Program-made: the position numbers and the translations under genes
Shown: piece by piece, positions 1-64,000 of the stretch
How the letters are laid out: each line of letters starts with the position of its first letter
How positions within the stretch are numbered: position 1 is the stretch's first letter
The notes under the pieces: model-generated
Databases searched by the model: none
What the model was told of the DNA's origin: nothing
The model's input: the letters and a program-made list of their open reading frames with translations, nothing else
Source of the DNA: a virus
IMG/VR virus record: IMGVR_UViG_3300025030_000093
Location: 2,507 to 66,506 of that record
Length of the DNA: 64,000 nucleotides
Strand: one strand, 5' to 3'

Positions 1-198
1 CTTGAGCGTATGTTGACGCCCCTGAAAGACGCGGAGGGCGTTCACCTGTCCGATGGCCGGACGCTGGAATACTTGCCGACAACCAAGAGTATCCTCGACC
101 AGAAGAAGTTCAAAGCGGAACAGCCTGAACTCTATGAGGCGTTTTTAAAGCCCTCTATTTCACGCACACCCAGATTGAAAGGGACTATCAATGAGTGA
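1..198 (+). CDS. C-terminal fragment of probable YqaJ-like exonuclease/recombinase partner (partial at window edge)
   Basis: Frame open from base 1; LDQKKFKAEQPELYEAF resembles YqaJ C-termini; overlaps start of RecT. Confidence 0.55.
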   Translation, partial: LERMLTPLKDAEGVHLSDGRTLEYLPTTKSILDQKKFKAEQPELYEAFLKPSISRTPRLKGTINE

Positions 199-1231
199 AG
201 AACAGCAGGAATCCACAGAGGTAGCAACGCACACCCCGGCATCGACACAGACAATTCAAACTTATGCTGGTCGGGGATTAAACCTGACCACCTTTGATGA
301 AATGTGGAGATTTGCCAAGGCCGTTGCCGCATCGGGTCTTGCGCCGAAGGATATGCAGAAGCCTGAGACGCTTTTAGTGGCAATCGAAATGGGACTTGAA
401 GTTGGCTTGACGCCGATGCAGGCTATCCAGAATATCGCCGTGATTAATGGACGCCCCGGCTTGTGGGGTGATGCAATCCCCGGCCTTGTGCGCAGCAGCG
501 GCCACCAAGAGTATTATAAGCAGGAGAAGATTGGTACACCCAGCACAGATGGTTATGGTTATAAGGTTACGAGCAAGCGCAAGGGCGACCCGAATCCAAT
601 CGAGACAACTTTCACGGTGGCCGATGCTAAGAAAGCAAGCTTATGGACCAAGGCCGGACCGTGGACATTCTATCCTGATAGAATGCTACTTAATCGCGCA
701 AGAGCCTTCAATGCCCGCGATAACTTTCCCGATGTACTCAAGGGCATGCGGACGGCGGAAGAAATCATGGATACCGATTTTGAGGTATTAGATTCTACGC
801 CTCTTGCCGATGGCGACAAGACGAACCGGCTGGCGGAGAAACTGACGAAGAAAGAAGAAGTCGAAAAGGTTATTGAGGTTATGGAAGAAGCAGCATACCC
901 GCCCATTTCTGACACGGCGGCCTTTGTCGAACAGGTCGAGAAAGCCACGCAAGAGCGTATTCTTAACGGTCCTCCGCTTGTTGACGGTGATGTGATAAAA
1001 GCCGAACCGCACCAGTCGCCGCAGGAGTCACCGCAGGAGTCACGGCCAAACGATACTTTACCTACCGGCCAAGTGAAAGCGGGGAAGGCGAGTTACATTC
1101 TCAAAAAGCTGGAACTCCGAGAAATATCTATGCCGGACTTGCGGCGTGTAACCAAGGAACTCGGTATCAAGTTCGGCATCCCGCAGAACCTCACCGAGGA
1201 AGAAGCCGGTAGGATATTGGAGAAGTTATAA
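191..1231 (+). CDS. recT: RecT-family ssDNA annealing protein with C-terminal extension
   Basis: Motifs GLEVGLTPMQAIQNIAVINGRPGLWGD and W..YPDRML..RA....ARD.FPDVL.G. Confidence 0.85.
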   Translation: MSEEQQESTEVATHTPASTQTIQTYAGRGLNLTTFDEMWRFAKAVAASGLAPKDMQKPETLLVAIEMGLEVGLTPMQAIQNIAVINGRPGLWGDAIPGLVRSSGHQEYYKQEKIGTPSTDGYGYKVTSKRKGDPNPIETTFTVADAKKASLWTKAGPWTFYPDRMLLNRARAFNARDNFPDVLKGMRTAEEIMDTDFEVLDSTPLADGDKTNRLAEKLTKKEEVEKVIEVMEEAAYPPISDTAAFVEQVEKATQERILNGPPLVDGDVIKAEPHQSPQESPQESRPNDTLPTGQVKAGKASYILKKLELREISMPDLRRVTKELGIKFGIPQNLTEEEAGRILEKL

Positions 1232-1252
1232 ACAATCCAGAAGGAGGCTGTA

Positions 1253-1420
1253 ATGCCAGAGACAAAAGCAGTAATAGATGTGTGGATTCCCGTCGTGGGC
1301 GCGCAAGAACAGATGAAAAAAGTGGTGCGTATTTATGATTTAGACACAACGCTCAGAACTGTTTTGGAAAATCTGCCATTGGATGCAGATGATATTAGGC
1401 TTGAGTTTGCAAACGAATAG
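1253..1420 (+). CDS. hypothetical protein (55 aa)
   Basis: AAGGAGG RBS, ATG 1253 to TAG 1420. Confidence 0.6.
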   Translation: MPETKAVIDVWIPVVGAQEQMKKVVRIYDLDTTLRTVLENLPLDADDIRLEFANE

Positions 1421-1590
1421 AACTTTGCGGGCTGTCTAATGCGGCCTTTGGGTGATACGGCAGCGGCCAACTACCATTAGGCCAATACGGAGTAGATGGG
1501 GAATAGCTAACTCACCGAAAAGTATTGGAAGATAAAGTAGCGGCAACCGTATGGGAAGTCTGGTAAGGTGGGAAAATCCAGCGCAAAGTT
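1421..1590 (+). ncRNA. candidate structured ncRNA (element A)
   Basis: Closing stem AACTTTGCG/CGCAAAGTT; internal pairs GTCTAATG/CATTAGGC, CCAATAC/GTATTGG, ATACGG/CCGTAT, GGTGA/TCACC; no annotated ORF. Confidence 0.55.
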
Positions 1591-1600
1591 ATGACAACAA

Positions 1601-1737
1601 GGGCCGGGCGGCTGACTGCCATAGGCCGTAAGGCGGAGGGCATGTTCATGTCTATGGGTTTGGCGGACAGCAGAGAATCAATGCCGCAAGGTGAGTCTGC
1701 TTATGCTAAGAGCCGGTTCGAGTCCGGCCCCGGCCCT
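1601..1737 (+). ncRNA. tRNA-like RNA with 8-bp acceptor, canonical T-arm and large structured insert (element B)
   Basis: GGGCCGGG/CCCGGCCC acceptor; GCCGG-TTCGAGT-CCGGC T-arm; about 100-nt interior with GNRA hairpins, no anticodon arm. Confidence 0.65.
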
Positions 1738-1746
1738 GTCTAAAAT

Positions 1747-1820
1747 TGCGGACCTTGGTGTAATGGCTGCGCGACCGGGGATGGCCCGGAGGGAGTCGGA
1801 TAGCCACCGACAGGCCCGTA
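1747..1820 (+). tRNA. degenerate tRNA-like cloverleaf (element C; His-like, non-canonical loops)
   Basis: Acceptor (TG)CGGACCT/AGGCCCG(TA) with one mismatch, D-arm GTGT-AATGGCT-GCGC, arm CCGG-GGATGGC-CCGG, T-arm GTCGG-ATAGCCA-CCGAC. Confidence 0.45.
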
Positions 1821-1844
1821 CAAAATCTTGAAAGAAGATGAATA

Positions 1845-2033
1845 ATGACCGAGCCTCAGTATTGTTCCGAACCGGACTGCGAAGTTGATTCTTTACTTGA
1901 TGCAGGTTACTACTGTTCCGTCTGCAAACGCTGGATTTGCGAGAAGCATTACAAAGAGAAACACCAGCATTGCCGGGGCTGCGCTACGGACTTGCCACCG
2001 GAAGCCGTTGATCCACGCGATACAAGAATATAG
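1845..2033 (+). CDS. small Cys/His-rich zinc-finger protein
   Basis: CxxxxC, CxxC, CxxH, CxxC motifs. Confidence 0.65.
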   Translation: MTEPQYCSEPDCEVDSLLDAGYYCSVCKRWICEKHYKEKHQHCRGCATDLPPEAVDPRDTRI

Positions 2034-2124
2034 GGCCGGGTGGCGCAAGCCGGGGTCTGGGACGAGAGACCTGCGTTCGAGAAGCGGTCGCCCGCCGGGA
2101 TGTAAACCAACCGGCCCCGGCCTT
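2033..2124 (+). ncRNA. tRNA-like RNA sharing the 8/5 helix of element B (element D)
   Basis: GGGCCGGG/CCCGGCCT and GCCGG/CCGGC stems, GGC-GCAA-GCC hairpin, GGGTCT/AGACCT stem. Confidence 0.55.
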
Positions 2125-2142
2125 TTAAAATCCGGAGGAAAG

Positions 2143-2322
2143 ATGAAGATTTACGAAGGACCAGGAAAGTCAAGAGAGGCGTGGAGCCGGGGACGCGGAC
2201 GAAAACTTGTGATAAATATAATTCAGGGCGGGGCAGAACTACCCATATTTATTTCTCCACGCAACGCCAAGCGTGTGATAGACGAGATTCGCAAGGCGAT
2301 CAAGGAAAGTGAGGGAAAATGA
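2143..2322 (+). CDS. hypothetical protein
   Basis: GGAGG RBS; ATGA coupling to next gene. Confidence 0.6.
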   Translation: MKIYEGPGKSREAWSRGRGRKLVINIIQGGAELPIFISPRNAKRVIDEIRKAIKESEGK

Positions 2323-2582
2323 TCTTCGACTGGACTGATCCCGAAAAAAGGATACTGGATGAAATTGCCGATCCCGCAATGGGGGAGGAAGATATTATCT
2401 TCGACTACGCCGCCCTGATCGTCTTAACTGGCTATGGCAAGCCCGATCCCCGCATTGATACTGCCAAGATCAACGCGGCAATCGTCAATCGCTGGTCCAA
2501 AACGGCGCGTGATCGGATCAAAAAGGCGGCCTGGAAAAAAGTGGAAGCGGCGTGGGCAAACGAAAGAGAGGGGGGAGAATGA
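2319..2582 (+). CDS. hypothetical phage protein
   Basis: Translationally coupled ORF with RBS. Confidence 0.7.
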   Translation: MIFDWTDPEKRILDEIADPAMGEEDIIFDYAALIVLTGYGKPDPRIDTAKINAAIVNRWSKTARDRIKKAAWKKVEAAWANEREGGE

Positions 2583-2770
2583 AGGCAGAATATCCCGATG
2601 GTGAAAAGACAAAGGGAATCAGCACTGGATCGAGCAAGGGTTGGTACACCAAGGACTTATTCTTTCTTGAGTGCTGGTGTGATGGTTTTTACGGCCAGAC
2701 TACTTTCGACCGCGCAGCGGCGAGGAAACTCCAAGAAGAACTTCGCCTGTTCTGCAAGGGGGAGGAATGA
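2579..2770 (+). CDS. hypothetical protein
   Basis: ATGA overlaps on both sides. Confidence 0.65.
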   Translation: MKAEYPDGEKTKGISTGSSKGWYTKDLFFLECWCDGFYGQTTFDRAAARKLQEELRLFCKGEE

Positions 2771-3192
2771 TGGACCTCGAAACGTTTTGGAAGGGCCTCG
2801 GCGCGGAAATAGCCACAAGTCCAATAGAAAAAATTCCGGGCGGTATATTGGCATTGTGGACAGTGCAAGGCAACTACATCGGCTTTGTTCGCATCCTGCC
2901 CAATGGAGAACATGATTGCTATTTATTCGATCCCTACGATGCCGAGCGGGTCCCGCTGGAAGTGCTGTGGAAAGGACTGGAAAAGAAAATGGCGGAACGA
3001 GCGGCAAGAGGCAATTATGAACCTCGAATGAAAGAAGCCGAGGCCGTGGTTATTTTACGCTACAATCCCCTGTACGGCTATCAAGTGTGTACGGGCAACT
3101 TTAATCTGATAACCGATTATATTTATAGCCTTGATCCCCGCGCTTGTATTATCTCCGCCATCGAGCGGCTTATCGAGGAGGCCGAGAAATGA
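2767..3192 (+). CDS. hypothetical protein
   Basis: GGAGG RBS, coupled ORF. Confidence 0.7.
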   Translation: MMDLETFWKGLGAEIATSPIEKIPGGILALWTVQGNYIGFVRILPNGEHDCYLFDPYDAERVPLEVLWKGLEKKMAERAARGNYEPRMKEAEAVVILRYNPLYGYQVCTGNFNLITDYIYSLDPRACIISAIERLIEEAEK

Positions 3193-3398
3193 CTGACAAA
3201 TCGCGGGTGAATCCTCTCGTTGCTGAGATCAGAAGTCGTGGTTTGTATTGGGGCGAAGTTGTAGAAAGGCCGGGTGGTGAACAAATACTAAAGGCTGAAA
3301 TGGCCGAGCTTTTGCGACAACACGGCCTTGAACTTTTGTGGATTATCAAGAATTGGGCGGACATGAAACATGAGGAGGCCGAGAATGAAAGCAAGTGA
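3189..3398 (+). CDS. hypothetical protein
   Basis: GAGGAGG RBS, ATGA overlap. Confidence 0.65.
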   Translation: MTDKSRVNPLVAEIRSRGLYWGEVVERPGGEQILKAEMAELLRQHGLELLWIIKNWADMKHEEAENESK

Positions 3399-3759
3399 GT
3401 TTCTCGCACTTTGTGAAGACAACTGGGAGGTGGCAAACTGCGAAGTGCAGGCCGCTATGGGACATACTTATTCTGAAGGGCTTTATATTGATAGCCCCGA
3501 AGAAAAACGCCGCGCCGATGCTGTCCTTGAGCGCGAGGTCGAGGACGCGCTGTTCAAACTCGCGGATGAAAAGGATTTAGGCTTGACCGGGTTTCGTGAC
3601 CAAGAGTATAAGGATGTCAATGGAAAATGGACATGCTTTATTCGGTTCCAACTTGCACTTAGGGCGCGAGATGGGGATACAATAATGATGGTATTTGCCA
3701 GCAATAAGTCTTGGCTCATGGCCGCCGCGCTGGTCGAACTAACCACGGAGAGAAAATGA
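3385..3759 (+). CDS. hypothetical protein
   Basis: GAGGAGG RBS. Confidence 0.7.
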   Translation: MKASEFLALCEDNWEVANCEVQAAMGHTYSEGLYIDSPEEKRRADAVLEREVEDALFKLADEKDLGLTGFRDQEYKDVNGKWTCFIRFQLALRARDGDTIMMVFASNKSWLMAAALVELTTERK

Positions 3760-3971
3760 TTATTACTACTCCCGGCAAATATCGCCTGCTTGCTCCGTTA
3801 TTTACGCGGAACACAATCAGTTGCGGCACTATACCAGCAGGCCAAATTATAGAAATTACACAAGTGGATTCGTGCCTGCATAAAGCTATTGGCCCTAAAT
3901 TACTTGGCTGGTGCTATTGGGATATAGACGCTGAATCAGTGCCGAAGGAGGCTTCCGATGGAACTGCTTGA
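3756..3971 (+). CDS. hypothetical protein
   Basis: GGAG RBS, ATGA overlap. Confidence 0.6.
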   Translation: MIITTPGKYRLLAPLFTRNTISCGTIPAGQIIEITQVDSCLHKAIGPKLLGWCYWDIDAESVPKEASDGTA

Positions 3972-4608
3972 CCTGACAAAGCTGACGGAAAGGCTTGAGC
4001 GAATACAAAATTATTATCCGCCTGAAACTGCCGTACTGAAGCGATATGTAATAGATGTATCCGATCTTCTTGCCGAGGACGTGGCGCTGCGGAAAGAGAA
4101 CGAAAGACTCCGGGCCAAGCTCGAAAAGGCCATAGTAGAAATTAAAACAGTCCGCCCTCTTATGGTGCGGACATTTCGGATGCTCTTGTACTGGCATGAG
4201 GAGTTTGGCAACCGCCGTACAGACGATGACGAACAAAGTTTATTGTTAGACCAGATGGAGAAGGCCATGACAGGGCCGAAAGAGGAATATAACCGTGGCG
4301 TTGATACGGCCTATCACGCCAATGACGCCTTAATTACTTCGCTCAAGGCCAAACTTGAGAAGGTACGGACTGGTTTAGAAATAATAGTAAACAAGAGGCA
4401 GCCGGTGGACAACCTGATGGGCGACAAAGATATTGCTGCCATCCTGCTCGCCGATCTTGATTCAGCCGCAGATACGCCCTTTGATACTTTGATGGATAAG
4501 CTCCGCGAAACCAAGATTCAGTCTATCGGCCAAGCCGAGGCGAACATGGCAAATGACTCTGACTTAGCCGGAGAAGTGGAGCATTTTAATGATGAGTTTG
4601 AACGCTAA
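3958..4608 (+). CDS. coiled-coil hypothetical protein
   Basis: GGAGG RBS; repeated L(R/K)AKLEK heptads. Confidence 0.7.
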   Translation: MELLDLTKLTERLERIQNYYPPETAVLKRYVIDVSDLLAEDVALRKENERLRAKLEKAIVEIKTVRPLMVRTFRMLLYWHEEFGNRRTDDDEQSLLLDQMEKAMTGPKEEYNRGVDTAYHANDALITSLKAKLEKVRTGLEIIVNKRQPVDNLMGDKDIAAILLADLDSAADTPFDTLMDKLRETKIQSIGQAEANMANDSDLAGEVEHFNDEFER

Positions 4609-4629
4609 CAGGAGAAGTGGAGGCGAAAG

Positions 4630-4890
4630 ATGTCGGAGCGTGAACTTAAATCGCCACGCTGGACCGGAGCGTATTCAGGCAGCATTGAACGAATAACCCA
4701 AAAGGAAATGGATAGACTCGAATCCTCCAACTCTACACTTATGGAAACGGCTCAAGCTTTTTGCCTGAAGTTTCTGGCCTATGTCAAGTCCAACGAGGGC
4801 GACCGGATACCGGCTTACTATCATACTGAGTTTACAGCACTGAGAAACCTGGTCTTGCCCGAAAAAGAAGTGGAGGAGAAAGATGCGTGA
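4630..4890 (+). CDS. hypothetical protein
   Basis: GGAGG RBS. Confidence 0.65.
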   Translation: MSERELKSPRWTGAYSGSIERITQKEMDRLESSNSTLMETAQAFCLKFLAYVKSNEGDRIPAYYHTEFTALRNLVLPEKEVEEKDA

Positions 4891-5215
4891 TAGTGATGCC
4901 GGGCGTAGGCAGGAACTTGCCATAGAGAATGCCGCGCTCAAGGCCACCAACCTTGAATTAGAGCAGCAAGTAGCACACTGGAAAGCATCTTACTACCCAC
5001 TCAAGGAAGATTTTGAGGGTCTGCGGAAAAATGTAGCGGGCCTCGTAACTGATGGTGTCTTGTCTGATCTTAAACTCAAGGCCGAGGTCGAGAAGCTGGA
5101 GAAGGTGCTGGATAAGATATTAAAGGTTGCCGTCCTATACTATCCAGATTATACGCCCCTACGGAAGCAGTTTGACGAGATAATCAGCATCGCCCGCCAA
5201 GCGCGGAAGGAGTGA
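4883..5215 (+). CDS. coiled-coil hypothetical protein
   Basis: GGAGG RBS, heptad pattern. Confidence 0.65.
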   Translation: MRDSDAGRRQELAIENAALKATNLELEQQVAHWKASYYPLKEDFEGLRKNVAGLVTDGVLSDLKLKAEVEKLEKVLDKILKVAVLYYPDYTPLRKQFDEIISIARQARKE

Positions 5216-5219
5216 AAGA

Positions 5220-5378
5220 ATGACAAAACTTGAAGAATTACAGGCTGAGTTCAAACTAATTAAGGCGGAGCTTTCTGCTGCACAACGGGCACTAAATGAA
5301 TTGGAAATAGATAGAAACGCCTTTAAAAGCGTTGCGGTTTCGCTATCAAAGGCCCTCGAAAGATACCATAAGGAGTGA
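5220..5378 (+). CDS. small coiled-coil protein
   Basis: AAGGAG RBS; MTKLEELQAEF..., below ORF-track length cutoff. Confidence 0.55.
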   Translation: MTKLEELQAEFKLIKAELSAAQRALNELEIDRNAFKSVAVSLSKALERYHKE

Positions 5379-5551
5379 AAGATGAAAGTAAGCATCCACG
5401 CTATTGCACCAGCTATAATTCTTGCGGCGTTAGTCGGCGGCCCGTTTCTTATCAAGGCATACCTCATGTATATTTCTTGGCTTTTTGAGGAGGCTTGTCC
5501 ATTTACTACTTTGTGGCCTTCGTGGCCTTTTACATGGTAAAGGAGCATCCA

Positions 5552-5914
5552 ATGACCACTGAACAGATAGCCGAGGCGCTGGGGCTAAAAGAGGTTGAGT
5601 ACCAACCATCTGATCAGGCGGGAAGTAATGTCTATGAGAAGCTATGGGTCAACGCTGATGAATCGTACTGCTACGGGAGTCTCGGCGAAGTAGAGAAGTG
5701 GCTTGCCTCTCCCGATGGAGAAAAGGCCGTCCGGGACAAAGTGCGGGAACTGTGGTGTGAGGGTTACAGGTGCATTGATTTAGTTCTGCGCGACAACGGA
5801 CAGGTTTTAGGCTTGCTCGACGAAATGGGCGAGCGTCGCAACTTTATTGACGCTGTCGAGTCCTCCGCGTGGCTTGCCGCGCTGGAATTTTTATGGGAAA
5901 GGAAAGAGAAATGA
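5552..5914 (+). CDS. hypothetical protein (possible phage ABA-sandwich-like)
   Basis: AAGGAG RBS before MTTEQIAEALG; C-terminal AWLAALE helix. Confidence 0.6.
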   Translation: MTTEQIAEALGLKEVEYQPSDQAGSNVYEKLWVNADESYCYGSLGEVEKWLASPDGEKAVRDKVRELWCEGYRCIDLVLRDNGQVLGLLDEMGERRNFIDAVESSAWLAALEFLWERKEK

Positions 5915-6114
5915 GCGACAATCTGGTGTCTGGACTACACGATCAAATTTGTCGCGCAAAAGAGATACTTCCGCATTATGAGGCGGTTCCAGCAGGAGCC
6001 TTTGGCGCAATAATGATCCGAGCCGCAATTCAACAAGGGGAAAGCGCCTTATCCGGTGGGAATATTGAAGAAATGATTAGGGCGCACAAATTACTTGAGG
6101 GGATTGCAGAATGA
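5911..6114 (+). CDS. phage hypothetical protein
   Basis: ATGA overlap; PAGAFGA motif. Confidence 0.65.
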   Translation: MSDNLVSGLHDQICRAKEILPHYEAVPAGAFGAIMIRAAIQQGESALSGGNIEEMIRAHKLLEGIAE

Positions 6115-6200
6115 AACGCTTACTACTTCTACTACTTCTCCTGCCGGTGCTGTCATTACCGGCGCGACGTGGGGCACGATAAAGAAGGAAAAGCGTCCAG

Positions 6201-6539
6201 GTGCGATTTAATATCAAAAATACAATAATAGATTTAGCTCTAATAGTTTGGTTATCATCCGGTGTGCTTGTCGGGATTGCGGCCCTTGCCGTTATATTTA
6301 ATAGCCACGAGAACTGTGTTGAAGATAACCGTAACTACTTGCAACAACGAGGATTCTATTATATCTTAACGGACTCGACTCAACAGTTCTATGTATTAAA
6401 CGATCACAACTATCTTTATTTATACAGAGATACGACAGCCTATCATAACTATTTAAGGAAACAAGAACTTATAGAACGCGAAAAGCTGTTGTACCTAAAA
6501 CACTTACTACTTGGCAATAACAAAGGAGGGATAAAATGA
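6201..6539 (+). CDS. membrane-anchored hypothetical protein (AT-rich)
   Basis: N-terminal TM helix; lower GC than neighbours. Confidence 0.65.
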   Translation: MRFNIKNTIIDLALIVWLSSGVLVGIAALAVIFNSHENCVEDNRNYLQQRGFYYILTDSTQQFYVLNDHNYLYLYRDTTAYHNYLRKQELIEREKLLYLKHLLLGNNKGGIK

Positions 6540-7282
6540 AGCTCATCTTTCTACTACTTCTCCTGCCGGTGCTGGCCGGAGCACAGGTTGATTCTTCAAA
6601 TGGATATTGGAGGTTTATCCCATACCAAGCGAGAGGAGGGGGGCCGCTTTCTCGCTACTCTTTCGGGCATTGTGAGTGGGTTCCCGCTGTCATGTCCCGG
6701 CACAAGGCGGAAAAAGAATGGCAGGCGATATACGATTTCTGTGTGGCGGCCTTCGACCACGATCTTGCGACCATATTTGGCAAAACCTACATAGTCAACT
6801 TGGATTGTTTTGCCGATCATCAAACCATACTGTGCCCGATTTGTAGAAAAGATTGGTACAAGGGAAGTAATACTCTTATTCTCAAACATAAGGGCAAAAT
6901 CATCGACCGCATTAAAGCCGTTAAGTTATTTCCACCGCGCGGAATTTTTCAATGGTACGCCCTGCCCTCGCATCGTGGGGACGGCCCCGTAACGCATGAG
7001 CACGGCAAGCACTCGTGCGTCCTCTATTTTGATGGTCTAACAATAAAAGAACAGTCCAGGCAGCAGGCAACTATGCCAGTGATGCCGACAAAATGGTCAG
7101 TGGAGGGCAAGATATTTGCACTTCAGGCCCGCCTTGACTCCCTTGAGGCGAAGTTGTCCAGGGTGCATATCGACTCGGTTATGGTTGCAGGTGAGTGGAG
7201 TTTCACGCCTAGACGGGTAGATCAGTATTGGATTCCACCGCACTGGAAGCAGATAATCTCATTCGACCCGGAGGGGGAATGA
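6536..7282 (+). CDS. secreted hypothetical protein (Sec signal peptide)
   Basis: MKLIFLLLLLPVLAGA|Q signal; GGAGG RBS. Confidence 0.7.
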   Translation: MKLIFLLLLLPVLAGAQVDSSNGYWRFIPYQARGGGPLSRYSFGHCEWVPAVMSRHKAEKEWQAIYDFCVAAFDHDLATIFGKTYIVNLDCFADHQTILCPICRKDWYKGSNTLILKHKGKIIDRIKAVKLFPPRGIFQWYALPSHRGDGPVTHEHGKHSCVLYFDGLTIKEQSRQQATMPVMPTKWSVEGKIFALQARLDSLEAKLSRVHIDSVMVAGEWSFTPRRVDQYWIPPHWKQIISFDPEGE

Positions 7283-7380
7283 CAAAGCGTGGGCATATCT
7301 TACCCGGTGAGTATCCGGGCTTAGTGCATCCGCCATACTCTACTGAAAGAGCGCCTGGCAATCTCTTTTAAGGAGGCCCC

Positions 7381-7710
7381 ATGCAAGCCTTGACGCAGGA
7401 ACAAGCCGAACGCGCCGCGAAATGCTGCGGTCCGCAGTGGGTGTCAGAAGTTGCCGTGATGTCTTTTACGCAGAGAACCGATCCCGACTTCTGGTTTCCG
7501 AGATTGTGGCAAGAATTAAGAATACGCTGCCCGAAGTTCAATATGATTGGCGACTCAAATGAACCCCGATTTGAATTTCATTTAGGAAGTAGAATTGTTT
7601 GGAATGATGATATGTTTCTCGCCCTGCTGGAGGCAATCGAGGCGCTGGAGGGGGAGAAAGATGAAGCCCTACGGCGAGTTAATCTCTTTTCTCTGGACAA
7701 CTCCAATTAG
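7381..7710 (+). CDS. hypothetical protein
   Basis: AAGGAGG RBS. Confidence 0.6.
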   Translation: MQALTQEQAERAAKCCGPQWVSEVAVMSFTQRTDPDFWFPRLWQELRIRCPKFNMIGDSNEPRFEFHLGSRIVWNDDMFLALLEAIEALEGEKDEALRRVNLFSLDNSN

Positions 7711-7844
7711 GTATTTATTCTACTGGATTGCCGCAGTCGCCATTGGTCTTGTGATTATATTTTTTTCGCTGGCGAACTAATATCCGAGGAGAATTTAAAA
7801 TGCGCGGAAAGATTGACATCCCCGAAAATAGAAAGGGGAGATAG

Positions 7845-8639
7845 ATGAGGTTTATTGATTTAACAGGGCAACAATTCGGAAAATGGATGACCATACAGCA
7901 AGCACCGAACAAAGATGGGCGCACGACGTGGTTGTGCCGGTGCGAGTGTGGTACGGAGGCCATCATAAAGTCTTTCATACTACGCGGGGGTGAGTCAACC
8001 CATTGCACTGACTGTAATGGCCCGTGCAGGACAATTGATTTAATGGGACAGAGATTTGGAAAGTGGCTTGTAATCGCTGGGCCTTATCACAAAGGACGCC
8101 ATGCTGGCTGGTTATGCCGCTGCGAATGCGGGGCAGAGGCGATATTGGGTGGAGCTTGTCTTCGACGAGGTGGCTCAAAGCAATGTCGTTCTTGTGCATC
8201 AAAGGGACATGGGTTATCACGAACTATAATTTACCATAGATGGGAATCCATGATGGGCAGGTGCTACGGCGATAAGCGCTCATTCTATAAAAATTATGGT
8301 GGGCGTGGAATTAAAGTTTGCGATGAATGGCATAACCCCGTGGCGTTTGTCGAATGGGCTTTAGCAAACGGCTACGAAGAAAATCTGTCTCTTGATCGTA
8401 TTGACAACGACGGCGATTATTGTCCTGAGAACTGCCGATGGGCAACGTTAAAACAACAGGCGAGAAATAAAAGAACGTCTCGATTGATTGATATTGATGG
8501 TACTATAAAGACATTGAGCGAATGGTCTGAAGCGGCGGGTTTGTGTAGAGAAACAATTAGGTATCGCTATCTGCGCGGCTGGCCGAAGAATCAGTTGTTA
8601 TGTGCACCCCCAAGCCATAGCAATCGAGTTTGTCCCTAA
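7845..8639 (+). CDS. free-standing HNH homing endonuclease with duplicated N-terminal IDLxGQxFG/WLCRCECG module
   Basis: YGGRGIKVCDEW, LSLDRIDNDGDYCPENCRWAT..QQ.RN motifs. Confidence 0.9.
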   Translation: MRFIDLTGQQFGKWMTIQQAPNKDGRTTWLCRCECGTEAIIKSFILRGGESTHCTDCNGPCRTIDLMGQRFGKWLVIAGPYHKGRHAGWLCRCECGAEAILGGACLRRGGSKQCRSCASKGHGLSRTIIYHRWESMMGRCYGDKRSFYKNYGGRGIKVCDEWHNPVAFVEWALANGYEENLSLDRIDNDGDYCPENCRWATLKQQARNKRTSRLIDIDGTIKTLSEWSEAAGLCRETIRYRYLRGWPKNQLLCAPPSHSNRVCP

Positions 8640-8699
8640 CGCACTCCGAAGGGCGGTGCATGAGTTGGATTTGAAGCATAGGAGAAATGGGAAGGCCGA

Positions 8700-8993
8700 A
8701 TGACCTGTATCTTCTGCGGCGGCATCGAACACGCTTGGAACTTCTTTCGTAAGAAGCGTTCACCTTGCCGGGTAGGAGATAACGCGGTCAGTATAGTATG
8801 CTCTACCTGTGTCCAGCGGTTACTGCGGGGCAAGAAAGAGACACTACAAAAAGCACTCGACAAAGCAACGGAACTTGACCGGCCAGATCAGGTGAAAGCG
8901 TTAAAGCATCTGGTGTTCGAGAATATATCTACTACGCTTTCTACGGAAGGCGTACGCGAACGAAAAGTAAGTCTGCGGCACAAAGGCGGCTGA
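8700..8993 (+). CDS. zinc-ribbon hypothetical protein
   Basis: CIFC...CSTC. Confidence 0.6.
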   Translation: MTCIFCGGIEHAWNFFRKKRSPCRVGDNAVSIVCSTCVQRLLRGKKETLQKALDKATELDRPDQVKALKHLVFENISTTLSTEGVRERKVSLRHKGG

Positions 8994-9209
8994 AAATAGA
9001 TCGTTGATTGTAGAGCACCGTAGGCGTCCAGTTACAACAAGGAGGAGAACAATGCGGCTTTTGCTTGATATATTAGAAGTACTTTTCTATTGGGTGATGA
9101 TACTGGTCGCATATACTATATGTGCAATTCTTGTGGTAGTTGTTGGGCTATTCTGGCTTGCGAATGGACCGAGATTGGGCATAGAAAACAACGCATAAAG
9201 GAGCGTGAA

Positions 9210-9401
9210 ATGGCTCTTAATTTAAGAAAATATAAAGATTCACCGCCGGAACTTCTGCGCGAGATCGAAAAATTGCGGGACGAAAACGATCATTTGTATT
9301 ATTTGCTGAACGAATGGATGGCAGAACATGACAATTACGATTGGCTTTCAGATGAGACTCGCAAGGTACTGGATATAGCAGATAACCCGGAGGGGAAATG
9401 A
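9210..9401 (+). CDS. hypothetical protein
   Basis: AAGGAG RBS, coupled to next gene. Confidence 0.6.
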   Translation: MALNLRKYKDSPPELLREIEKLRDENDHLYYLLNEWMAEHDNYDWLSDETRKVLDIADNPEGK

Positions 9402-9796
9402 CCTTTTATCTTGCAAGTAGGTATGATAACAAGTTCTTTTTGCGCGGAGTGCGGGATAAACTTAGTGCAATGGGCCATGAAGTATTCAGTAATTGGATCG
9501 ACGAAAAGGAGCCGCCGAATATACAATTAGATGAAGTGCCGGTTGAGAAACTACAAGAATACGCCTTACAGGACATAACAGAGATCGAGGAGGTTGATGC
9601 TTTTGTCCACTTTCAATCTATGAACCGTCCGAATATTCGCGGCGGGGCCTTAGTTGAGTTCGGCATGGCTTACATTTGGGGATTGGAAATGATTATCGTT
9701 GGCGACCGGGTGAATATATTTGACTTCCTGCCAGCGGTAACTTGTTTTCCGACGGTTGAAGAATTTCTAACTTGGGCGGAAAAGGAGAGCGCATGA
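9398..9796 (+). CDS. nucleoside 2-deoxyribosyltransferase-like (NDT fold) protein
   Basis: FYLAS, QDITEIEEVDAFV, GGALVEFGMA with catalytic Glu position. Confidence 0.8.
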   Translation: MTFYLASRYDNKFFLRGVRDKLSAMGHEVFSNWIDEKEPPNIQLDEVPVEKLQEYALQDITEIEEVDAFVHFQSMNRPNIRGGALVEFGMAYIWGLEMIIVGDRVNIFDFLPAVTCFPTVEEFLTWAEKESA

Positions 9797-10110
9797 ATCT
9801 CTTTGATATTATAGAGTTATGTGGAAGGAATAAGTCTGGGGGATTTTTGGGCATTGGATGGGAACGTGAGGGCGTATGGCTGACCGAGAATAAACGCTTT
9901 TATGAAGATCGTTGCCATCGTCCTTACGAAAAGATAGTTGTTTCCCATTCCCTGAAAGATGCCTTGATGGATTATATTGACTCCAAGCTCCAATACTGCC
10001 GGAAGGTATATGCAGAAGCCGGTACAACGCGAGTTCGTATGCGCGAAGATGAGGCACTATTTTTAGAGGCCCGCGCTGAATTAGATAAAATTGCGGAAAA
10101 GGAGAAATGA
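9793..10110 (+). CDS. hypothetical protein
   Basis: AAGGAG RBS, ATGA overlap. Confidence 0.65.
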   Translation: MNLFDIIELCGRNKSGGFLGIGWEREGVWLTENKRFYEDRCHRPYEKIVVSHSLKDALMDYIDSKLQYCRKVYAEAGTTRVRMREDEALFLEARAELDKIAEKEK

Positions 10111-10457
10111 AATGGAACTTAAAAGTCCAACTAAGTTGACAAATGACGAATGGAGAAACGCCGAGGGATTACAAAAGTTACTATGTATGCTGTTCGTGTT
10201 TGGCTCACCTATACTTATCGCGTGTATTGTGCTTGGCGTAATGTATTGTACCTATCTATTGGGACAGTGGGCGAAAACCTTATGACCTTTCCTGCTGGCT
10301 GGCCGTGTAGCTCAGAGACATGGAGAAAGCAGATGAAGGAACTCCGGGAACGGCCACTTGAATTATATTGGTACGAAGGCTATCTTTATATTAACGGCTC
10401 CTTGCATGGTTACGGCATGGAGAGGACAAGGCATAGGCCAAGAATAGGAGAGAAAAA

Positions 10458-10697
10458 ATGAACTTTCCTTTGCCGGAAGCATTAAAGGAGTTAAGGAGAG
10501 CAACTAATGGCAATTTCAGTATTAATTCCCGGCAAGAGGTAGTTGGCGGCGAAACCATCACTATACGCGCAGGCGAAGTTGGCGAAACTCAGCGAAGTTT
10601 ACAATATATATGTCGAGACAATAACGATATGAATTTTGATCCGTGGCTATGGGAACTTCAGGGCGCTTTAAACGCTATCCTGAAAGGACAAGGCTAA
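10458..10697 (+). CDS. hypothetical protein
   Basis: AGGAG RBS. Confidence 0.6.
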   Translation: MNFPLPEALKELRRATNGNFSINSRQEVVGGETITIRAGEVGETQRSLQYICRDNNDMNFDPWLWELQGALNAILKGQG

Positions 10698-10997
10698 ATG
10701 AGTCTCTTTGATAAGATTCTCATGCGCACATTGCGGAAAGAAGGAGAAAGAAGAATGAATCAAGAGGAATTTAATGAACGATCAAACATGCTGGATAGAA
10801 TAGTGCAACTGAAGGCTGAATTAGAAATGGCGGAACTTGTCGAACGGCGATTGCGAACATCATGGGAAGAAGAATGCGCCAAGTTAATAAAGCTTCAAAA
10901 GGCATGGGATCGCCTAATTCATGTTATAGAATCCAAGCCATTGATACAGACTGAAATCGCTAATGCGTTGGAGAAAGAAGGAGTAGAAAATGAATAG
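10698..10997 (+). CDS. coiled-coil hypothetical protein
   Basis: Coupled ORF; alternative internal start MNQEE with AAGGAG RBS. Confidence 0.6.
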   Translation: MSLFDKILMRTLRKEGERRMNQEEFNERSNMLDRIVQLKAELEMAELVERRLRTSWEEECAKLIKLQKAWDRLIHVIESKPLIQTEIANALEKEGVENE

Positions 10998-11193
10998 AGC
11001 AGAAGAACGGCAAGCGATGCTGGATGAGATTGAAGCCCTGAAACTATCAAAAGAGTCCATACGATTAGACCTCAATCTCGCAAGAGCCTATTTATCCTGT
11101 GCGGTCAATAGCCTCGACTGGGACGGCTGGGAACGGAACAAGGGAAAAGTTTCACTGTTCTTAGCGACACTGAAGGAAGTATATGATGATTGA
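10990..11193 (+). CDS. hypothetical protein
   Basis: AAGGAG RBS. Confidence 0.6.
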   Translation: MNRAEERQAMLDEIEALKLSKESIRLDLNLARAYLSCAVNSLDWDGWERNKGKVSLFLATLKEVYDD

Positions 11194-11219
11194 TTTCATA
11201 ATTCCCATAGGGAGTAGAC

Positions 11220-11744
11220 ATGGCAAAGATTCTTGCGATTGACCCCGGTTCGGAGCAAAGCGCCTACGTAATGTGGGATACAGAGCGCCATGACTTTGTT
11301 ATTGACGGCGGTATAGGCGATGAAGCGGGTCTGCCTATTGACGAAAAGGCTATTTTGCCCAATGAAGAAATGCACAATGTCGTTAGTCGGGCTATAATCA
11401 ATATTGGCATTGAGTTAATTGCTATTGAAATGATTCAATCTTACGGTCATGCAGTTGGCCGTTCAACATTTCAAACTATCCTTTTTATCGGTAGCATAAT
11501 GCAAGCTGCCGGATACGAAATGGCCGTTGTTCCCACTGTAATTCCTGTCAGGCTTTACGCCCGCACGACAATCAAAGGAGCTTTGGGTGGGTGTAAAACT
11601 GATGCAGATGTACGACAAGCAATCAGGCAGAGATATGGCGAGGCCCGCAAAGGGGAGAAACTTGAAGGTGTTGTGAAGGATATTTGGTCAGCATTGGCTC
11701 TTGCTATTGTTTTGGAGGAAAACGACAAACTTAAAACATGGTAA
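11220..11744 (+). CDS. RuvC-like Holliday junction resolvase
   Basis: ILAIDPG, IAIE, DIWSALALA acidic catalytic motifs. Confidence 0.8.
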   Translation: MAKILAIDPGSEQSAYVMWDTERHDFVIDGGIGDEAGLPIDEKAILPNEEMHNVVSRAIINIGIELIAIEMIQSYGHAVGRSTFQTILFIGSIMQAAGYEMAVVPTVIPVRLYARTTIKGALGGCKTDADVRQAIRQRYGEARKGEKLEGVVKDIWSALALAIVLEENDKLKTW

Positions 11745-11899
11745 ACGGCGAGAAGAACTATATCCATGTTCAGATATTGTCGGTATAACTCCACGTTACT
11801 TCGGGGCGTGGACGCGGCGGTACTGGCTGAATCTCCACTACCGTACCGAAGTTACGGCATTCGGCCAGCCGCCGGCTTTTATCAAGAAAGGGTTACAAA

Positions 11900-12265
11900 A
11901 TGAAATGGCTTTTAGGTGAAACGCTTTTGCCTTTAGAATTTTCTCGGCGCGGCCTGCGCTTTCTATGGCAACGACTATGTCGCGGATGGGATGATACTGT
12001 ATTGTGGGATTTATATGCTCAACATACAGCATACATCTTACCACGATTAAGGGCCTTTCGAGATCATCATGCTGGTTATCCGGGTTCACTTACAGATAAG
12101 CAATGGCAGAAAATCTTAGATAACATAGTCGATGCGTTCGAGTTAATCGCAATCCGGGATGCTTGGGAATGGGGAAACGATAAAGGGCGGATAGAGAAAA
12201 ACGAAAAGAAGATTAAAAAAGGCTTGCGATTATTTGCTAAATGGTATCTTTATTTGTGGGATTAG
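11900..12265 (+). CDS. phage hypothetical protein
   Basis: W.L...ILPRL..F....GYP...W..IL..I...F...GL.LF..Y..LWD pattern typical of a phage family. Confidence 0.75.
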   Translation: MKWLLGETLLPLEFSRRGLRFLWQRLCRGWDDTVLWDLYAQHTAYILPRLRAFRDHHAGYPGSLTDKQWQKILDNIVDAFELIAIRDAWEWGNDKGRIEKNEKKIKKGLRLFAKWYLYLWD

Positions 12266-12281
12266 CGAGAAAGGAGAACTG

Positions 12282-12662
12282 ATGTCGGGTTTTTGCCAGG
12301 TAGAAATAACGGGCTATGCGGGTAAAGACGCAGAGCTAAAGACTACCGCAGGCGGCAAGCAGCTATGTATATGGTCTGTGGCTTGTGGTAAGGACAAGTT
12401 TACGCAGTGGCATAATCTGCAAGCATGGGGCGAAATGGCACAATTAGCATCTACTTTAAAGAAAGGAGATAAATTTAAAGCAGTAGGTACCATTCAATAT
12501 AATAAATATAAGGATAAGACATATACTAATATAGTGATATTTGAGCTAGAATTAGGGGCCTCGGTTACAAAGAAAGTAGGAGATACAGTTATAATTGCCG
12601 GAGAAACATACGAAGTAGTTAACGATGCGCCGCCAGCCGACGATAAAGACCTGCCATTCTGA
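12282..12662 (+). CDS. ssb: single-stranded DNA-binding protein (copy 1)
   Basis: OB-fold G..GKDAEL, TQWH....W, LKKG; acidic tail DDKDLPF. Confidence 0.85.
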   Translation: MSGFCQVEITGYAGKDAELKTTAGGKQLCIWSVACGKDKFTQWHNLQAWGEMAQLASTLKKGDKFKAVGTIQYNKYKDKTYTNIVIFELELGASVTKKVGDTVIIAGETYEVVNDAPPADDKDLPF

Positions 12663-12671
12663 GGAGGAAAG

Positions 12672-13040
12672 ATGAATCTTGAAAAGTTTTGGGTAGCCGC
12701 CGGAGCCGTTCAGTCGATAAATAAAGACGATCATTATGTAATCATGGCCTTGCCGAACGGAACGGAAGTAGCCGTTGAAAATATGATCGCTGGAGAGACG
12801 GAAAGATGGATATGGTACGAACCTATTGATATGCCAATAACATTTTTGATAAAACTCATGGAGCAATGGAGCGGTAAAGAGGGCTATGATAGTACCTTCT
12901 ATGCGTGTGGCGTGAACCGAGAGAACCGTAGCCCAACGTATCGCATTGAGTGGTTCGAGCCGGATATTCGCGTCGAGGCATATCCCCTGAAGAAAGCAAT
13001 CATCCTTGCGCTTTGCCAACGCTTTGGTGTGGAGGTTTAA
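12672..13040 (+). CDS. hypothetical protein
   Basis: GAGGAGG RBS. Confidence 0.7.
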   Translation: MNLEKFWVAAGAVQSINKDDHYVIMALPNGTEVAVENMIAGETERWIWYEPIDMPITFLIKLMEQWSGKEGYDSTFYACGVNRENRSPTYRIEWFEPDIRVEAYPLKKAIILALCQRFGVEV

Positions 13041-13400
13041 ATGAAAAAGGAAAAACCTACAGAGGAACAGCGTAAAAAGGCTATTAAGTTTTTGCGGGAC
13101 GCCGCACCTATTGCAGCAAAGCGCCTTGCGCCGGTATATGAGGCTTTGAATTGGCAATGGCGCGATATAGGGATACCGGGAGAAAGAGAAATTTTAGAAA
13201 GCATTCACGACTCAATCAATTCCTTTGATCGTCCTGATATTATCGCTTGTTCCAGTGGCGGAATAAGAGTACGGATCGGCATGGATGAGGACAACATGTA
13301 TTGTGAAGCGGGCATTGAATTTACTTATTACTTACAGTCTAATGACATAGATGATGCGGAAGGAAGCGCCAAGCAAATAGAAAGGGAGATAGCAAAATGA
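13041..13400 (+). CDS. hypothetical protein
   Basis: GGAGG RBS. Confidence 0.7.
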   Translation: MKKEKPTEEQRKKAIKFLRDAAPIAAKRLAPVYEALNWQWRDIGIPGEREILESIHDSINSFDRPDIIACSSGGIRVRIGMDEDNMYCEAGIEFTYYLQSNDIDDAEGSAKQIEREIAK

Positions 13401-14395
13401 AAGTCTATAATCCGAACGCGAGTTGCCCGAAGTGCGGACACAAAACTGCCACTACTCACTATCTTGGAGGATATTTAACAAGGAAATGTCCGCGTTGTGA
13501 TTACAGCTGGGAAGAACTGCCGCTGGATTATCAATTCAAGTCTGACGCAGAAAGCATCGAGGCCCACAAGGATATTCCGATTCCGACAACGCCCCTGCCG
13601 GAGTTTATCTGTACGCTAAAGGCTATGGAAGCTGAACCCGAACACACCGCTCCACCTGCCGCAAAGTGCTGGTGCGGCCTGGAACTGAAAGCGGTCGGTA
13701 TGCCGGACTTTATTGGAGATGACCGCCCTTGCACCCTTCATTACGAATGTTCTGAGCATGGAACCAACTATCAGCGCAAGCCGTATGCCGGTATCGCTAT
13801 ATCAGGCAAGGCGCGGTCAGGCAAGTCAACATTGGCTGATATGCTGGTGAACAAGCTCGGCGCTCCGTGGCATGTTGAGTCGTTAAGCGACGCCGTGCTG
13901 GAAGAATTTGCGAAAGAGAAGTGGCAGGTAGAATACGCGGAACATGGCCTTGGCCCTCTGATTATCGGTATCAATGCCAACAAAGAATTATTCCGGCCTG
14001 AGTTGATCGAACTCGGCCAGCGCCGCCGCGCAGAGGACCCGGACTACTGGATAAAGCGGCTATCTTGCAATCCGAATGCAATAATACCGAATTGCAGGTT
14101 CGTAAACGAGTACAATCACTTCATATCTAAAAACTTTTACATGGTGCGCGTAGATGCAACGCCCGAAGTCCGTGAAGCAAGAGGCTGCCCCGACTTGGAT
14201 GATCCGAGCGAGACAGATTTAGACTCGATAAAAGCGTGGAATTGGGACTATGTAGTCCTGAATAATACAAGCCTGAACAACCTCAACTATCAAGCTGATC
14301 ACATTGCTGAAATCGTCCTAGAGGGCATGAGGCCGGATTGCCAGTGCGGTTGCGATTGTAAAACTAAACAAGGAGAGGATAGTGGTAGCGATTAA
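13397..14395 (+). CDS. dNMP/phosphomevalonate-kinase-like P-loop kinase with N-terminal zinc ribbons
   Basis: ISGKARSGKST Walker A, R..L...G...R..DPDYWI, RF.NE, SETDLD. Confidence 0.8.
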   Translation: MKVYNPNASCPKCGHKTATTHYLGGYLTRKCPRCDYSWEELPLDYQFKSDAESIEAHKDIPIPTTPLPEFICTLKAMEAEPEHTAPPAAKCWCGLELKAVGMPDFIGDDRPCTLHYECSEHGTNYQRKPYAGIAISGKARSGKSTLADMLVNKLGAPWHVESLSDAVLEEFAKEKWQVEYAEHGLGPLIIGINANKELFRPELIELGQRRRAEDPDYWIKRLSCNPNAIIPNCRFVNEYNHFISKNFYMVRVDATPEVREARGCPDLDDPSETDLDSIKAWNWDYVVLNNTSLNNLNYQADHIAEIVLEGMRPDCQCGCDCKTKQGEDSGSD

Positions 14396-15272
14396 GAAGG
14401 AACGCTTTAAGTATATCAATAATGCAGTGGTTGTGTCAGACTTACACTGTGGTTGTCGGATGGGTTTATATCCCTGCGATACATGGGAAGATTTGATAAT
14501 GGATGGTGGGGCTACGCATAAGCCCTCTAAATTTCAAGTTGAGGTATTTGCTGTATGGAAAAAGTTTTGGGATGATTGGGTTTCAGAGGCCACACGCAAA
14601 GAGGATTACGTCTTGGTTGTCAATGGTGACGGCGTAGACGGCAGACATCACAATTCGGTCACTCAGATTAGTCAAAATATGTCCGACCAGAAGAAAATTG
14701 CCGAGGCAGTCTTGGGGCCAATCCTTGCGAAGCCCAAGTGTAAGGCGTTATATTGGATTCGTGGGACTGAGGCTCATGTCGGCCCAAGTGCAGAACACGA
14801 GGAAGATTTGGCTAAATCCCTTGGAGCGATTAAGAACGAGGAAGGACAGCATTCATCATATACTATGTATTTGCGGCTCGGTGGTGAAAAGGGTTGCCTG
14901 ATTCATTTCGCCCACCATATCGCCGGAACGGGGAGAACACATTACGAATCAAGCGCGGTCATGGGAGAGATTGGAGATATGTATGTGGAGGCTGGGAGAT
15001 GGGGCAATTCTGCGGTGGATATTTTAGTCCGAAGTCATCGTCATAGGTATATTGAAGTGAGAGTGCCGAGCCGACATGGCTATACCATAGGTTGCGTTAC
15101 GCCGGGATTCCAAGGACCAACGCCATTTTCCAGGAAAATTGCCGGGGGAAGGCAATCTGAGCCGCAGGTAGGAGGAATAGTTATTCGGCAAGGTGATATG
15201 GATTCGTACACTCGCTCATTTGTTGTTGGTATGCCACGCGCACCTGAAATTATAGCAAAGGACAGGGTATAG
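14382..15272 (+). CDS. calcineurin-like metallophosphoesterase
   Basis: SDLH, GDGVDG, GTEAH (variant of GNH), HH, SHRH motifs. Confidence 0.85.
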   Translation: MVAIKKERFKYINNAVVVSDLHCGCRMGLYPCDTWEDLIMDGGATHKPSKFQVEVFAVWKKFWDDWVSEATRKEDYVLVVNGDGVDGRHHNSVTQISQNMSDQKKIAEAVLGPILAKPKCKALYWIRGTEAHVGPSAEHEEDLAKSLGAIKNEEGQHSSYTMYLRLGGEKGCLIHFAHHIAGTGRTHYESSAVMGEIGDMYVEAGRWGNSAVDILVRSHRHRYIEVRVPSRHGYTIGCVTPGFQGPTPFSRKIAGGRQSEPQVGGIVIRQGDMDSYTRSFVVGMPRAPEIIAKDRV

Positions 15273-15281
15273 GAGTCCATA

Positions 15282-15554
15282 ATGGAGATAACATCAGAAG
15301 CACTTAAAGAGGCTTACGCGGAAATCGAGGCTTTACGCATAGAGCGACACACCCTGAAGTTCGTCTTTTCGGATGAACTGTTTGAGTTTATCACTAAGGC
15401 GTTGGGTGATCCTAAGTCACGGACTCCCGATAGATTGAGCTACAATGATGTGGCGGAATTATTGACGCGCAAAGGTTGGTGGAGGGGAACGGGCAATGCC
15501 CTATCTCAAGCGTACCTGAAAGACAAACGCAACAGGAGCAAGGATGATAGATAG
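15282..15554 (+). CDS. putative HTH DNA-binding protein
   Basis: LSYNDVAELL...GTGNALSQAY helix pattern. Confidence 0.5.
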   Translation: MEITSEALKEAYAEIEALRIERHTLKFVFSDELFEFITKALGDPKSRTPDRLSYNDVAELLTRKGWWRGTGNALSQAYLKDKRNRSKDDR

Positions 15555-15760
15555 TAATTTTTTGCTTCTCGAATTTCTTTTAACCATTTCCAGCAACGCC
15601 TATTATCATCCACGGTTTGTTCTGCCGGTATTCGCCGTGGACACGATGTATAACCGCGTATCGAACCTTGTCTTGGATGTAAATAGCCCTCATTTGTTTC
15701 ATGGGAAGAACTTTAGCATATCAGTAGTCAAGTAATCCTTGACAGCTGGAGAAGGTGCTA

Positions 15761-16126
15761 ATGCCAAGTTATTGCCAAGTTCGTTTACTCGGATATGCGG
15801 CTAGAGACGCGGATATTAGAGTTACTCCCGGCGGCAAATCGTTGGCTCTCTGGTCAATGGCTGTTCCTTTAAGCGAAGTTGTACAATGGCACAGGTGTCA
15901 GGCATGGAATAAGATTGCCGAGATTGCGGCAAGAATCCACAAGGGTGACTTGGTGGAGGTCGAGGGCACGATCTATTACCAAGAATATAAAGGCAAGGAA
16001 ATGACTTATATTGTTGCTTCTCGCGTATATTTGTTTGGCCGACGCGCCATAAAGGAGGACGAAGGGATACAAACAGAGTTATCGCCGGAGGAGTTGGCAG
16101 AGAGAGATAAAGATTTATCACCTTAA
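15761..16126 (+). CDS. ssb: single-stranded DNA-binding protein (copy 2)
   Basis: Paralog of 12282-12662: QWHRCQAW, KGDLVEVEG; tail DKDLSP. Confidence 0.8.
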   Translation: MPSYCQVRLLGYAARDADIRVTPGGKSLALWSMAVPLSEVVQWHRCQAWNKIAEIAARIHKGDLVEVEGTIYYQEYKGKEMTYIVASRVYLFGRRAIKEDEGIQTELSPEELAERDKDLSP

Positions 16127-16138
16127 AAGGAGGTTGCT

Positions 16139-16543
16139 GTGAAAAGATTCCTTTGGAGATTTTTCCAAAATGGGCTTGATGCTTTAATGATAGTATTCAG
16201 TATGAGGGCCGCCAAGACGAAAACGCCGTGGGATGATGAGATTGTCCGGCTGGCGGAATCCATCGGTGATAAGTTCATCCCTGGTCAGGTCAGTGCGGAT
16301 GGTAAAGCATGGATTGATCTGCCTGCGATTACATTGTCTGATAAGGGCAAAGTCGTTCGGGCCGTCGGGGCTATCGTGATGAAAGAACTTCTACTCAATC
16401 AGGATTTCCGCCGCGAGGCTCGGCTGGATGACATGCAGGCCGACCGCTTGCTGATCGCTTCGCTAACCTTCCTGAAGCCCGAAGCGGTTGATACGCCGGA
16501 GGAAATTCAGGCTATACTGGATACGATTAAACCAGAAATTTAG
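16139..16543 (+). CDS. hypothetical protein with TKTPWDD motif
   Basis: AAGGAGG RBS, GTG start. Confidence 0.7.
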   Translation: MKRFLWRFFQNGLDALMIVFSMRAAKTKTPWDDEIVRLAESIGDKFIPGQVSADGKAWIDLPAITLSDKGKVVRAVGAIVMKELLLNQDFRREARLDDMQADRLLIASLTFLKPEAVDTPEEIQAILDTIKPEI

Positions 16544-16555
16544 TTCCCACCAAGC

Positions 16556-16595
16556 AAAAGCGCCAGTCAAAACATCGGCTGGCGCTTCTTTATTT
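16556..16595. terminator. probable bidirectional intrinsic terminator at convergence of the two arms
   Basis: AAGCGCCAG/CTGGCGCTT stem flanked by A- and T-rich tracts; followed by two more hairpins (CCTGCGG/CCGCAGG, ACTGAAAG/CTTTCAGT). Confidence 0.75.
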
Positions 16596-16649
16596 CCTGC
16601 GGATCGTGACCCGCAGGGGACTGAAAGTAACATACGCTTTCAGTGGTGA

Positions 16650-17009
16650 TTAACTTCCGTTCTTAACAGCCGCCACTTCCGGGCGGTACGCCGGGGCACA
16701 GAACTTGTAGCCCTTCAAAATGGCGATCTGCTGATCTGGCGCATAGTCCAGCACGGCATGGTTTACGGTCGGCCAGAAGCCTAGGAGAATCGAAACGATC
16801 ATCCAGAATATTGTCGCGGCCTCCGTGTCGCCAACCGTCCGATCCTTCATGGAGAGGCGTACCTTGCCTAATATCGCAACCAGTCGCACAAATTTGGCGG
16901 TCCACGTCAGAAGATATGGACCAACGATCAATCCGATTATCTCCCAATGATCGACCAGCCAGACCGCGCCGTTCCAGGCTTGGAGTAGAATGCTTCCGAT
17001 TTCATCCAC
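16650..17009 (-). CDS. membrane protein (possible holin)
   Basis: Two hydrophobic segments; distal end of late operon. Confidence 0.55.
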   Translation of the reverse strand: MDEIGSILLQAWNGAVWLVDHWEIIGLIVGPYLLTWTAKFVRLVAILGKVRLSMKDRTVGDTEAATIFWMIVSILLGFWPTVNHAVLDYAPDQQIAILKGYKFCAPAYRPEVAAVKNGS

Positions 17010-17011
17010 GT

Positions 17012-17290
17012 TTACCTCCGGTTAACAGGTCTTTCCCGCAGTAAAGTTTCAATATCCTGCAAGAGCACGTTGTTCTCGCGTTGCCGTTCCGCAAGGCTTT
17101 CCATCTGCGTTTCGATCTTGACAATGCGGGCGTTGAGGCCGGAATACGCCATATAGAATCCACCGCCAGAACCAAACGCCCCAAGCATTAGAGTAATTAC
17201 CAGACCGATAAACAGCCGACAAGTGCTGTTACTTGCCCTTGTCTTGGCGAACTCCCATAGCTGGTCGTGTTCCCGCGTTTGTTCTGCCAT
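17012..17290 (-). CDS. single-TM coiled-coil protein (possible lysis accessory)
   Basis: TM LFIGLVITLMLGAFG followed by coiled coil. Confidence 0.55.
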   Translation of the reverse strand: MAEQTREHDQLWEFAKTRASNSTCRLFIGLVITLMLGAFGSGGGFYMAYSGLNARIVKIETQMESLAERQRENNVLLQDIETLLRERPVNRR

Positions 17291-17549
17291 GTATGATTCT
17301 CGTTGTGTCAGTTATGGTTGAGTCGGCTAAACTTGGTAAACTGTCCCTTGTTATTTCTTTCTCTTGTATCAGCGCGGCCTTGATCGCACAGAGCCGCTTA
17401 TACATATCCTGCTGTTGAGCGTCCATCTGCGCGATACTGCGAGTGATTGAGTCAATCTTCTGCGCCTTGGATATGGCTGTACTATCGGGGCCGCCGGGCC
17501 ATGCTATCGGCAATACGATCAAGCCGTACATCATCAGCCGTTTAATCAT
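17229..17549 (-). CDS. exported coiled-coil protein (possible spanin-like)
   Basis: MIKRLMMYGLIVLPIAW hydrophobic leader; coiled coil. Confidence 0.55.
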   Translation of the reverse strand: MIKRLMMYGLIVLPIAWPGGPDSTAISKAQKIDSITRSIAQMDAQQQDMYKRLCAIKAALIQEKEITRDSLPSLADSTITDTTRIIHGRTNAGTRPAMGVRQDKGK

Positions 17550-17800
17550 TTTACGATCTTCCTTCTTATGCTCGCACCGAGTATTGTTCCGCCAGTCCAG
17601 ACAGTCCAGTCGATAGCAGACTTCAGCCACCAACGCTTATTATCTGTCGCCGGGTGCGGGTCGGTTGCTTCTTTACCGGCCATGACTACGGCGGTTGGCA
17701 GTATAGCTTTCTTACCACCCGCTAGACCGATACCAAGACCACCAGCCAGATGCAGCAAGTTACGTTTAACCAACCCTTTGACTGTGAGGAAAGGGTGCAT
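17546..17800 (-). CDS. small membrane protein
   Basis: LLHL.GG..., KE..D, D...W..G pattern with hydrophobic helices. Confidence 0.6.
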   Translation of the reverse strand: MHPFLTVKGLVKRNLLHLAGGLGIGLAGGKKAILPTAVVMAGKEATDPHPATDNKRWWLKSAIDWTVWTGGTILGASIRRKIVK

Positions 17801-19413
17801 TATCGCCCAAACTTTCCGCCGAACCCTCCGCGCCGGATAAAGGTAGTATCGTAAATCGTAACTGTTCCGCCACCTGTAGCAGAAGTACTAAACGAGTCCA
17901 GCGCCCCATAGGACGTACCCGCAGCATTAATTCCGTAGGCTTTATATCTGTAAAGAGTATCAGGTATTAAGCTGTCGGCATACAAGGCATAATCTCCAGT
18001 GCCGAGCGAGCCTGATTCACTGACTGTAAGCGTATCGCCCGCCAGGGTTGCACCTTTAGGCCAGACCTTAAATCCTCTTGAGGTCAGGTTCTTTCCGCCC
18101 GTGGAGTCAACAGCGGCGTGGAGAAGGACGGCCAGAGTATCAATGCCGGTAGTTAATCCAGGCTGACTCGCGGCGTGGTAGTAGATAATAAAATAAGGCT
18201 TTGTCGCGCTAGCGTTAGAATAAACAGAAGTCCCGGCCCATTCAGTAGAATCGCCTGAAATGTCGGTCGAGGACAGTATCATCATCCGCAAAGTTCGTAG
18301 GCCAACTTGAGCCGTAATCGAATCTTTACCGGCGATTGTGAATAAGGCACTAAACCAAGTGGCATTTTGGCCTGTAGGTACTTTTATTTGTGCGGTCAAA
18401 TATGAAGGAGTATAGGCCGCGGTCGCATCCCAGCCCTGAATGTCGTTATACCAACCAGCGGCAAATGAACCGGAGAAATTGCCCGCAACTCCGTAGAACA
18501 TGATAGAATCACCAGCGCCAGGGCCGGAACTATTATACCAGAAGAACCGAGTGCTATCTATAACGGAAGTGGCGGCATAACCTGATAAATCAAGCGAGAT
18601 CGCGGAACGATAGTTTGATGCGTCAGAGCGGCCCACTATAAAGTTATTGACAGCCGAGCCTATACCATCACTCAGTGAGTCTCTAGCAAACTTCCAGTTA
18701 GTCCCCGTAGGCCCAAACTGCCCGCTTGTTCCCGCATCAGCCGTATCTTGAATCGAAGGATCAACCGTAACCGGAAACAGTGCTCCAAACGTATTGAGCG
18801 TTACAATCAGCGAGTCTTGCTTATAACTTGCCGTCAGGTTGACAGGTTTCCCCGCTGCATCCAAAGCCGTGAAGGGCTGTATCTTCCGCTGGGCAATCCC
18901 ATCAGGGTCTTTCAGGCCCCATGCCAGACGAGTAGGAGAAGTTTCGGAGAGAATATAGTCAGCCTTCAACCCATACGAATTGAAGTGAAAGTTAATCCCA
19001 ACTTGTTTAGAAGTGAAGCCAGGAGCTGCCTCAAGGACATGACCGTTCTTCTCATAGCGTATCCGCCCGGTACTATCGTACTCGAACACGGATGGACCTA
19101 CATTCACACGCTTCTCGTACCCTGCTGTTTTCGCGGTACGCTCCGTTAGGTCGATCTTCTTCATCACTCCGGCGCTGTCGTAGTTCAGCCGCCCGCCAGA
19201 GGGCTGTGCAATCAGTATAAAATTCCCTTCGTCATACTTACCCTGCGCGAAGTGGAGGCTATCCTGAAAGACAAGGCCCTCGGATGTACGCTTACTTACG
19301 CGCTCAACAGTATGGGCGGGCTGTACCATCGGAACAGTTCGCGTGACCTGCACCTTATCAGCGGCCCACAGCGAGAAGGGCAGAAGCAGCAATACTAAGA
19401 GCTTATTACGCAT
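17800..19413 (-). CDS. signal-peptide-bearing multidomain beta protein (VDP junction, DNRLRE-like middle, FN3-like C-terminus)
   Basis: GGGAGG RBS; MRNKLLVLLLLPFSLWA|A; VTVDPS; NYRSAISLDLS; L.PDTLYRYKAYGINAAGTSYG. Confidence 0.75.
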   Translation of the reverse strand: MRNKLLVLLLLPFSLWAADKVQVTRTVPMVQPAHTVERVSKRTSEGLVFQDSLHFAQGKYDEGNFILIAQPSGGRLNYDSAGVMKKIDLTERTAKTAGYEKRVNVGPSVFEYDSTGRIRYEKNGHVLEAAPGFTSKQVGINFHFNSYGLKADYILSETSPTRLAWGLKDPDGIAQRKIQPFTALDAAGKPVNLTASYKQDSLIVTLNTFGALFPVTVDPSIQDTADAGTSGQFGPTGTNWKFARDSLSDGIGSAVNNFIVGRSDASNYRSAISLDLSGYAATSVIDSTRFFWYNSSGPGAGDSIMFYGVAGNFSGSFAAGWYNDIQGWDATAAYTPSYLTAQIKVPTGQNATWFSALFTIAGKDSITAQVGLRTLRMMILSSTDISGDSTEWAGTSVYSNASATKPYFIIYYHAASQPGLTTGIDTLAVLLHAAVDSTGGKNLTSRGFKVWPKGATLAGDTLTVSESGSLGTGDYALYADSLIPDTLYRYKAYGINAAGTSYGALDSFSTSATGGGTVTIYDTTFIRRGGFGGKFGR

Positions 19414-19423
19414 TTGCCCTCCC

Positions 19424-20611
19424 TTAATCTCTAAAGAGTACATGGACGCGCTTCATAATAGCCTTCATCGCAGGACGCATACTCCACCAACTCAACCGCA
19501 CAGAGTCCGCAGGCACGAGAGTCAACTGGATAGCGTAGAGCGAATCGTGGAAAGCGATACTGTCGTTTACGATCAGATTCTTGCTGAATATAGAACCCGG
19601 ATACCAAAGCGTACTTCCTTTGGGCTTGACTTGAGCACCTACACCGATAATTGTTCCTGTACTAGTGACAGGCACAGCATCGAGAAACACGGTAACGTAA
19701 CCCATGCGTCCGGTGAAAGCCGCCGTAGTTTCCGTATCGGCCTTTGAAAAACTGGTGTCGTAACTGGCGATTGTCAGCGTGTCTATCGGATAGATAGGCA
19801 GAACAGGGATTGAATCCTTGCCGCTTATTCGTACGATAGTCGTATCTAAAGGTGAAGGTCGATTGGTAATCGTGTCACCACGAGTGATTATATCTGATGT
19901 AACTACCGTGTCCAGCGGAGAAGTCCTGTTCGTGATCGTGTCGCCTCTGGTAATGATCGTACTTGTAACGACCGTATCTTCCGCTGTAATCTTCGCGGTT
20001 AAAGTATCCTGTTCACTCTGCCGAACGATAACGGTATCTATGGTAACAATCGAAATCGTATCAGCGGATGTTACGGCCAACGTGGCGTTCACATCAATCT
20101 TACCGTCCGAGGTCGCGCTGGCGAACTCCTTATTCAACAGCCAGACCCGCACCGTATCATTGAGCGCCATCGAGTCCGCGTCATGGAAGGTATAATCTAT
20201 ATACGGGAAAACATCGAGTACCTGTTCATTATGCCGTACCGTGATTGTAGTGTCCGGCCAAGTCCCGGTAGTGCCGTATCCAGACTGGTTACGCCGGAAG
20301 GTCACGCGATCTACGCCGATGACCGCCGTAGCTGTTTTAGTTCTCACGGATAATGTCCAGACTCGCGGTTGGCCCTTGGATAGTGAATCCAATGCAACCG
20401 AGTCCGCCTGTACTCCGCCGACCACGATTTTCCCGCGCCGGAGTTCCGTACGAACATGAGGCGGAACTTTGACCATCAGCCGAGGATCGCTCGTATCCGG
20501 GTAGAGAATATCGTCAATCTTAAAGACTACCGGAGTAGGTGTAGTGGTCTGTCCGTAACCTAATGCGGCACAAGCCAATAGGCCGAATACTAAAAACTTC
20601 CAAACTTTCAT
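19424..20611 (-). CDS. signal-peptide-bearing DT-repeat protein
   Basis: GGGGAG RBS; MKVWKFLVFGLLACAALGYG|Q; 22-aa repeats DTVVTS.IITRGDTITNR.SPL. Confidence 0.75.
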   Translation of the reverse strand: MKVWKFLVFGLLACAALGYGQTTTPTPVVFKIDDILYPDTSDPRLMVKVPPHVRTELRRGKIVVGGVQADSVALDSLSKGQPRVWTLSVRTKTATAVIGVDRVTFRRNQSGYGTTGTWPDTTITVRHNEQVLDVFPYIDYTFHDADSMALNDTVRVWLLNKEFASATSDGKIDVNATLAVTSADTISIVTIDTVIVRQSEQDTLTAKITAEDTVVTSTIITRGDTITNRTSPLDTVVTSDIITRGDTITNRPSPLDTTIVRISGKDSIPVLPIYPIDTLTIASYDTSFSKADTETTAAFTGRMGYVTVFLDAVPVTSTGTIIGVGAQVKPKGSTLWYPGSIFSKNLIVNDSIAFHDSLYAIQLTLVPADSVRLSWWSMRPAMKAIMKRVHVLFRD

Positions 20612-20680
20612 TTTAGTTCTCCCCTTCTGGTTAATTGAGACTTGCTCTATATATTGCATGTTATCTCCCAAAAATCAAGA

Positions 20681-21505
20681 TCAGAAATCGGTGATCTGCG
20701 CAGAGCCATTAGTCAGGAATGAACCAAGTAACCGTTTATATAGATAATCGGTTGGCAGAGTAGGCGATAGTGCAGCGGTAAATACAATATCCTCATCAGC
20801 CCCCGCAGCTTTTGCGATAATAAAAACGTGATACCAATCATCATTTGCTATAGCTCCACTGTCCAATCCGCCATTGCCGGTCGCGGCAACCCATGCCGTT
20901 AGTACTTTAGTCCACGCACCGGATAGAGCCATATCTACGGTATCGGTATCATCCCGCGTACACCCCTTGGCGATACCAAGTGTAGTCGCGCCGCCCCTAC
21001 TAAGAGCTAAACCGCTACGATAATAAGTCGATGAACCATAAGCAATTGTTGCAAGATTAGTCAATAAACTGCCATCGGACGCAGGAAGTCTACCTGTAGT
21101 CGTAAATACAAGCACATTACCGGCTGTCGTGCCCGTATCTAGTGCTGCCGCCGTTCCAAGCCCCAGCGCACTTCTCGCATAGGCCGCGCTTGTAGCGTTA
21201 ATCAGTCCCGCTCCCGTCCCGGTAATTGGCGGATACCAGCAGTAATCCAATGTAGCTATCACCACATCGGCAGAAGTCGCTAGTATGAACTTGTAAAGCC
21301 CCTGCACGAATATGGCGGCCCGGCCAGTCGAGTCTAATATCACCGGATTGGCATTGGGCGTCTGCATTTGTCCATCGGCCCACGTTGTTTTAGTATTACT
21401 TGTTCCAGCTTCATAGGCATACAACTTGCCGCCATTGAGCACGGCCCCGGCACTATCGAAGAACTGTGAAGTTGGAATCTGAAGCGGTACAGCATAATTA
21501 GCCAT
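20681..21505 (-). CDS. tail fibre/spike-like protein with podovirus head-binding domain
   Basis: QFFD..G..L.GGKLY.YEAGT...TW.D......NPVILDS.GRA.IF N-terminus; ARSALGLGTAA fibre motif. Confidence 0.8.
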   Translation of the reverse strand: MANYAVPLQIPTSQFFDSAGAVLNGGKLYAYEAGTSNTKTTWADGQMQTPNANPVILDSTGRAAIFVQGLYKFILATSADVVIATLDYCWYPPITGTGAGLINATSAAYARSALGLGTAAALDTGTTAGNVLVFTTTGRLPASDGSLLTNLATIAYGSSTYYRSGLALSRGGATTLGIAKGCTRDDTDTVDMALSGAWTKVLTAWVAATGNGGLDSGAIANDDWYHVFIIAKAAGADEDIVFTAALSPTLPTDYLYKRLLGSFLTNGSAQITDF

Positions 21506-21507
21506 AG

Positions 21508-24500
21508 TTAGTGTCCCGTCCTTCCTGTTCTCCTGCGTCTCGGACTAAGCCGTCCGCGCGGAGGTTCCTGTTTCTTTTCGGCAATAGTGGGATTGATAGC
21601 GTAGTCGCTGTAGCCCATTAATTTGCGATAATCAATCTCACCGGTTTCGGCCATCTTGTATATGTTCTTGGCATAACGCGCAGGCCCAGCATACGGAATA
21701 CCTGCAACCTTGGATACAGCATCCGTCAACATATCTATAGTTTTAAGTATATCATCTTCACTGACATCATCTTGTCCACCCTGCCGGAAGATACGCTCTA
21801 TAACTCTCTTTGCATAGTCTATATTTTCAAAAACCGGATTGCCACCTATCCCATTGAAAGAGAAGAATCTGCCGCCGCGAGAAGCGGTAACAGCACCTTT
21901 TACTGTAGGCTCTATTAAGTTGCCCCAAAACGGAATGCCGTTTAAACTGCCGGTAATCAGGGCCGACAACATACTTTCATCATCCCAATGGAACGCCTTA
22001 TCAACTAAGGCAAACAACACAGGCAGTACGGTATTAGCGATAGCAAAACGCTTTAGGTTCTCGGCCTTGCTTCCGCGTCCACGCTTCAAATTTGACAAGG
22101 CGGAATAAGTCATATTGAAATAACTATTCGGCGCGGACTGGAACATCGTAAAGAGTCGCCAAAGCGGATGATCGCGCATAAGTGCGGGCATGTCGGGTAT
22201 GGCCCCGGATTGCTGAGAGCGGCGCGTTGAGACTTCAAATTCATACATGGCGACTTCTTCCGCTTTTGCCGTAGCGGTCTTTATATCTACGTTCTTCGCC
22301 CGGAGCTCATTAAAGGTCTTATCGTAGTGATACTTATAAACAGGATAGCCGCCTAAAATGACAGCACCAGCATCACCAAGCATTGTGGCAAACATCGCTT
22401 TTTGTTTCCAGTTCTTTGCCCCGCCTATCATCTGCGCTTCGGCCCGCTGGAAGTTCAGCATGACATCTCGATCCCAACCCAAACCATAACGGGCCTTCAT
22501 TAACTCAGAATTTTTGAGAGTCCTGACCGCCTCCGCCGGATTAGCCATGACAGACCCTAATCCCTTGAACCATTGCGTCACAGGTATGTCCGCCGCGTAA
22601 GCCGGAAAAGAAACTAACTGCTTGGGAATCATCGTCAAGTTGTATCCCAAAACGGCTACAGAGAAGTTGCCCCGAAGTGTATTCAACCATTTACCAACCT
22701 TGGCTGAATCCAGTCCACCACGCGCCATAGTATTGATCGTATCATCTATCTTGCTCATCATGGACGCACCAAAATTCTGCTTGATGGCGATCCGCATTTC
22801 TTCATTATTAAAAGTAGCCCGCAAATCACGAATGGTTGTGGCCCAAGCCTTGAAATGTTCCATCTCGACCATGTGGGCAATCAACATTTGGTTCAGGCCG
22901 GTATTTTTTATTTCGCGGGCATTCTTTGTGCGGCTCAATAAGTGTTTGCTGTGAATCCGCGAAAAGAAATTCTGATTCGACCGAAGCATCTGATCGTTAT
23001 AATCATCACCGCCCTTTTCATAAACAACCGACAATGGGGTATACATCGGATTGTAAGGCAAATCCACATAATACATTTCACGAAATACTTCATTCGCGCC
23101 GTGATAATATGTTGGATACCAGTCATATAGTTGCCATTCGGCCCACTTCTTCATCTGCGGCGTAATCCATGCTTCCAGTTTATCCATCGTGTCTTGCGTC
23201 CATCCCATACTTGCAAATTTATCGCGTAAAGTTAAGTCCTGCCATTCGGTCCACTTCTTAGCCGCTTGTTCCTGACTAAGTACAAGATGAATCGTTTTGC
23301 CCTTTTGAGTAATCGTAATGCCGGTATCTTCTGGCAGATTCATCTTTTCGGCCATTTTAACCATTTCTTTGGAATCGGTTGTCCCAAAAATCTCTTGAGC
23401 CTTGCCACTTATGATTAGAAAATTCTCACGCACGCCCCTTGTTTCGGCATTTATGGAATTATTAATCATCGGCGCAAATGCTCTATTAAAGAAGCCATGA
23501 TATGCACGACTTGTTTTCTCGCCACGATCTAATTCATCAAATATATTTTCAAATCTAAGGCTTTCATACGCTATATCTGTAAAAAATCCAGGTTCTTTCA
23601 GTCCGCCGAGTTCGGCGATTTGCGCTTGAGATAGAGTACCCTTGCCCTCCGAAACCAGTGCAATTCCGCTTTCATTCAGTTTTTTAACCTTCTCAGTTCT
23701 TTCCGCGTTTTCCTTCATCCGCTCAGTGCGTCCGGTTTTGATAATATCTTCCAGCGCCGCCAGCGCCCCTAACATTTGCTTCTGATCTTTATCTTTGATA
23801 TTACCAAAAGTTTTTAATAGATATATCGCTTCCTGATCTTTTTGATCTATGTCTGGTACGTTCTCCCGATTGGCGACAGTAGCATCATTCTGAATGTCTA
23901 TCTTCTTGTAAAGGTCATCGAGTTGAGATTGGACATCTTCTTCGCGTAAATCAACCATACCCCGCACTTTATCCAGCATACCGTATTCATCTGGCATTAA
24001 AGACGGCCCACTGATCTTGCCTTCTTTTGTTTTCGGCTTATACTTTGTCAGCAGATCATCGAACTTATTCCGCATCTGTTTCATCGAAACCGAGCGACTA
24101 ATATCGTCTATCCGGTCAAAGGCAGACGCCACATCTTCCAGAGTTCTTGCCTTCGCCACAGCCGTCAGGAGCGCACTGTTCTGTTGGTAGGTTGCTTCAG
24201 TGCCTCTCGGTAAATTTCTACGGCCATAATCGAGAATCAACTGTTTTGTCGCCAGCATCGCCTGTTGCATATCGAACTGACCGAGACGATGACCTTTACT
24301 GAGTGCGTTGATTTCCCGCTTGATCTGCGTACTCATCCGCATACGAATCCAGGAGTCTTTGTCCTTCTCCGGTACGCCTTTCGCCATTGCGTCGATCTTC
24401 TTCTGCAACCGGGCATCGGCGGACGGCTTTGTACTGAAAGGTACATTGGTCTGGATATGCAGGATATTATCCTCAATCTCCTGCGCCTTATCCACAAGCC

Positions 24501-27500
24501 GCTGTTGGATAACTTCTGTCGGCTGACCGTAACGCACCTGCGGCAGTTCGCGCAGAGCCTTATAGACCTCGCTCAACTGATCTTTTAGGACACGGATATT
24601 CTGAGTGCGGAATGCCGGACCTTCACTACCCGATATGGCCTCATTCTTAGCCGTTGACCGGGCGTACTTGTAAGAGTCGCGGATTAATTGCTCGATCTCT
24701 TTATCGTTGAAAGAGATACGATTCGCACCAAAGAGTCTGCGTAACGCCTGCTTGAACCAGAAGATAACGCGGTCCTTCAGACTGACCGGCAGAGAATCAA
24801 AGTTTTCTCTTTCCGCATGTTCGGCAAACCATTCTCGCGCTTCCATTTGCTGACTACGGCCACTTTCCTGCGAACGCTTCTTAAGAAGTGGCGAGATATA
24901 TTTATCCCGCAGAAGATCATCTACAAACCGCGAGAAGCCATTTTCGCCAAGTAAGCCTTCTATGCCTGCATGGCCGACAATCTCATGGTGTGCTACGACA
25001 ATCGCCTCACGGACATCGTTAATACCACTGGAAATAAGATAAACGTTATGTGTGCCTGTGTCATCGTAGAGGCCGGATACAACATTGCCACGCGCACCTT
25101 CGTTCAGGGCGGCATTACGCAATCTACCTTCGGGTAGATCGTGCGGAGATTCTACCACGACAATCGGAACGCCGTATAGTGAACGCAGAGGCTTGATCGC
25201 TTCTTCCAGCGCGGATACTTCCATGCCGGGACCGCCAGCCGGACGGACGGCCTGATCGGCTTTCATTGATACGCCTCTTTGCCTTACCGCGTATCCGCCT
25301 TTATGAGATACCACTTCGTACTCATTGTTTCCAAGTTCATTTGCCTTGCGCTGTGCCGCCTGTTGAGTCTTAAACGGATTGCCAGACTTCGGCAGAATAA
25401 GTTCAACGGGCTTTTTCTCGACATGAATATCCGGTTCCGCAGTCGGCGGCATTTTATTCTTTAATGCCTGTAACTGCGAATCATAATCGCCAAGCAGAAT
25501 GAAGTCGGATTGATCTTTGGATGTAGAGAAACGGTCGTACTGTTCATCTACGCGCTTTTCGGCCCAATCTACAACGGACTTTTGTTCGTCAGGATTCAGC
25601 TTATCGAAGTGCTTAAAGCCTGCGTCACGTTCAGGTACATCCTTACCGGAAAGTTCTTTAGCCCGATCTTCCGAGATACCAAAGAAGAAGTCGGAGGGAT
25701 AGGTAGATACGACAGGCTGAGTTTCTGTACCCTTTTCGGGTACGATTGTACCCTCTTTGGGAACGATCTCCGCCGCCTTTTCTTGAACAGGAACTTCGGC
25801 CTTTTCGGGAATGATTTCCGGCGCACCCGTCTCTTTGCCCGCCTCGCTAACGGGGGTAGGAATAGCCCCCTGGCCTTTGCTCTCAGGAATCGCTTCTGTA
25901 TATAGGCTCGGCGACGTAGAAATGGCACTTTCAGGGGTAGTCTCTACCGCCTTTGCTGTTTCCGGTTTTGTTGGTTCTGCCACCGGTTGTTCCGTGCGTC
26001 CAAAATCAAGACTTATCGGTACGCTTCCGGGGATATACGATTGGGCGAACTTTAAATAATCCGCCTGCTGTTCTGGCGTCATGGACGGCCCGGCTTTTGT
26101 GCCCAAGAAGTCTATTCCGCGTCCGGGCGGCAATGCAAGTTGTTTTTGCTGTGACGGCTCAAGGCTATACACAGCCAGCATCATCTGCTGGGCGGGCGGC
26201 AACTGATCGAATCTGACATAGGACACCCTGCCATTCGCGCCGATCAACGGGAATGTCGCCGGTTGAGTACCGGAATATCTCCGAATGACTTGCTGTTGCA
26301 TCGCAGGTAACTGCTCAAATGGAACTTGTTCAAGCATCCCTTCGGGAGAAAGCAAAGGATAGGTGTTGCTTTCCGCAGGTAAAACAGCCCCTTCCGGCCC
26401 TGTTTCTTTAGCTATTGCTGTGGCTTCTGCTTCAATGTCGGCCTGCGTCAGTTCGCCCTTTGCCAGATCGGCTTCCACTTCCGGCGTCAGTTCCTTGGTG
26501 AACGGTTGTTCGACGGGCATTACTTCCGCCGTCCCGCCGGTCATTCTTTGAACCGCCGCACCCTGCGCCTCTCTCTCTGCATTTTCCGCCAACCAAGCAT
26601 TCCGTTCTTTTTCTATATCTCCCAAGAAAGGTTGTGCTTTCTGTTCCATCAGATAGCTCTTAGTGGCTTCTCGCGCCAATCCTTCGCTTCTACCAGTTAG
26701 GATGTCGAGGCTTGTCAATATCTGCGGCGGAACTTTAGCGCCTTCCTTGGCGAAACTCACGGCGATCTCAGTATGTAAATCTTTAATTGATTTCTTGGTA
26801 AAGCCTTCCTTGGCGAAATAGGTATTGACCGCCGTATCGAATAAGCGTATCAGTTTCTCTTCTTTCGGAATATCGGGATCATTCAGAATCTTCGCGGTTT
26901 CTACCGGATCGGTTCCAAGTAGATAGTTACCAAGCGGTATTCGTGCAAGCGAACCAACGGATACGATTCCGCCGGGAATCGCGGCCAAAGCCCAAAACGT
27001 TAATCCCATTCTAAGACCATGCAACGCAGCCTGAGAGCGTTCATCTATTCCGCCTTCAGTTCGTGCGGCCTCAACGGCGGTAAATACCGGAATATCATTT
27101 AAGGCTTTGTTGGCCATATAACGCGCAGCGCGACCAAAAGGTGTGGCCGAAGGAATTTTAGATACTAGGTTTAATATCTGTTTTCCGGCTAGTGCTTTTG
27201 CTACGATCCCCCCGGCAGCCATCTCTCCAATAAATTCAGTCAGTTGTCCGGCTGTAGCGCCGACATAACCACCGAAGTCTTTCGGTTCGCCCACGAAGTC
27301 ATTGACTTTCTTTTTCCATTCTTCACGCGCATATTTATTAGCGGCCAAAGTTTCTTCAGAGAATTTCGGTAAGGGTTGCCCTGGAATCGCCACTTGTCTA
27401 GCGACTCTATCCATCAGATCGTCTATACTCAAACCCGTAGCCGTGGCGGCCTTCAAAAGTTGGCCCGGATATTGCTGAAGTAATCCGCCCTTCTCGAACA

Positions 27501-27897
27501 TCTGCTGATCTTGTTCGGACATCCCTTCCGCGCCAGCCGGAGCCATTAAGGACATAGCACTCTTAGGTTTAGTAGGTTCTTGTACCGGCGGATTCAACCT
27601 CTCGCCCAATCTCCTGTCGATTTCCTCGGCCAGAATATCGTGATTCTGCGCCAGAATAGAAGATTGAGACTGAGGCCGGACAGACTGCGTACCATTGCCG
27701 TTACTCGGAACCGTAGTATTCGCCAGTGTCGAATCAAATACAGGCCATTCGTCCATTTCGTAATATTGCGACATAGCGTCATAGACTCTTTTGCGCACGT
27801 CCGGGCCGGACATTGATTTTGCAAACGTGTCGTAATCCTCAGTCATGTCGTAGTGTTGCGACATAGTATCGTACAAGTTTTTAATAGTATCTGCCAT
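21508..27897 (-). CDS. large internal virion/ejection protein (2129 aa) with MPTase-like HExxxH motif
   Basis: Position after small ejection genes; AHHEIVGHAG; helical C-terminal region. Confidence 0.8.
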   Translation of the reverse strand: MADTIKNLYDTMSQHYDMTEDYDTFAKSMSGPDVRKRVYDAMSQYYEMDEWPVFDSTLANTTVPSNGNGTQSVRPQSQSSILAQNHDILAEEIDRRLGERLNPPVQEPTKPKSAMSLMAPAGAEGMSEQDQQMFEKGGLLQQYPGQLLKAATATGLSIDDLMDRVARQVAIPGQPLPKFSEETLAANKYAREEWKKKVNDFVGEPKDFGGYVGATAGQLTEFIGEMAAGGIVAKALAGKQILNLVSKIPSATPFGRAARYMANKALNDIPVFTAVEAARTEGGIDERSQAALHGLRMGLTFWALAAIPGGIVSVGSLARIPLGNYLLGTDPVETAKILNDPDIPKEEKLIRLFDTAVNTYFAKEGFTKKSIKDLHTEIAVSFAKEGAKVPPQILTSLDILTGRSEGLAREATKSYLMEQKAQPFLGDIEKERNAWLAENAEREAQGAAVQRMTGGTAEVMPVEQPFTKELTPEVEADLAKGELTQADIEAEATAIAKETGPEGAVLPAESNTYPLLSPEGMLEQVPFEQLPAMQQQVIRRYSGTQPATFPLIGANGRVSYVRFDQLPPAQQMMLAVYSLEPSQQKQLALPPGRGIDFLGTKAGPSMTPEQQADYLKFAQSYIPGSVPISLDFGRTEQPVAEPTKPETAKAVETTPESAISTSPSLYTEAIPESKGQGAIPTPVSEAGKETGAPEIIPEKAEVPVQEKAAEIVPKEGTIVPEKGTETQPVVSTYPSDFFFGISEDRAKELSGKDVPERDAGFKHFDKLNPDEQKSVVDWAEKRVDEQYDRFSTSKDQSDFILLGDYDSQLQALKNKMPPTAEPDIHVEKKPVELILPKSGNPFKTQQAAQRKANELGNNEYEVVSHKGGYAVRQRGVSMKADQAVRPAGGPGMEVSALEEAIKPLRSLYGVPIVVVESPHDLPEGRLRNAALNEGARGNVVSGLYDDTGTHNVYLISSGINDVREAIVVAHHEIVGHAGIEGLLGENGFSRFVDDLLRDKYISPLLKKRSQESGRSQQMEAREWFAEHAERENFDSLPVSLKDRVIFWFKQALRRLFGANRISFNDKEIEQLIRDSYKYARSTAKNEAISGSEGPAFRTQNIRVLKDQLSEVYKALRELPQVRYGQPTEVIQQRLVDKAQEIEDNILHIQTNVPFSTKPSADARLQKKIDAMAKGVPEKDKDSWIRMRMSTQIKREINALSKGHRLGQFDMQQAMLATKQLILDYGRRNLPRGTEATYQQNSALLTAVAKARTLEDVASAFDRIDDISRSVSMKQMRNKFDDLLTKYKPKTKEGKISGPSLMPDEYGMLDKVRGMVDLREEDVQSQLDDLYKKIDIQNDATVANRENVPDIDQKDQEAIYLLKTFGNIKDKDQKQMLGALAALEDIIKTGRTERMKENAERTEKVKKLNESGIALVSEGKGTLSQAQIAELGGLKEPGFFTDIAYESLRFENIFDELDRGEKTSRAYHGFFNRAFAPMINNSINAETRGVRENFLIISGKAQEIFGTTDSKEMVKMAEKMNLPEDTGITITQKGKTIHLVLSQEQAAKKWTEWQDLTLRDKFASMGWTQDTMDKLEAWITPQMKKWAEWQLYDWYPTYYHGANEVFREMYYVDLPYNPMYTPLSVVYEKGGDDYNDQMLRSNQNFFSRIHSKHLLSRTKNAREIKNTGLNQMLIAHMVEMEHFKAWATTIRDLRATFNNEEMRIAIKQNFGASMMSKIDDTINTMARGGLDSAKVGKWLNTLRGNFSVAVLGYNLTMIPKQLVSFPAYAADIPVTQWFKGLGSVMANPAEAVRTLKNSELMKARYGLGWDRDVMLNFQRAEAQMIGGAKNWKQKAMFATMLGDAGAVILGGYPVYKYHYDKTFNELRAKNVDIKTATAKAEEVAMYEFEVSTRRSQQSGAIPDMPALMRDHPLWRLFTMFQSAPNSYFNMTYSALSNLKRGRGSKAENLKRFAIANTVLPVLFALVDKAFHWDDESMLSALITGSLNGIPFWGNLIEPTVKGAVTASRGGRFFSFNGIGGNPVFENIDYAKRVIERIFRQGGQDDVSEDDILKTIDMLTDAVSKVAGIPYAGPARYAKNIYKMAETGEIDYRKLMGYSDYAINPTIAEKKQEPPRGRLSPRRRRTGRTGH

Positions 27898-27899
27898 AG

Positions 27900-28802
27900 T
27901 TACGGTTGCTTCACACTGAATTTAGGTTTAGTACCAGTGGACCCAACATCAGTAGCCTTTGCTTGGGGATTTTTCATCCCTATACGATCCATGAGTATCC
28001 GCGCCCTTTTATTCACAGCATCTTCGATCCCTTTCTCATCAACCTTAGCCGGTCTATCAAAAACAAACCAACCTCTTGCTCCTGCATCATAAAATGGCGA
28101 GCCGGGTATCCACGCGCCATCCTTATCCAGCGAACCAGTCACAACATCTTGCCAGGCCTGATCGTAAATCTTCAACCCAAGTTCCATTTCTTTGGTCCCA
28201 GCATTCCACTTCTGTTCCGCCAATTCGCGTGTAAGTGTCCTACCGTAGTCTGCCATCTTTTCTTGACTTGCTATCTGAGCTTGACTTCTTGTATTCGCAC
28301 CGGCTTCCCCAATCTTGGCTACAGCAAGTTGATTCGTGCCCTGCATACCAGTCTTAGTTAAGTCAATCTGACCTCTGTACTGCTCTATCGCCATATTGCC
28401 TTGCCGCGTTGCTTGCCCCGCCATATCAGTCAAGTCACCGATAATCTTCGCGTGTTTTACTGGATCACCGATTGCACTGCGCATCTCTTCTTGAAGTGAT
28501 TGATAGAATGGATTATCCGCCGGAATACCAAGTTTGTCCATGTGTTTCAGAAAAGTTTGTGGACTCTGCGACACGGTTGCTAAGTTCCGCAAATTATCCC
28601 ATATTTTCACCTCTGCCATAGTTTGCTTCTGCATGGCATACAGTTCATCCTGCCGCTGCCATGTCTGCTTATCTCTGGCGAATCTTGCAGGTTGTTCCAG
28701 CGCGGTCTGTTCCTGTAAGCGGATACGGCCACCGGCCTCAAGCGCGGGGCCAACCACACCGCGAGTATCGAGTGCTCCCGCTACATCATAAATGCTTGGC
28801 AT
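27900..28802 (-). CDS. internal virion/ejection protein
   Basis: Ala/Gln-rich helical; synteny with P22-like ejection module. Confidence 0.65.
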   Translation of the reverse strand: MPSIYDVAGALDTRGVVGPALEAGGRIRLQEQTALEQPARFARDKQTWQRQDELYAMQKQTMAEVKIWDNLRNLATVSQSPQTFLKHMDKLGIPADNPFYQSLQEEMRSAIGDPVKHAKIIGDLTDMAGQATRQGNMAIEQYRGQIDLTKTGMQGTNQLAVAKIGEAGANTRSQAQIASQEKMADYGRTLTRELAEQKWNAGTKEMELGLKIYDQAWQDVVTGSLDKDGAWIPGSPFYDAGARGWFVFDRPAKVDEKGIEDAVNKRARILMDRIGMKNPQAKATDVGSTGTKPKFSVKQP

Positions 28803-28803
28803 A

Positions 28804-29478
28804 TTAGGACCCCGTTGCAGATTGTAGAATATTAGAAACGCCTGAATCTTGACCTTGGCCGCCTTGTTTTCTCAGAAAATCCAAATATTGCTCAGTTTGG
28901 TAATCCCTTAGTCCGCCGGTAAGACTGTTGGCGATACCGACGTAGCCGCTGGCCCGCGCTTGGCCGATGCTAGTCGTATAATCAGCCGAACCTGTCGCCC
29001 TGCCGACTTGTAGATTGGCCGCTTGAGTGTCCGCGCTGTAGCCTGTATCCATAAGACGGGCGACATTCCCTAAACGCACCTGATAGCGATTAAAGAAATC
29101 ATTGTATCTGGTCGAAGCCAAGCCTTGCGAAAACTCGGATATGCGTTTCTGAAAAGCACCGCTACCTCTTATGCCGCCTGCACCAGCGGCCCGCTGACGG
29201 GCCTTAAGCCCTTGTTCAAGTTCAAAGTTGTATCCGGCGTCCTCGGTGATCGCTCCCGGTCCTGCGGCAAGCATCTGTTCGTATGTCGTTAAGGCGCGTT
29301 GACCGGCTTCGCGCCACGGAACGATTCCTTCCAACGCTTTGTCATATCCTTCGGTAAGCGTACCTCGCGCCCTTTTTAGTGATTTAGTTTGAGCGTTCGT
29401 GCCAAAGATACTACCGAGAATATTAGTGACGGCGCTGATACCGCTTTTAACGGCCATTACAGCCTGTGGAGCGGGCAT
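28804..29478 (-). CDS. DNA transfer/ejection protein (P22 gp7-like)
   Basis: PW..AG..AL, GY.F...QG..A....A.A.G...SGA..K....F.QGLAS..Y. Confidence 0.8.
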   Translation of the reverse strand: MPAPQAVMAVKSGISAVTNILGSIFGTNAQTKSLKRARGTLTEGYDKALEGIVPWREAGQRALTTYEQMLAAGPGAITEDAGYNFELEQGLKARQRAAGAGGIRGSGAFQKRISEFSQGLASTRYNDFFNRYQVRLGNVARLMDTGYSADTQAANLQVGRATGSADYTTSIGQARASGYVGIANSLTGGLRDYQTEQYLDFLRKQGGQGQDSGVSNILQSATGS

Positions 29479-29558
29479 TGTTTCTTCCTTATCTTAAAGT
29501 TTCGTGTGAACTATTGATTTATATTCTGTCCGAAATCAAAGACCTTTGATTTATCTGC

Positions 29559-30158
29559 TTAAATAAACCAACCGGAAATTACTATTAGTATAATATCGGT
29601 CGGAGCGGGCGCTCCATTTTGAGTACGATATTCAATGATCCTATTAACGTCACATGCGACAATGCCAGTAACATAATTAGCTGAACTGGCTACTGTAGTG
29701 ATCGCATCTGATACATTTATAACATTGGCATTACCGTTTTTTCTATATTGTACGCCACTTAAGGCCGTCGTATGATTAATCGCTGTACGGATAAGAACGG
29801 CTTTTGCGCCTACTGGCACAATCGAACTTAGGTCCATATCATGCCAATTATCATCCAACGTCAGGTCGGCCTTTGCGAAATCATAAGCCGAAGGATCGCC
29901 TCGATCAATAAGACCAAAATTAAAGGTTGTTGGCGTACTATCTGTGGCCTGTATTCTTTTATTGGTATCATCCCAATTAAGTCGCGCCTCCCCAGCGGCG
30001 GGCGTTGTTGATGTCGTAGAATCTATAAGGCCGTCCCATGACAATCCACTTTTAGCCGTACGCCATATCTTATCAAAAAAATTAAGCCAACTCTTAGATA
30101 TTTTCGTACCTTCCAAGACATCCGCCGTATTAGGAGGAGGTGGAATTATAATCGCCAT
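29559..30158 (-). CDS. tail-associated protein
   Basis: PPP...W..FF N-terminus typical downstream of gp10-like genes; C-terminal W.D.DLSSIVP.GAKAV domain. Confidence 0.65.
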   Translation of the reverse strand: MAIIIPPPPNTADVLEGTKISKSWLNFFDKIWRTAKSGLSWDGLIDSTTSTTPAAGEARLNWDDTNKRIQATDSTPTTFNFGLIDRGDPSAYDFAKADLTLDDNWHDMDLSSIVPVGAKAVLIRTAINHTTALSGVQYRKNGNANVINVSDAITTVASSANYVTGIVACDVNRIIEYRTQNGAPAPTDIILIVISGWFI

Positions 30159-32437
30159 CAGTCTATCCCCGCCTCTCCGCGTAAGTAAGCGCCTACGATA
30201 ACATCCTGGATCGGTTCACTGATCGTAGTTTTAAATACCCAATCCCTTGAGGTTCCAAGTTGACGCCAGACGGCGCGTTGCAAATATGTACCAAGTGGAC
30301 CGATTGCCGACCATACTTCCCTACCATAAGTATTGCCGCCGTCACGGGAAATCTGTAACATGGCCTGCGGAGCACTACCTGTCCCGAAAGCGGTTCCGCC
30401 GCCGGTATTCAAGTCAAGCTCGAACTCATGCGCGAATCTGATTCTGTTTTCCTCTTTCGGCCCACGGAAAACACGGACGCGCCGGATTCTGTTGGTATCA
30501 TCGGTATAAACCGTCTGGTCTATTTTGTAGATTTTATTGTTTATATAGTCGCCTACAATATCTTCGCCGTTGAATTGTGCGTAGCAGTTGCCCCTGAACC
30601 TGCCGTCATCTTGAGCGCCGTCAGACACAAAGGACTTCCATTCAACCCAAATGCCCGTAGAGAGATCGTACACGAAGGTCCTGTCCGCCGCCGGGAAATT
30701 GAGAACACACAGCGCATGATTGTTGAACATGAAACCAAAGCCTATGGCATCGGAATATGTAGAAAACTTCTCAATCTCTCTGGCTATATGGTTCGTAGAA
30801 ACAATAGTCGCATCCGAACCCCTCGACATGCGGCTCGTCTTATCGTCCGCCAGCCACATTACGGCGTTGTCGATCAAAATTACCGAGCCAAACGCGCCAA
30901 GCCCAAGTTCTTTCAATGCCAGTGAAGTCCGCTGGAAGATTGGATCACTGCCACTGTCATAAAACTCCTCAATAGAATCACCCTTGAAGGCCCACAATGT
31001 CTGGTAAGCCTCCACCATACGCTGGAGCGGGGAAGTCTTGGCTTCCGCCGTTGTAACATCCAACACATCCCAAGTCAGGCCGTCATTAGGCGAACTGACA
31101 TAGAACTCATGCGAATCGGGATCGTTGCTGATAAAGTATCCGTCTTGCGCGGCTACACTGCCGCCGCCATAGAAAGCATCTTCCGTCTCGCGTATCATGG
31201 TGAAATCGCCGGTCGTTTCATCGTAGATATAGGCCACATGGCTTGTGCCGTCACAGATCATAAGCTGGAGATCACCGGACGCATTGAAATTGTGCGCCAT
31301 CGTCACCGGGCCAGTAGTCGTCCCTAATTTATTACTACTCGTGGTAATAGTTGTCGCCGCATAAGTAGAATCCAGTTGTACCAGGTGTTCACCATGCACG
31401 GCATACAGATAATCACCCATGATATGAAATCCGCGAATTTCATCCTGCGGGATCACCAGTTCCTTCAAAGATACGGTATCCAGCGTAGCGACAAAAGCTC
31501 CACTGCTGTTAAACTCAAAGTCGGTTCCTGAACCACATACTATATCCTGAGAATAAGTGCCGTTAGCATGAATTGCAGTACCGCTTGTTCCTCCTACTGT
31601 CGGAGTAAGGTATCCACCGCTGTAGCCTGAAACCACAAAGGTCAATCGGTAAGTCGCCCCTTCAGTCAACGCCCCGGCCATGTCAGCGGCGGCCTGAGAA
31701 ATCGAATCCGTCTGCCCGGCGAGAATCCGCTTGACCGACATGTTTTGAATCTTGAACTTGGTGGTGGCAATGTTGGTGTTCTGATAAATTCCCAGCGCCA
31801 GCGCAAAAGCGGTAGTTGTGCCTATCGTGACGGCAGTAGTGATAGTTTCCGTGAACGTACCGTTGGCACTGCGGGCCGTGCCTACCATAATAAAGTTGCC
31901 GGGGAACGCCGCATCCGTTCCGCCAAGCTTGAAAATTATATCGGTACCAGCCCCGAATACCGTAGGCGGATTACCAACTGGATCGACAACTTGGAAGTAA
32001 ACCTGATACGGCTCGCTTGCTTTAAGAGCAACCGCCAAGTCCGTATATGCCTGATAAACATAGCCGGAAGTACCGGCCAACCAAGCAAACTCTGCGGTAT
32101 TACTCGCAACGGTAAAGTTTGAGTTATTTGCCGTCCATGTCGCGCCCACGCACTCCGTGCCTAAAGCGGCATTAGCGCAGACAATGTTGTTTGACGAATA
32201 AGCCCACTTGTCGCCCAGCGTCCAACTTGTCGCCGCACCGGTGAAGGCTCCATTCGTCAGTATTTCATCACCCAATTCTTCAGTCGATAGATCGGCCTTC
32301 TCGATCAGTCCCGGACGGGACACAAGCGAGTTAAGTCCGCCAGCACCATCCACTTCCGCAATGTAATTAATACATTCCTGCGGATTGGCTTCTACCGAAG
32401 GACCTTTGTATGCGCCGCCGAAGAATGGGAGTTGCAT
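30158..32437 (-). CDS. P22 gp10-like tail hub/DNA stabilisation protein with inserted carbohydrate-binding-like domains
   Basis: N-terminal GGAY...S......CIN...RPGL; C-terminal ML..S.DGG.TY....W..IG..G.Y..R..WR.LG..R. Confidence 0.85.
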   Translation of the reverse strand: MQLPFFGGAYKGPSVEANPQECINYIAEVDGAGGLNSLVSRPGLIEKADLSTEELGDEILTNGAFTGAATSWTLGDKWAYSSNNIVCANAALGTECVGATWTANNSNFTVASNTAEFAWLAGTSGYVYQAYTDLAVALKASEPYQVYFQVVDPVGNPPTVFGAGTDIIFKLGGTDAAFPGNFIMVGTARSANGTFTETITTAVTIGTTTAFALALGIYQNTNIATTKFKIQNMSVKRILAGQTDSISQAAADMAGALTEGATYRLTFVVSGYSGGYLTPTVGGTSGTAIHANGTYSQDIVCGSGTDFEFNSSGAFVATLDTVSLKELVIPQDEIRGFHIMGDYLYAVHGEHLVQLDSTYAATTITTSSNKLGTTTGPVTMAHNFNASGDLQLMICDGTSHVAYIYDETTGDFTMIRETEDAFYGGGSVAAQDGYFISNDPDSHEFYVSSPNDGLTWDVLDVTTAEAKTSPLQRMVEAYQTLWAFKGDSIEEFYDSGSDPIFQRTSLALKELGLGAFGSVILIDNAVMWLADDKTSRMSRGSDATIVSTNHIAREIEKFSTYSDAIGFGFMFNNHALCVLNFPAADRTFVYDLSTGIWVEWKSFVSDGAQDDGRFRGNCYAQFNGEDIVGDYINNKIYKIDQTVYTDDTNRIRRVRVFRGPKEENRIRFAHEFELDLNTGGGTAFGTGSAPQAMLQISRDGGNTYGREVWSAIGPLGTYLQRAVWRQLGTSRDWVFKTTISEPIQDVIVGAYLRGEAGID

Positions 32438-32441
32438 AACC

Positions 32442-34292
32442 TTAGTTCCTGTTTATAGCCGGTTGCTGGTTTACTGTTGGAAGCGGCCAGTTAAGTATTG
32501 TCGGCTTTGGAAGCCGCGTGTTACTAAAACGAATCGCGTCAAGATATTCCTTGGAACGCAAATAAACAAAAGGCGATACTTCTTTGCCGTAGTCGGGCGT
32601 TAGTTCGACCGCCAAGCCCCAGCGCATTGCCATAATATACGCGCCGGGAAGATTAATCTCCGTGTCAATATCATCCGTTCCGATCTCGACAAACGGGAGC
32701 CAACAGTCGAGAAAGAGTCTGTAGTCTATCGGAGCCAGCGTATCGTAAGGCAGATTAATCACACTGACGTTATCAAGACTGGCCTCGAAATCAGAAGAAG
32801 CATCTAAGTCGAAGTCCGTTCCCGCGCCGCAGGTAATATAAGTCGAATAAGAACCATTCGCGCTGATAGCCGAGCCATTGGCGTTTCCAAGCGCAGGCGT
32901 ACAACTTCCGCCCGTATATCCAGTTACATCATAAGTTACATGGTATGTGTCGCCAGTTACTAAAGCAACGGCCAGATCAGCCGTGAGTTGAGAAGCGGAA
33001 CTACCGACCAACTGACCAGAAATCATAACGGTATCTATTAAGGCTCCGGGGTAATTTAGCGTTCCGATAACGCCGTTAAAGACTATCTGGAGTTTGTCGT
33101 CACTTGATCCAGCTACGATGCTCTGACTTACATCGATGTAATTGGGGCTGCTAACATCCTCTGGCAGAGGGCCTACAATTGTCCCGGCAGTGCCACCTAA
33201 AGACGGGGTACATGTCAAGTTCCCATAGGAGGACAAGTGTCCGATCTTGTATGCCCTGAAAGTAACTGTATATGTATCACCCGGTATCAGATTTAAGTTT
33301 GGCGATTTCGCCGTAAACGTAGAATTACCGGCATCATGCCTAAGAGTACCACCGTAAAGGCCTGACCAGTAAAAAGCCCCCGGTACATCACTTGTCCAAC
33401 TTTCGTTTGTCGTGGTAAAAGCGTAAGACGGCAGAACGCTGGCGATGTGGGTTAATACACCACCGGAAATTGACCAATCATTGCCCAGCGTCCATCCGGT
33501 ACTCGAATCAAACGCGCCGTTAGTGATATGCTCCAATTCGGTATTGACTGTCAGCGCAATACCCGTACTCGGAACAGGATGGACATAGACCTCGCTTGAC
33601 GGATAACTCTGACGATAATAGAACTTGGTCGATACACCAGCCTCATCCTTGTCGCGTATCTCCGTATAGCGGTCGTGCGTTACCGGAAACAGCGGCGAAT
33701 CGTTGCCACTGGAGTCCCTGATAAAAGAGTCCACTATCTGTATCGGTCTGCGACAACTCAATATCCAATCCGTACCGACAACTATACTGCCGGTAGCCGC
33801 GCCGGATATCGCTACCTGCGTAACCGTTTTGAATTGCTTATAACCCCGTACCGTAGTAGTATTCGGCCCGGTTATCGCTTCACTCGTTGCATCGCCGTAG
33901 GCGTTCGTGCCTGTAATGGTGAAGGTCCGGGCCGAATCATTAGCCGTAGAGGTAATAATAATATGCCTCGGTACATCCAGAGTAGCCACTCCGCTTGTCG
34001 CCAAGGCTCCGTTGATCGTCAGATCGCCCGCACCGCTGGGAGTCTGAGTCAGGCATATTCCGTTCGCGTCGAGTTCCGCCCCGTTGTTGATCGTATAATT
34101 AGGGACGCCCGCAAACAGATCAAGTTCCGTCTGCGTAATATCGAAGGGCATAAGTTCTTCGGCGCTCCACAGGGCAAGCATATCGTTCAATATCTCGCGT
34201 GCGTTCTCGAACATATCTCCGGTCGGAGCCTCGCCCGTCTTGATTGCGCCGATAATCCGCAAGGCGCTCAAGATGACTTGTCTGGCGGTCAT
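32442..34292 (-). CDS. P22 gp4-like head-tail adaptor paralog 3 with inserted domains
   Basis: TARQVI.SALR.IG...GE.P......LN.ML..W; LP..Y..A.RW.LA.EL.P.YG. Confidence 0.8.
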   Translation of the reverse strand: MTARQVILSALRIIGAIKTGEAPTGDMFENAREILNDMLALWSAEELMPFDITQTELDLFAGVPNYTINNGAELDANGICLTQTPSGAGDLTINGALATSGVATLDVPRHIIITSTANDSARTFTITGTNAYGDATSEAITGPNTTTVRGYKQFKTVTQVAISGAATGSIVVGTDWILSCRRPIQIVDSFIRDSSGNDSPLFPVTHDRYTEIRDKDEAGVSTKFYYRQSYPSSEVYVHPVPSTGIALTVNTELEHITNGAFDSSTGWTLGNDWSISGGVLTHIASVLPSYAFTTTNESWTSDVPGAFYWSGLYGGTLRHDAGNSTFTAKSPNLNLIPGDTYTVTFRAYKIGHLSSYGNLTCTPSLGGTAGTIVGPLPEDVSSPNYIDVSQSIVAGSSDDKLQIVFNGVIGTLNYPGALIDTVMISGQLVGSSASQLTADLAVALVTGDTYHVTYDVTGYTGGSCTPALGNANGSAISANGSYSTYITCGAGTDFDLDASSDFEASLDNVSVINLPYDTLAPIDYRLFLDCWLPFVEIGTDDIDTEINLPGAYIMAMRWGLAVELTPDYGKEVSPFVYLRSKEYLDAIRFSNTRLPKPTILNWPLPTVNQQPAINRN

Positions 34293-34301
34293 TGTCCGGC
34301 C

Positions 34302-35363
34302 TTAACTTTTATTGATTCCCGGTTGCCCCATTACAGTAGAGACGGGTGTAGTCAACATCGTCGGTTTCGGCAGGCGCGTGTTGACCATCTTTACCGCTTC
34401 CTTGGTTTCCATCGCCCGCTGAATGACCGTCTTATTCAGTTCGGCGTCTTTGCCGTACTCCGGTGCAAGCTCCGCCGCCAAGTTCCATCTCATCGGCAAC
34501 ATATATGCCTGCGGAAGATTGATGTCCGTGTCGATAGTCGCGGAAGTGATCGTCTTAAACGGTTGCCACATATCAAAATACAACGTCATTCCGCTAGCCG
34601 ATGGAATCTTGTAAAGGAAAATTTCGCCGGTCGGATAGGTCCGGTCGTAATACAGCGAAGTGATTTCTGTAGCAACGGTGGTCGTGGCATCCTTATCCGT
34701 CCATGTATTATAACGTTCCCGCGTAGCCGGATAACAAGGATAGTCATCGAAAGAAGCATTGCGCACAAAGGCCGAAACAATCATAATCGGCCTGCGGGTA
34801 TTGATAATATCATCCGCGCCTACCTCAGCATTGCCGCTTGTGGCGGCACTGGAAGCTACCTGCGTTACCGTCTTAAACGCTTTTCTGCCGTAAGTTGTAA
34901 CTGTGCTCGCGCCCATGTAAATGATTTCACTAACAGAGTCGCCATGAGTATTGGTTCCGGTAACAGTCATATAGACTGCGGTGTTGGCCCCGTTGCTGTA
35001 AAGAATTACATGGCGCGGCACATCCATCGTGGCAACTCCCTCAGATACCGTAACCGAACCGCTGCCAACGCCGTTAATCGTCAGGTTGGTTGCGCTGCCT
35101 ACGGGTTGAGAAACGCAGATACCGTCCCGGTCGGCGGCATTAGCACTCTCTCCGATGGTATAGTTGGTCTTATTGGCGGTTAAGGCGACATTATGCTCCA
35201 CATAATCAAATGGCAGAAGTTCCTCAATGCTCCATGAATCCAGCATGAGATTCAACAGTTCCAGTGCATCGTTGTGTTGGTCGCTCGAAGGCGTACCATC
35301 CACACCCAAAGCATTGATAGCCCTTAGAGATGACCTGATTAAATTACGCGGCGTCATGGCCAT
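34302..35363 (-). CDS. P22 gp4-like head-tail adaptor paralog 2 with inserted domain
   Basis: Same N- and C-terminal motifs (LN.MLDSW; LAAELAPEYG). Confidence 0.8.
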   Translation of the reverse strand: MAMTPRNLIRSSLRAINALGVDGTPSSDQHNDALELLNLMLDSWSIEELLPFDYVEHNVALTANKTNYTIGESANAADRDGICVSQPVGSATNLTINGVGSGSVTVSEGVATMDVPRHVILYSNGANTAVYMTVTGTNTHGDSVSEIIYMGASTVTTYGRKAFKTVTQVASSAATSGNAEVGADDIINTRRPIMIVSAFVRNASFDDYPCYPATRERYNTWTDKDATTTVATEITSLYYDRTYPTGEIFLYKIPSASGMTLYFDMWQPFKTITSATIDTDINLPQAYMLPMRWNLAAELAPEYGKDAELNKTVIQRAMETKEAVKMVNTRLPKPTMLTTPVSTVMGQPGINKS

Positions 35364-36323
35364 TTAACGTACTCCTTCCAGCCCGAAGGCGGAAATGAAT
35401 TGAATTGGCGCGGCTGCTGTATCGTAGCCGAACAGTTTGTCTCTATATTCTCTCGCTTTTTCCTGAACGACAAGGTATTGTCGCGGGTCTATTTTCGTCA
35501 TGTATTGCGGCCCCATGTAATCGGCCAGTCCGTAACGCAGGGCGTTAAACCATTCCTGCGGGAAGGGCGGACTGTCCGTACCGGCGGTGAACACTTCGAT
35601 AGGCTGCATGACCGTGAATTTCAGGCGGTATTCCACGTCGCTCGGCGGTTGCCAGACATACAGTTTGCCGTTGGTCAACTGCGGATCGTAGTAAACGAAG
35701 TTCGGTGTACCTTCATCGGTTTTGTCGTTCACCGCGAAATATTCATCCCGCCCGCGAATCTCGATCTGTAATTCCGTATCGTCATCCTGCACAAACCGCA
35801 CACTTTCGAGATAGAGCGGACGGGATACTTTAGTGGTGTAGGTGAATACGAAAGCGCCATCGTTCACGGCGTCAGTTAATACATCAGCCAAGGTAACGGT
35901 TGTTCCAGCCGGTGAACCGCTTACGGTCGTGAATTGGAAATCACCGGAATCCAATTCAACGCCGATATAATCACTGGCCGTAATGCCGGTTGCGGAAGTG
36001 ACAACGATTGTAGCCGAACCACTGGCAACGTCACCATTTACGGTAGTCTCATCGGCTGACAGCGTACAATGATCGCCGGTCGGCCCGATATTATAAGAGG
36101 CCGTGCCCTTCTGCATATACAAAGTAGCATCAGCCTTGAGCCATAATCCAACGCCGTCCGCCTGCCAGTCCATTATCATATCATTCAGATCATCGGCGGC
36201 ATTGACAATCATTTCCGGGTGCGGAACCGTCCCGCCCGCGTCAATCAATCCAAGCAGCCGGTAAGCACCCTTGATAATATCATCCCTCGTCCGCGTTACC
36301 GTCCGAGTTCCACTGGTCGCCAC
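35364..36323 (-). CDS. P22 gp4-like head-tail adaptor paralog 1
   Basis: MATSGT...RD.II..A.R..G; LN.M...WQADG..LW; FPQEW..AL.YGLA. Confidence 0.8.
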   Translation of the reverse strand: MATSGTRTVTRTRDDIIKGAYRLLGLIDAGGTVPHPEMIVNAADDLNDMIMDWQADGVGLWLKADATLYMQKGTASYNIGPTGDHCTLSADETTVNGDVASGSATIVVTSATGITASDYIGVELDSGDFQFTTVSGSPAGTTVTLADVLTDAVNDGAFVFTYTTKVSRPLYLESVRFVQDDDTELQIEIRGRDEYFAVNDKTDEGTPNFVYYDPQLTNGKLYVWQPPSDVEYRLKFTVMQPIEVFTAGTDSPPFPQEWFNALRYGLADYMGPQYMTKIDPRQYLVVQEKAREYRDKLFGYDTAAAPIQFISAFGLEGVR

Positions 36324-36440
36324 GCTTGGTTAGCTCCTTGATAGACTTTTTAATTTCATCGTTAAGCTGGTGCATCTGTTGCACCAAATTGTCTGCTTTT
36401 TCATGCGCTGTTTGCTTTTCTTTTTCGTTCACTCAAGCGA

Positions 36441-36605
36441 TTACCTCGCCGTCTTTTTGCGTTTCTTTTTCTTGTAGGTACGAAACATTCCGTATGCGCG
36501 TCCGACCGCCGCCGCTTGACTAAGATCGGGATGTTCCTGTTTGATGATCGGGATAGCCCGGCTGACATAATCCTTGATACTTTCGCCCTTCTTTGGATAA
36601 GGCAT
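36441..36605 (-). CDS. small basic protein (MPYPKKGES...)
   Basis: 54-aa ORF with purine-rich RBS; K-rich tail. Confidence 0.6.
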   Translation of the reverse strand: MPYPKKGESIKDYVSRAIPIIKQEHPDLSQAAAVGRAYGMFRTYKKKKRKKTAR

Positions 36606-36614
36606 AGCCCTTCC

Positions 36615-36902
36615 TTAAAAGCCCTTTGGATAGTCACTACCACTGACGGCTGTATCGGTGTTGTCATCAAAATGAAACGTATCCGCTGGCTCAATGCGCG
36701 TTTCCCTTGGCCTGCTGATGTCAGCGCGGCCCGTTACATCCAACTGCGGATGTCGCGGGTCCCAACAATGTTCACATACTAACAAAGAAGGCAAATGTCC
36801 GTCATGCCGAAGTTCGTACAAATAGAACTTGAGTCCACAGCGGTCGCAAATCGCTAACGATGTGCCTGACACATACGGAAACTTTGAGCGCGAAATGGAC
36901 AT
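36615..36902 (-). CDS. zinc-binding head-module protein
   Basis: AICDRCG....L......LVC..CWD..HPQL, typical of this podovirus group. Confidence 0.75.
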   Translation of the reverse strand: MSISRSKFPYVSGTSLAICDRCGLKFYLYELRHDGHLPSLLVCEHCWDPRHPQLDVTGRADISRPRETRIEPADTFHFDDNTDTAVSGSDYPKGF

Positions 36903-36916
36903 ACTGTTCCTTGAAT

Positions 36917-36945
36917 AAAAAAGTAGGGAGCCGAAGCTCCCATAC
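36917..36945 (-). terminator. intrinsic terminator
   Basis: GTATGGGAGC-TTCG-GCTCCCTAC followed by TTTTTT on minus strand. Confidence 0.8.
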
Positions 36946-36956
36946 CTTAAAATCCG

Positions 36957-38195
36957 CTAACTCGATGAAGTCACTACCTGCATATCCAGTGTGCCGCGCA
37001 CGAAACTCCGCAACATCAGCCGCACGGCGCATACCGGACTGGTTATCGCTTCAGCCTGATTCGCGCTTGCCCAATCCGCCGGATAGATATAGGACGCCGT
37101 GTATTCATCCATAGAGCCGTCCAGTACATAGTCTCTGGTATAGGCAAAGCGGTGTTCCAGATTAGCGTCAACCGAACGCTCGACACGAATGCCTATCGTA
37201 AGCGCATAAATATCGGTCGGAATCAACTGGCTTTCGCATTCGTCCGCCGAACCGACCGTAACATTGCCAGCCAGAGCCGCAGAAGCGCGTACAGTATGCA
37301 CGACTGAAAAATTCTTGGTCCCCTTGACGGTCGTGGTATTAGGCCCTGTAATCACTTCCGTCAACACCAGGCCCTTGCGATCATAGCCACCGACAGTAAA
37401 CGTCTTGGTTGATTCATCACCAGCCGCCGTAATCGAAACGTGTCGCGCCTGAACAGAACAACCAGCACCGTTAAATACCAAGCTACCAGCGGCGGATAAC
37501 GACTGCGATTCGCAGATGAAATCCAGATCGCCAGCCACACCGACCGTTACCGTACTGGCTGTCGCGCCATCAGTAGCAACGTCTATCACCTCAGAGAACA
37601 GAACCGTACCCGAAGATGTCCCGATAGCCGTGCCGGTAATGGCGTCAGATACCTCAAGGCCATCCGCGTCGCGGCCATAGGCCGTAAACGTCACCAATGA
37701 ATCATCACCAGCCGATACGACTCTCAGGGTACGCGCCTGAACGATTGTCGCCGTACCGTACATCTTGCAACTGCGACAAGCCACGCCGCTATGCGCGAAT
37801 CCGTTGGCCGCTGCCAATGTTTCCGAAGTAGCAAAACAATCATCGTCAGCCGCAGTACCGACGGTAACGTTACCCGCCGTCGCTCCGCTTGACACAACCC
37901 TTGTGATCGTTTTGAACGACTGAGACGTATCCACGGTAGTCGCATTAGCGCCGGTAACTGTTTCTTCAATCGAACCGCCATCCGCAGCCATGCCATATAC
38001 CGTGAAGATAATACCTGAATCGTCAGCGGCAGATGTTATGCGAACTGCGGCGGCAGTACCGAGATAGGCTACCGTATCCGCCTTATACAAAGCACCGTTG
38101 ATAATCAAATCAGCCGCACCAGCAACCGTCTGTGACGCACAGATGCCATTCGGGTCTGCTACCGTCATTCTGAGGGAAATCTCTTTCGGTCTCAT
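36957..38195 (-). CDS. structural protein with three about 100-aa beta repeats
   Basis: Repeat unit DGIC.SQ.....L.ING...V.ITS..DDS...FT.YG...E.ITG....TV.....F..V....NVTVG. Confidence 0.75.
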   Translation of the reverse strand: MRPKEISLRMTVADPNGICASQTVAGAADLIINGALYKADTVAYLGTAAAVRITSAADDSGIIFTVYGMAADGGSIEETVTGANATTVDTSQSFKTITRVVSSGATAGNVTVGTAADDDCFATSETLAAANGFAHSGVACRSCKMYGTATIVQARTLRVVSAGDDSLVTFTAYGRDADGLEVSDAITGTAIGTSSGTVLFSEVIDVATDGATASTVTVGVAGDLDFICESQSLSAAGSLVFNGAGCSVQARHVSITAAGDESTKTFTVGGYDRKGLVLTEVITGPNTTTVKGTKNFSVVHTVRASAALAGNVTVGSADECESQLIPTDIYALTIGIRVERSVDANLEHRFAYTRDYVLDGSMDEYTASYIYPADWASANQAEAITSPVCAVRLMLRSFVRGTLDMQVVTSSS

Positions 38196-38289
38196 TCAGT
38201 TTCCCCCTTTCCTTAATTCCATTGTCCCTCCAGAGATAAAGTTAAGATAGAGGCCACAAAACGTGACCTCTATCCATTGAACAATGGGA

Positions 38290-39198
38290 TTACGGAATGG
38301 CCGCAGCAGCAGGATCAAGTTCGCCACTCGAACCAGCGGTATTGCCGCCATAGTTCTCCAGCCAGAATAATGCCTCGCCAAGATAGACCGGAGCATCGTT
38401 CTTAGCATAACTACACATGTTTTTAACCATGTGCCCGGTGCTGGAAGCATGAACTTCGATGCAGTATCCAGCCGCAGTCGTATCCTGATTGAGTACGGTA
38501 TTGCCCTCAATCAAGACATTGGTCGCAATGCCCGCATCGTGGTCAATCGTGGAATCGGATGAATCTACATCTATGTGGTTATTCAGCAGACGCAGATCAC
38601 TAGTCGTCCCGGCAAACAAAATCGAATTGGTCATGGAACCAGCGATCAGTCCGATGAAATCGCAGTTCTTGATTGTTAGGCCAAGAACCGTAGTCGCTAC
38701 TGAAACATGAATCAGCCATTCCTTGGCATTGGTTGTGTCCCGACACTGGACACCATCCAACGTAAGGCCGTCAGCCGCCGCATCCACCAGAATAGCCTGC
38801 GTTCCGCCGCCGGTATAATTGCAGGTCATCCTGACATTCTTGATATAAGCATTGGCCGCCGTGACGCTCAGTGTACCAGCCGCAGCGGTAGTGCTGAAGG
38901 TCGGAATCCGAGTACCTGAACCAAGGCCGACTATTGTAACGCCAGCCTTATCGACAAGAAATTCAGTGGCCGCCGCAACATTCTCGGCGTGTCCGGGCAT
39001 AAGCAAGATTACATCATTCTTGTTGTCCGTACAAAGCCCCATAGCCTTGTCTATCGTAGCCAGCGGCTTACTCGAACTTTTGCCGGTATTGCCATCGGAA
39101 CCGTTGTTTGAATCGACAAAGAAAACAGTTCCCACAACCCCAAAGGGGAGAGGGATACCCATACTTTCAATGCCATTGGGAAATCTGGTAAGAGTCAT
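38290..39198 (-). CDS. right-handed beta-helix (pectin-lyase-like) structural protein
   Basis: MTLTRFPNG, FFVDS..GSDGN.G.S...PLATI..A; AAGGAG RBS. Confidence 0.75.
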   Translation of the reverse strand: MTLTRFPNGIESMGIPLPFGVVGTVFFVDSNNGSDGNTGKSSSKPLATIDKAMGLCTDNKNDVILLMPGHAENVAAATEFLVDKAGVTIVGLGSGTRIPTFSTTAAAGTLSVTAANAYIKNVRMTCNYTGGGTQAILVDAAADGLTLDGVQCRDTTNAKEWLIHVSVATTVLGLTIKNCDFIGLIAGSMTNSILFAGTTSDLRLLNNHIDVDSSDSTIDHDAGIATNVLIEGNTVLNQDTTAAGYCIEVHASSTGHMVKNMCSYAKNDAPVYLGEALFWLENYGGNTAGSSGELDPAAAAIP

Positions 39199-39404
39199 TA
39201 CTACTCCTTGCAAGAGGCCATCCCATAGGGACAGCAGCCATTTCTCAGACTGCCAGCTTTGCGAAAGGATTGGTATTATGATCCGCTATCGGATTCTGGA
39301 AGGACAATCAGATGAGACAGGAGAGGGTTTTAAAGTCCTCTCCTCTCCCATCCCATTAAAGAACTACTTTAATCTACAACTACAACTCATTAAATATCAA
39401 TGAG

Positions 39405-40319
39405 TTAACCGCCGGTCGACCCGAAGATACCCCGCGGGTCGGCCCACCCGGCACTGAAACGCATACGGTTTTTGAACTTTGCATTGTCCGTACCGAAGTC
39501 GTTCTCCTTCGCTCCGCCGAACTCATCGGCGTCACGCTGAACGTAGATCAGGCCGTAAGGTACGTTGGTCTGCAAGAACCAAGCATCACTGTCAGTCAGA
39601 TACTTCCACACGACAAAGCCGTCGGGAATTGCATTCTGCGCCCGCAGGGCATTGATCGCGTTGTTGGCCGTATCGTTCTGGTTGGTGCTCTTGAGAATGC
39701 GCGGGGCCTCGAACTGATTTGCGTTTGCCACAATCAGCTTACGGGCCTGAGCCTGAATCTTGATACCCCGGTCGTTCGCGTAGTCACCAATATTGACACA
39801 AGCCTGTTCAAGAGAAGTCTCTGACAGGTCGGCATCGACAGTCAGTTTGTTGCTGTAGGTCCCGCCACTCTTATTGACGTGCGAGACTGAAAGCAGAACA
39901 ACACCATCACCGCCGGTATAACCGGAGGTCGTAGCCCGATTCAGGACGTTGGCAAGCACCGTCTCGCGGGAAGCGACACCGGCAAAGGCCAGTGACACGG
40001 CTTGCTGCTTCATAATGTTGTACTGCTCGTCATCGTTCATTTCGCGGGTTACAATGAATCCGCTCTGATACACGACGTGGGTGAAACGACTGACGAACCC
40101 CTGCTGCATCGTATCGAAGGACATTTCTCCGCCTTCGGTTTTGACGGGGTAGAGGCCGTAGCCAGTTACGCCGACAAATTCCTCAAAATTCTTGTCGGAT
40201 GTTTCATTCTGGAAGATGGTTTTGCCAACTTCCGCATCTTTGGGATACGCTTCGCCATACCAGGCTTTAATTCCCGGCTCCAGCGATTTGCCCCAATTGC
40301 TTGTAGTCTGAACAGCCAT
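39405..40319 (-). CDS. major capsid protein (HK97 fold, Mu gpT/HTVC010P-like)
   Basis: LEPG, SDK.FEE, K.EG....D, GGDG..L.S..H, DLSETSLE, YLTD.DAWF, R.S.GW.DPRG..GS.G. Confidence 0.9.
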   Translation of the reverse strand: MAVQTTSNWGKSLEPGIKAWYGEAYPKDAEVGKTIFQNETSDKNFEEFVGVTGYGLYPVKTEGGEMSFDTMQQGFVSRFTHVVYQSGFIVTREMNDDEQYNIMKQQAVSLAFAGVASRETVLANVLNRATTSGYTGGDGVVLLSVSHVNKSGGTYSNKLTVDADLSETSLEQACVNIGDYANDRGIKIQAQARKLIVANANQFEAPRILKSTNQNDTANNAINALRAQNAIPDGFVVWKYLTDSDAWFLQTNVPYGLIYVQRDADEFGGAKENDFGTDNAKFKNRMRFSAGWADPRGIFGSTGG

Positions 40320-40344
40320 TGGTTAATCTCCTTTGGGCCGTGAA

Positions 40345-40929
40345 TTAGTTATGGACGCCTGTGAAGTTACCCTCAGCCGCATTACCAGCACCGTAAGCAT
40401 GCAGGTTATAACGAACTTCGAGCTTCGCATTCGCGCCTAGCGCGTTATCTTCTCTGTTAAGCAGACGGTAAATCTGGAATATCAGCGTTTCGGTCGTGTC
40501 GATAGTGCTCTGGTCGATTTCCTGACCCGAAGCGCCGCTGGTCGTGCTGGTCCCAGCATCGGTCAGACTGGCGTTAGCGCCGATGTCGCCATCCTCAAAC
40601 GTACCGGAACTCTGTGCAAGCAGAATCAGGTCGGGAGAATCAGCGATATAGACATAACCGCTGGTCGAAGCCGGAAGATACAGACGGTTCGGCGCATCGG
40701 GATCGTACTTAAAAGCTACGACCGGGCCGACCGGAATCGTCGAGGCAGTAGCTAGGTAGACTTCGGGCACTTTGACAGAGGCGGTATTAGCCACCAGTGA
40801 CATCATGCACCCTACGCCTACAGCGGCTACGCTGTTAGACGAATCAATGTAATACTCGTTGATGAGAATAGGCCCGCCGCTCAGTCGCCTGAGAGGCATA
40901 AACCCATTAACAATATCCGAATTTGCCAC
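40345..40929 (-). CDS. capsid decoration/cement-like protein
   Basis: MAN.D...G..P N-terminus directly upstream of MCP. Confidence 0.7.
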   Translation of the reverse strand: MANSDIVNGFMPLRRLSGGPILINEYYIDSSNSVAAVGVGCMMSLVANTASVKVPEVYLATASTIPVGPVVAFKYDPDAPNRLYLPASTSGYVYIADSPDLILLAQSSGTFEDGDIGANASLTDAGTSTTSGASGQEIDQSTIDTTETLIFQIYRLLNREDNALGANAKLEVRYNLHAYGAGNAAEGNFTGVHN

Positions 40930-40962
40930 TTTTAAAGCTCCAATGATTAAACAAAACGAAAG

Positions 40963-41604
40963 TTATCTGGAAAGTACCTGTGGGGTAGTGACATTAACCG
41001 TCATGCCAGTACCCTGAATACCCGGCACTTCTGCCGATCTCCGCATCTGTTTGTCGATTACATCCAGTTTCGCATTGTAGGCGGCCTTATCCTCATCGTG
41101 CAATACCTTCTCGATAACCATAAGATAAAGTTTGCCGCCGTTGCCTGCTGGCATTTCAACGAACGATCCTAATGATCCGGGTCGATTAACGTCGCCAGAA
41201 ACAGGCGTATGCGTAGCATCGTTGGTAACAAAATCCCAGCCTTTATCCGCTCTTTCGCGGAGTCTCTTGCCGCCAAGTTCGGGATTGTCCAATACCCACC
41301 GCCCGACATAACCCGGCGGTATGCGGGCATCCAGCGGACTACGCGCTCCAACCTCGGCCCTTTTCTTGCGCTTTTCGGCCAGTCTATCCGGCCTGCTCTG
41401 TACTGCGGTTGCACCCTCTGAGTGCGACTCTTGTTCTGTTATAGCCTGTACTTTCATTTCTCTCAATGCAAATCCACCCATGTAAGGGATAACTTCAGTT
41501 GTAATACCTGAGTCTTTCATAATTTCGTCGGCTCTGGTTTTCGCGGCGAAATCAGTCTTGAAAGGCGTACTCTTTTGGGTTAAGTGAATCCTGGCCTCTG
41601 CCAT
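40963..41604 (-). CDS. head-module protein
   Basis: P.GY..RW......R......GW.FV, LM.I motif; between scaffold and decoration gene. Confidence 0.65.
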   Translation of the reverse strand: MAEARIHLTQKSTPFKTDFAAKTRADEIMKDSGITTEVIPYMGGFALREMKVQAITEQESHSEGATAVQSRPDRLAEKRKKRAEVGARSPLDARIPPGYVGRWVLDNPELGGKRLRERADKGWDFVTNDATHTPVSGDVNRPGSLGSFVEMPAGNGGKLYLMVIEKVLHDEDKAAYNAKLDVIDKQMRRSAEVPGIQGTGMTVNVTTPQVLSR

Positions 41605-41606
41605 TG

Positions 41607-42608
41607 TTAGCTCTCCTGTTGATAAAGTAAATCGACATACGCTTGGTTGTCCTTAAAAGCGCCGCGAACTACAAACGCTTTGCACTTTTGCTTTTCATCA
41701 TCGCTTAAATCATTGAACGTCTTTTTCTTACTACCTCCCGGCGTACCGCCTCCGACTGCGGAAAATTCGCGCTGTTGCTTAGGCGGAGCAAACTGCTTCT
41801 CCGCATTCGTGCGATATTCGGTAACGCCTTTGTCTACTTCTGCTAATATCTGTTCCCAAGTCCAATCGGTATGTTCCTTACCCAATTCGGTGGAGCGTGT
41901 ATCCGCGAATAGTGTCATTGCAGCGTATAACGGATTCTTCAGATCACCGTACCAAGAATCATTCTTACCTAACCAACGTTGAACGGTCGGTGAATTTGCG
42001 CCGGTAGCCGGACCCTCCGAAGTGGACTCTTGCCCTTCTCCTGATTCTTCAACTTCTTCCGCCTTTAATTCTCCGGTCAGGGCCACGATCTTCTTGTTAA
42101 TATCAAGAACGGCAACCTTGTCGCCCTCACCGGCAGCCGCCGCCAAATTCCCTTCCAGTTCCTTCAGTAGATTTTCCCGCGCATTCTTCTCGGCCTCTTT
42201 CACGCGCCTGTCCGCCGCCTCCTGTCGCTCGTGCATTGCGCGAACCGTCTTGGCCGTTTCGTCCACTTGCTTCTGTAGTTCCTTGTCGCGCTTCCGGTAG
42301 GCGTCCGAAATGCCTTTCTGGTTCTTCACAAAGGTTTTCGGATCGACCCACTGCTTACCCTTATTTTCGGAGTCGGCCTCAAATTCTTCCTTGGGCCGCC
42401 AGCCCCAATCGAGGGCTATTTCCTCAACGTCACTCGGTGTTGCTTTTACTTCTTTCTGCTGTTCTTCTTCATGTGCGGCATTTTCATCTTTTTTGCCGCC
42501 TTCATCGCCGGACTCTTGCACTTTACCGCCATCTTTCGCAGCCTCCTCGATTTCTTTCTTCAGCGCCTCTTTGGCTTGCTCTTTAGTTGTCGTTCCGATC
42601 TCAGCCAC
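41607..42608 (-). CDS. capsid scaffolding protein
   Basis: Acidic coiled coil, GW.PKEE...W.D..FV, W...N.WY, F.DL. Confidence 0.75.
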   Translation of the reverse strand: MAEIGTTTKEQAKEALKKEIEEAAKDGGKVQESGDEGGKKDENAAHEEEQQKEVKATPSDVEEIALDWGWRPKEEFEADSENKGKQWVDPKTFVKNQKGISDAYRKRDKELQKQVDETAKTVRAMHERQEAADRRVKEAEKNARENLLKELEGNLAAAAGEGDKVAVLDINKKIVALTGELKAEEVEESGEGQESTSEGPATGANSPTVQRWLGKNDSWYGDLKNPLYAAMTLFADTRSTELGKEHTDWTWEQILAEVDKGVTEYRTNAEKQFAPPKQQREFSAVGGGTPGGSKKKTFNDLSDDEKQKCKAFVVRGAFKDNQAYVDLLYQQES

Positions 42609-42969
42609 TTACGGCCTCCTCGCCTGCCGTGAACTCCGTACCTTCTTCGGCGTCACGCCAGACCATGTTTATATCCTGATCGTTGATTACACGAAAACCT
42701 ACTCCGTTTTCGTCTTTGAAGGTTAATCCTGCGTACTGGTTATAAAGAATCTTATCACCACGCTTGAGTCCAAGTTCCTTCATCGTCTTGCCGTCAAAGT
42801 GCATCCCCGCCGTCGGACCCCAATCAACTAACTCGCCCCGGTTCCATGCGTACTGCTGAACATCAGTTACCGATTCGGGAATCTCGATATGGCTGTACCT
42901 TTTTTTCAGATCATCCTGTAAATCCATCGGCTTAACTAAAACACGATGGCCTATCGGAACCCACGGCAT
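42601..42969 (-). CDS. groES: phage GroES-like co-chaperonin
   Basis: P.GHRVLVKP, GP.A, GDKILY.QYAG, RVINDQDI; AAGGAGG RBS. Confidence 0.9.
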   Translation of the reverse strand: MPWVPIGHRVLVKPMDLQDDLKKRYSHIEIPESVTDVQQYAWNRGELVDWGPTAGMHFDGKTMKELGLKRGDKILYNQYAGLTFKDENGVGFRVINDQDINMVWRDAEEGTEFTAGEEAVSG

Positions 42970-42994
42970 ACAACCCTCCTTTGAAGGCACTGGT

Positions 42995-43032
42995 AAAACA
43001 AAAAGGCCCGAACTGAATTAACAGTCCGGGCC
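42995..43032 (-). terminator. intrinsic terminator downstream of tRNA-Met, upstream of groES
   Basis: GGCCCGGACTG-TTAATT-CAGTTCGGGCC-TTTTTGTTTT. Confidence 0.75.
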
Positions 43033-43077
43033 GTAGAGTAATCCGCCGAAGCGAATCTATACAGTAACCGTATATTT

Positions 43078-43150
43078 TGGTTGCGGGAGTCGGTATCGCG
43101 CCGACCAGAACGGGCTTATGGGACCCGTCGGGACACTTGTCCGTCCCGCC
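43078..43150 (-). tRNA. tRNA-Met(CAT), initiator-like, atypical compact fold
   Basis: GGCGGGA/TCCCGCA acceptor with 1:72 mismatch, loop CCCATAA, encoded ACCA end. Confidence 0.75.
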
Positions 43151-43288
43151 TTATTTTTAATTTACGCCAAGCCTACGATGTGGGTCGCGCCCCTCGGCTT
43201 GGCGCACGAACGGAGGTGCTTATGAGCTAATGCACTTCAATCCATAATACACTGGGACGTAAAAGTCAAGATGTAGGCAATATTATTT

Positions 43289-43480
43289 TTAATCTTCCAT
43301 AACAAACTTCAGTCCATTCGGCAAAATCTTTGTACTCTCCGGCTGAAGAACATTAAATTGCGGTACACCGAATCCGCCCTGATTCATGTGAATGTCGAGC
43401 ATAATGTGGGCCGTGCAACGCTGTTGCTTCTTCTCATCCAGATACGCGTCGATCAAGGCCATGACTTCGTTCTTAGTCAT
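43289..43480 (-). CDS. hypothetical protein
   Basis: Coupled ORF. Confidence 0.55.
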   Translation of the reverse strand: MTKNEVMALIDAYLDEKKQQRCTAHIMLDIHMNQGGFGVPQFNVLQPESTKILPNGLKFVMED

Positions 43481-43732
43481 TTAAGCGGCGTCCCTTTTTG
43501 CCAAGCACCATGCACCGTATATCAAGCAGAACAGTGTAAATATTCCAAGATAAAAGATCAATTTGGGTACGTCCCCACTTTTAGTTTTAGAACATACCGC
43601 ATTCGACCATTCAGGCAAGGTTGTATAGTCAAGAGGATATTGTTCGGTTATCGGCGCGTCGGTTAGCGACCAACGCGGAACACCATAACCATCAGTATAA
43701 ATCTCGGAACAAGTAGTAGCTGTGGCTGTCAT
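43481..43732 (-). CDS. hypothetical membrane protein
   Basis: C-terminal TM. Confidence 0.55.
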   Translation of the reverse strand: MTATATTCSEIYTDGYGVPRWSLTDAPITEQYPLDYTTLPEWSNAVCSKTKSGDVPKLIFYLGIFTLFCLIYGAWCLAKRDAA

Positions 43733-43980
43733 TTCAGGTATCTCAGTTTCTTGACGGCCACAAGAGGTATGTCGGTAACACCATCTACCATTAATCCTGA
43801 CGGTTGCTTATAGTAAGTCGCCAGAATACGAATAGCCTTTTTACTTTTCTCATACAAAAATCCAATAGAACGGCATAGTATCGGGTCGGAATCCGGCAGT
43901 TCATCTTCTCGCTTCCAACCCGACGTAACGACAGAGGACGAATCTATCCACTCGACATACACCGACCTATACTTTTTCAT
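43729..43980 (-). CDS. phage hypothetical protein
   Basis: V.VEW.DS....GW...CRS.GFL...IP...V motif; GGAGG RBS. Confidence 0.7.
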   Translation of the reverse strand: MKKYRSVYVEWIDSSSVVTSGWKREDELPDSDPILCRSIGFLYEKSKKAIRILATYYKQPSGLMVDGVTDIPLVAVKKLRYLK

Positions 43981-44387
43981 TTTCCCTCCATTGGCGCTTC
44001 GTGTAATCCTAATCGTTGCGCTTTCCTCATAACTTTTCTTCCCCAATCCATGCAATTTTTCTGACGCGCCGTTTTCGCGTATTGCCCCGGTTCAAAACAA
44101 TTCAAAAGCGCGAATAACACTTTGTATAGTTCAAAAGAAATGCCGTGGTTTTCTTTGCGCCCCTTAATATCCCATTCAGCCGTTAAGTCGGTTTCTTGCC
44201 CCAAGAATGTACAATCCTTCTTAACTTGTAAATCCCGGCTACCAATCTTCAGTATTATTCCACCATCTTCCAAAACTCTCGACCGCACAAAGCCCAACGG
44301 CATGAACGGTGAAGTAAAGCAATTATTAATCGAGTTGACGAGATTTGTTGCTTCTTTCTTAGTCATTTCTGCCTCCATAAGCATCAT
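43977..44387 (-). CDS. hypothetical protein
   Basis: Coupled ORF; likely internal start MTKKEA with GGAGG RBS. Confidence 0.6.
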   Translation of the reverse strand: MMLMEAEMTKKEATNLVNSINNCFTSPFMPLGFVRSRVLEDGGIILKIGSRDLQVKKDCTFLGQETDLTAEWDIKGRKENHGISFELYKVLFALLNCFEPGQYAKTARQKNCMDWGRKVMRKAQRLGLHEAPMEGK

Positions 44388-44784
44388 AGAGAGTTAATGA
44401 GACCCGGAATAATCTTCCTGAACGACAAAGTTTACTGTTTCTGTTATATAACCACAGCCGCATTCCACAGACAACGGGAAACGCTTGTTCTTTGGGACTT
44501 CTATTACCATCCATTGCCTACATCCAGAGCATTGCAAAACAATCGCGGCTCCCTTTGTGGATATAGCCGTTGGCAAATAAGTATCACCCTTCATTTCTTG
44601 GCAAGCTCCCTCCATATATCGGCGTGTCGTTTAAGAAACCTATGAATCCATTTTTGCTTCCAAGGCCAAATCACAGGGTCGCGTCGATCAAACCAAGCTT
44701 CAGTAGTTAATTGCTCAAGGATTTCATTGTGTATTTGCTTGGATGAAGGCGCAACCATTATTTGCTCTCCTGAATAAAATTATT

Positions 44785-44909
44785 ACCGGGGAATCGGTCA
44801 ATGCCATCCATATTAATTACGTTTGTGGTCGGCCCGGCCCCGCCATGAACTAAGACTACTCCGGCACACGTTGCCACTCTATTTTGAATTGATGTCGCCT
44901 ATCCCCGGC
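44785..44909 (-). ncRNA. candidate rod-shaped ncRNA
   Basis: Terminal stem GCCGGGGA/TCCCCGGT with nested CATC/GATG, ACGT..GTG/CAC..ACGT, CCGG/CCGG. Confidence 0.4.
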
Positions 44910-45182
44910 TTATTCGCTTTCCTGTTCGGTGGATTCTTGTTCAGGTTTCGGAACAATCTTCTCTAATGCAAAAGTTAATGCCTTAATGTATCCAACCGCA
45001 TGAGCTAATTTAGCTTGCGTCTCATGTGCATTTTCGTAGCACAAAGCAGCACCTCCACCATTTCTATCCTTGGCTTGCGCCTTCTGTTCCTCCAGTTGCC
45101 GGAAGAACTCCCGCGTTGGCTCCATTTGCTTCCATGCCGCCCATGCTTCCGGCGGCAACGGCGGCCTCTGCTGACTCTCCAT
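44910..45182 (-). CDS. portal-proximal head protein
   Basis: AGGAGG RBS; W..WK....T..F pattern typical downstream of these portals. Confidence 0.7.
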   Translation of the reverse strand: MESQQRPPLPPEAWAAWKQMEPTREFFRQLEEQKAQAKDRNGGGAALCYENAHETQAKLAHAVGYIKALTFALEKIVPKPEQESTEQESE

Positions 45183-47283
45183 TTAACCCTCCTGTGGGTT
45201 TCTGTGATGATGCTGACGCGGCGGAAGATTGTTCGCCTTGCGCCTGAATGTTCATACGTTCAAGATCGAGTTTTACCTGTGAAATTAAATGATCCGCAAA
45301 TGCCTTGTATTCCGCAAGTTGAGAACCAGCTTCCTTGGCCTCGGCGTTTGCCAGTTTGTAAATCGCATCGGCCTTGATCTGCAATATCTCGGCTTGTAAC
45401 TTGGCCTCGATAGCGTCTATCTCCCTTTCCTTGACCGCTATTTCAGCCTGCTTCAATGCCATTTCGCCCTGTTTCAGTTGCACATCCGCTGGCGGCTGTT
45501 TCATTTCCTCATCGGAAGGCAGATAATCCTCGGAGTCCTCAATTTGTAAAGCATCGAGATACAACTTACCAGCCTTACGCATACGAGGATTTGAGATCGG
45601 AATTTGCAGAAAATCAAGTACCGCCTGCGCCTTCATAAGCCGCTGGGCGTCTGTCGCCTCTCGCGGATCGGCTACCGGCACAACATCCAGATCGTCGTCC
45701 TGATAATCCGCCTTGGCGACCTGATAAGCCTCATCATCCAGCATCCGGTTGTAATCCATATCTTCAAGGTATCGCCGGTTCAAGCGGTGAATCTTGCGGT
45801 ATTCGTTTTTGAGGGAGTTGAACAGGCGTTCACGCACGGCGGTAAAGAACTTCGTCGCCTGTTCGATCAAGGCCAGTGTGGTCGTAGCTGGCTGATCGGC
45901 TTGTTTGACATCACCAGACAAGACATCCACGGACTGTCCAAGGCGCTGACTGGATTCAATAATCAGTCCAAGTAATTCAAAAAGCGCGGGACTTGGCCCC
46001 TGGAAATTGAACGGAATAAACTTGCCGCGCAGATCATTACCACTGCCTTTATCGCGGGCTTGGAGCCATGTGCCCGGTTCAAGAACGAACTTACCGGATT
46101 TGCGATTTGCCCCGAATATCTCAAGGTCATCTGATACCAGTCCGCCGCCTGCGTTCTGCAATGTTGCGGCGTCGAGCATCTGATTGATAATCGAATTAAC
46201 AACCTTGTTCGAGTGCCCCAAGAGACGGCCAAGGCCAATACCGTAAAAAGAACCATCTATGGAAGGCATGAAAAAGAATTTCGTGTAGTAACATTCGGCG
46301 TCGATATATGTTACTTCGTTCTTTTTGTTCCACGCGATTGCTTCTTCTTCCCAGCGGGCGGTAATACGAAGAACCTTATTGGTCTTTTTATGCACGAAGA
46401 TATTTACCGGCTCCGCGTAGCCATCATCGTCCAAATCGTAACACCGGCTCTGTTCGAGAATCAGATATGGATTCTGACTATCCGTTCCACCGCCGGTCTT
46501 AGAATCGGCTTCACCTTCGCCTAAATCGACTTTCAGGAACTCACCAGTCCGTTGCTTAGTCGCCAGTTCATTCGGTGTAAGCTCGTATTCGTGGGTAATT
46601 CGCTTGGCAGTGTCGAGCGTTTTAGTCCAGTAATGCACCGTTACGTCGCTGGCCCGCAGGAACACTGACTCCGGTTTACCTTTCTCGACACACCAATAGG
46701 TTTTCTTAAAGCCAACGCCTGCCACAGCGTAATAGTGCAATAGAGAATCCATGTCCTCATACCAGCCGTCCATCTGTTCGGCAAGCTGGAAAGACATGTG
46801 ATCGCTGATACGGTCGGCCCGCTCAACTTTTTCATTTGTTTTCTTGCCTACAACCTTGGCTTTGACTACCATACCTTCGCGTACAACCGTCGGCAATGTA
46901 CGGGAGGCAAACTGCACAGCACCCATCGAGACAAGCGGATAGACGATATTAGCCGCTTCGGCATGCGGGAAGGACTTCTTCTTGGCAATCATTGAAGCAA
47001 GTTGCATTGCTTCTTCATTCTGTTTGTCCCATTCCTCGCGGGACTTCTTATCCAGGTCGTATTCCGATACCACAAGCTGACCGAGCGTATCCAGAGTACC
47101 TTGCTCTATATCGTCAGCGATATTCTTCTTAGTCGTCCAATCCTTGAGTTTCTGGATATTCTTCGGCACAGAAGGCTGGAAGGATTGTTCCTGCGCCATC
47201 GGCATGGCCATCTGTGGTTCAGCGGCCATCATAGGCGCTTCAGGCTGCACCATAGGTTGTCCCATATTTCTTACGTCTATCAT
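45064..47283 (-). CDS. portal protein
   Basis: D..SR..W, K.FP...A.N..YP, A.QF..R, RA.R...HM..QL, G..FKK.Y, DLD.DG..EP, N.II.Q..DA.T..N..GG, PS..LF.LL. Confidence 0.9.
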   Translation of the reverse strand: MIDVRNMGQPMVQPEAPMMAAEPQMAMPMAQEQSFQPSVPKNIQKLKDWTTKKNIADDIEQGTLDTLGQLVVSEYDLDKKSREEWDKQNEEAMQLASMIAKKKSFPHAEAANIVYPLVSMGAVQFASRTLPTVVREGMVVKAKVVGKKTNEKVERADRISDHMSFQLAEQMDGWYEDMDSLLHYYAVAGVGFKKTYWCVEKGKPESVFLRASDVTVHYWTKTLDTAKRITHEYELTPNELATKQRTGEFLKVDLGEGEADSKTGGGTDSQNPYLILEQSRCYDLDDDGYAEPVNIFVHKKTNKVLRITARWEEEAIAWNKKNEVTYIDAECYYTKFFFMPSIDGSFYGIGLGRLLGHSNKVVNSIINQMLDAATLQNAGGGLVSDDLEIFGANRKSGKFVLEPGTWLQARDKGSGNDLRGKFIPFNFQGPSPALFELLGLIIESSQRLGQSVDVLSGDVKQADQPATTTLALIEQATKFFTAVRERLFNSLKNEYRKIHRLNRRYLEDMDYNRMLDDEAYQVAKADYQDDDLDVVPVADPREATDAQRLMKAQAVLDFLQIPISNPRMRKAGKLYLDALQIEDSEDYLPSDEEMKQPPADVQLKQGEMALKQAEIAVKEREIDAIEAKLQAEILQIKADAIYKLANAEAKEAGSQLAEYKAFADHLISQVKLDLERMNIQAQGEQSSAASASSQKPTGGLNGESAEAAVAAGSMGGMEANGANAGVLPATGGTEGASQG

Positions 47284-47333
47284 ATTCAACTATCCTGTTT
47301 TTCGATAAGAGGCGGTCTATCCGCGAAACTGAT

Positions 47334-47582
47334 TTAATATCCTGTATCTGGCATAATATTATTTTTTCTTGCGCCTAATATTTCATGTAAAGCTTCTACT
47401 TCTGGTTGCATAAACAAGTCGTGTCCCTTTGCAGCATAAATCAATTTGTAGGATGCCCCACATTGACATATTCCATCTTTACCATTGGCCTCCTCGATGG
47501 GGCAAGAGAGTCCCACTCGAAACGTTACAATATTGCGGCAACCAGTACATTGAGACGCTAACGTATATAAATATTCTTCCAT
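47334..47582 (-). CDS. small Cys-rich inserted gene
   Basis: CTGC...CQCG; flanked by 15-bp direct repeat. Confidence 0.6.
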   Translation of the reverse strand: MEEYLYTLASQCTGCRNIVTFRVGLSCPIEEANGKDGICQCGASYKLIYAAKGHDLFMQPEVEALHEILGARKNNIMPDTGY

Positions 47583-47583
47583 T

Positions 47584-49059
47584 TCAATATCCTGTATCTG
47601 AATCCGGCGCTTTATGTTGCTGTTCCAAAGAAAAAGAATCTTCATCGCTTTCCAGTCTTGCGCCAAGCCTTTCGGCAAAAGTAATCGCAAGAGCATCCGC
47701 GCAGTCGGGACTACTCAAACCACGGGATTTCATGTCCTCTTTCCGTTCAAGTTGTATTTGCTCTCTTTTGTTATATCCATATTCCGGGCCAAGTAAATCG
47801 TTTATCAACTCCTGATCGTTTGGTATATCTGCATTTGCCAGCCATTCTTTCATCAGGTCCCACATTTCGGCGCGTTTATTCGCATACTTTCTTGTGTCTG
47901 AAGCGCGAACGCCATTCTGCACACCAATCCATCTATGCCCAAGTTGGTGTCCACGGTCTAATACGCCAGCGCCAAGGCCGTCCTCATCCACGAATACAAT
48001 GTCCGCCCGCCATTTGTTCTCTACCGCCACAAGGCGGCTTGCTACTTGCATCGTATCTAACTCACGGTACTTCTCGGTATGGATAATCTTTAAACCGCGT
48101 CGTACCTGCATTACTGTTTGATCGTCACCGAAACGCGCCACGTCACAGCCAACACAGATCGGGCTGTACGCCATTTCCCGCAAATCGTACTCACGCCCAA
48201 CGGCGGCATTTACAAGATCATTACCGATAAACTGCGTAGAAGCAGCGCGAGGAAATTGCCCAAGACCATGAACGCGCACAAAGTCGCTATCTTCACCGTA
48301 ATCCTCTACCCACTGCTTGAACTTCGTTAAGTTGCGACTCGACATCTTACAGGTGCGTATGTCCAACTGAAAACGATGCCAACGGTGCATGAGTCTGCCG
48401 AAGCATTCACGGAAACGACCCACGTTGCGCGTCGGGTTTCCCAAGACTATCCAAATACTGTTAGGTTCTGTAAAAGCACCTTCGCTTGCTTCCCAAATAG
48501 TGTCCGCTATAGAACTGCCTTCATCAAAAATAAACAGTGTTGCCTGCCCGTGGGTTCCAGCGAAAGCCTCTGGCTTCTGTTCGTTCCACGGGATAGCCGA
48601 AGCGTACCATGTTTTCTGTTCATTCTGCCGGTAATACTTGGTAGCCGTCCAGACAAACCAATGGCCGTTCAGCGCCCTGGTTTGCCACAGCGCCACTTCA
48701 CGCCATGTCTTTGTATCTAACTGTGTGGCAGTATTGGCCGTAACTACGATACGCGGATTCTTAAAGCAACTATTAAACCAATGTACCAACCATGCGGCCA
48801 GAGCACCCTTGCCAACGCCGTTACCACTGGCGACAGCTATCTGCAAAGATTCTGTCTTGTATTTGCCGGACGCATAATAATCCTCGATAACCGCCATTAC
48901 ATCGTCTTGCCACTTATCAGGTCCGGCTTCATTCGCCAGTTCCGTTCCCGGAGCACCCCACGGATAAATGACACGCACAAAGGAACGCGGTTTCTGGCGA
49001 TACTCCACACAGATTTGAGCCAAGCGTTCATCGAGCGTCAGGTTAGGATCAAACGTCAT
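47584..49059 (-). CDS. terL: terminase large subunit
   Basis: ASGNGVGK Walker A, LFIFDE Walker B, GNPTR, GCDVARFGDD, SPDCADALA. Confidence 0.95.
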   Translation of the reverse strand: MTFDPNLTLDERLAQICVEYRQKPRSFVRVIYPWGAPGTELANEAGPDKWQDDVMAVIEDYYASGKYKTESLQIAVASGNGVGKGALAAWLVHWFNSCFKNPRIVVTANTATQLDTKTWREVALWQTRALNGHWFVWTATKYYRQNEQKTWYASAIPWNEQKPEAFAGTHGQATLFIFDEGSSIADTIWEASEGAFTEPNSIWIVLGNPTRNVGRFRECFGRLMHRWHRFQLDIRTCKMSSRNLTKFKQWVEDYGEDSDFVRVHGLGQFPRAASTQFIGNDLVNAAVGREYDLREMAYSPICVGCDVARFGDDQTVMQVRRGLKIIHTEKYRELDTMQVASRLVAVENKWRADIVFVDEDGLGAGVLDRGHQLGHRWIGVQNGVRASDTRKYANKRAEMWDLMKEWLANADIPNDQELINDLLGPEYGYNKREQIQLERKEDMKSRGLSSPDCADALAITFAERLGARLESDEDSFSLEQQHKAPDSDTGY

Positions 49060-49190
49060 TCAGCTTCTGCTTTCTCCCAAAACTCGACCACATATTCAGT
49101 GCCGCAAACAGAACATTCGATCATTTCTGGCAGTATATCGCCCTCAAAAAAGAAGCCTGGATTTTCATAACCGCAATTTGGACAGGCCAT
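49056..49190 (-). CDS. small zinc-ribbon protein
   Basis: CPNC...CSVC, AAGGAGG RBS, ATGA coupling to terL. Confidence 0.6.
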   Translation of the reverse strand: MACPNCGYENPGFFFEGDILPEMIECSVCGTEYVVEFWEKAEAE

Positions 49191-49207
49191 TAAATGGCCT
49201 CCTTGTA

Positions 49208-49702
49208 TTAAGATATACATTCACTCCATTTGGGTGATAGTTTATATTTTACCGTATTGGAATATGTTACATTCGGCGGTGACCAATCAGGAATAGACCT
49301 TGCCTTGCTAATCAGTAATCGCATATAAAACTGCTTTTCTTTATCCGTCTGTTCTATATATGGCTCAAATCGCCAATGGAGCCTAAGTGGTCCACATTCC
49401 GCTCCTTGTGTATGCCTGGCTTTTTCTACCTCGCATAAAAATCGTATTAGATTCTTAAATCGCGCCTCTACGCCACTATAAAAGTTCTTATAGGGCGGCC
49501 TACATCCAAAACCATAGGCAACATAAGGCTCGCCAGTATCAGCCCAAGCAAAATTTGTATTCTCGCCCACTACTCCAACATAATCTTCAGCCCACTCTTT
49601 GAGCCTGCGACAAAACGCTTCGTCGTTTTCAAAATTCGGTAACTTTAGTTGCGAGAAAAGAGGCAAAGCAAAGACACTGGCAAATAAACTACGCCTATTC
49701 AT
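49208..49702 (-). CDS. hypothetical protein with Tat-like RR leader
   Basis: MNRRSLFASVFALP N-terminus. Confidence 0.6.
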   Translation of the reverse strand: MNRRSLFASVFALPLFSQLKLPNFENDEAFCRRLKEWAEDYVGVVGENTNFAWADTGEPYVAYGFGCRPPYKNFYSGVEARFKNLIRFLCEVEKARHTQGAECGPLRLHWRFEPYIEQTDKEKQFYMRLLISKARSIPDWSPPNVTYSNTVKYKLSPKWSECIS

Positions 49703-49703
49703 A

Positions 49704-50309
49704 TTATCCTTCTTTCTCTATCGGCGGCGGGACAAGACTTATAACGCCACTGTGGGCCGCTTCCTGTGCCTGCCGCTCTTTTTCCCGTTTCTCCGCGTCA
49801 TCCAGTAACTTAGACGCCTCACCGTTGACATGCAAGGTCTGTTCGTATCTGTGTTTCCATTCGTCCCGGCGGCGGTTCGTTAACCATGCCATAGCCGCTG
49901 CCGTATCGGGCGGAACACTGCGCTTGACGCGGCAGACTTCTACACGGTGCTCCCCGAAAGCTTTCTTTAAATCATTCAGCGTGAGATTGATACCAGCCGC
50001 AGTTGCTTTAGACATCAGTTTCTTAGCAATAAACTCCACCGCCGGTTTCTCGGTAATCTCTTCGTATTCGTATCCGCAAGCCCTCTTGTAAAGACCGGCC
50101 TGCACCTTCATGTCCGCAAGCTCTTTGGCGGAGTTCATCGCTTCCAATAGGTCGGGGTGAATCTGCCTGTGCTTACTGAGAGTAGATGCAGAGATACCCA
50201 ATTTGGAAGCAATTTCTACATCCGTTGCGCCTTGGCCGCACCACTTGGCTATTGTGTCTAAGTGTGGTTTAATATGCGTATTATATCTGTCTTTACGATC
50301 AAAAGTCAT
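49704..50309 (-). CDS. terS: terminase small subunit
   Basis: N-terminal HTH (EIASKLGIS.ST), LYKRA.GY.YEE, PPDT.A...WL.NR....W. Confidence 0.85.
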   Translation of the reverse strand: MTFDRKDRYNTHIKPHLDTIAKWCGQGATDVEIASKLGISASTLSKHRQIHPDLLEAMNSAKELADMKVQAGLYKRACGYEYEEITEKPAVEFIAKKLMSKATAAGINLTLNDLKKAFGEHRVEVCRVKRSVPPDTAAAMAWLTNRRRDEWKHRYEQTLHVNGEASKLLDDAEKREKERQAQEAAHSGVISLVPPPIEKEG

Positions 50310-50317
50310 TTCCTCTC

Positions 50318-50488
50318 CTATGCCAATAAGTCTTTGATATTATCAGCCATTGCCCGGCTGATTTCAGGATCAAGTTCAATAGTCTGCTCGTTGAGCCTGT
50401 TGGAAAATTCATTAAGAATTTTCAACTTTTCTTCGTCGGATAATTGCGGTCCGTTAATGGCGTTCTTTATGTTTTGAGAAAAGGTCAT
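50318..50488 (-). CDS. hypothetical protein (56 aa)
   Basis: GGGAG RBS, ATGA overlap with upstream gene. Confidence 0.55.
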   Translation of the reverse strand: MTFSQNIKNAINGPQLSDEEKLKILNEFSNRLNEQTIELDPEISRAMADNIKDLLA

Positions 50489-51501
50489 TGTTTTCTCTCC
50501 CTTGTCAATCCAGCAGGCGTACCGATCCAGATAGTCATAAGACTGTCCAGACCGGAAGTATGACGTTCAACATATATGGCATGGATGAAGTTATTCGGCA
50601 GGCTGTCATTGGTACTCTCGGAAGTGAATGCGGCACAATATCCGGTCGGCAATCTATAACTGACAACGCCGGAATCCGTGGCAAAGAAGGTCAAGTGACT
50701 GCCGTTGGATTTCCATTTGCTGCACGATATGTCATAAACGGTTCTTCCGCCGTAAGCATCCAGCGAGTCGGATATATCTGTCCAAAGTGTGTCCTGATCG
50801 AACCTTACCGCGCCTTGTGGCCCGCCAAACCAGACATCGTTGCTGTCATCCACGGCGATAGCGTAAACGCGGTTACTTGGCAAACCATCGGCTGTGGTAT
50901 AGTTAAACCACGCACCCGGCCCCATATAAACCGTTGCACCACTATCCGTGCCAAACCAGAGATTGCCGGATGAATCGCGGGCCATTGAGAATACCGTTGT
51001 CCCCGGCAACGAGTCCGTGAAGTTATTAAATACCAGTGTGTCGGGATCAAAGAAATACAATCCAGCGCCAGTCCCGTAAGTTCCGAAATAGACATTTCCA
51101 AGAGTATCCGGCATGACGCGCCAGACATTGTTCGATACCAAGCCGCTGTCGGTGTTGAGTAATCTTATAGTACCAAGTGATAGACCTGCGCCAGTTGCCA
51201 ACCATGTCGCGCTATTAACGGGCGACCACGCGAGGTCCCGCACATCATTGCGGGTATTAGGTGCAATCGAACTATCGGCGGTTAATATGATCGTGAATGT
51301 ACTATCGGTTTCGGGTGAGGCATAACCAGAAGCCAGCGCCACCCATAGATTGTTGGCAACATCTGTCGTTATCGCACGCACCGGATTCTGCTTGAGCGAA
51401 TCCTGTATAGTCAGGAAAGTAAACGTCCGCCAAGTAGCGGTTGTTATCTGTGACCACAAAAGAACCGGAATAAGCAAACACAACGCAAATAGTTTCTTCA
51501 A
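50485..51501 (-). CDS. secreted Reg_prop-type beta-propeller protein
   Basis: Signal MKKLFALCLLIPVLLWS|Q; repeats GLPSN.V.AI..D..G.LWFGT..G. Confidence 0.85.
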   Translation of the reverse strand: MKKLFALCLLIPVLLWSQITTATWRTFTFLTIQDSLKQNPVRAITTDVANNLWVALASGYASPETDSTFTIILTADSSIAPNTRNDVRDLAWSPVNSATWLATGAGLSLGTIRLLNTDSGLVSNNVWRVMPDTLGNVYFGTYGTGAGLYFFDPDTLVFNNFTDSLPGTTVFSMARDSSGNLWFGTDSGATVYMGPGAWFNYTTADGLPSNRVYAIAVDDSNDVWFGGPQGAVRFDQDTLWTDISDSLDAYGGRTVYDISCSKWKSNGSHLTFFATDSGVVSYRLPTGYCAAFTSESTNDSLPNNFIHAIYVERHTSGLDSLMTIWIGTPAGLTRERKQ

Positions 51502-51923
51502 TTTACAAACCGCTCCCTGTTTTCAATATACGGCGCGACATTCTCCCGCAGAAACTCGACAATATCAAAAGCCTTTCCCTTCGGCGCTCCTAGTCTTTCA
51601 ACGCACAGGTCGGCAATAGTCTGGATTTGCGTAACAAGGTTGTCTATATTCTCAGGAACACCGATAATAGAAAACTCTGGATTGACAAAAGAAGGTATAT
51701 CGCCAGAAAGAATGATAACTTCGTTCTGTTCGTACATGATACTGATGGTTCCGGTGCGTGAATCAACGAAAACCTTCTTGATATATTTATCAGCGCCGCC
51801 CTGTACGCCCTTTTCGACCGTCATAAGATTGCGTCCGGTAGAAAACAGGCCGAGAAGGATAGCCGGATTAACGCGAAGGATGTATTTTTTCATAAGGGGA
51901 TTATCCCTTTTCGGCAGAATCAT
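51498..51923 (-). CDS. hypothetical protein
   Basis: Coupled ORF. Confidence 0.6.
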   Translation of the reverse strand: MILPKRDNPLMKKYILRVNPAILLGLFSTGRNLMTVEKGVQGGADKYIKKVFVDSRTGTISIMYEQNEVIILSGDIPSFVNPEFSIIGVPENIDNLVTQIQTIADLCVERLGAPKGKAFDIVEFLRENVAPYIENRERFVN

Positions 51924-52158
51924 CTTCTACCGTCTCAATAAACGCCTGAAATTTGCCGTCCTTTACGGCCTGCCTTATTTCCGCCACGCCCTTAATAAAA
52001 CGATTGACCGGCTGCCAATCTAAAGCCTTCCCGCAAGCAAAACACTCTTGGGGTGGCAAGCGCGACTCTATTGGCACTTCAAACTTAGCCCCACAAATGC
52101 AAGCTATTTTAACATAACTTATTTCTTTTAAATCAGTTACATAGACTTTCTTGGTCAT
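51901..52158 (-). CDS. zinc-ribbon protein
   Basis: CICG...CFACG; GAGG RBS. Confidence 0.6.
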   Translation of the reverse strand: MTKKVYVTDLKEISYVKIACICGAKFEVPIESRLPPQECFACGKALDWQPVNRFIKGVAEIRQAVKDGKFQAFIETVEDDSAEKG

Positions 52159-52179
52159 TTTCCCTCTCATAGGCGGTAA

Positions 52180-52250
52180 GGGGAGGGTGCCGGTGCCTGC
52201 ATTGGGCTTTGGTTCCGATAGCAGAGGGTTCGACTCCCTCCCGCTCCACC
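52180..52250 (+). tRNA. D-arm-less tRNA-like RNA, anticodon TTG (Gln), Ala-type acceptor
   Basis: T-arm GAGGG-TTCGACT-CCCTC; arm ATTGGG-CTTTGGT-TCCGAT; acceptor GGGGAGG/CCGCTCC followed by ACC. Confidence 0.55.
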
Positions 52251-52263
52251 GTTTTAAGACAAT

Positions 52264-52334
52264 GACCCGGTCATCTAATGGCAGGACGCGCGACTTTAAA
52301 TCGTGATACGGGGGTTAGAGCCCCCTCCGGGCCA
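52264..52334 (+). tRNA. tRNA with TTA anticodon (ochre-suppressor-like; possibly degenerate)
   Basis: Cloverleaf GACCCGG/CCGGGCC, ATCT-AATGGCA-GGAC, CGCGA-CTTTAAA-TCGTG, GGGGG-TTAGAGC-CCCCT. Confidence 0.65.
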
Positions 52335-52354
52335 CTAATTAAAATAGATCAAAA

Positions 52355-52585
52355 CTATTCTGGAATTGGACCTTCCATAAAGGTTAAAAATATTGAACCA
52401 TCTGGATATCGAAGATGGCTAAACGCATTGATTCTCGCATTGGCTACGTTCTTCGTAACATAAGCAATATCAAATGAATATAGATCAAATTCATGGTCAT
52501 ATATAGCAACACTTAAATCCCCATATTTTGATTTTATATCCTCAAGATCGTGAATTAGCTCGGAAATCTTCAATGGATAACCCAT
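52355..52585 (-). CDS. hypothetical protein
   Basis: KISELI..L..IK..YGDL.V motif common in phage small proteins. Confidence 0.65.
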   Translation of the reverse strand: MGYPLKISELIHDLEDIKSKYGDLSVAIYDHEFDLYSFDIAYVTKNVANARINAFSHLRYPDGSIFLTFMEGPIPE

Positions 52586-52586
52586 T

Positions 52587-52802
52587 TCATAATTCCATCC
52601 CTTCCTGTGGATATACGCCAAGCTCCGGGTCCGTTCCATACTTATCCGCATAGGCGACAATGATTCTTGAGAGATTTAGCAGGATTTTTGTCTGTAATTC
52701 AATCAGATCGTCCCGCAGATCGCGTTCAAATCCGCGAACTTGATACGTTTCCATCAGTTCGGTGTGTCTTTTCAGGTCAATATCGCCTGCCGCCAAGAAC
52801 AT
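52587..52802 (-). CDS. hypothetical protein
   Basis: GAGG RBS before MFLAAG, downstream of sigma70-like promoter. Confidence 0.55.
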   Translation of the reverse strand: MFLAAGDIDLKRHTELMETYQVRGFERDLRDDLIELQTKILLNLSRIIVAYADKYGTDPELGVYPQEGMEL

Positions 52803-52822
52803 TTGCGCCTCAATTCTCATTC

Positions 52823-52851
52823 ACCATAACAAATTTGCAGTGAAAATGCAA
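52823..52851 (-). promoter_or_regulatory. sigma70-like promoter
   Basis: TTGCAT-17 bp-TATGGT with extended -10 TG. Confidence 0.55.
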
Positions 52852-52865
52852 GACGTACGACAAAA

Positions 52866-53297
52866 TTATGCTTTTAGCGTCTTTCGGAACGCATCGAGAT
52901 CAAATTTAAGGCCCGGACAGGTCTTATGCAGATTATAGTCGCGGTGTCCTTTGACATTCGCCACCGGGATATTGAATATGTCCATGAGCGACTTGACCAG
53001 CCGGGCCAGTAAGGCTAATTTTTCAGGAGAAGGAGCCTCCAAATCATAATTACCGACAACACAAATGCCGATTGACTTGATATTCATGCCCTCTGTGGGA
53101 CAATGAGCGCCCTGTTCAGTCAGCATACGGCCCACAAGGATTTGCAAAGTGCCTTCAATATCTTCCATGCCGTATTGATAGCCGATATCATTCCAGCCGT
53201 TAGTCTTTGTATGGTAATCTTTTATGTCATCCCACGATAAAGTCTTGCCGTCCGCCGTCTGGCTGTGGTGAATCAGGACATGGGTAATCTGTCTCAT
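52866..53297 (-). CDS. N-acetylmuramoyl-L-alanine amidase endolysin (Amidase_2, T7-lysozyme-like)
   Basis: IHHS, GW.DIGY, GAH, SIGIC..G, GHRD, KTCPG. Confidence 0.92.
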   Translation of the reverse strand: MRQITHVLIHHSQTADGKTLSWDDIKDYHTKTNGWNDIGYQYGMEDIEGTLQILVGRMLTEQGAHCPTEGMNIKSIGICVVGNYDLEAPSPEKLALLARLVKSLMDIFNIPVANVKGHRDYNLHKTCPGLKFDLDAFRKTLKA

Positions 53298-53353
53298 TTG
53301 ATCTTCTTTCTATCAATCGTGCAGCGCAGCATTGCATTAATCCTTTTCAGGCG

Positions 53354-53569
53354 TCATTTGCACCACGGAGCAACAAGCCGCCAAATTAACTCAAGCGGAA
53401 TAAAAATGATAGGCCAAAAACATATAATCCCAAGAGTAGAGAAGAAAATCTCCCATCCTTTTTCTCCTTCGGTCTTAAAGTCATCCCAAAGCTCCACAGA
53501 ACACCAAAACGATGTTGCCAGCAGTACCCATATAAGACATAGTTCATAGATCGCCAAATGGGAAAACAT
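53354..53569 (-). CDS. two-TM membrane protein
   Basis: AAGGAGG RBS; two hydrophobic segments; near endolysin. Confidence 0.55.
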   Translation of the reverse strand: MFSHLAIYELCLIWVLLATSFWCSVELWDDFKTEGEKGWEIFFSTLGIICFWPIIFIPLELIWRLVAPWCK

Positions 53570-53588
53570 ATTAATCCTCCTTACCATG

Positions 53589-53969
53589 TTATGCTTTGAC
53601 TTTTTTGCAAGCACCCGTAATCTTCGGATAACGCTTTGATTCTATTGCGGCTTCTTTATAATCTTTACTTAAAAAGGTACAAGACGAAACATAAGTCGAA
53701 TCCGCCTGTACCAACACGGCATCACAATGAATGACATAACCATTCAGCCCTGTATGTTTTCCGGTAGGGTTATTCTCTGGAATAACCAGCACCTTGACGC
53801 TCTCTGGTAATATGCGGACTTGACTGACTTCCTTGAGACCAATCCTAGTTTCGCGCCGAAGCCTCATAATCTGATATTCGAGATAGCCGCTTGTCGCCGA
53901 AGCAACACCAACCGCTATTATTAGGCAAATCCATATCCAAGCAGACTCCATTCTTTCATCCTCTCCCAT
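53589..53969 (-). CDS. N-terminally anchored membrane protein
   Basis: TM AWIWICLIIAVGVA. Confidence 0.6.
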   Translation of the reverse strand: MGEDERMESAWIWICLIIAVGVASATSGYLEYQIMRLRRETRIGLKEVSQVRILPESVKVLVIPENNPTGKHTGLNGYVIHCDAVLVQADSTYVSSCTFLSKDYKEAAIESKRYPKITGACKKVKA

Positions 53970-54120
53970 GCGGGAGAACTAAGATACACACTAAAACAGT
54001 GAATGCCTCTGTAACGTCTCACTGTTAATTAGTGCAAATAAGAGCGCCGCAAATATCGTAGGGGACATTAAACCTCCTAAAAAGTTGCCCAAAATTATAC
54101 ACAAAATATTTTTACAGAAA

Positions 54121-54390
54121 CTAAATGCAATACTCGTAAACTCCCGGCAGGTAGTCCATCCCTAAGAGACGCTTGACAAACCAAGCCTTTATGCCGTCAT
54201 AATCCTCAGTCATAAATAAGTTCCTTAACTCATCGTCAACTATCGGCTCTACATACACCCGCTGGCTGTACGCCGCCCAACTCCTAAACGCAGGAGCGAA
54301 AAGCTTTATTAGCTGTTCGTCAGAAATAACACGAGGCGCAGGTTTGCCAAAAAAGAATTTCCAAATTTCGTATGGCAGATCGTTAAACAT
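54121..54390 (-). CDS. hypothetical protein
   Basis: TAATG coupling. Confidence 0.55.
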   Translation of the reverse strand: MFNDLPYEIWKFFFGKPAPRVISDEQLIKLFAPAFRSWAAYSQRVYVEPIVDDELRNLFMTEDYDGIKAWFVKRLLGMDYLPGVYEYCI

Positions 54391-54599
54391 TACTGATCCG
54401 GATTTTGGATAATGAAAGTACCCCCATAACTTCCAGTTTGCACTTTGCCGGTTTTATTAGCTTGCGCCTTGAGCGCATCACTAACTTCGCGCAGTCCTGA
54501 AGTTTTTATATACTCCTCGACGGTCTTTTTAAAGTAGGCTTCACAAGTTGGCTCTAACGCATGCACTAACTTGTTTAATTTTGATATACCAAGGGACAT
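54390..54599 (-). CDS. hypothetical protein
   Basis: AGGAGG RBS; first gene of leftward arm. Confidence 0.6.
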   Translation of the reverse strand: MSLGISKLNKLVHALEPTCEAYFKKTVEEYIKTSGLREVSDALKAQANKTGKVQTGSYGGTFIIQNPDQ

Positions 54600-54810
54600 T
54601 CTATCCTCCTACGGTAAAATAAAAAAGAAAATCAAAACAGTAGCGACATTTCGACAAAGGGTTGGGTCCCTCCGCGCCTTGCCACAGCACCGCGCCCCCC
54701 CGGTGGCCTCGGCCTGTCCGGGAAAAGGAGTCTCTTTTAGTTTTTCGGGAGTTTCCGGCACGGCTTCCAGCTTGATTAGGTGAACTAACGCAGGTTTATT
54801 TGACGTGGAC

Positions 54811-54839
54811 AATATAAGCATAAAGGGCTTAAAATGCAA
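54811..54839 (-). promoter_or_regulatory. sigma70-like leftward promoter
   Basis: TTGCAT-17 bp-TATATT. Confidence 0.6.
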
Positions 54840-55114
54840 GATACTTGATAAAGGCGGCTATACATGAACAATCTAAGCCCCTAGGAGGCGCAAGGCAGCA
54901 CGATCCGGGCGCAAGGCTTGTGCAGACACCTTGCCTTATTATCAAACTTGCCTATATATTCTCAAAGTACAAGGTATTGTCAAGCTTGGCTATCAAGCTC
55001 TTATCTTGCCTTTTGCCTTATCTTTTGCATATTACAACACACCAGCTATTAAGTTATTAGAGACACAAAAGACTAAAGGCAGTACATATAAGGGGATAGC
55101 CAAGATACAAGTGT

Positions 55115-55130
55115 TGGCATGATATATGCA
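55115..55130 (+). promoter_or_regulatory. sigma54-type (-24/-12) promoter motif 1
   Basis: TGGCATGATATATGCA, GG-N10-GC spacing, intergenic and correctly oriented. Confidence 0.6.
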
Positions 55131-55177
55131 ATATACAAGTTAGATATTTTACCCTAACTTTTATCCGGAGGCCCGCA

Positions 55178-55357
55178 ATGGTACTACTTGACCGCGAGAC
55201 GGCTAATCTGCTCCATGTTGCCCAGGCTATCCTAGCCCGTTTGGAGCTTGAGGCTCAAGAATCAAATAACGGTCAATTTACCTGCGCCGCGTTATTGCCG
55301 GATTTGCGGCGGGCGATTGCCAATTTTGTCAACGTGGATCAAATAGCCGTCAAATAA
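55178..55357 (+). CDS. early hypothetical protein (59 aa)
   Basis: GGAGG RBS. Confidence 0.6.
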   Translation: MVLLDRETANLLHVAQAILARLELEAQESNNGQFTCAALLPDLRRAIANFVNVDQIAVK

Positions 55358-55414
55358 GCCTTGTAACATACAACCATTAAGAAAGTCAACCTATCACTTA
55401 GCAGGAGCGGAAAA

Positions 55415-55600
55415 ATGACCAATTATCCTTTATCGGCGACAAGGCACTCGTACCTTAAGCTAGGGCGTGTTGACAATCGCACCTGGAGTTTTTTCGATTG
55501 TTCGACCGCTGACCCGGCGCGAGTTGGCCCGTATTACGGGACCAAGCTGGAGGCCATAGCAGACGCTGACCGCTATTTCGCGGAATACGGCGACAACTAA
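55415..55600 (+). CDS. early hypothetical protein
   Basis: AGGAG RBS; VGP.Y.TK.E motif. Confidence 0.65.
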   Translation: MTNYPLSATRHSYLKLGRVDNRTWSFFDCSTADPARVGPYYGTKLEAIADADRYFAEYGDN

Positions 55601-55638
55601 TCCTGCTGTAGCACAATTTGTAAGGAGCCGCATAAATC

Positions 55639-55872
55639 TTGATATTTAACAAGGGGCTGAACGTGGACAACAAGGATAAATCCTTTGTCGCAGGATACAA
55701 GGCCGTCAAAAACGGCCTGATTGACCGGGAATTAACAGCGCGGGAGATAGCAACGTATTATCGCGAACACGATGAAAGCACTTTTTACAACGGCATGATA
55801 GACGCGCTGAACAATGACAGCTACCGGTACAATCTGATAATTCACAAGTGGCAAACGCAATTAGCGTTATAA
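55639..55872 (+). CDS. early hypothetical protein
   Basis: ORF; start uncertain (AAGGAG before TTG or internal GTG). Confidence 0.55.
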   Translation: MIFNKGLNVDNKDKSFVAGYKAVKNGLIDRELTAREIATYYREHDESTFYNGMIDALNNDSYRYNLIIHKWQTQLAL

Positions 55873-55899
55873 CTCTTTTCCTTTATAGCAGTTCCTGGG

Positions 55900-55919
55900 T
55901 TATCCACCGGTTATCCACA
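55900..55919 (+). promoter_or_regulatory. tandem DnaA-box-like sites
   Basis: TTATCCACC and TTATCCACA with 11-bp period, intergenic. Confidence 0.45.
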
Positions 55920-55929
55920 AGGGGAGAAA

Positions 55930-56178
55930 ATGAAACGCATAACAAGGTTTTCTGGTTCAAAAACTCAAGAGGCCGCTTTATATTTTTACGAAGAACCGTT
56001 TTACGATAAGTCCATTTGTCGCCATTATCCGGCGGATTATGTCGGTAAGTTTGACGGTACAGTAGCGGCTTGTGCAAAATTCCTGCGGGATTGCAGGCGC
56101 AGTTGTAGACGGGCAGGCGGCAATATTACCAGGGACCCGGAGCAACTCCAAACTATAATCATCCACCGGAACAAATAG
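55930..56178 (+). CDS. early hypothetical protein
   Basis: GGGGAG RBS. Confidence 0.6.
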   Translation: MKRITRFSGSKTQEAALYFYEEPFYDKSICRHYPADYVGKFDGTVAACAKFLRDCRRSCRRAGGNITRDPEQLQTIIIHRNK

Positions 56179-56653
56179 CTAATTTGGACAATCGCTATCC
56201 GAATTGTCGCAAGACAATTAAGAATGACTCCTATTTGTAACGTCAAGTCATTGACCGACAATCTCTAACATAGAGGAATAACATGGAAAACAAAATTGAA
56301 AAAGCGTTAAAATGGCTCAAACAAGCTCAGTCCTGCCAGGATCGAGACGCCAAAGACATTTGTATTGAAGCTGCCGTTAACCAATTACTTGAGATCGAAT
56401 ACCTTGAATAGCGATACACTGAGATATAATGCGATATGTTGCAAGGTGCGATTTTGATTGACGGCGGATGACAGATAAGAATAGTTCTTAATTAGACCAT
56501 TTCAACCATAAGGCAAGGCTTTATAATACATAAAAGCATTTCTTTACAGCTTTTAATACTTTACTTACTAGTCTTTAATATATTTGAGTACAGAAAGACA
56601 AGTACAGTATTAAATAGGGTTCTTTATTTAAAATACTAACCCGGAGGCAGGAA

Positions 56654-56872
56654 ATGTCTAATACAGATTTGCAGGCAGCGGCTTGCGATAAGCTCAAGGG
56701 GTGGACTGTTATTGTTTCAGGCCGTGAACTGTATTTTAAAAGAAATGTAATGCTCGGTGATTTTTCCGTAAGCACGGAATACGTCAAGGTGCGTCTCAAC
56801 GGTACAATTATTTATCTTCCCGATTGGCAATTTGATTCAGACGGCTTTCCTGTTTTACCGAAAAACTTTTAG
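56654..56872 (+). CDS. early hypothetical protein
   Basis: GGAGG RBS. Confidence 0.65.
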   Translation: MSNTDLQAAACDKLKGWTVIVSGRELYFKRNVMLGDFSVSTEYVKVRLNGTIIYLPDWQFDSDGFPVLPKNF

Positions 56873-56988
56873 CTAAACCTTGCATTTCGCCTTGTTTCTT
56901 GCACTTTGCCTTATAATATATATAGTCTTTAATACAGGAGAAAAAGACAAGTACAAGAGATATATAAAGATACAAAGGCTTTGTATGT

Positions 56989-57004
56989 TGGCATACTTAA
57001 TGCA
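56989..57004 (+). promoter_or_regulatory. sigma54-type (-24/-12) promoter motif 2
   Basis: TGGCATACTTAATGCA, GG-N10-GC spacing. Confidence 0.6.
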
Positions 57005-57054
57005 ATAGGATATTTACAGCAGCAAGAAAGTCAACCTAAACCCCGGAGAAGACA

Positions 57055-57551
57055 ATGGACAGCATAGAAACAATCGAAGTTGACGGCTTGACCGTCAAGA
57101 TTTACCAGGACGAAGATATTGAAAGTCCCCGCAAGGAATGTGATAATTTCGGCAAAATGGCTTGCTGGCACTCCCGCTACAACCTAGGCGACGAACAGCC
57201 AAGCGAAAATCCGCCGGCCCCTTTTCGTGTCCCTGGGACAGCGGGCAAGTGGGCTTTATCTATGCCACGCCCGAAATGATCCGAAAAGAGTACAGCGTCA
57301 AGCGGATAACAAAGGCTATCCGCGAAAACGCCGGTCATGTACTCGAACAGGAAGTCTCAACATACGATCAATACCTGACCGGGGATGTTTACGGTTATGC
57401 CGTCGAGGACGAAAAGGGAGAAGACCTCGATTCGTGCTGGGGATTTTACGGCATGGATTATTGTATCGCACAGGCAACAGAACAAGCCAAATGGTACGCC
57501 GACAACCGCGTCAACGGGGCAATGATTGACGATTTACAGCTTGCCGTTTGA
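57055..57551 (+). pseudogene. split gene (frameshift or internal deletion) of a mobile-element protein family
   Basis: Frame 1 SPR..DNFG.M.CWH.RY.LGD; -1 frame PFSCPWDSGQVG.IY...E...YDQYL.G.VYG...DSCWGFYG. Confidence 0.7.
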
Positions 57552-57615
57552 CCCTTACACCTAACCGGGGCCGGGTCCGTACGACCGGCCCGGTAACTTA
57601 AAAGGAACGCCAATC

Positions 57616-58038
57616 ATGGATCGTCAACGGACCTGCAAGCAGCGTGTCCGCGCTCATTGTAAGTCAAGGCTCGCGGACTTGCGCCGGATGCTCAAGGCAA
57701 TGGCAAGCGATAACGATAACAAGCGGGATGCGGCTCTTGAGGAGTTTTCCGAATACGGCCTTTGCTTTGATTATGTAAAGGCAGAAACCGACTATAACCC
57801 GGATAAAGAGGGATATTTCCGCTATCAAATCTCCTATGGCGGGCCGTCCGATGAGTTCCGCTTTTTTACCGGTCCGGACTTCCGGCCTTACAAAATCGAA
57901 TACTGGTTCCTCGATTGGTTTGATGGTGCGTCGATCACACTGTCCGGCGCGGGTCTTGAATTACTGGAAAGAGTGTTTGATGACTTTAAAGATTGCGGAA
58001 CCGTTGAAAACGCCTATCAAGAGGCAATTAAAGCCTAG
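57616..58038 (+). CDS. early phage protein
   Basis: L.FDYV.......GY.RYQ.S.GGPSDE.RF......EYW..DWFDGA. Confidence 0.75.
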   Translation: MDRQRTCKQRVRAHCKSRLADLRRMLKAMASDNDNKRDAALEEFSEYGLCFDYVKAETDYNPDKEGYFRYQISYGGPSDEFRFFTGPDFRPYKIEYWFLDWFDGASITLSGAGLELLERVFDDFKDCGTVENAYQEAIKA

Positions 58039-58077
58039 CTTCCGGCAGCGTCAACACCGGCAACATGGAGGTAAGTA

Positions 58078-58290
58078 ATGGCAGCCTTGACGATTCACAA
58101 CTTCAAGCAGAAGATGGAAGAAAAATGCGCTAAACGTGGTATCTATGAGAATTTTGGGCAAAAAGAGATTAGAGACCTGAAAGACAGATACCATTACGAT
58201 TGTTACTCGCTTAATCCGGCGGTCAAGGAAATGGCCCGGCTGATTGACAAACTCAATGACTGGTGCATGGACTATACCGGGAGGGCTTAA
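58078..58290 (+). CDS. early hypothetical protein
   Basis: GGAGG RBS; YENFGQ.E.R.L motif. Confidence 0.7.
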   Translation: MAALTIHNFKQKMEEKCAKRGIYENFGQKEIRDLKDRYHYDCYSLNPAVKEMARLIDKLNDWCMDYTGRA

Positions 58291-58372
58291 CTATGCACTT
58301 TTACCTTGAGCTTGCCTGGTGGCTCTTAATGCTGTCAGTCCCGTTGATCGTTCACTATGGAGGCAAGATAAA

Positions 58373-58612
58373 ATGACTCGCAAGCAATTACGAAATAGAT
58401 TCAACTTTCTCAAAAAAGGCTTATCACAAAATCTGGCCGTAACGCTGGAAAAGGCGCTCAAGTCCGGGGCTTTAGACTTATCGAAATATGATGATGACTT
58501 TGAGCTTCCGAAGATTATCGTTACCGCTGCACTCCGCCGGGAAGCCTATCAATGGGCACCGCTGACGGAGGACGGTAAAGCCGAAGTCCGCAACCTCGAA
58601 CTTTTTATTTAA
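58373..58612 (+). CDS. early hypothetical protein
   Basis: GGAGG RBS; SGA.DL..Y...F.LPK. Confidence 0.65.
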   Translation: MTRKQLRNRFNFLKKGLSQNLAVTLEKALKSGALDLSKYDDDFELPKIIVTAALRREAYQWAPLTEDGKAEVRNLELFI

Positions 58613-58744
58613 GGAGTCTCGACAATGACCCTATCCCAGCTACTATACTTTATCGAGCTTGCCTCCAAGTGGGGCAAGTACCGGCTTGCAATCAAGCTGG
58701 CCGGAAAAGCAATTAAACTGACTAACCTTTAAAGGAGCCTTCCT

Positions 58745-58939
58745 ATGATTAAAGTCTCAGGATGCCGCGAATGTTATTTTTTTAATTACAACGAATGGGG
58801 GCCAAGTGCCTGTAACTTGAACCTCGAAGATGAAACCTTGACCGACCAAGTGGACAAACACACGGAAGATGATGGCCCACTTCCAGCTTCTTGTCCGCTC
58901 CGCAAGGGGCCGATAACCGTACAGCTAAAGGAGAAGTAA
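58745..58939 (+). CDS. small Cys-rich protein
   Basis: C..C.F...C...P..CPL; AAGGAG RBS. Confidence 0.65.
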   Translation: MIKVSGCRECYFFNYNEWGPSACNLNLEDETLTDQVDKHTEDDGPLPASCPLRKGPITVQLKEK

Positions 58940-58940
58940 A

Positions 58941-59153
58941 ATGTTATCAGAACTTAAAAATATTCTGTACTTCCGGGTTTTGTCTACTACGGCCAGCGAA
59001 AAAGGGTTCGAGGCAATCCAAGTTACCGAGGAAGTAAATGGATATGCCGTATGGTATTTAATTAAAGAAGATTGTAAAATAATGAAATTTTTTCCAGCCT
59101 TAATCAGCGCAAGGGAGGACGCGCTTGAATATGGCGTTGCGATAACCAAATGA
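58941..59153 (+). CDS. hypothetical protein
   Basis: AAGGAG RBS. Confidence 0.55.
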   Translation: MLSELKNILYFRVLSTTASEKGFEAIQVTEEVNGYAVWYLIKEDCKIMKFFPALISAREDALEYGVAITK

Positions 59154-59456
59154 CCCCTACCCGCAAACAGCTTGACCGTTTAGCCCCTGCTATGCGCGGC
59201 GGTATGCGGATAAGCCGTACCGCACCAGCGGGCGTTGACGCAAGGCGGGGCGACCTTGTCATGGTGTCGCAAGGCCAGTTTTTCAGCCTCTTTATCGTTA
59301 TCGACCGGGCGGGTCAAGTCCGGCAAAGGAAAGCGATTTTTAAATCCTAAACAACGGAGGCTTAATGTCCCGACTATATGACGCTGTAATATTTTTCTTT
59401 CTTCTTATCGTTTCAATCTGGCTGTGGTGGCAACTTAAAAAGGCGGAGAAACCATA

Positions 59457-59696
59457 ATGAAATTCAACATTGAAATTGACCTGCCGCACCCGGACGAATT
59501 TACTTTAGATGCGGCGATATTCGACCTGCCACAAGAAACAAGCTATGGCGATCCCAATGAAGGCAGTGTTGACTTTGAAAGCCTAGAAGGCGGCAACCCG
59601 ACTGACTTGCCCGATGAAGCAATCGCTTACAGCTACAAAATTACACCAAGCCCCGGACATATAAACCAGTTGAGAACCCCGATTAAGGAGTCCTAA
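59457..59696 (+). CDS. acidic hypothetical protein
   Basis: GGAG RBS; D/E-rich. Confidence 0.6.
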   Translation: MKFNIEIDLPHPDEFTLDAAIFDLPQETSYGDPNEGSVDFESLEGGNPTDLPDEAIAYSYKITPSPGHINQLRTPIKES

Positions 59697-59876
59697 TGCG
59701 CCAATCCAGCGTCTTAACCTTGCCCGCCGTTGACCAGTTTATCGCGGATAACGGCAGCCGGATATTCAGAACCGAAGCAGAACAACAGCCGTCATGTTCC
59801 TGGCTTGAGCTTGTACCAGACGTTAGTTCACCCGCGCCGGATGATGAAAATTCATGGCCGGGAATGGAGGCGTAAG

Positions 59877-60194
59877 ATGAACGGCTGGAAACGAAGTACA
59901 ATAAGCCTGTCAATGGCGGACGGCACACAATCAACAGTACCCGCGCTGGTTAAAGGCGGCTTGGCTGTACACGGCAAGGAAGGTTGGTATAAAATCAGCC
60001 ACGCGCCCAGCGGTTTTTGCTTGGCAGATTACAAGAAAGAGCCATTAAGGCGGATGGAGGCCATTGATAGGGCGGAGCAACTTTTAGCGTTGGCGGACTG
60101 GAATAAAACCGCCGATGAGATAGTCAAGGCGCTTGAAGCCAATCACAATCAATTATACCATGAAGCCCTGCGTATTGTATGGGCCAAGTGGTAA
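59877..60194 (+). CDS. hypothetical protein
   Basis: GGAGG RBS; LAVH....W.ISH.PSG motif. Confidence 0.65.
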   Translation: MNGWKRSTISLSMADGTQSTVPALVKGGLAVHGKEGWYKISHAPSGFCLADYKKEPLRRMEAIDRAEQLLALADWNKTADEIVKALEANHNQLYHEALRIVWAKW

Positions 60195-60208
60195 ACGGGA
60201 GGAGCAAG

Positions 60209-60385
60209 ATGAGCTTACAAAAATACCTCAATGAAAAGATGGAGTACGGAGGAGAATTATGGCCGCGAGGTAAAGTCATTCAAGACTTAAAAAGAAAAGG
60301 GGCCACGCGAAAACAAATCGATATGTACCTGATTGGCGCAGAAAAAAGAAAACAAATCAGGGAGGCCGAATGTTCGAGCGAATAA
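60209..60385 (+). CDS. hypothetical protein
   Basis: GGAGGAG RBS. Confidence 0.6.
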   Translation: MSLQKYLNEKMEYGGELWPRGKVIQDLKRKGATRKQIDMYLIGAEKRKQIREAECSSE

Positions 60386-60637
60386 TCCTGATCGGATTCT
60401 TACTGTTGTTAATCTGGTCTGCCGTCTGCGGCGTGTTCGATATTGACAAATAGGAGGAAAAATGAACGACGCTCAAAAAATAGCTGAGGGTAAACTACTT
60501 GGCTTGGGCTATAAGCCATTCGATCAAGCGCAGTTTGATTATGAATGGCCTTATTATTATCGCAAAGGAGAAACCATTGTCCGTGTTGACGAAAACGGCA
60601 AGGCAACGCCACTTCCACGCATTGAAAGGACTAAGCC

Positions 60638-60913
60638 ATGAAAACCTACACGGTGATCGACAATGAAACAGGCAGGACATTGACGGGCACGGCTATAATT
60701 CTCGGATATTGGGATCGGGAAAGCATTGCAGAACGCTTAATGGACTACGAGGACACGGACGGGGGGCCGCAGCCAACACCGGAACTGATCGACAAGACTT
60801 GCGAAGCAGTGATACGGATTTACGAGCAGTTCGGCGACTTCCCGGACGCGAAGGAAATTATTGTCGAGTACAGACACTTGAGACGAATGAAGGCCGACGC
60901 GAAACCTTTCTGA
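60638..60913 (+). CDS. hypothetical protein
   Basis: AAGGA RBS, ATGA overlap. Confidence 0.6.
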   Translation: MKTYTVIDNETGRTLTGTAIILGYWDRESIAERLMDYEDTDGGPQPTPELIDKTCEAVIRIYEQFGDFPDAKEIIVEYRHLRRMKADAKPF

Positions 60914-60942
60914 AGCCACTAAGCCACTAACAAGGAACAAAA

Positions 60943-61146
60943 ATGACTAAGCGAGATCGACTAAGAGCCGAAGCCCGCAAAGCCGCTACTTGGCGCGGGC
61001 ATAAACTTTCCCCTTTTAATCTTGACGATTATGCCATTTGCCTCAATCCGGGCTGTACCGCCCAAGTAATGATCGAGACAAATCCGGCCCCAAATAGCAC
61101 CGATATTGCAGGCAGGGCCGTTGCCATGAACTGCCCATGTAGATAA
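60943..61146 (+). CDS. small Cys-containing protein
   Basis: RGH.L...C...C...G.AVA.NC; AAGGA RBS. Confidence 0.65.
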   Translation: MTKRDRLRAEARKAATWRGHKLSPFNLDDYAICLNPGCTAQVMIETNPAPNSTDIAGRAVAMNCPCR

Positions 61147-61161
61147 TCATTCACCTGAACC

Positions 61162-61187
61162 AGCCCGGCCAGCAACCGGGCTTTTTT
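61162..61187 (+). terminator. intrinsic terminator ending early island
   Basis: AGCCCGG-CCAGCAA-CCGGGCT-TTTTT. Confidence 0.75.
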
Positions 61188-61472
61188 ATTGCCAGTCAGC
61201 GGCTAAACCAGTAAGAAATATTACCGTGTTTTTCTTACAAATTGTCGGTACTTATTCACAACTGCCGACAATTTGAATCAGCGCGGTCGATTTTGACCAT
61301 GCTTGTAGCCGCCCGCATAGCCGAGAACATAGATCGCCGCAACAAGGGCCAGTATTATTATAGTTTCCATATACTTACAGCCCCTTTGCTCATTATTCTC
61401 AAACAGCCCAGCCATATCCCGCCAAGGGTAAGGGGGGCGTCGTAAACAAAACGCTATGTACATACGTCTCGG

Positions 61473-61823
61473 TTAGCGAGAAACCCTATGTTTGAGTGCC
61501 GCCCTTAGCTTGCTCTTGTGTTCCTCACTCATTTCTCTTTTTCTAAAAGGATTATTCCCGGCCCGATAATGCCACAAAGAACAGTCCTTAAACTTGCAGG
61601 CCGTTACTTCCGCCGGGCTGTACGTTGAACAATCAAGGCACTTGGCCCGGATAGGTTTCATTAATCCGCCCTTACCCCTTGAGCCTTTGCCGTAGCGGAG
61701 CGGCCACAAGCTGCAATCCGTGGCCGTGCATTGCTGTACTTCTGAATAACTGTCATTGCAACACCAGAGGCAATAAGCTCTCACGCTTTTCAAGGGCGTC
61801 TTTAAATCTTCAGGCTTGTCCAT
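61473..61823 (-). CDS. Cys-rich protein with duplicated zinc module
   Basis: Two copies of K..RA.CL.C.......EV..C...DC.LW..R.G. Confidence 0.75.
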   Translation of the reverse strand: MDKPEDLKTPLKSVRAYCLWCCNDSYSEVQQCTATDCSLWPLRYGKGSRGKGGLMKPIRAKCLDCSTYSPAEVTACKFKDCSLWHYRAGNNPFRKREMSEEHKSKLRAALKHRVSR

Positions 61824-63141
61824 TGTCCGCCTCCTTATATTGCCTTGACTTGTACTCGGTCGCCGCCGATAGGTAATGCTCGGTCGGATTGAAAGAAGTT
61901 ATCAGTCTGTTGTCGTGCTGGTGAATCAGCTTGACTTCTTTTTCTTCCCCTGGATTGCCGGTCAGGCAGTCCCGGTTTTTCTTTATCCTGACATGGAGAA
62001 TGAACTCCGTATCAAGCGAGTCCAGGTTTTTTACGCCGCACTTCCACGGCAGGACGGTACTCAGTATGATCGAGCTTGCCATTTTAATTTCGCCGGAGCC
62101 GCGCATTTTATCTAATGTCGGATTCAGTAAATGTTCCTGTATATCCGTCTGGCTCTTACGCATTTGCGCTACAATAATAATCCAGATTGATTCTCTTTGA
62201 GCAAGGTCGCGCAAATTCCGCATGGCATAGCGGATAAATTCGTTCTCGTTTTCGGCAAGGCTCTTTGTCAACGCCGGTATGGTCTGGATATAGTCAACCA
62301 CAATACCGTCAAGGCCGCGCTTGATCTTGATTGCCTTCACCTGTGCGGCCAGGGCCTCCAACGCTGGCGGCTGGCGACTGATCCAGAGATTGCCTTCCGG
62401 TATTTCGGCGTACTGGTCAACGTCCGATACCATACGCGCCACCTCGATAGGCTGCTGTTCGTAATTATAAACCGCTATCCGCTTCTGCTTGGCCCACCGC
62501 GCCACAAGGTTCATACACAAGGTCGTTTTTTTGGAGCCGGTATCACCGTAGATTGTCATTAACTGGCCCGGCCTCAAGTCGATATGCTTGTCCAGTTCAG
62601 TAAAGCCGGTAAGCAGGCCGCGCTTCTGTTCGATCTCACCGGCGGATTCGGCAAGGCAAGCTTGATACTCCACCAAATCAGAATGTCCAGCCGCCTGTTC
62701 TTTATGATACCGATCTTCCAAGATTGCAAGGTGTGTTTCAAGTTCGTCTAATGACTCCGCGTAATTATCTTCCAGCGCCGACAACATTTTCCGCGCCTCG
62801 GCTATCAGCCTGTCCTGGCTATGGCGGAGAACGACAAGGCGAATACTGGACTCAAGTTCCACCGGAACAACATAACCTTCCGCCAACTTGAACACGCCTT
62901 GCATATCAAGCAACGGATTGTCCCGCTGCTGTAGCTCCCGCGCTACCTCGACCGGCGTAACGTCAATGTTCTTTGCGGAAAGTTCGGCCAGAATTGCAAA
63001 GACGGCGCGGTAAACGCCGCTTGCGAAAAAAGGCGGCCTTAATGCCTCGACCGCGAGCACAAGCGATACCTTGTCGCTCATGGCCGCGTTGAGAATGTTC
63101 CTCTCCGCTATGTCCCGCGCCTGGTCGAATCGCTCAGTCAA
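61810..63141 (-). CDS. dnaB: DnaB-like replicative helicase
   Basis: TGF.ELD, GDTGSKKT, VVDYIQ, L..LA......AQ, RGSG.I, KNR. Confidence 0.85.
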   Translation of the reverse strand: MTERFDQARDIAERNILNAAMSDKVSLVLAVEALRPPFFASGVYRAVFAILAELSAKNIDVTPVEVARELQQRDNPLLDMQGVFKLAEGYVVPVELESSIRLVVLRHSQDRLIAEARKMLSALEDNYAESLDELETHLAILEDRYHKEQAAGHSDLVEYQACLAESAGEIEQKRGLLTGFTELDKHIDLRPGQLMTIYGDTGSKKTTLCMNLVARWAKQKRIAVYNYEQQPIEVARMVSDVDQYAEIPEGNLWISRQPPALEALAAQVKAIKIKRGLDGIVVDYIQTIPALTKSLAENENEFIRYAMRNLRDLAQRESIWIIIVAQMRKSQTDIQEHLLNPTLDKMRGSGEIKMASSIILSTVLPWKCGVKNLDSLDTEFILHVRIKKNRDCLTGNPGEEKEVKLIHQHDNRLITSFNPTEHYLSAATEYKSRQYKEADNGQA

Positions 63142-63150
63142 GCTTTCCTC

Positions 63151-63945
63151 CTATGGACACTGTGTACACTTGGATAGTGCGGACGGATAACGCTTACCAC
63201 AAGACTTGCAGGTGTTTAAAGACTCATAAGAAAGAGGCTGCTGGCCCCATTGCTGGCCTTCGTTGTAATGCGGTTCGTTCCAGCATTTATTGTTAAACCA
63301 CGTCTCAAAGTTTTTCCAGTTAGGCCACCATTCAGAGGCATAAACAATCCTCAGTCGCTTTTCTTCTACAATCCAAGCCAGTATTTTATCTATTGTTTCT
63401 TGGCTTGGCTTGGCCTTTATCCATTTTGCGAGACTTTTTTGCTTCCCCTGCTTGTTCGGATAGGACGACCAAACAGGCTCAAACTGATCTAGTATTTCTT
63501 TTTCTTTTATTTTCTTTACTTTACTTTGCGGATTTCCGTCACCGGATATTGAGTTTCCGTCACCGGATATTGCCTTAAGCTGAGGTTTATCCGGCGGTAA
63601 CGCGGTTCTTTTCTTATATGCCTCAGAGATTCGAGACATAAAGTTATCAGACCAGATAAGTTTTTGTGACCATAAATTAGCGTCTATCGCACCTAACTTT
63701 GACAGAGTATCCAATATGTTGCAACATTTTTGCCAGTCAACTAGCAAATAAGCGGATAAGTATTCTTGGTTTTCAGGTGAACTACAATCAAATTGGTGAC
63801 CCTCGGTGTGTCCTAAGATTTCAAGAATTTGAAACCACGCCGCATAGCCATCGTTGCCATACTTACTTTTTAAAATAAAAATTGTCTTGCCGTGCTTTGT
63901 GTCGTGAGGGAAATAGTCAACAGTCGCCTTGGTTGGCCGAGCCAT
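63151..63945 (-). CDS. phage replication initiator (Lin1244/DUF4373-like N-terminus)
   Basis: MARP.K...DYFPHD, YG..GYA.WF.ILE; F...W..YP.K..K..A...W C-terminal domain. Confidence 0.85.
   Translation of the reverse strand: MARPTKATVDYFPHDTKHGKTIFILKSKYGNDGYAAWFQILEILGHTEGHQFDCSSPENQEYLSAYLLVDWQKCCNILDTLSKLGAIDANLWSQKLIWSDNFMSRISEAYKKRTALPPDKPQLKAISGDGNSISGDGNPQSKVKKIKEKEILDQFEPVWSSYPNKQGKQKSLAKWIKAKPSQETIDKILAWIVEEKRLRIVYASEWWPNWKNFETWFNNKCWNEPHYNEGQQWGQQPLSYESLNTCKSCGKRYPSALSKCTQCP
63533..63572. repeat. 19-bp direct repeat (iteron-like) next to A/T-rich tract; candidate origin
   Basis: TTTCCGTCACCGGATATTG twice, 21-bp period; T-rich tract at about 63494-63527. Confidence 0.6.
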
Positions 63946-64000
63946 AGATCAGCCTCTTTCTGCTCTTTTTTGATAATATTTTAAGGTTGGAACATCAAAC

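Follow-up and report, generated by a model that had tools for sequence, protein, structure and literature searches.

In an uncultured groundwater phage, we identified a putative RNA island downstream of the recombination genes. It lies at positions 1421–2124 of the window, as we call the whole stretch of 64,000 nucleotides analysed here, and comprises four units, A to D (Table 1). Each unit can be described as a clamp, i.e. the terminal helix with the arm that abuts it, around an interior or cargo. The place of the island behind recT is kept in related phages, the helices of element D covary, the interior of D is constrained, and clamps and cargos are combined as a mosaic. From these features we infer how the units would be transcribed, processed, stabilised and used. 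With roughly even confidence, we propose that they are co-transcribed, tRNA-derived RNAs, in which the top half of a tRNA recruits the end-processing enzymes of the host and stabilises a variable cargo.

Table 1. The RNA island and its neighbouring genes; positions are those of the window
Feature	Position	Strand	Description
RecE-like exonuclease gene	just upstream of recT in the record		phrog_434, E 2.1e-29
RecT-like single-strand annealing protein gene	191..1231	+	PHROG phrog_561, E 1.3e-50; no match in Pfam
Small ORF, 55 aa	1253..1420	+	between recT and the RNA island; no Pfam/PHROG family
Element A	1421..1590	+	closed by a perfect 9-bp helix, 1421-1429 / 1582-1590; interior undefined
Element B, 137-nt tRNA-like RNA	1601..1737	+	acceptor helix, canonical T-arm and hairpin interior
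Element C, 74-nt tRNA-shaped degenerate unit	1748..1821	+	reported by ARAGORN only at thresholds ≤90%
Cys/His-rich small ORF, 62 aa	1845..2033	+	between C and D; no Pfam/PHROG family
Element D, 92-nt tRNA-like RNA	2033..2124	+	acceptor helix, D-like hairpin, two inner hairpins and T-like arm
Small ORF, 59 aa	2143..2322	+	start 18 nt past D, preceded by a GGAGG box

Anatomy of the RNA island

The acceptor helix of element B was formed by GGGCCGGG (1601–1608) paired with CCCGGCCC (1729–1736); A1600–U1737 may add a ninth pair (inverted repeat I9: 9 nt, 100%). The T-arm GCCGG-TTCGAGT-CCGGC (1712–1728) abutted the 3′ strand of the acceptor, and B has both the 5-bp T-stem stacked on the acceptor and the T-loop UUCRANY of a tRNA. 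The interior of ~100 nt consisted of hairpins, one of which was capped by GCAA (1685–1688), the GNRA loop that the original prediction had claimed for B.

In element D, the acceptor was formed by GGGCCGGG (2033–2040) and CCCGGCCT (2116–2123). Between the two strands we observed a D-like hairpin (2041–2052) with a 4-bp stem and a 4-nt GNRA loop, two inner hairpins (2054–2071 and 2072–2086), and the T-like arm GCCGG-(12 nt)-CCGGC (2094–2115), the 12-nt loop of which had also been foreseen. The loops of 11–14 nt have a G-rich stretch and a GAAU motif in common, from which no specific pattern could be obtained. B and D share a 13-nt direct repeat at their 5′ ends (D4; 12/13 identical), and the 3′ strand CCGGCCCCGGCC is identical in the two. 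Common ends around unrelated interiors, as predicted for this pair, were borne out, with blastn-short finding no match between the interiors; the original prediction had read the sequence of the units correctly, positions included.

Element C had an 8-bp acceptor with one A·C mismatch, a T-like arm (1795–1811) with a 5-bp stem and the non-consensus 7-nt loop AUAGCCA, and an anticodon-like loop, GGAUGGC, without U33. In element A, a hairpin (1560–1581) abutted the 3′ arm of the closing helix. This helix was present in both the MFE and the centroid structures, yet the folding z-score of A was only −1.1. A is the weakest of the four units, its perfect closing helix being its sole support. The z-scores were −2.24 for B (5/200 shuffles as good), −1.67 for D (8/200), −1.2 to −1.55 for C and −1.29 for the whole stretch. 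Because the folding energy only modestly beats that of shuffled sequences, it is the tRNA motif and the comparison with relatives that argue for B and D.

The units fill non-coding gaps between a stop codon and the next start codon. They begin 0–12 nt past the stop and end 18–25 nt before the start, and a Shine-Dalgarno box lies between the end of the unit and the start codon. Neither a sigma-70-like promoter nor an intrinsic terminator was predicted on the + strand of 1–4000, and the 66 ORFs of the window, most of which have no family at all, included no recognisable RNA-processing enzyme. Two 14-mers antisense to the ORF at 36957–38195, a possible trans target, are noted as a lead only.

Related loci and the T-loop word

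The layout of a RecT-like gene followed by one or more tRNA-like units, a ribosome-binding site and a small ORF was found at six loci of related uncultured phages, and it persists though the RecT proteins are only 50–77% identical. Units with a terminal helix and a T-arm stand behind the RecT-like gene in L002, L004, L005, L007 and L089, several relatives also have the D-arm, and structured units occur at the same place in L090. L002 carries at least five units in tandem, whereas L004 has a minimal unit of ~60 nt. Small Cys-containing ORFs come after the tRNA-like unit in L002, L005 and L007 also. Real tRNAs were found at this position behind recT in L002 (Glu) and L101 (Met). No such unit was found behind recT at 77 more distant RecT loci (L012–L088, of 80 retrieved); two isolated 7-bp matches among them (L019 and L043) look like chance, and ARAGORN reported 0 tRNAs in 60 of the 77. 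The RecT search in genome contigs yielded no relative, and blastn of 1–4000 against a phage collection that included T4 gave no match.

MAFFT aligned the six units with a canonical T-loop at their ends only, and B-type interiors were not conserved between relatives. The 25-mer at the 3′ end of B had 0 matches in viral contigs, and no homolog of the B interior was found anywhere.

The T-loop word GGTTCRANTCC occurred eight times in five whole virus records (156 kb), compared with two occurrences of the reversed control pattern. Seven of the eight lay in the island behind recT, in the same orientation as recT; the remaining one was in the second tRNA locus of the window, at 52.2 kb, where the same phage has further odd tRNA-like genes; the 66.5-kb record holds only two occurrences. 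A separate element at 52180–52251 matched tmRNA ends weakly.

In the window and 84 loci, the full T-loop word with a helix of at least 8 bp was confined to these islands and true tRNAs. This confinement argues against the possibility that B and its neighbours are inverted repeats arisen by chance, a small protein gene missed by annotation, or an attachment site copying the 3′ end of a host tRNA, which we consider highly improbable. The sequence is GC-rich and gives many short inverted repeats (16 listed), and a 50-aa ORF (1591–1743) spans B; however, this ORF, the only mechanical one there, has no Shine-Dalgarno box. An attachment site is further argued against by the presence of both halves of the helix and by the lack of any recognised integrase family in the scan of the 66 window ORFs.

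Covariation and constraint in element D

A single homolog of D was found, at 2752–2842 of L089. Each of the 25 proposed pairs can form in both sequences (50/50 cells paired, in a gapless alignment), and six pairs change on both sides, namely five of the eight in the acceptor and one of the five in the T-stem. The covariation in homologs on which the original prediction had been made to depend was thus observed as compensatory pairs in the helices; as there is a single homolog, it rests on two sequences. Equally good pairing was reached by 9/500 shuffles, and sliding the 3′ partner by 1–3 columns left only 30–54% paired. The acceptor columns of D and L089 are identical at 5/16 positions. The interior (columns 9–83) is identical at 64/75, compared with 71% for recT DNA and 44% for the third codon positions of recT.

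The two D copies reached 114.9 and 111.3 bits with the covariance model R1; beyond these, the model gave one weak match only (E 0.59), and T4 was not matched. The two-block pattern of D had 0 matches. A 15-mer of D was found in 33 viral and at least 121 genome stretches, and 0/154 occurrences checked had the flanks of D. All of them look like chance occurrences, mostly in coding sequence.

The constraint on the D interior bears on whether the units might be cis-acting punctuation only, that is, signals for processing or insulating the polycistronic early mRNA between cistrons, like the tRNA punctuation of mitochondria, with the excised RNAs having no role. Such signals would suit the stop-to-start tiling, with a Shine-Dalgarno box and then a small ORF behind the units of the window, L002, L004, L005, L007 and L089, as well as the unconserved B-type interiors and the minimal unit of L004. 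A mere cleavage signal, however, does not need the identity seen in the D interior, which compares with ~44% at neutral positions. Tandem units with no ORF between them, as in A-B-C and L002, also speak against it. We therefore regard punctuation alone as unlikely.

Exchange of clamps and cargos

The suggestion that a tRNA-like clamp is used with different cargo RNAs was supported by three cases within a genome and one between genomes. The same clamp surrounds unrelated interiors in B and D, and different cargos in two pairs of units in L002 (4968–5084 / 5259–5426 and 5622–5682 / 5841–6022, with common ends of 27+19 nt and 22+16 nt). Between genomes, B and the unit at 2158–2325 of L089 have the same clamp and different cargos. 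We also observed the converse, as the cargo of D is found under a different clamp in L089.

Contigs compared over 1200–2400 showed variant joints, and no variant letters inside 1421–2295. Some strain variants skip 1605–2295, so that B, C, D and the 59-aa ORF are absent. The stretch 1463–1540, inside A, is likewise skipped in strain variants. Some carry another cargo, a third one, behind the same 5′ clamp.

This variation in clamp and cargo could be the mark of an arms race if the units were decoys or sponges for host factors that read the tRNA top half, such as defence nucleases or nucleotidyltransferases attacking the acceptor end, synthetases, or EF-Tu. The island is accessory and prone to swaps, as the deletions and the cargo changes behind the same 5′ clamp illustrate, clamps are reshuffled among relatives, and the same phage has the odd tRNA-like genes at 52.2 kb. 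Moreover, phage tRNAs can counter tRNA-targeting defences. Nevertheless, the units have no known target, no defence or counter-defence protein was recognised near the island (Pfam, PHROG), and the units cannot be decoys for anticodon nucleases, because they have no anticodon loops. We consider a decoy role of this kind quite unlikely.

Comparison with known RNA families

None of the units in 1421–2124 is a decoding tRNA or belongs to a known Rfam family. Rfam was searched at the gathering threshold over the whole window, and with permissive E-values over 1300–2250, seven viral loci and seven metagenome loci. Over the window and the viral and metagenome loci, it returned true tRNAs and chance matches only, and the tRNA, tRNA-Sec and tmRNA models had no match in 1300–2250 even at E ≤ 10. 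A clean Rfam match, which by the original prediction would have removed the novelty, was not obtained. ARAGORN at default settings likewise gave no tRNA or tmRNA in 1421–2124, and no unit combined a cloverleaf, a 7-nt anticodon loop, U33 and purine 37 with a score above the threshold.

At the 80% threshold with introns allowed, ARAGORN also reports opposite-strand and intra-ORF calls. To read B as tRNA-Ile(aat), a 30-nt intron must be assumed and two mismatches accepted in the acceptor, and to read the L007 unit as tRNA-Asp(atc), with introns allowed, a 43-nt intron is required; both readings depend on weak stems and were judged forced. A permuted tmRNA, called at the 80% threshold, was rejected, as such calls also appear in the T4 control.

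The forced readings of B and the L007 unit, together with the real tRNAs at the same position in L002 and L101, the resemblance of C to a degraded cloverleaf and the unconvincing fold of A, could indicate decaying remnants of a former phage tRNA cluster, i.e. functionless pseudo-tRNAs with insertions. However, perfect pairing is seen in the terminal helices (9/9 in A and B), that of D is maintained by compensatory change, the interior of D is constrained, and the layout is kept across diverged RecT proteins. Decay is thus very unlikely in our view.

The 8/5 geometry had originally been likened to that of bacterial tRNA-Sec. This reading was not upheld, as no unit has a Sec-type anticodon arm and the Rfam tRNA-Sec model gave no match. 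Bacterial tRNA-Sec combines the 8/5 branch with a UCA anticodon, a D-stem of 6 bp under a 4-nt loop and a long variable arm. In D, only the 8/5 branch was present, along with the D-like stem of 4 bp and its 4-nt loop; the UCA anticodon arm was absent. Nor is 8/5 a conserved feature, since the closing helix is 8–12 bp in relatives. Allo-tRNAs, tRNA-Sec and tRNA-His also have an 8-bp acceptor helix, but they are decoding RNAs with anticodon arms and 8/4 or 9/3 branches, whereas B and D are 8/5 and have no anticodon arm. In B, the 8-bp helix has G-1:C73, the hallmark of bacterial tRNA-His, which is a lead only. According to PMC5389517, some tRNAs with 8-bp acceptors are phage-encoded and may be regulatory RNAs.

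The tRNA-like domain of tmRNA resembles B in that the two ends of a longer RNA form the acceptor and T-arm around a large non-tRNA insert. In B, however, the third pair is G-C, so there is no G3·U70, and there is no tag reading frame; ARAGORN made no tmRNA call, and RF00023 had no match in 1300–2250. YrlA, mascRNA and the tRNA-like structures of plant viruses are likewise non-coding mimics of the tRNA elbow. In YrlA, the RNA ends are at the anticodon side and the partner is Ro60, whereas the RNA ends of the island units make the acceptor helix itself. Neither an Rfam match to YrlA or Y RNA nor a Ro60-type (TROVE) family among the 66 ORFs scanned was found. YrlA is reported from phages too (PMC4201824).

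The closest known relative is the species 1 RNA of phage T4 (rnaC). Like B, it is phage-encoded, non-decoding, ~140 nt long (139 nt for rnaC) and located in or beside tRNA genes, and its canonical T-arm (CCGGG-UUCGAAU-CCCGG) adjoins the terminal helix, with long hairpins inside. At the level of anatomy, B has every feature by which we would define an RNA of this type (~120–140 nt, T-arm by the terminal helix, non-decoding). In contrast to the island, rnaC has an imperfect terminal helix, no sequence similarity was seen with blastn or model R1, and no curated rnaC model matched; the sharing of clamps and swapping of cargos seen in the island are not described for rnaC. ARAGORN partly read rnaC as tRNA-like. 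In the T4 tRNA cluster, rnaC is accompanied by rnaD. It depends on RNase P and carries modified bases. As rnaC demonstrates, stable RNAs with this architecture are indeed produced by phages. In PMC9697503, the function of species 1 RNA is still called unknown.

Proposed maturation and role

In the explanation that we favour, 1421–2124 would be an island of tRNA-derived non-coding RNAs transcribed within the early recE-recT operon. Each unit is closed by a helix of its own 5′ and 3′ ends, and this helix with the hairpin stacked on it corresponds to the acceptor/T-arm top half of a tRNA. This top half would serve as a chassis, most likely recruiting the host enzymes of tRNA-end maturation. At the 5′ end this would be RNase P; at the 3′ end, it would be RNase Z, or RNase E with exonucleases, and in addition the CCA-adding enzyme. 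Their action would set the units free as small RNAs that are compact and resist nucleases, and the same cuts would split the polycistronic mRNA shortly before the next ribosome-binding site. The cargo in the interior would have a role of its own, possibly as a regulator, or in decoying or binding a factor of the host or the phage.

We must also note that the units are not standard substrates of RNase P or RNase Z, because they have helices of 8–12 bp instead of 7 and lack an encoded CCA. RNase P can also be hindered when leader and trailer are paired. As its interior has no homolog, a function of the B cargo is without support.

Engineered tRNA scaffolds keep the acceptor, T and D arms and replace the anticodon arm with a foreign RNA, the aim being that the tRNA enzymes of the host process the product and that nucleases do not degrade it. 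These scaffolds are man-made, whereas the island is a candidate natural counterpart. We tentatively suggest, as an unlikely but conceivable extension, that the island may represent a modular tRNA scaffold of natural origin, with an interchangeable acceptor/T-arm clamp. The cargos would be swapped by short-homology recombination, possibly by the adjacent RecE/RecT, and the phage lineage would gain a rapidly diversifying stock of stable small RNAs, to serve as decoys or regulators in its conflict with the host.

The island would represent a second, unrelated lineage with T4-like stable RNAs. It would thereby offer a comparative handle, including covariation, constrained cargo and the shuffling of clamps and cargos, on RNAs whose function in T4 has been unsolved for about fifty years. 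Since such units are invisible to tRNA finders and Rfam, they stay unannotated in phage genomes. Should the clamp prove to be a module for processing and stability, the tRNA scaffold of engineers would be an invention of nature, and the accessory islands of phages would be expected to carry RNA cargos besides proteins, which would matter for finding RNA-based counter-defence and regulation.

Architecture of the RNA units

Each sequence feature that the original prediction described for units A–D, the four candidate RNAs behind recT that together form the island, was found at the predicted position (see the table). The T-arm of B, GCCGG-TTCGAGT-CCGGC, lay directly 5′ of the 3′ strand of the unit and combined a 5-bp stem with a consensus tRNA T-loop. 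The predicted common ends and unrelated interiors of B and D were confirmed: their 13-nt 5′ ends match at 12 positions and the 3′ strand is the same, whereas blastn-short found no match between the interiors. The clamp, that is, the terminal (acceptor) helix with the T-arm, was kept in the minimum-energy folds of both units, with folding only modestly better than that of shuffles (z -2.24 for B and -1.67 for D). C had a 5-bp T-like stem with a non-consensus loop and an anticodon-like loop without U33, and was accepted by ARAGORN only at the 90% threshold. The interior of A folded no better than shuffles.

Structured units of the window and of loci fetched by RecT-like protein (L-numbers)
Unit	Positions	Strand	Features
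A	1421-1590	+	perfect 9-bp closing helix; hairpin 1560-1581 adjoins 3′ arm
B	1601-1737	+	5′ start GGGCCGGG, 3′ end CCCGGCCC; perfect 9-bp inverted repeat including A1600-U1737
C	1748-1821	+	74 nt, cloverleaf-shaped; 8-bp acceptor with one mismatch
D	2033-2124	+	first 8 bases as in B; same stem and 3′ strand as B, stem around 12-nt loop
L002	4968-5084		canonical T-loop stacked on 8-11 bp terminal helix
L089	2329-2416		canonical T-loop stacked on 8-11 bp terminal helix
L007	4966-5095		canonical T-loop stacked on 8-11 bp terminal helix
L005	~4787-4899		canonical T-loop stacked on 8-11 bp terminal helix
L004	4827-4885		canonical T-loop stacked on 8-11 bp terminal helix; only ~60 nt
L002	5259-5426		11-12-nt loop replacing T-loop
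L002	6130-6253		11-12-nt loop replacing T-loop
L089	2158-2325		11-12-nt loop replacing T-loop

In the whole window, ARAGORN at default settings called one tRNA (52175-52250) and nothing in the island, and Rfam at the gathering threshold also gave one (52264-52334). A permissive Rfam search of 1300-2250 (E<=10, both strands) returned zero matches, hence no clean match to a known RNA family. These results rule out tRNA, tRNA-Sec, tmRNA, YrlA or any other curated family for the units. The original likening of the 8/5 geometry to tRNA-Sec was not supported either, given the empty Rfam search and closing helices of 8-12 bp in relatives. With introns allowed and thresholds lowered, ARAGORN read B and a unit of a relative as intron-containing tRNAs; both readings were forced, with weak stems, and were rejected. 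The same kind of run at the 80% threshold also made calls on the opposite strand and within ORFs.

Conservation and covariation of D

Within 1232-2330, only the interior of D had a sequence match in relatives, with 2042-2107 aligning to L089 2761-2826 (89% over 66 nt, E 2e-15). The two 91-nt elements aligned without gaps. In the structure proposed for D, an 8-bp acceptor helix encloses a D-like hairpin (Y-GGC-GNAA-GCC-G), a pair of inner hairpins and a T-like arm; on the two sequences, this structure gave standard pairs in 50 of 50 cells. Six pairs were changed on both sides (five of the eight in the acceptor helix and one of the five in the T-like stem) and six on one side; the inner hairpins drew support from one-sided changes only. 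Only 9 of 500 shuffles matched the pairing result of D, and pairing reached only 30-54% in control structures whose 3′ partner was shifted by 1-3 columns. Of the interior columns, 64/75 were identical, compared with 71% in the flanking recT DNA and 44% at its third codon positions; only 5/16 acceptor columns were identical, yet all were paired. The cargo, i.e. the interior of the unit, is therefore constrained, and the clamp has been replaced wholesale. We take D to be a conserved RNA, with covariation seen in two sequences, and constraint points to a functional cargo; a function for the cargo of B is putative.

Exchange of clamps and cargos

Four pairs of units combined the same clamp with different cargos: B and D; L002 4968-5084 and 5259-5426 (common ends of 27 nt at 5′ and 19 nt at 3′); L002 5622-5682 and 5841-6022 (22 nt and 16 nt); and B and L089 2158-2325 (11 nt at 5′ and 10 nt at 3′, around interiors that could not be aligned, and with different loops). 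In D and its L089 homolog, conversely, the cargo was kept and the clamp differed. This comparative evidence supports the originally proposed idea that one clamp may carry different cargos.

Contigs from four other sequencing runs were compared with 1200-2400. In three of them (X15, X16, X18), a contig was missing 1605-2295 and had 22 other letters instead, as if the site were “empty”; within these letters, GGGC and GCCC can pair into a small hairpin. Positions 1463-1540 were absent from contigs in two runs. One contig followed the window sequence up to the 5′ clamp (1608/1612), continued with ~218 unrelated letters and rejoined at 2134, and thus couples a third cargo to this 5′ clamp. The variants indicate that the island is an accessory module prone to swapping.

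The island in related phages

With the RecT-like protein as query, we retrieved 7 viral and 13 metagenome loci, some of which are one contig under two names. An RNA island was present at the same place in the closest relatives, L089, L090 and L002 (RecT identity 77%, 71% and 64%), and also in the more distant L004, L005 and L007 (49-56%). In most of the relatives’ units with a canonical T-loop, the helix was followed by YG-GCG and a D-arm-like hairpin, which had the usual AAUGG loop in L005 and L007. Several folded clearly better than shuffles (z -3.75 in L002, -2.34 in L007, -2.01 in L089), and 3′ of each unit we found a Shine-Dalgarno box and a small ORF, often cysteine-rich. L002 and L101 had true tRNAs (Glu and Met, respectively) at this position; one alternative is that the units are decaying pseudo-tRNAs.

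No comparable unit stood behind recT in 77 more distant RecT loci (L012-L088, of 80 fetched), where two isolated 7-bp-helix matches (L019, L043) look like chance and ARAGORN found 0 tRNAs in the 60 loci scanned. The word GGTTCRANTCC occurred 8 times in five whole virus records (156 kb), 7 times in the island behind recT and once at the second tRNA locus of the window; its reversed control pattern occurred twice.

Small ORFs that contain Cys and match no known family lay 3′ of a tRNA-like unit in the window (1845-2033), L002 (5109-5257), L007 (from 5118) and L005 (from 4927). An L003 ORF was also small and Cys-containing, and by eye its product looks related to the L005 protein. A recurring spacer with GTTCTTTGACA or a variant separated structured units in L002 5430-6520, L089 1900-2160 and L090 3150-3409. 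In L002, CCA and then this spacer came after the true tRNA-Glu, and neighbouring non-tRNA units ended in AGCA and the same spacer, which may be a common processing site. Two RecT relatives lacking tRNA-like units had GC-rich hairpin RNAs 3′ of recT (L003 5830-5990, L006 4930-5100). Both ended in T-runs, and the L006 locus had TTGACA and TATAAT boxes; each may be a small RNA gene under a promoter of its own.

Genome setting

The window comprises 64,000 of the 66,506 bases of an uncultured virus record that is 88% complete by CheckV estimate, and groundwater and soil metagenome runs contain near-identical DNA. The gene preceding the island encodes a RecT-like annealing protein (phrog_561, E 1.3e-50), and upstream of it in the record lies a RecE-like exonuclease ORF (phrog_434, E 2.1e-29). 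Neither protein was recognised by Pfam. Of 66 ORFs scanned in the window, only 11 were assigned a Pfam family, with no RNA-processing enzyme among them. Every gene in 1-12,000 is on the + strand, and a consensus scan of the + strand in 1-4000 gave no promoter-like or terminator-like sites; on these grounds, the island would most simply be part of a single early transcript. Together, the units take up the gaps that run from stop codons to start codons. A starts one base past a stop codon; D shares its first base with the end of a stop codon and finishes 18 nt ahead of the next ATG, which is preceded by a GGAGG box.

At the second tRNA locus (~52.2 kb), Rfam recognised a tRNA missed by ARAGORN at 52264-52334 (+, 44.2 bits). 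Its anticodon loop, CUUUAAA, gives the anticodon UUA, expected to decode UAA stop codons, so that this tRNA is a possible ochre suppressor; the large window ORFs are open under code 11, thus giving no sign of general recoding. The element at 52175-52251 (+), tRNA-Gln(ttg) according to ARAGORN, did not match the Rfam tRNA model. Its sole match was to the tmRNA model, of which it fitted just the two ends (21.6 bits against a gathering score of 47), with 27 nt in place of 328 model positions. The third acceptor pair is G.U and the 3′ end is ACC. The element resembles a tRNA-like domain of the tmRNA type that stands alone.

Proposed mechanism and known counterparts

In the best-supported reading, the units would be co-transcribed with the early genes, the tRNA top half would recruit host tRNA end-maturation enzymes and protect the excised RNA, and the same cuts would part the cistrons just 5′ of the next ribosome-binding site, the interior being the cargo. 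The sequences show the anatomy, the synteny, the covariation in D and the mosaic of clamps and cargos; transcription, cleavage, stability and any target are what we infer. Alternatively, the units could act as cis-acting punctuation only, could be decoys of factors with affinity for the tRNA top half, or could be chance or coding sequence. Against the three-step reading stand helices of 8-12 bp rather than 7, units without an encoded CCA and the modest folding z-scores. We must also note that an encoded CCA is missing from the Rfam-confirmed tRNA of the window, and the neighbouring tRNA-like gene ends in ACC only.

Two 14-mers, 1618-1631 (B) and 1800-1813 (C), are identical to the + strand at 37674-37687 and 37383-37396, inside one minus-strand ORF (36957-38195), and are therefore antisense to its mRNA. 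At least two such 14-mers occurred in 2 of 200 mononucleotide shuffles (post hoc); we regard the antisense pairing as a lead only.

Phage T4 rnaC (species 1 RNA, 139 nt) adjoins rnaD and eight tRNA genes; it folds (z -4.57) into two long hairpins and a canonical T-arm that adjoins the terminal helix. B resembles it in size and build, but no sequence relation between the two was detectable. The tRNA-like domain of tmRNA and engineered tRNA scaffolds are further analogues, as are YrlA RNAs (PMC4201824) and allo-tRNAs with an 8-bp acceptor, some in phages (PMC5389517). In full-text searches for phage tRNA-like small RNAs and tRNA-like decoys, no title or abstract among the papers listed described clamp-and-cargo phage units, which does not disprove their existence in print. 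As far as we found, the modular mosaic has not been described previously; the units themselves belong to a known, poorly understood kind, the phage tRNA-like stable RNAs.
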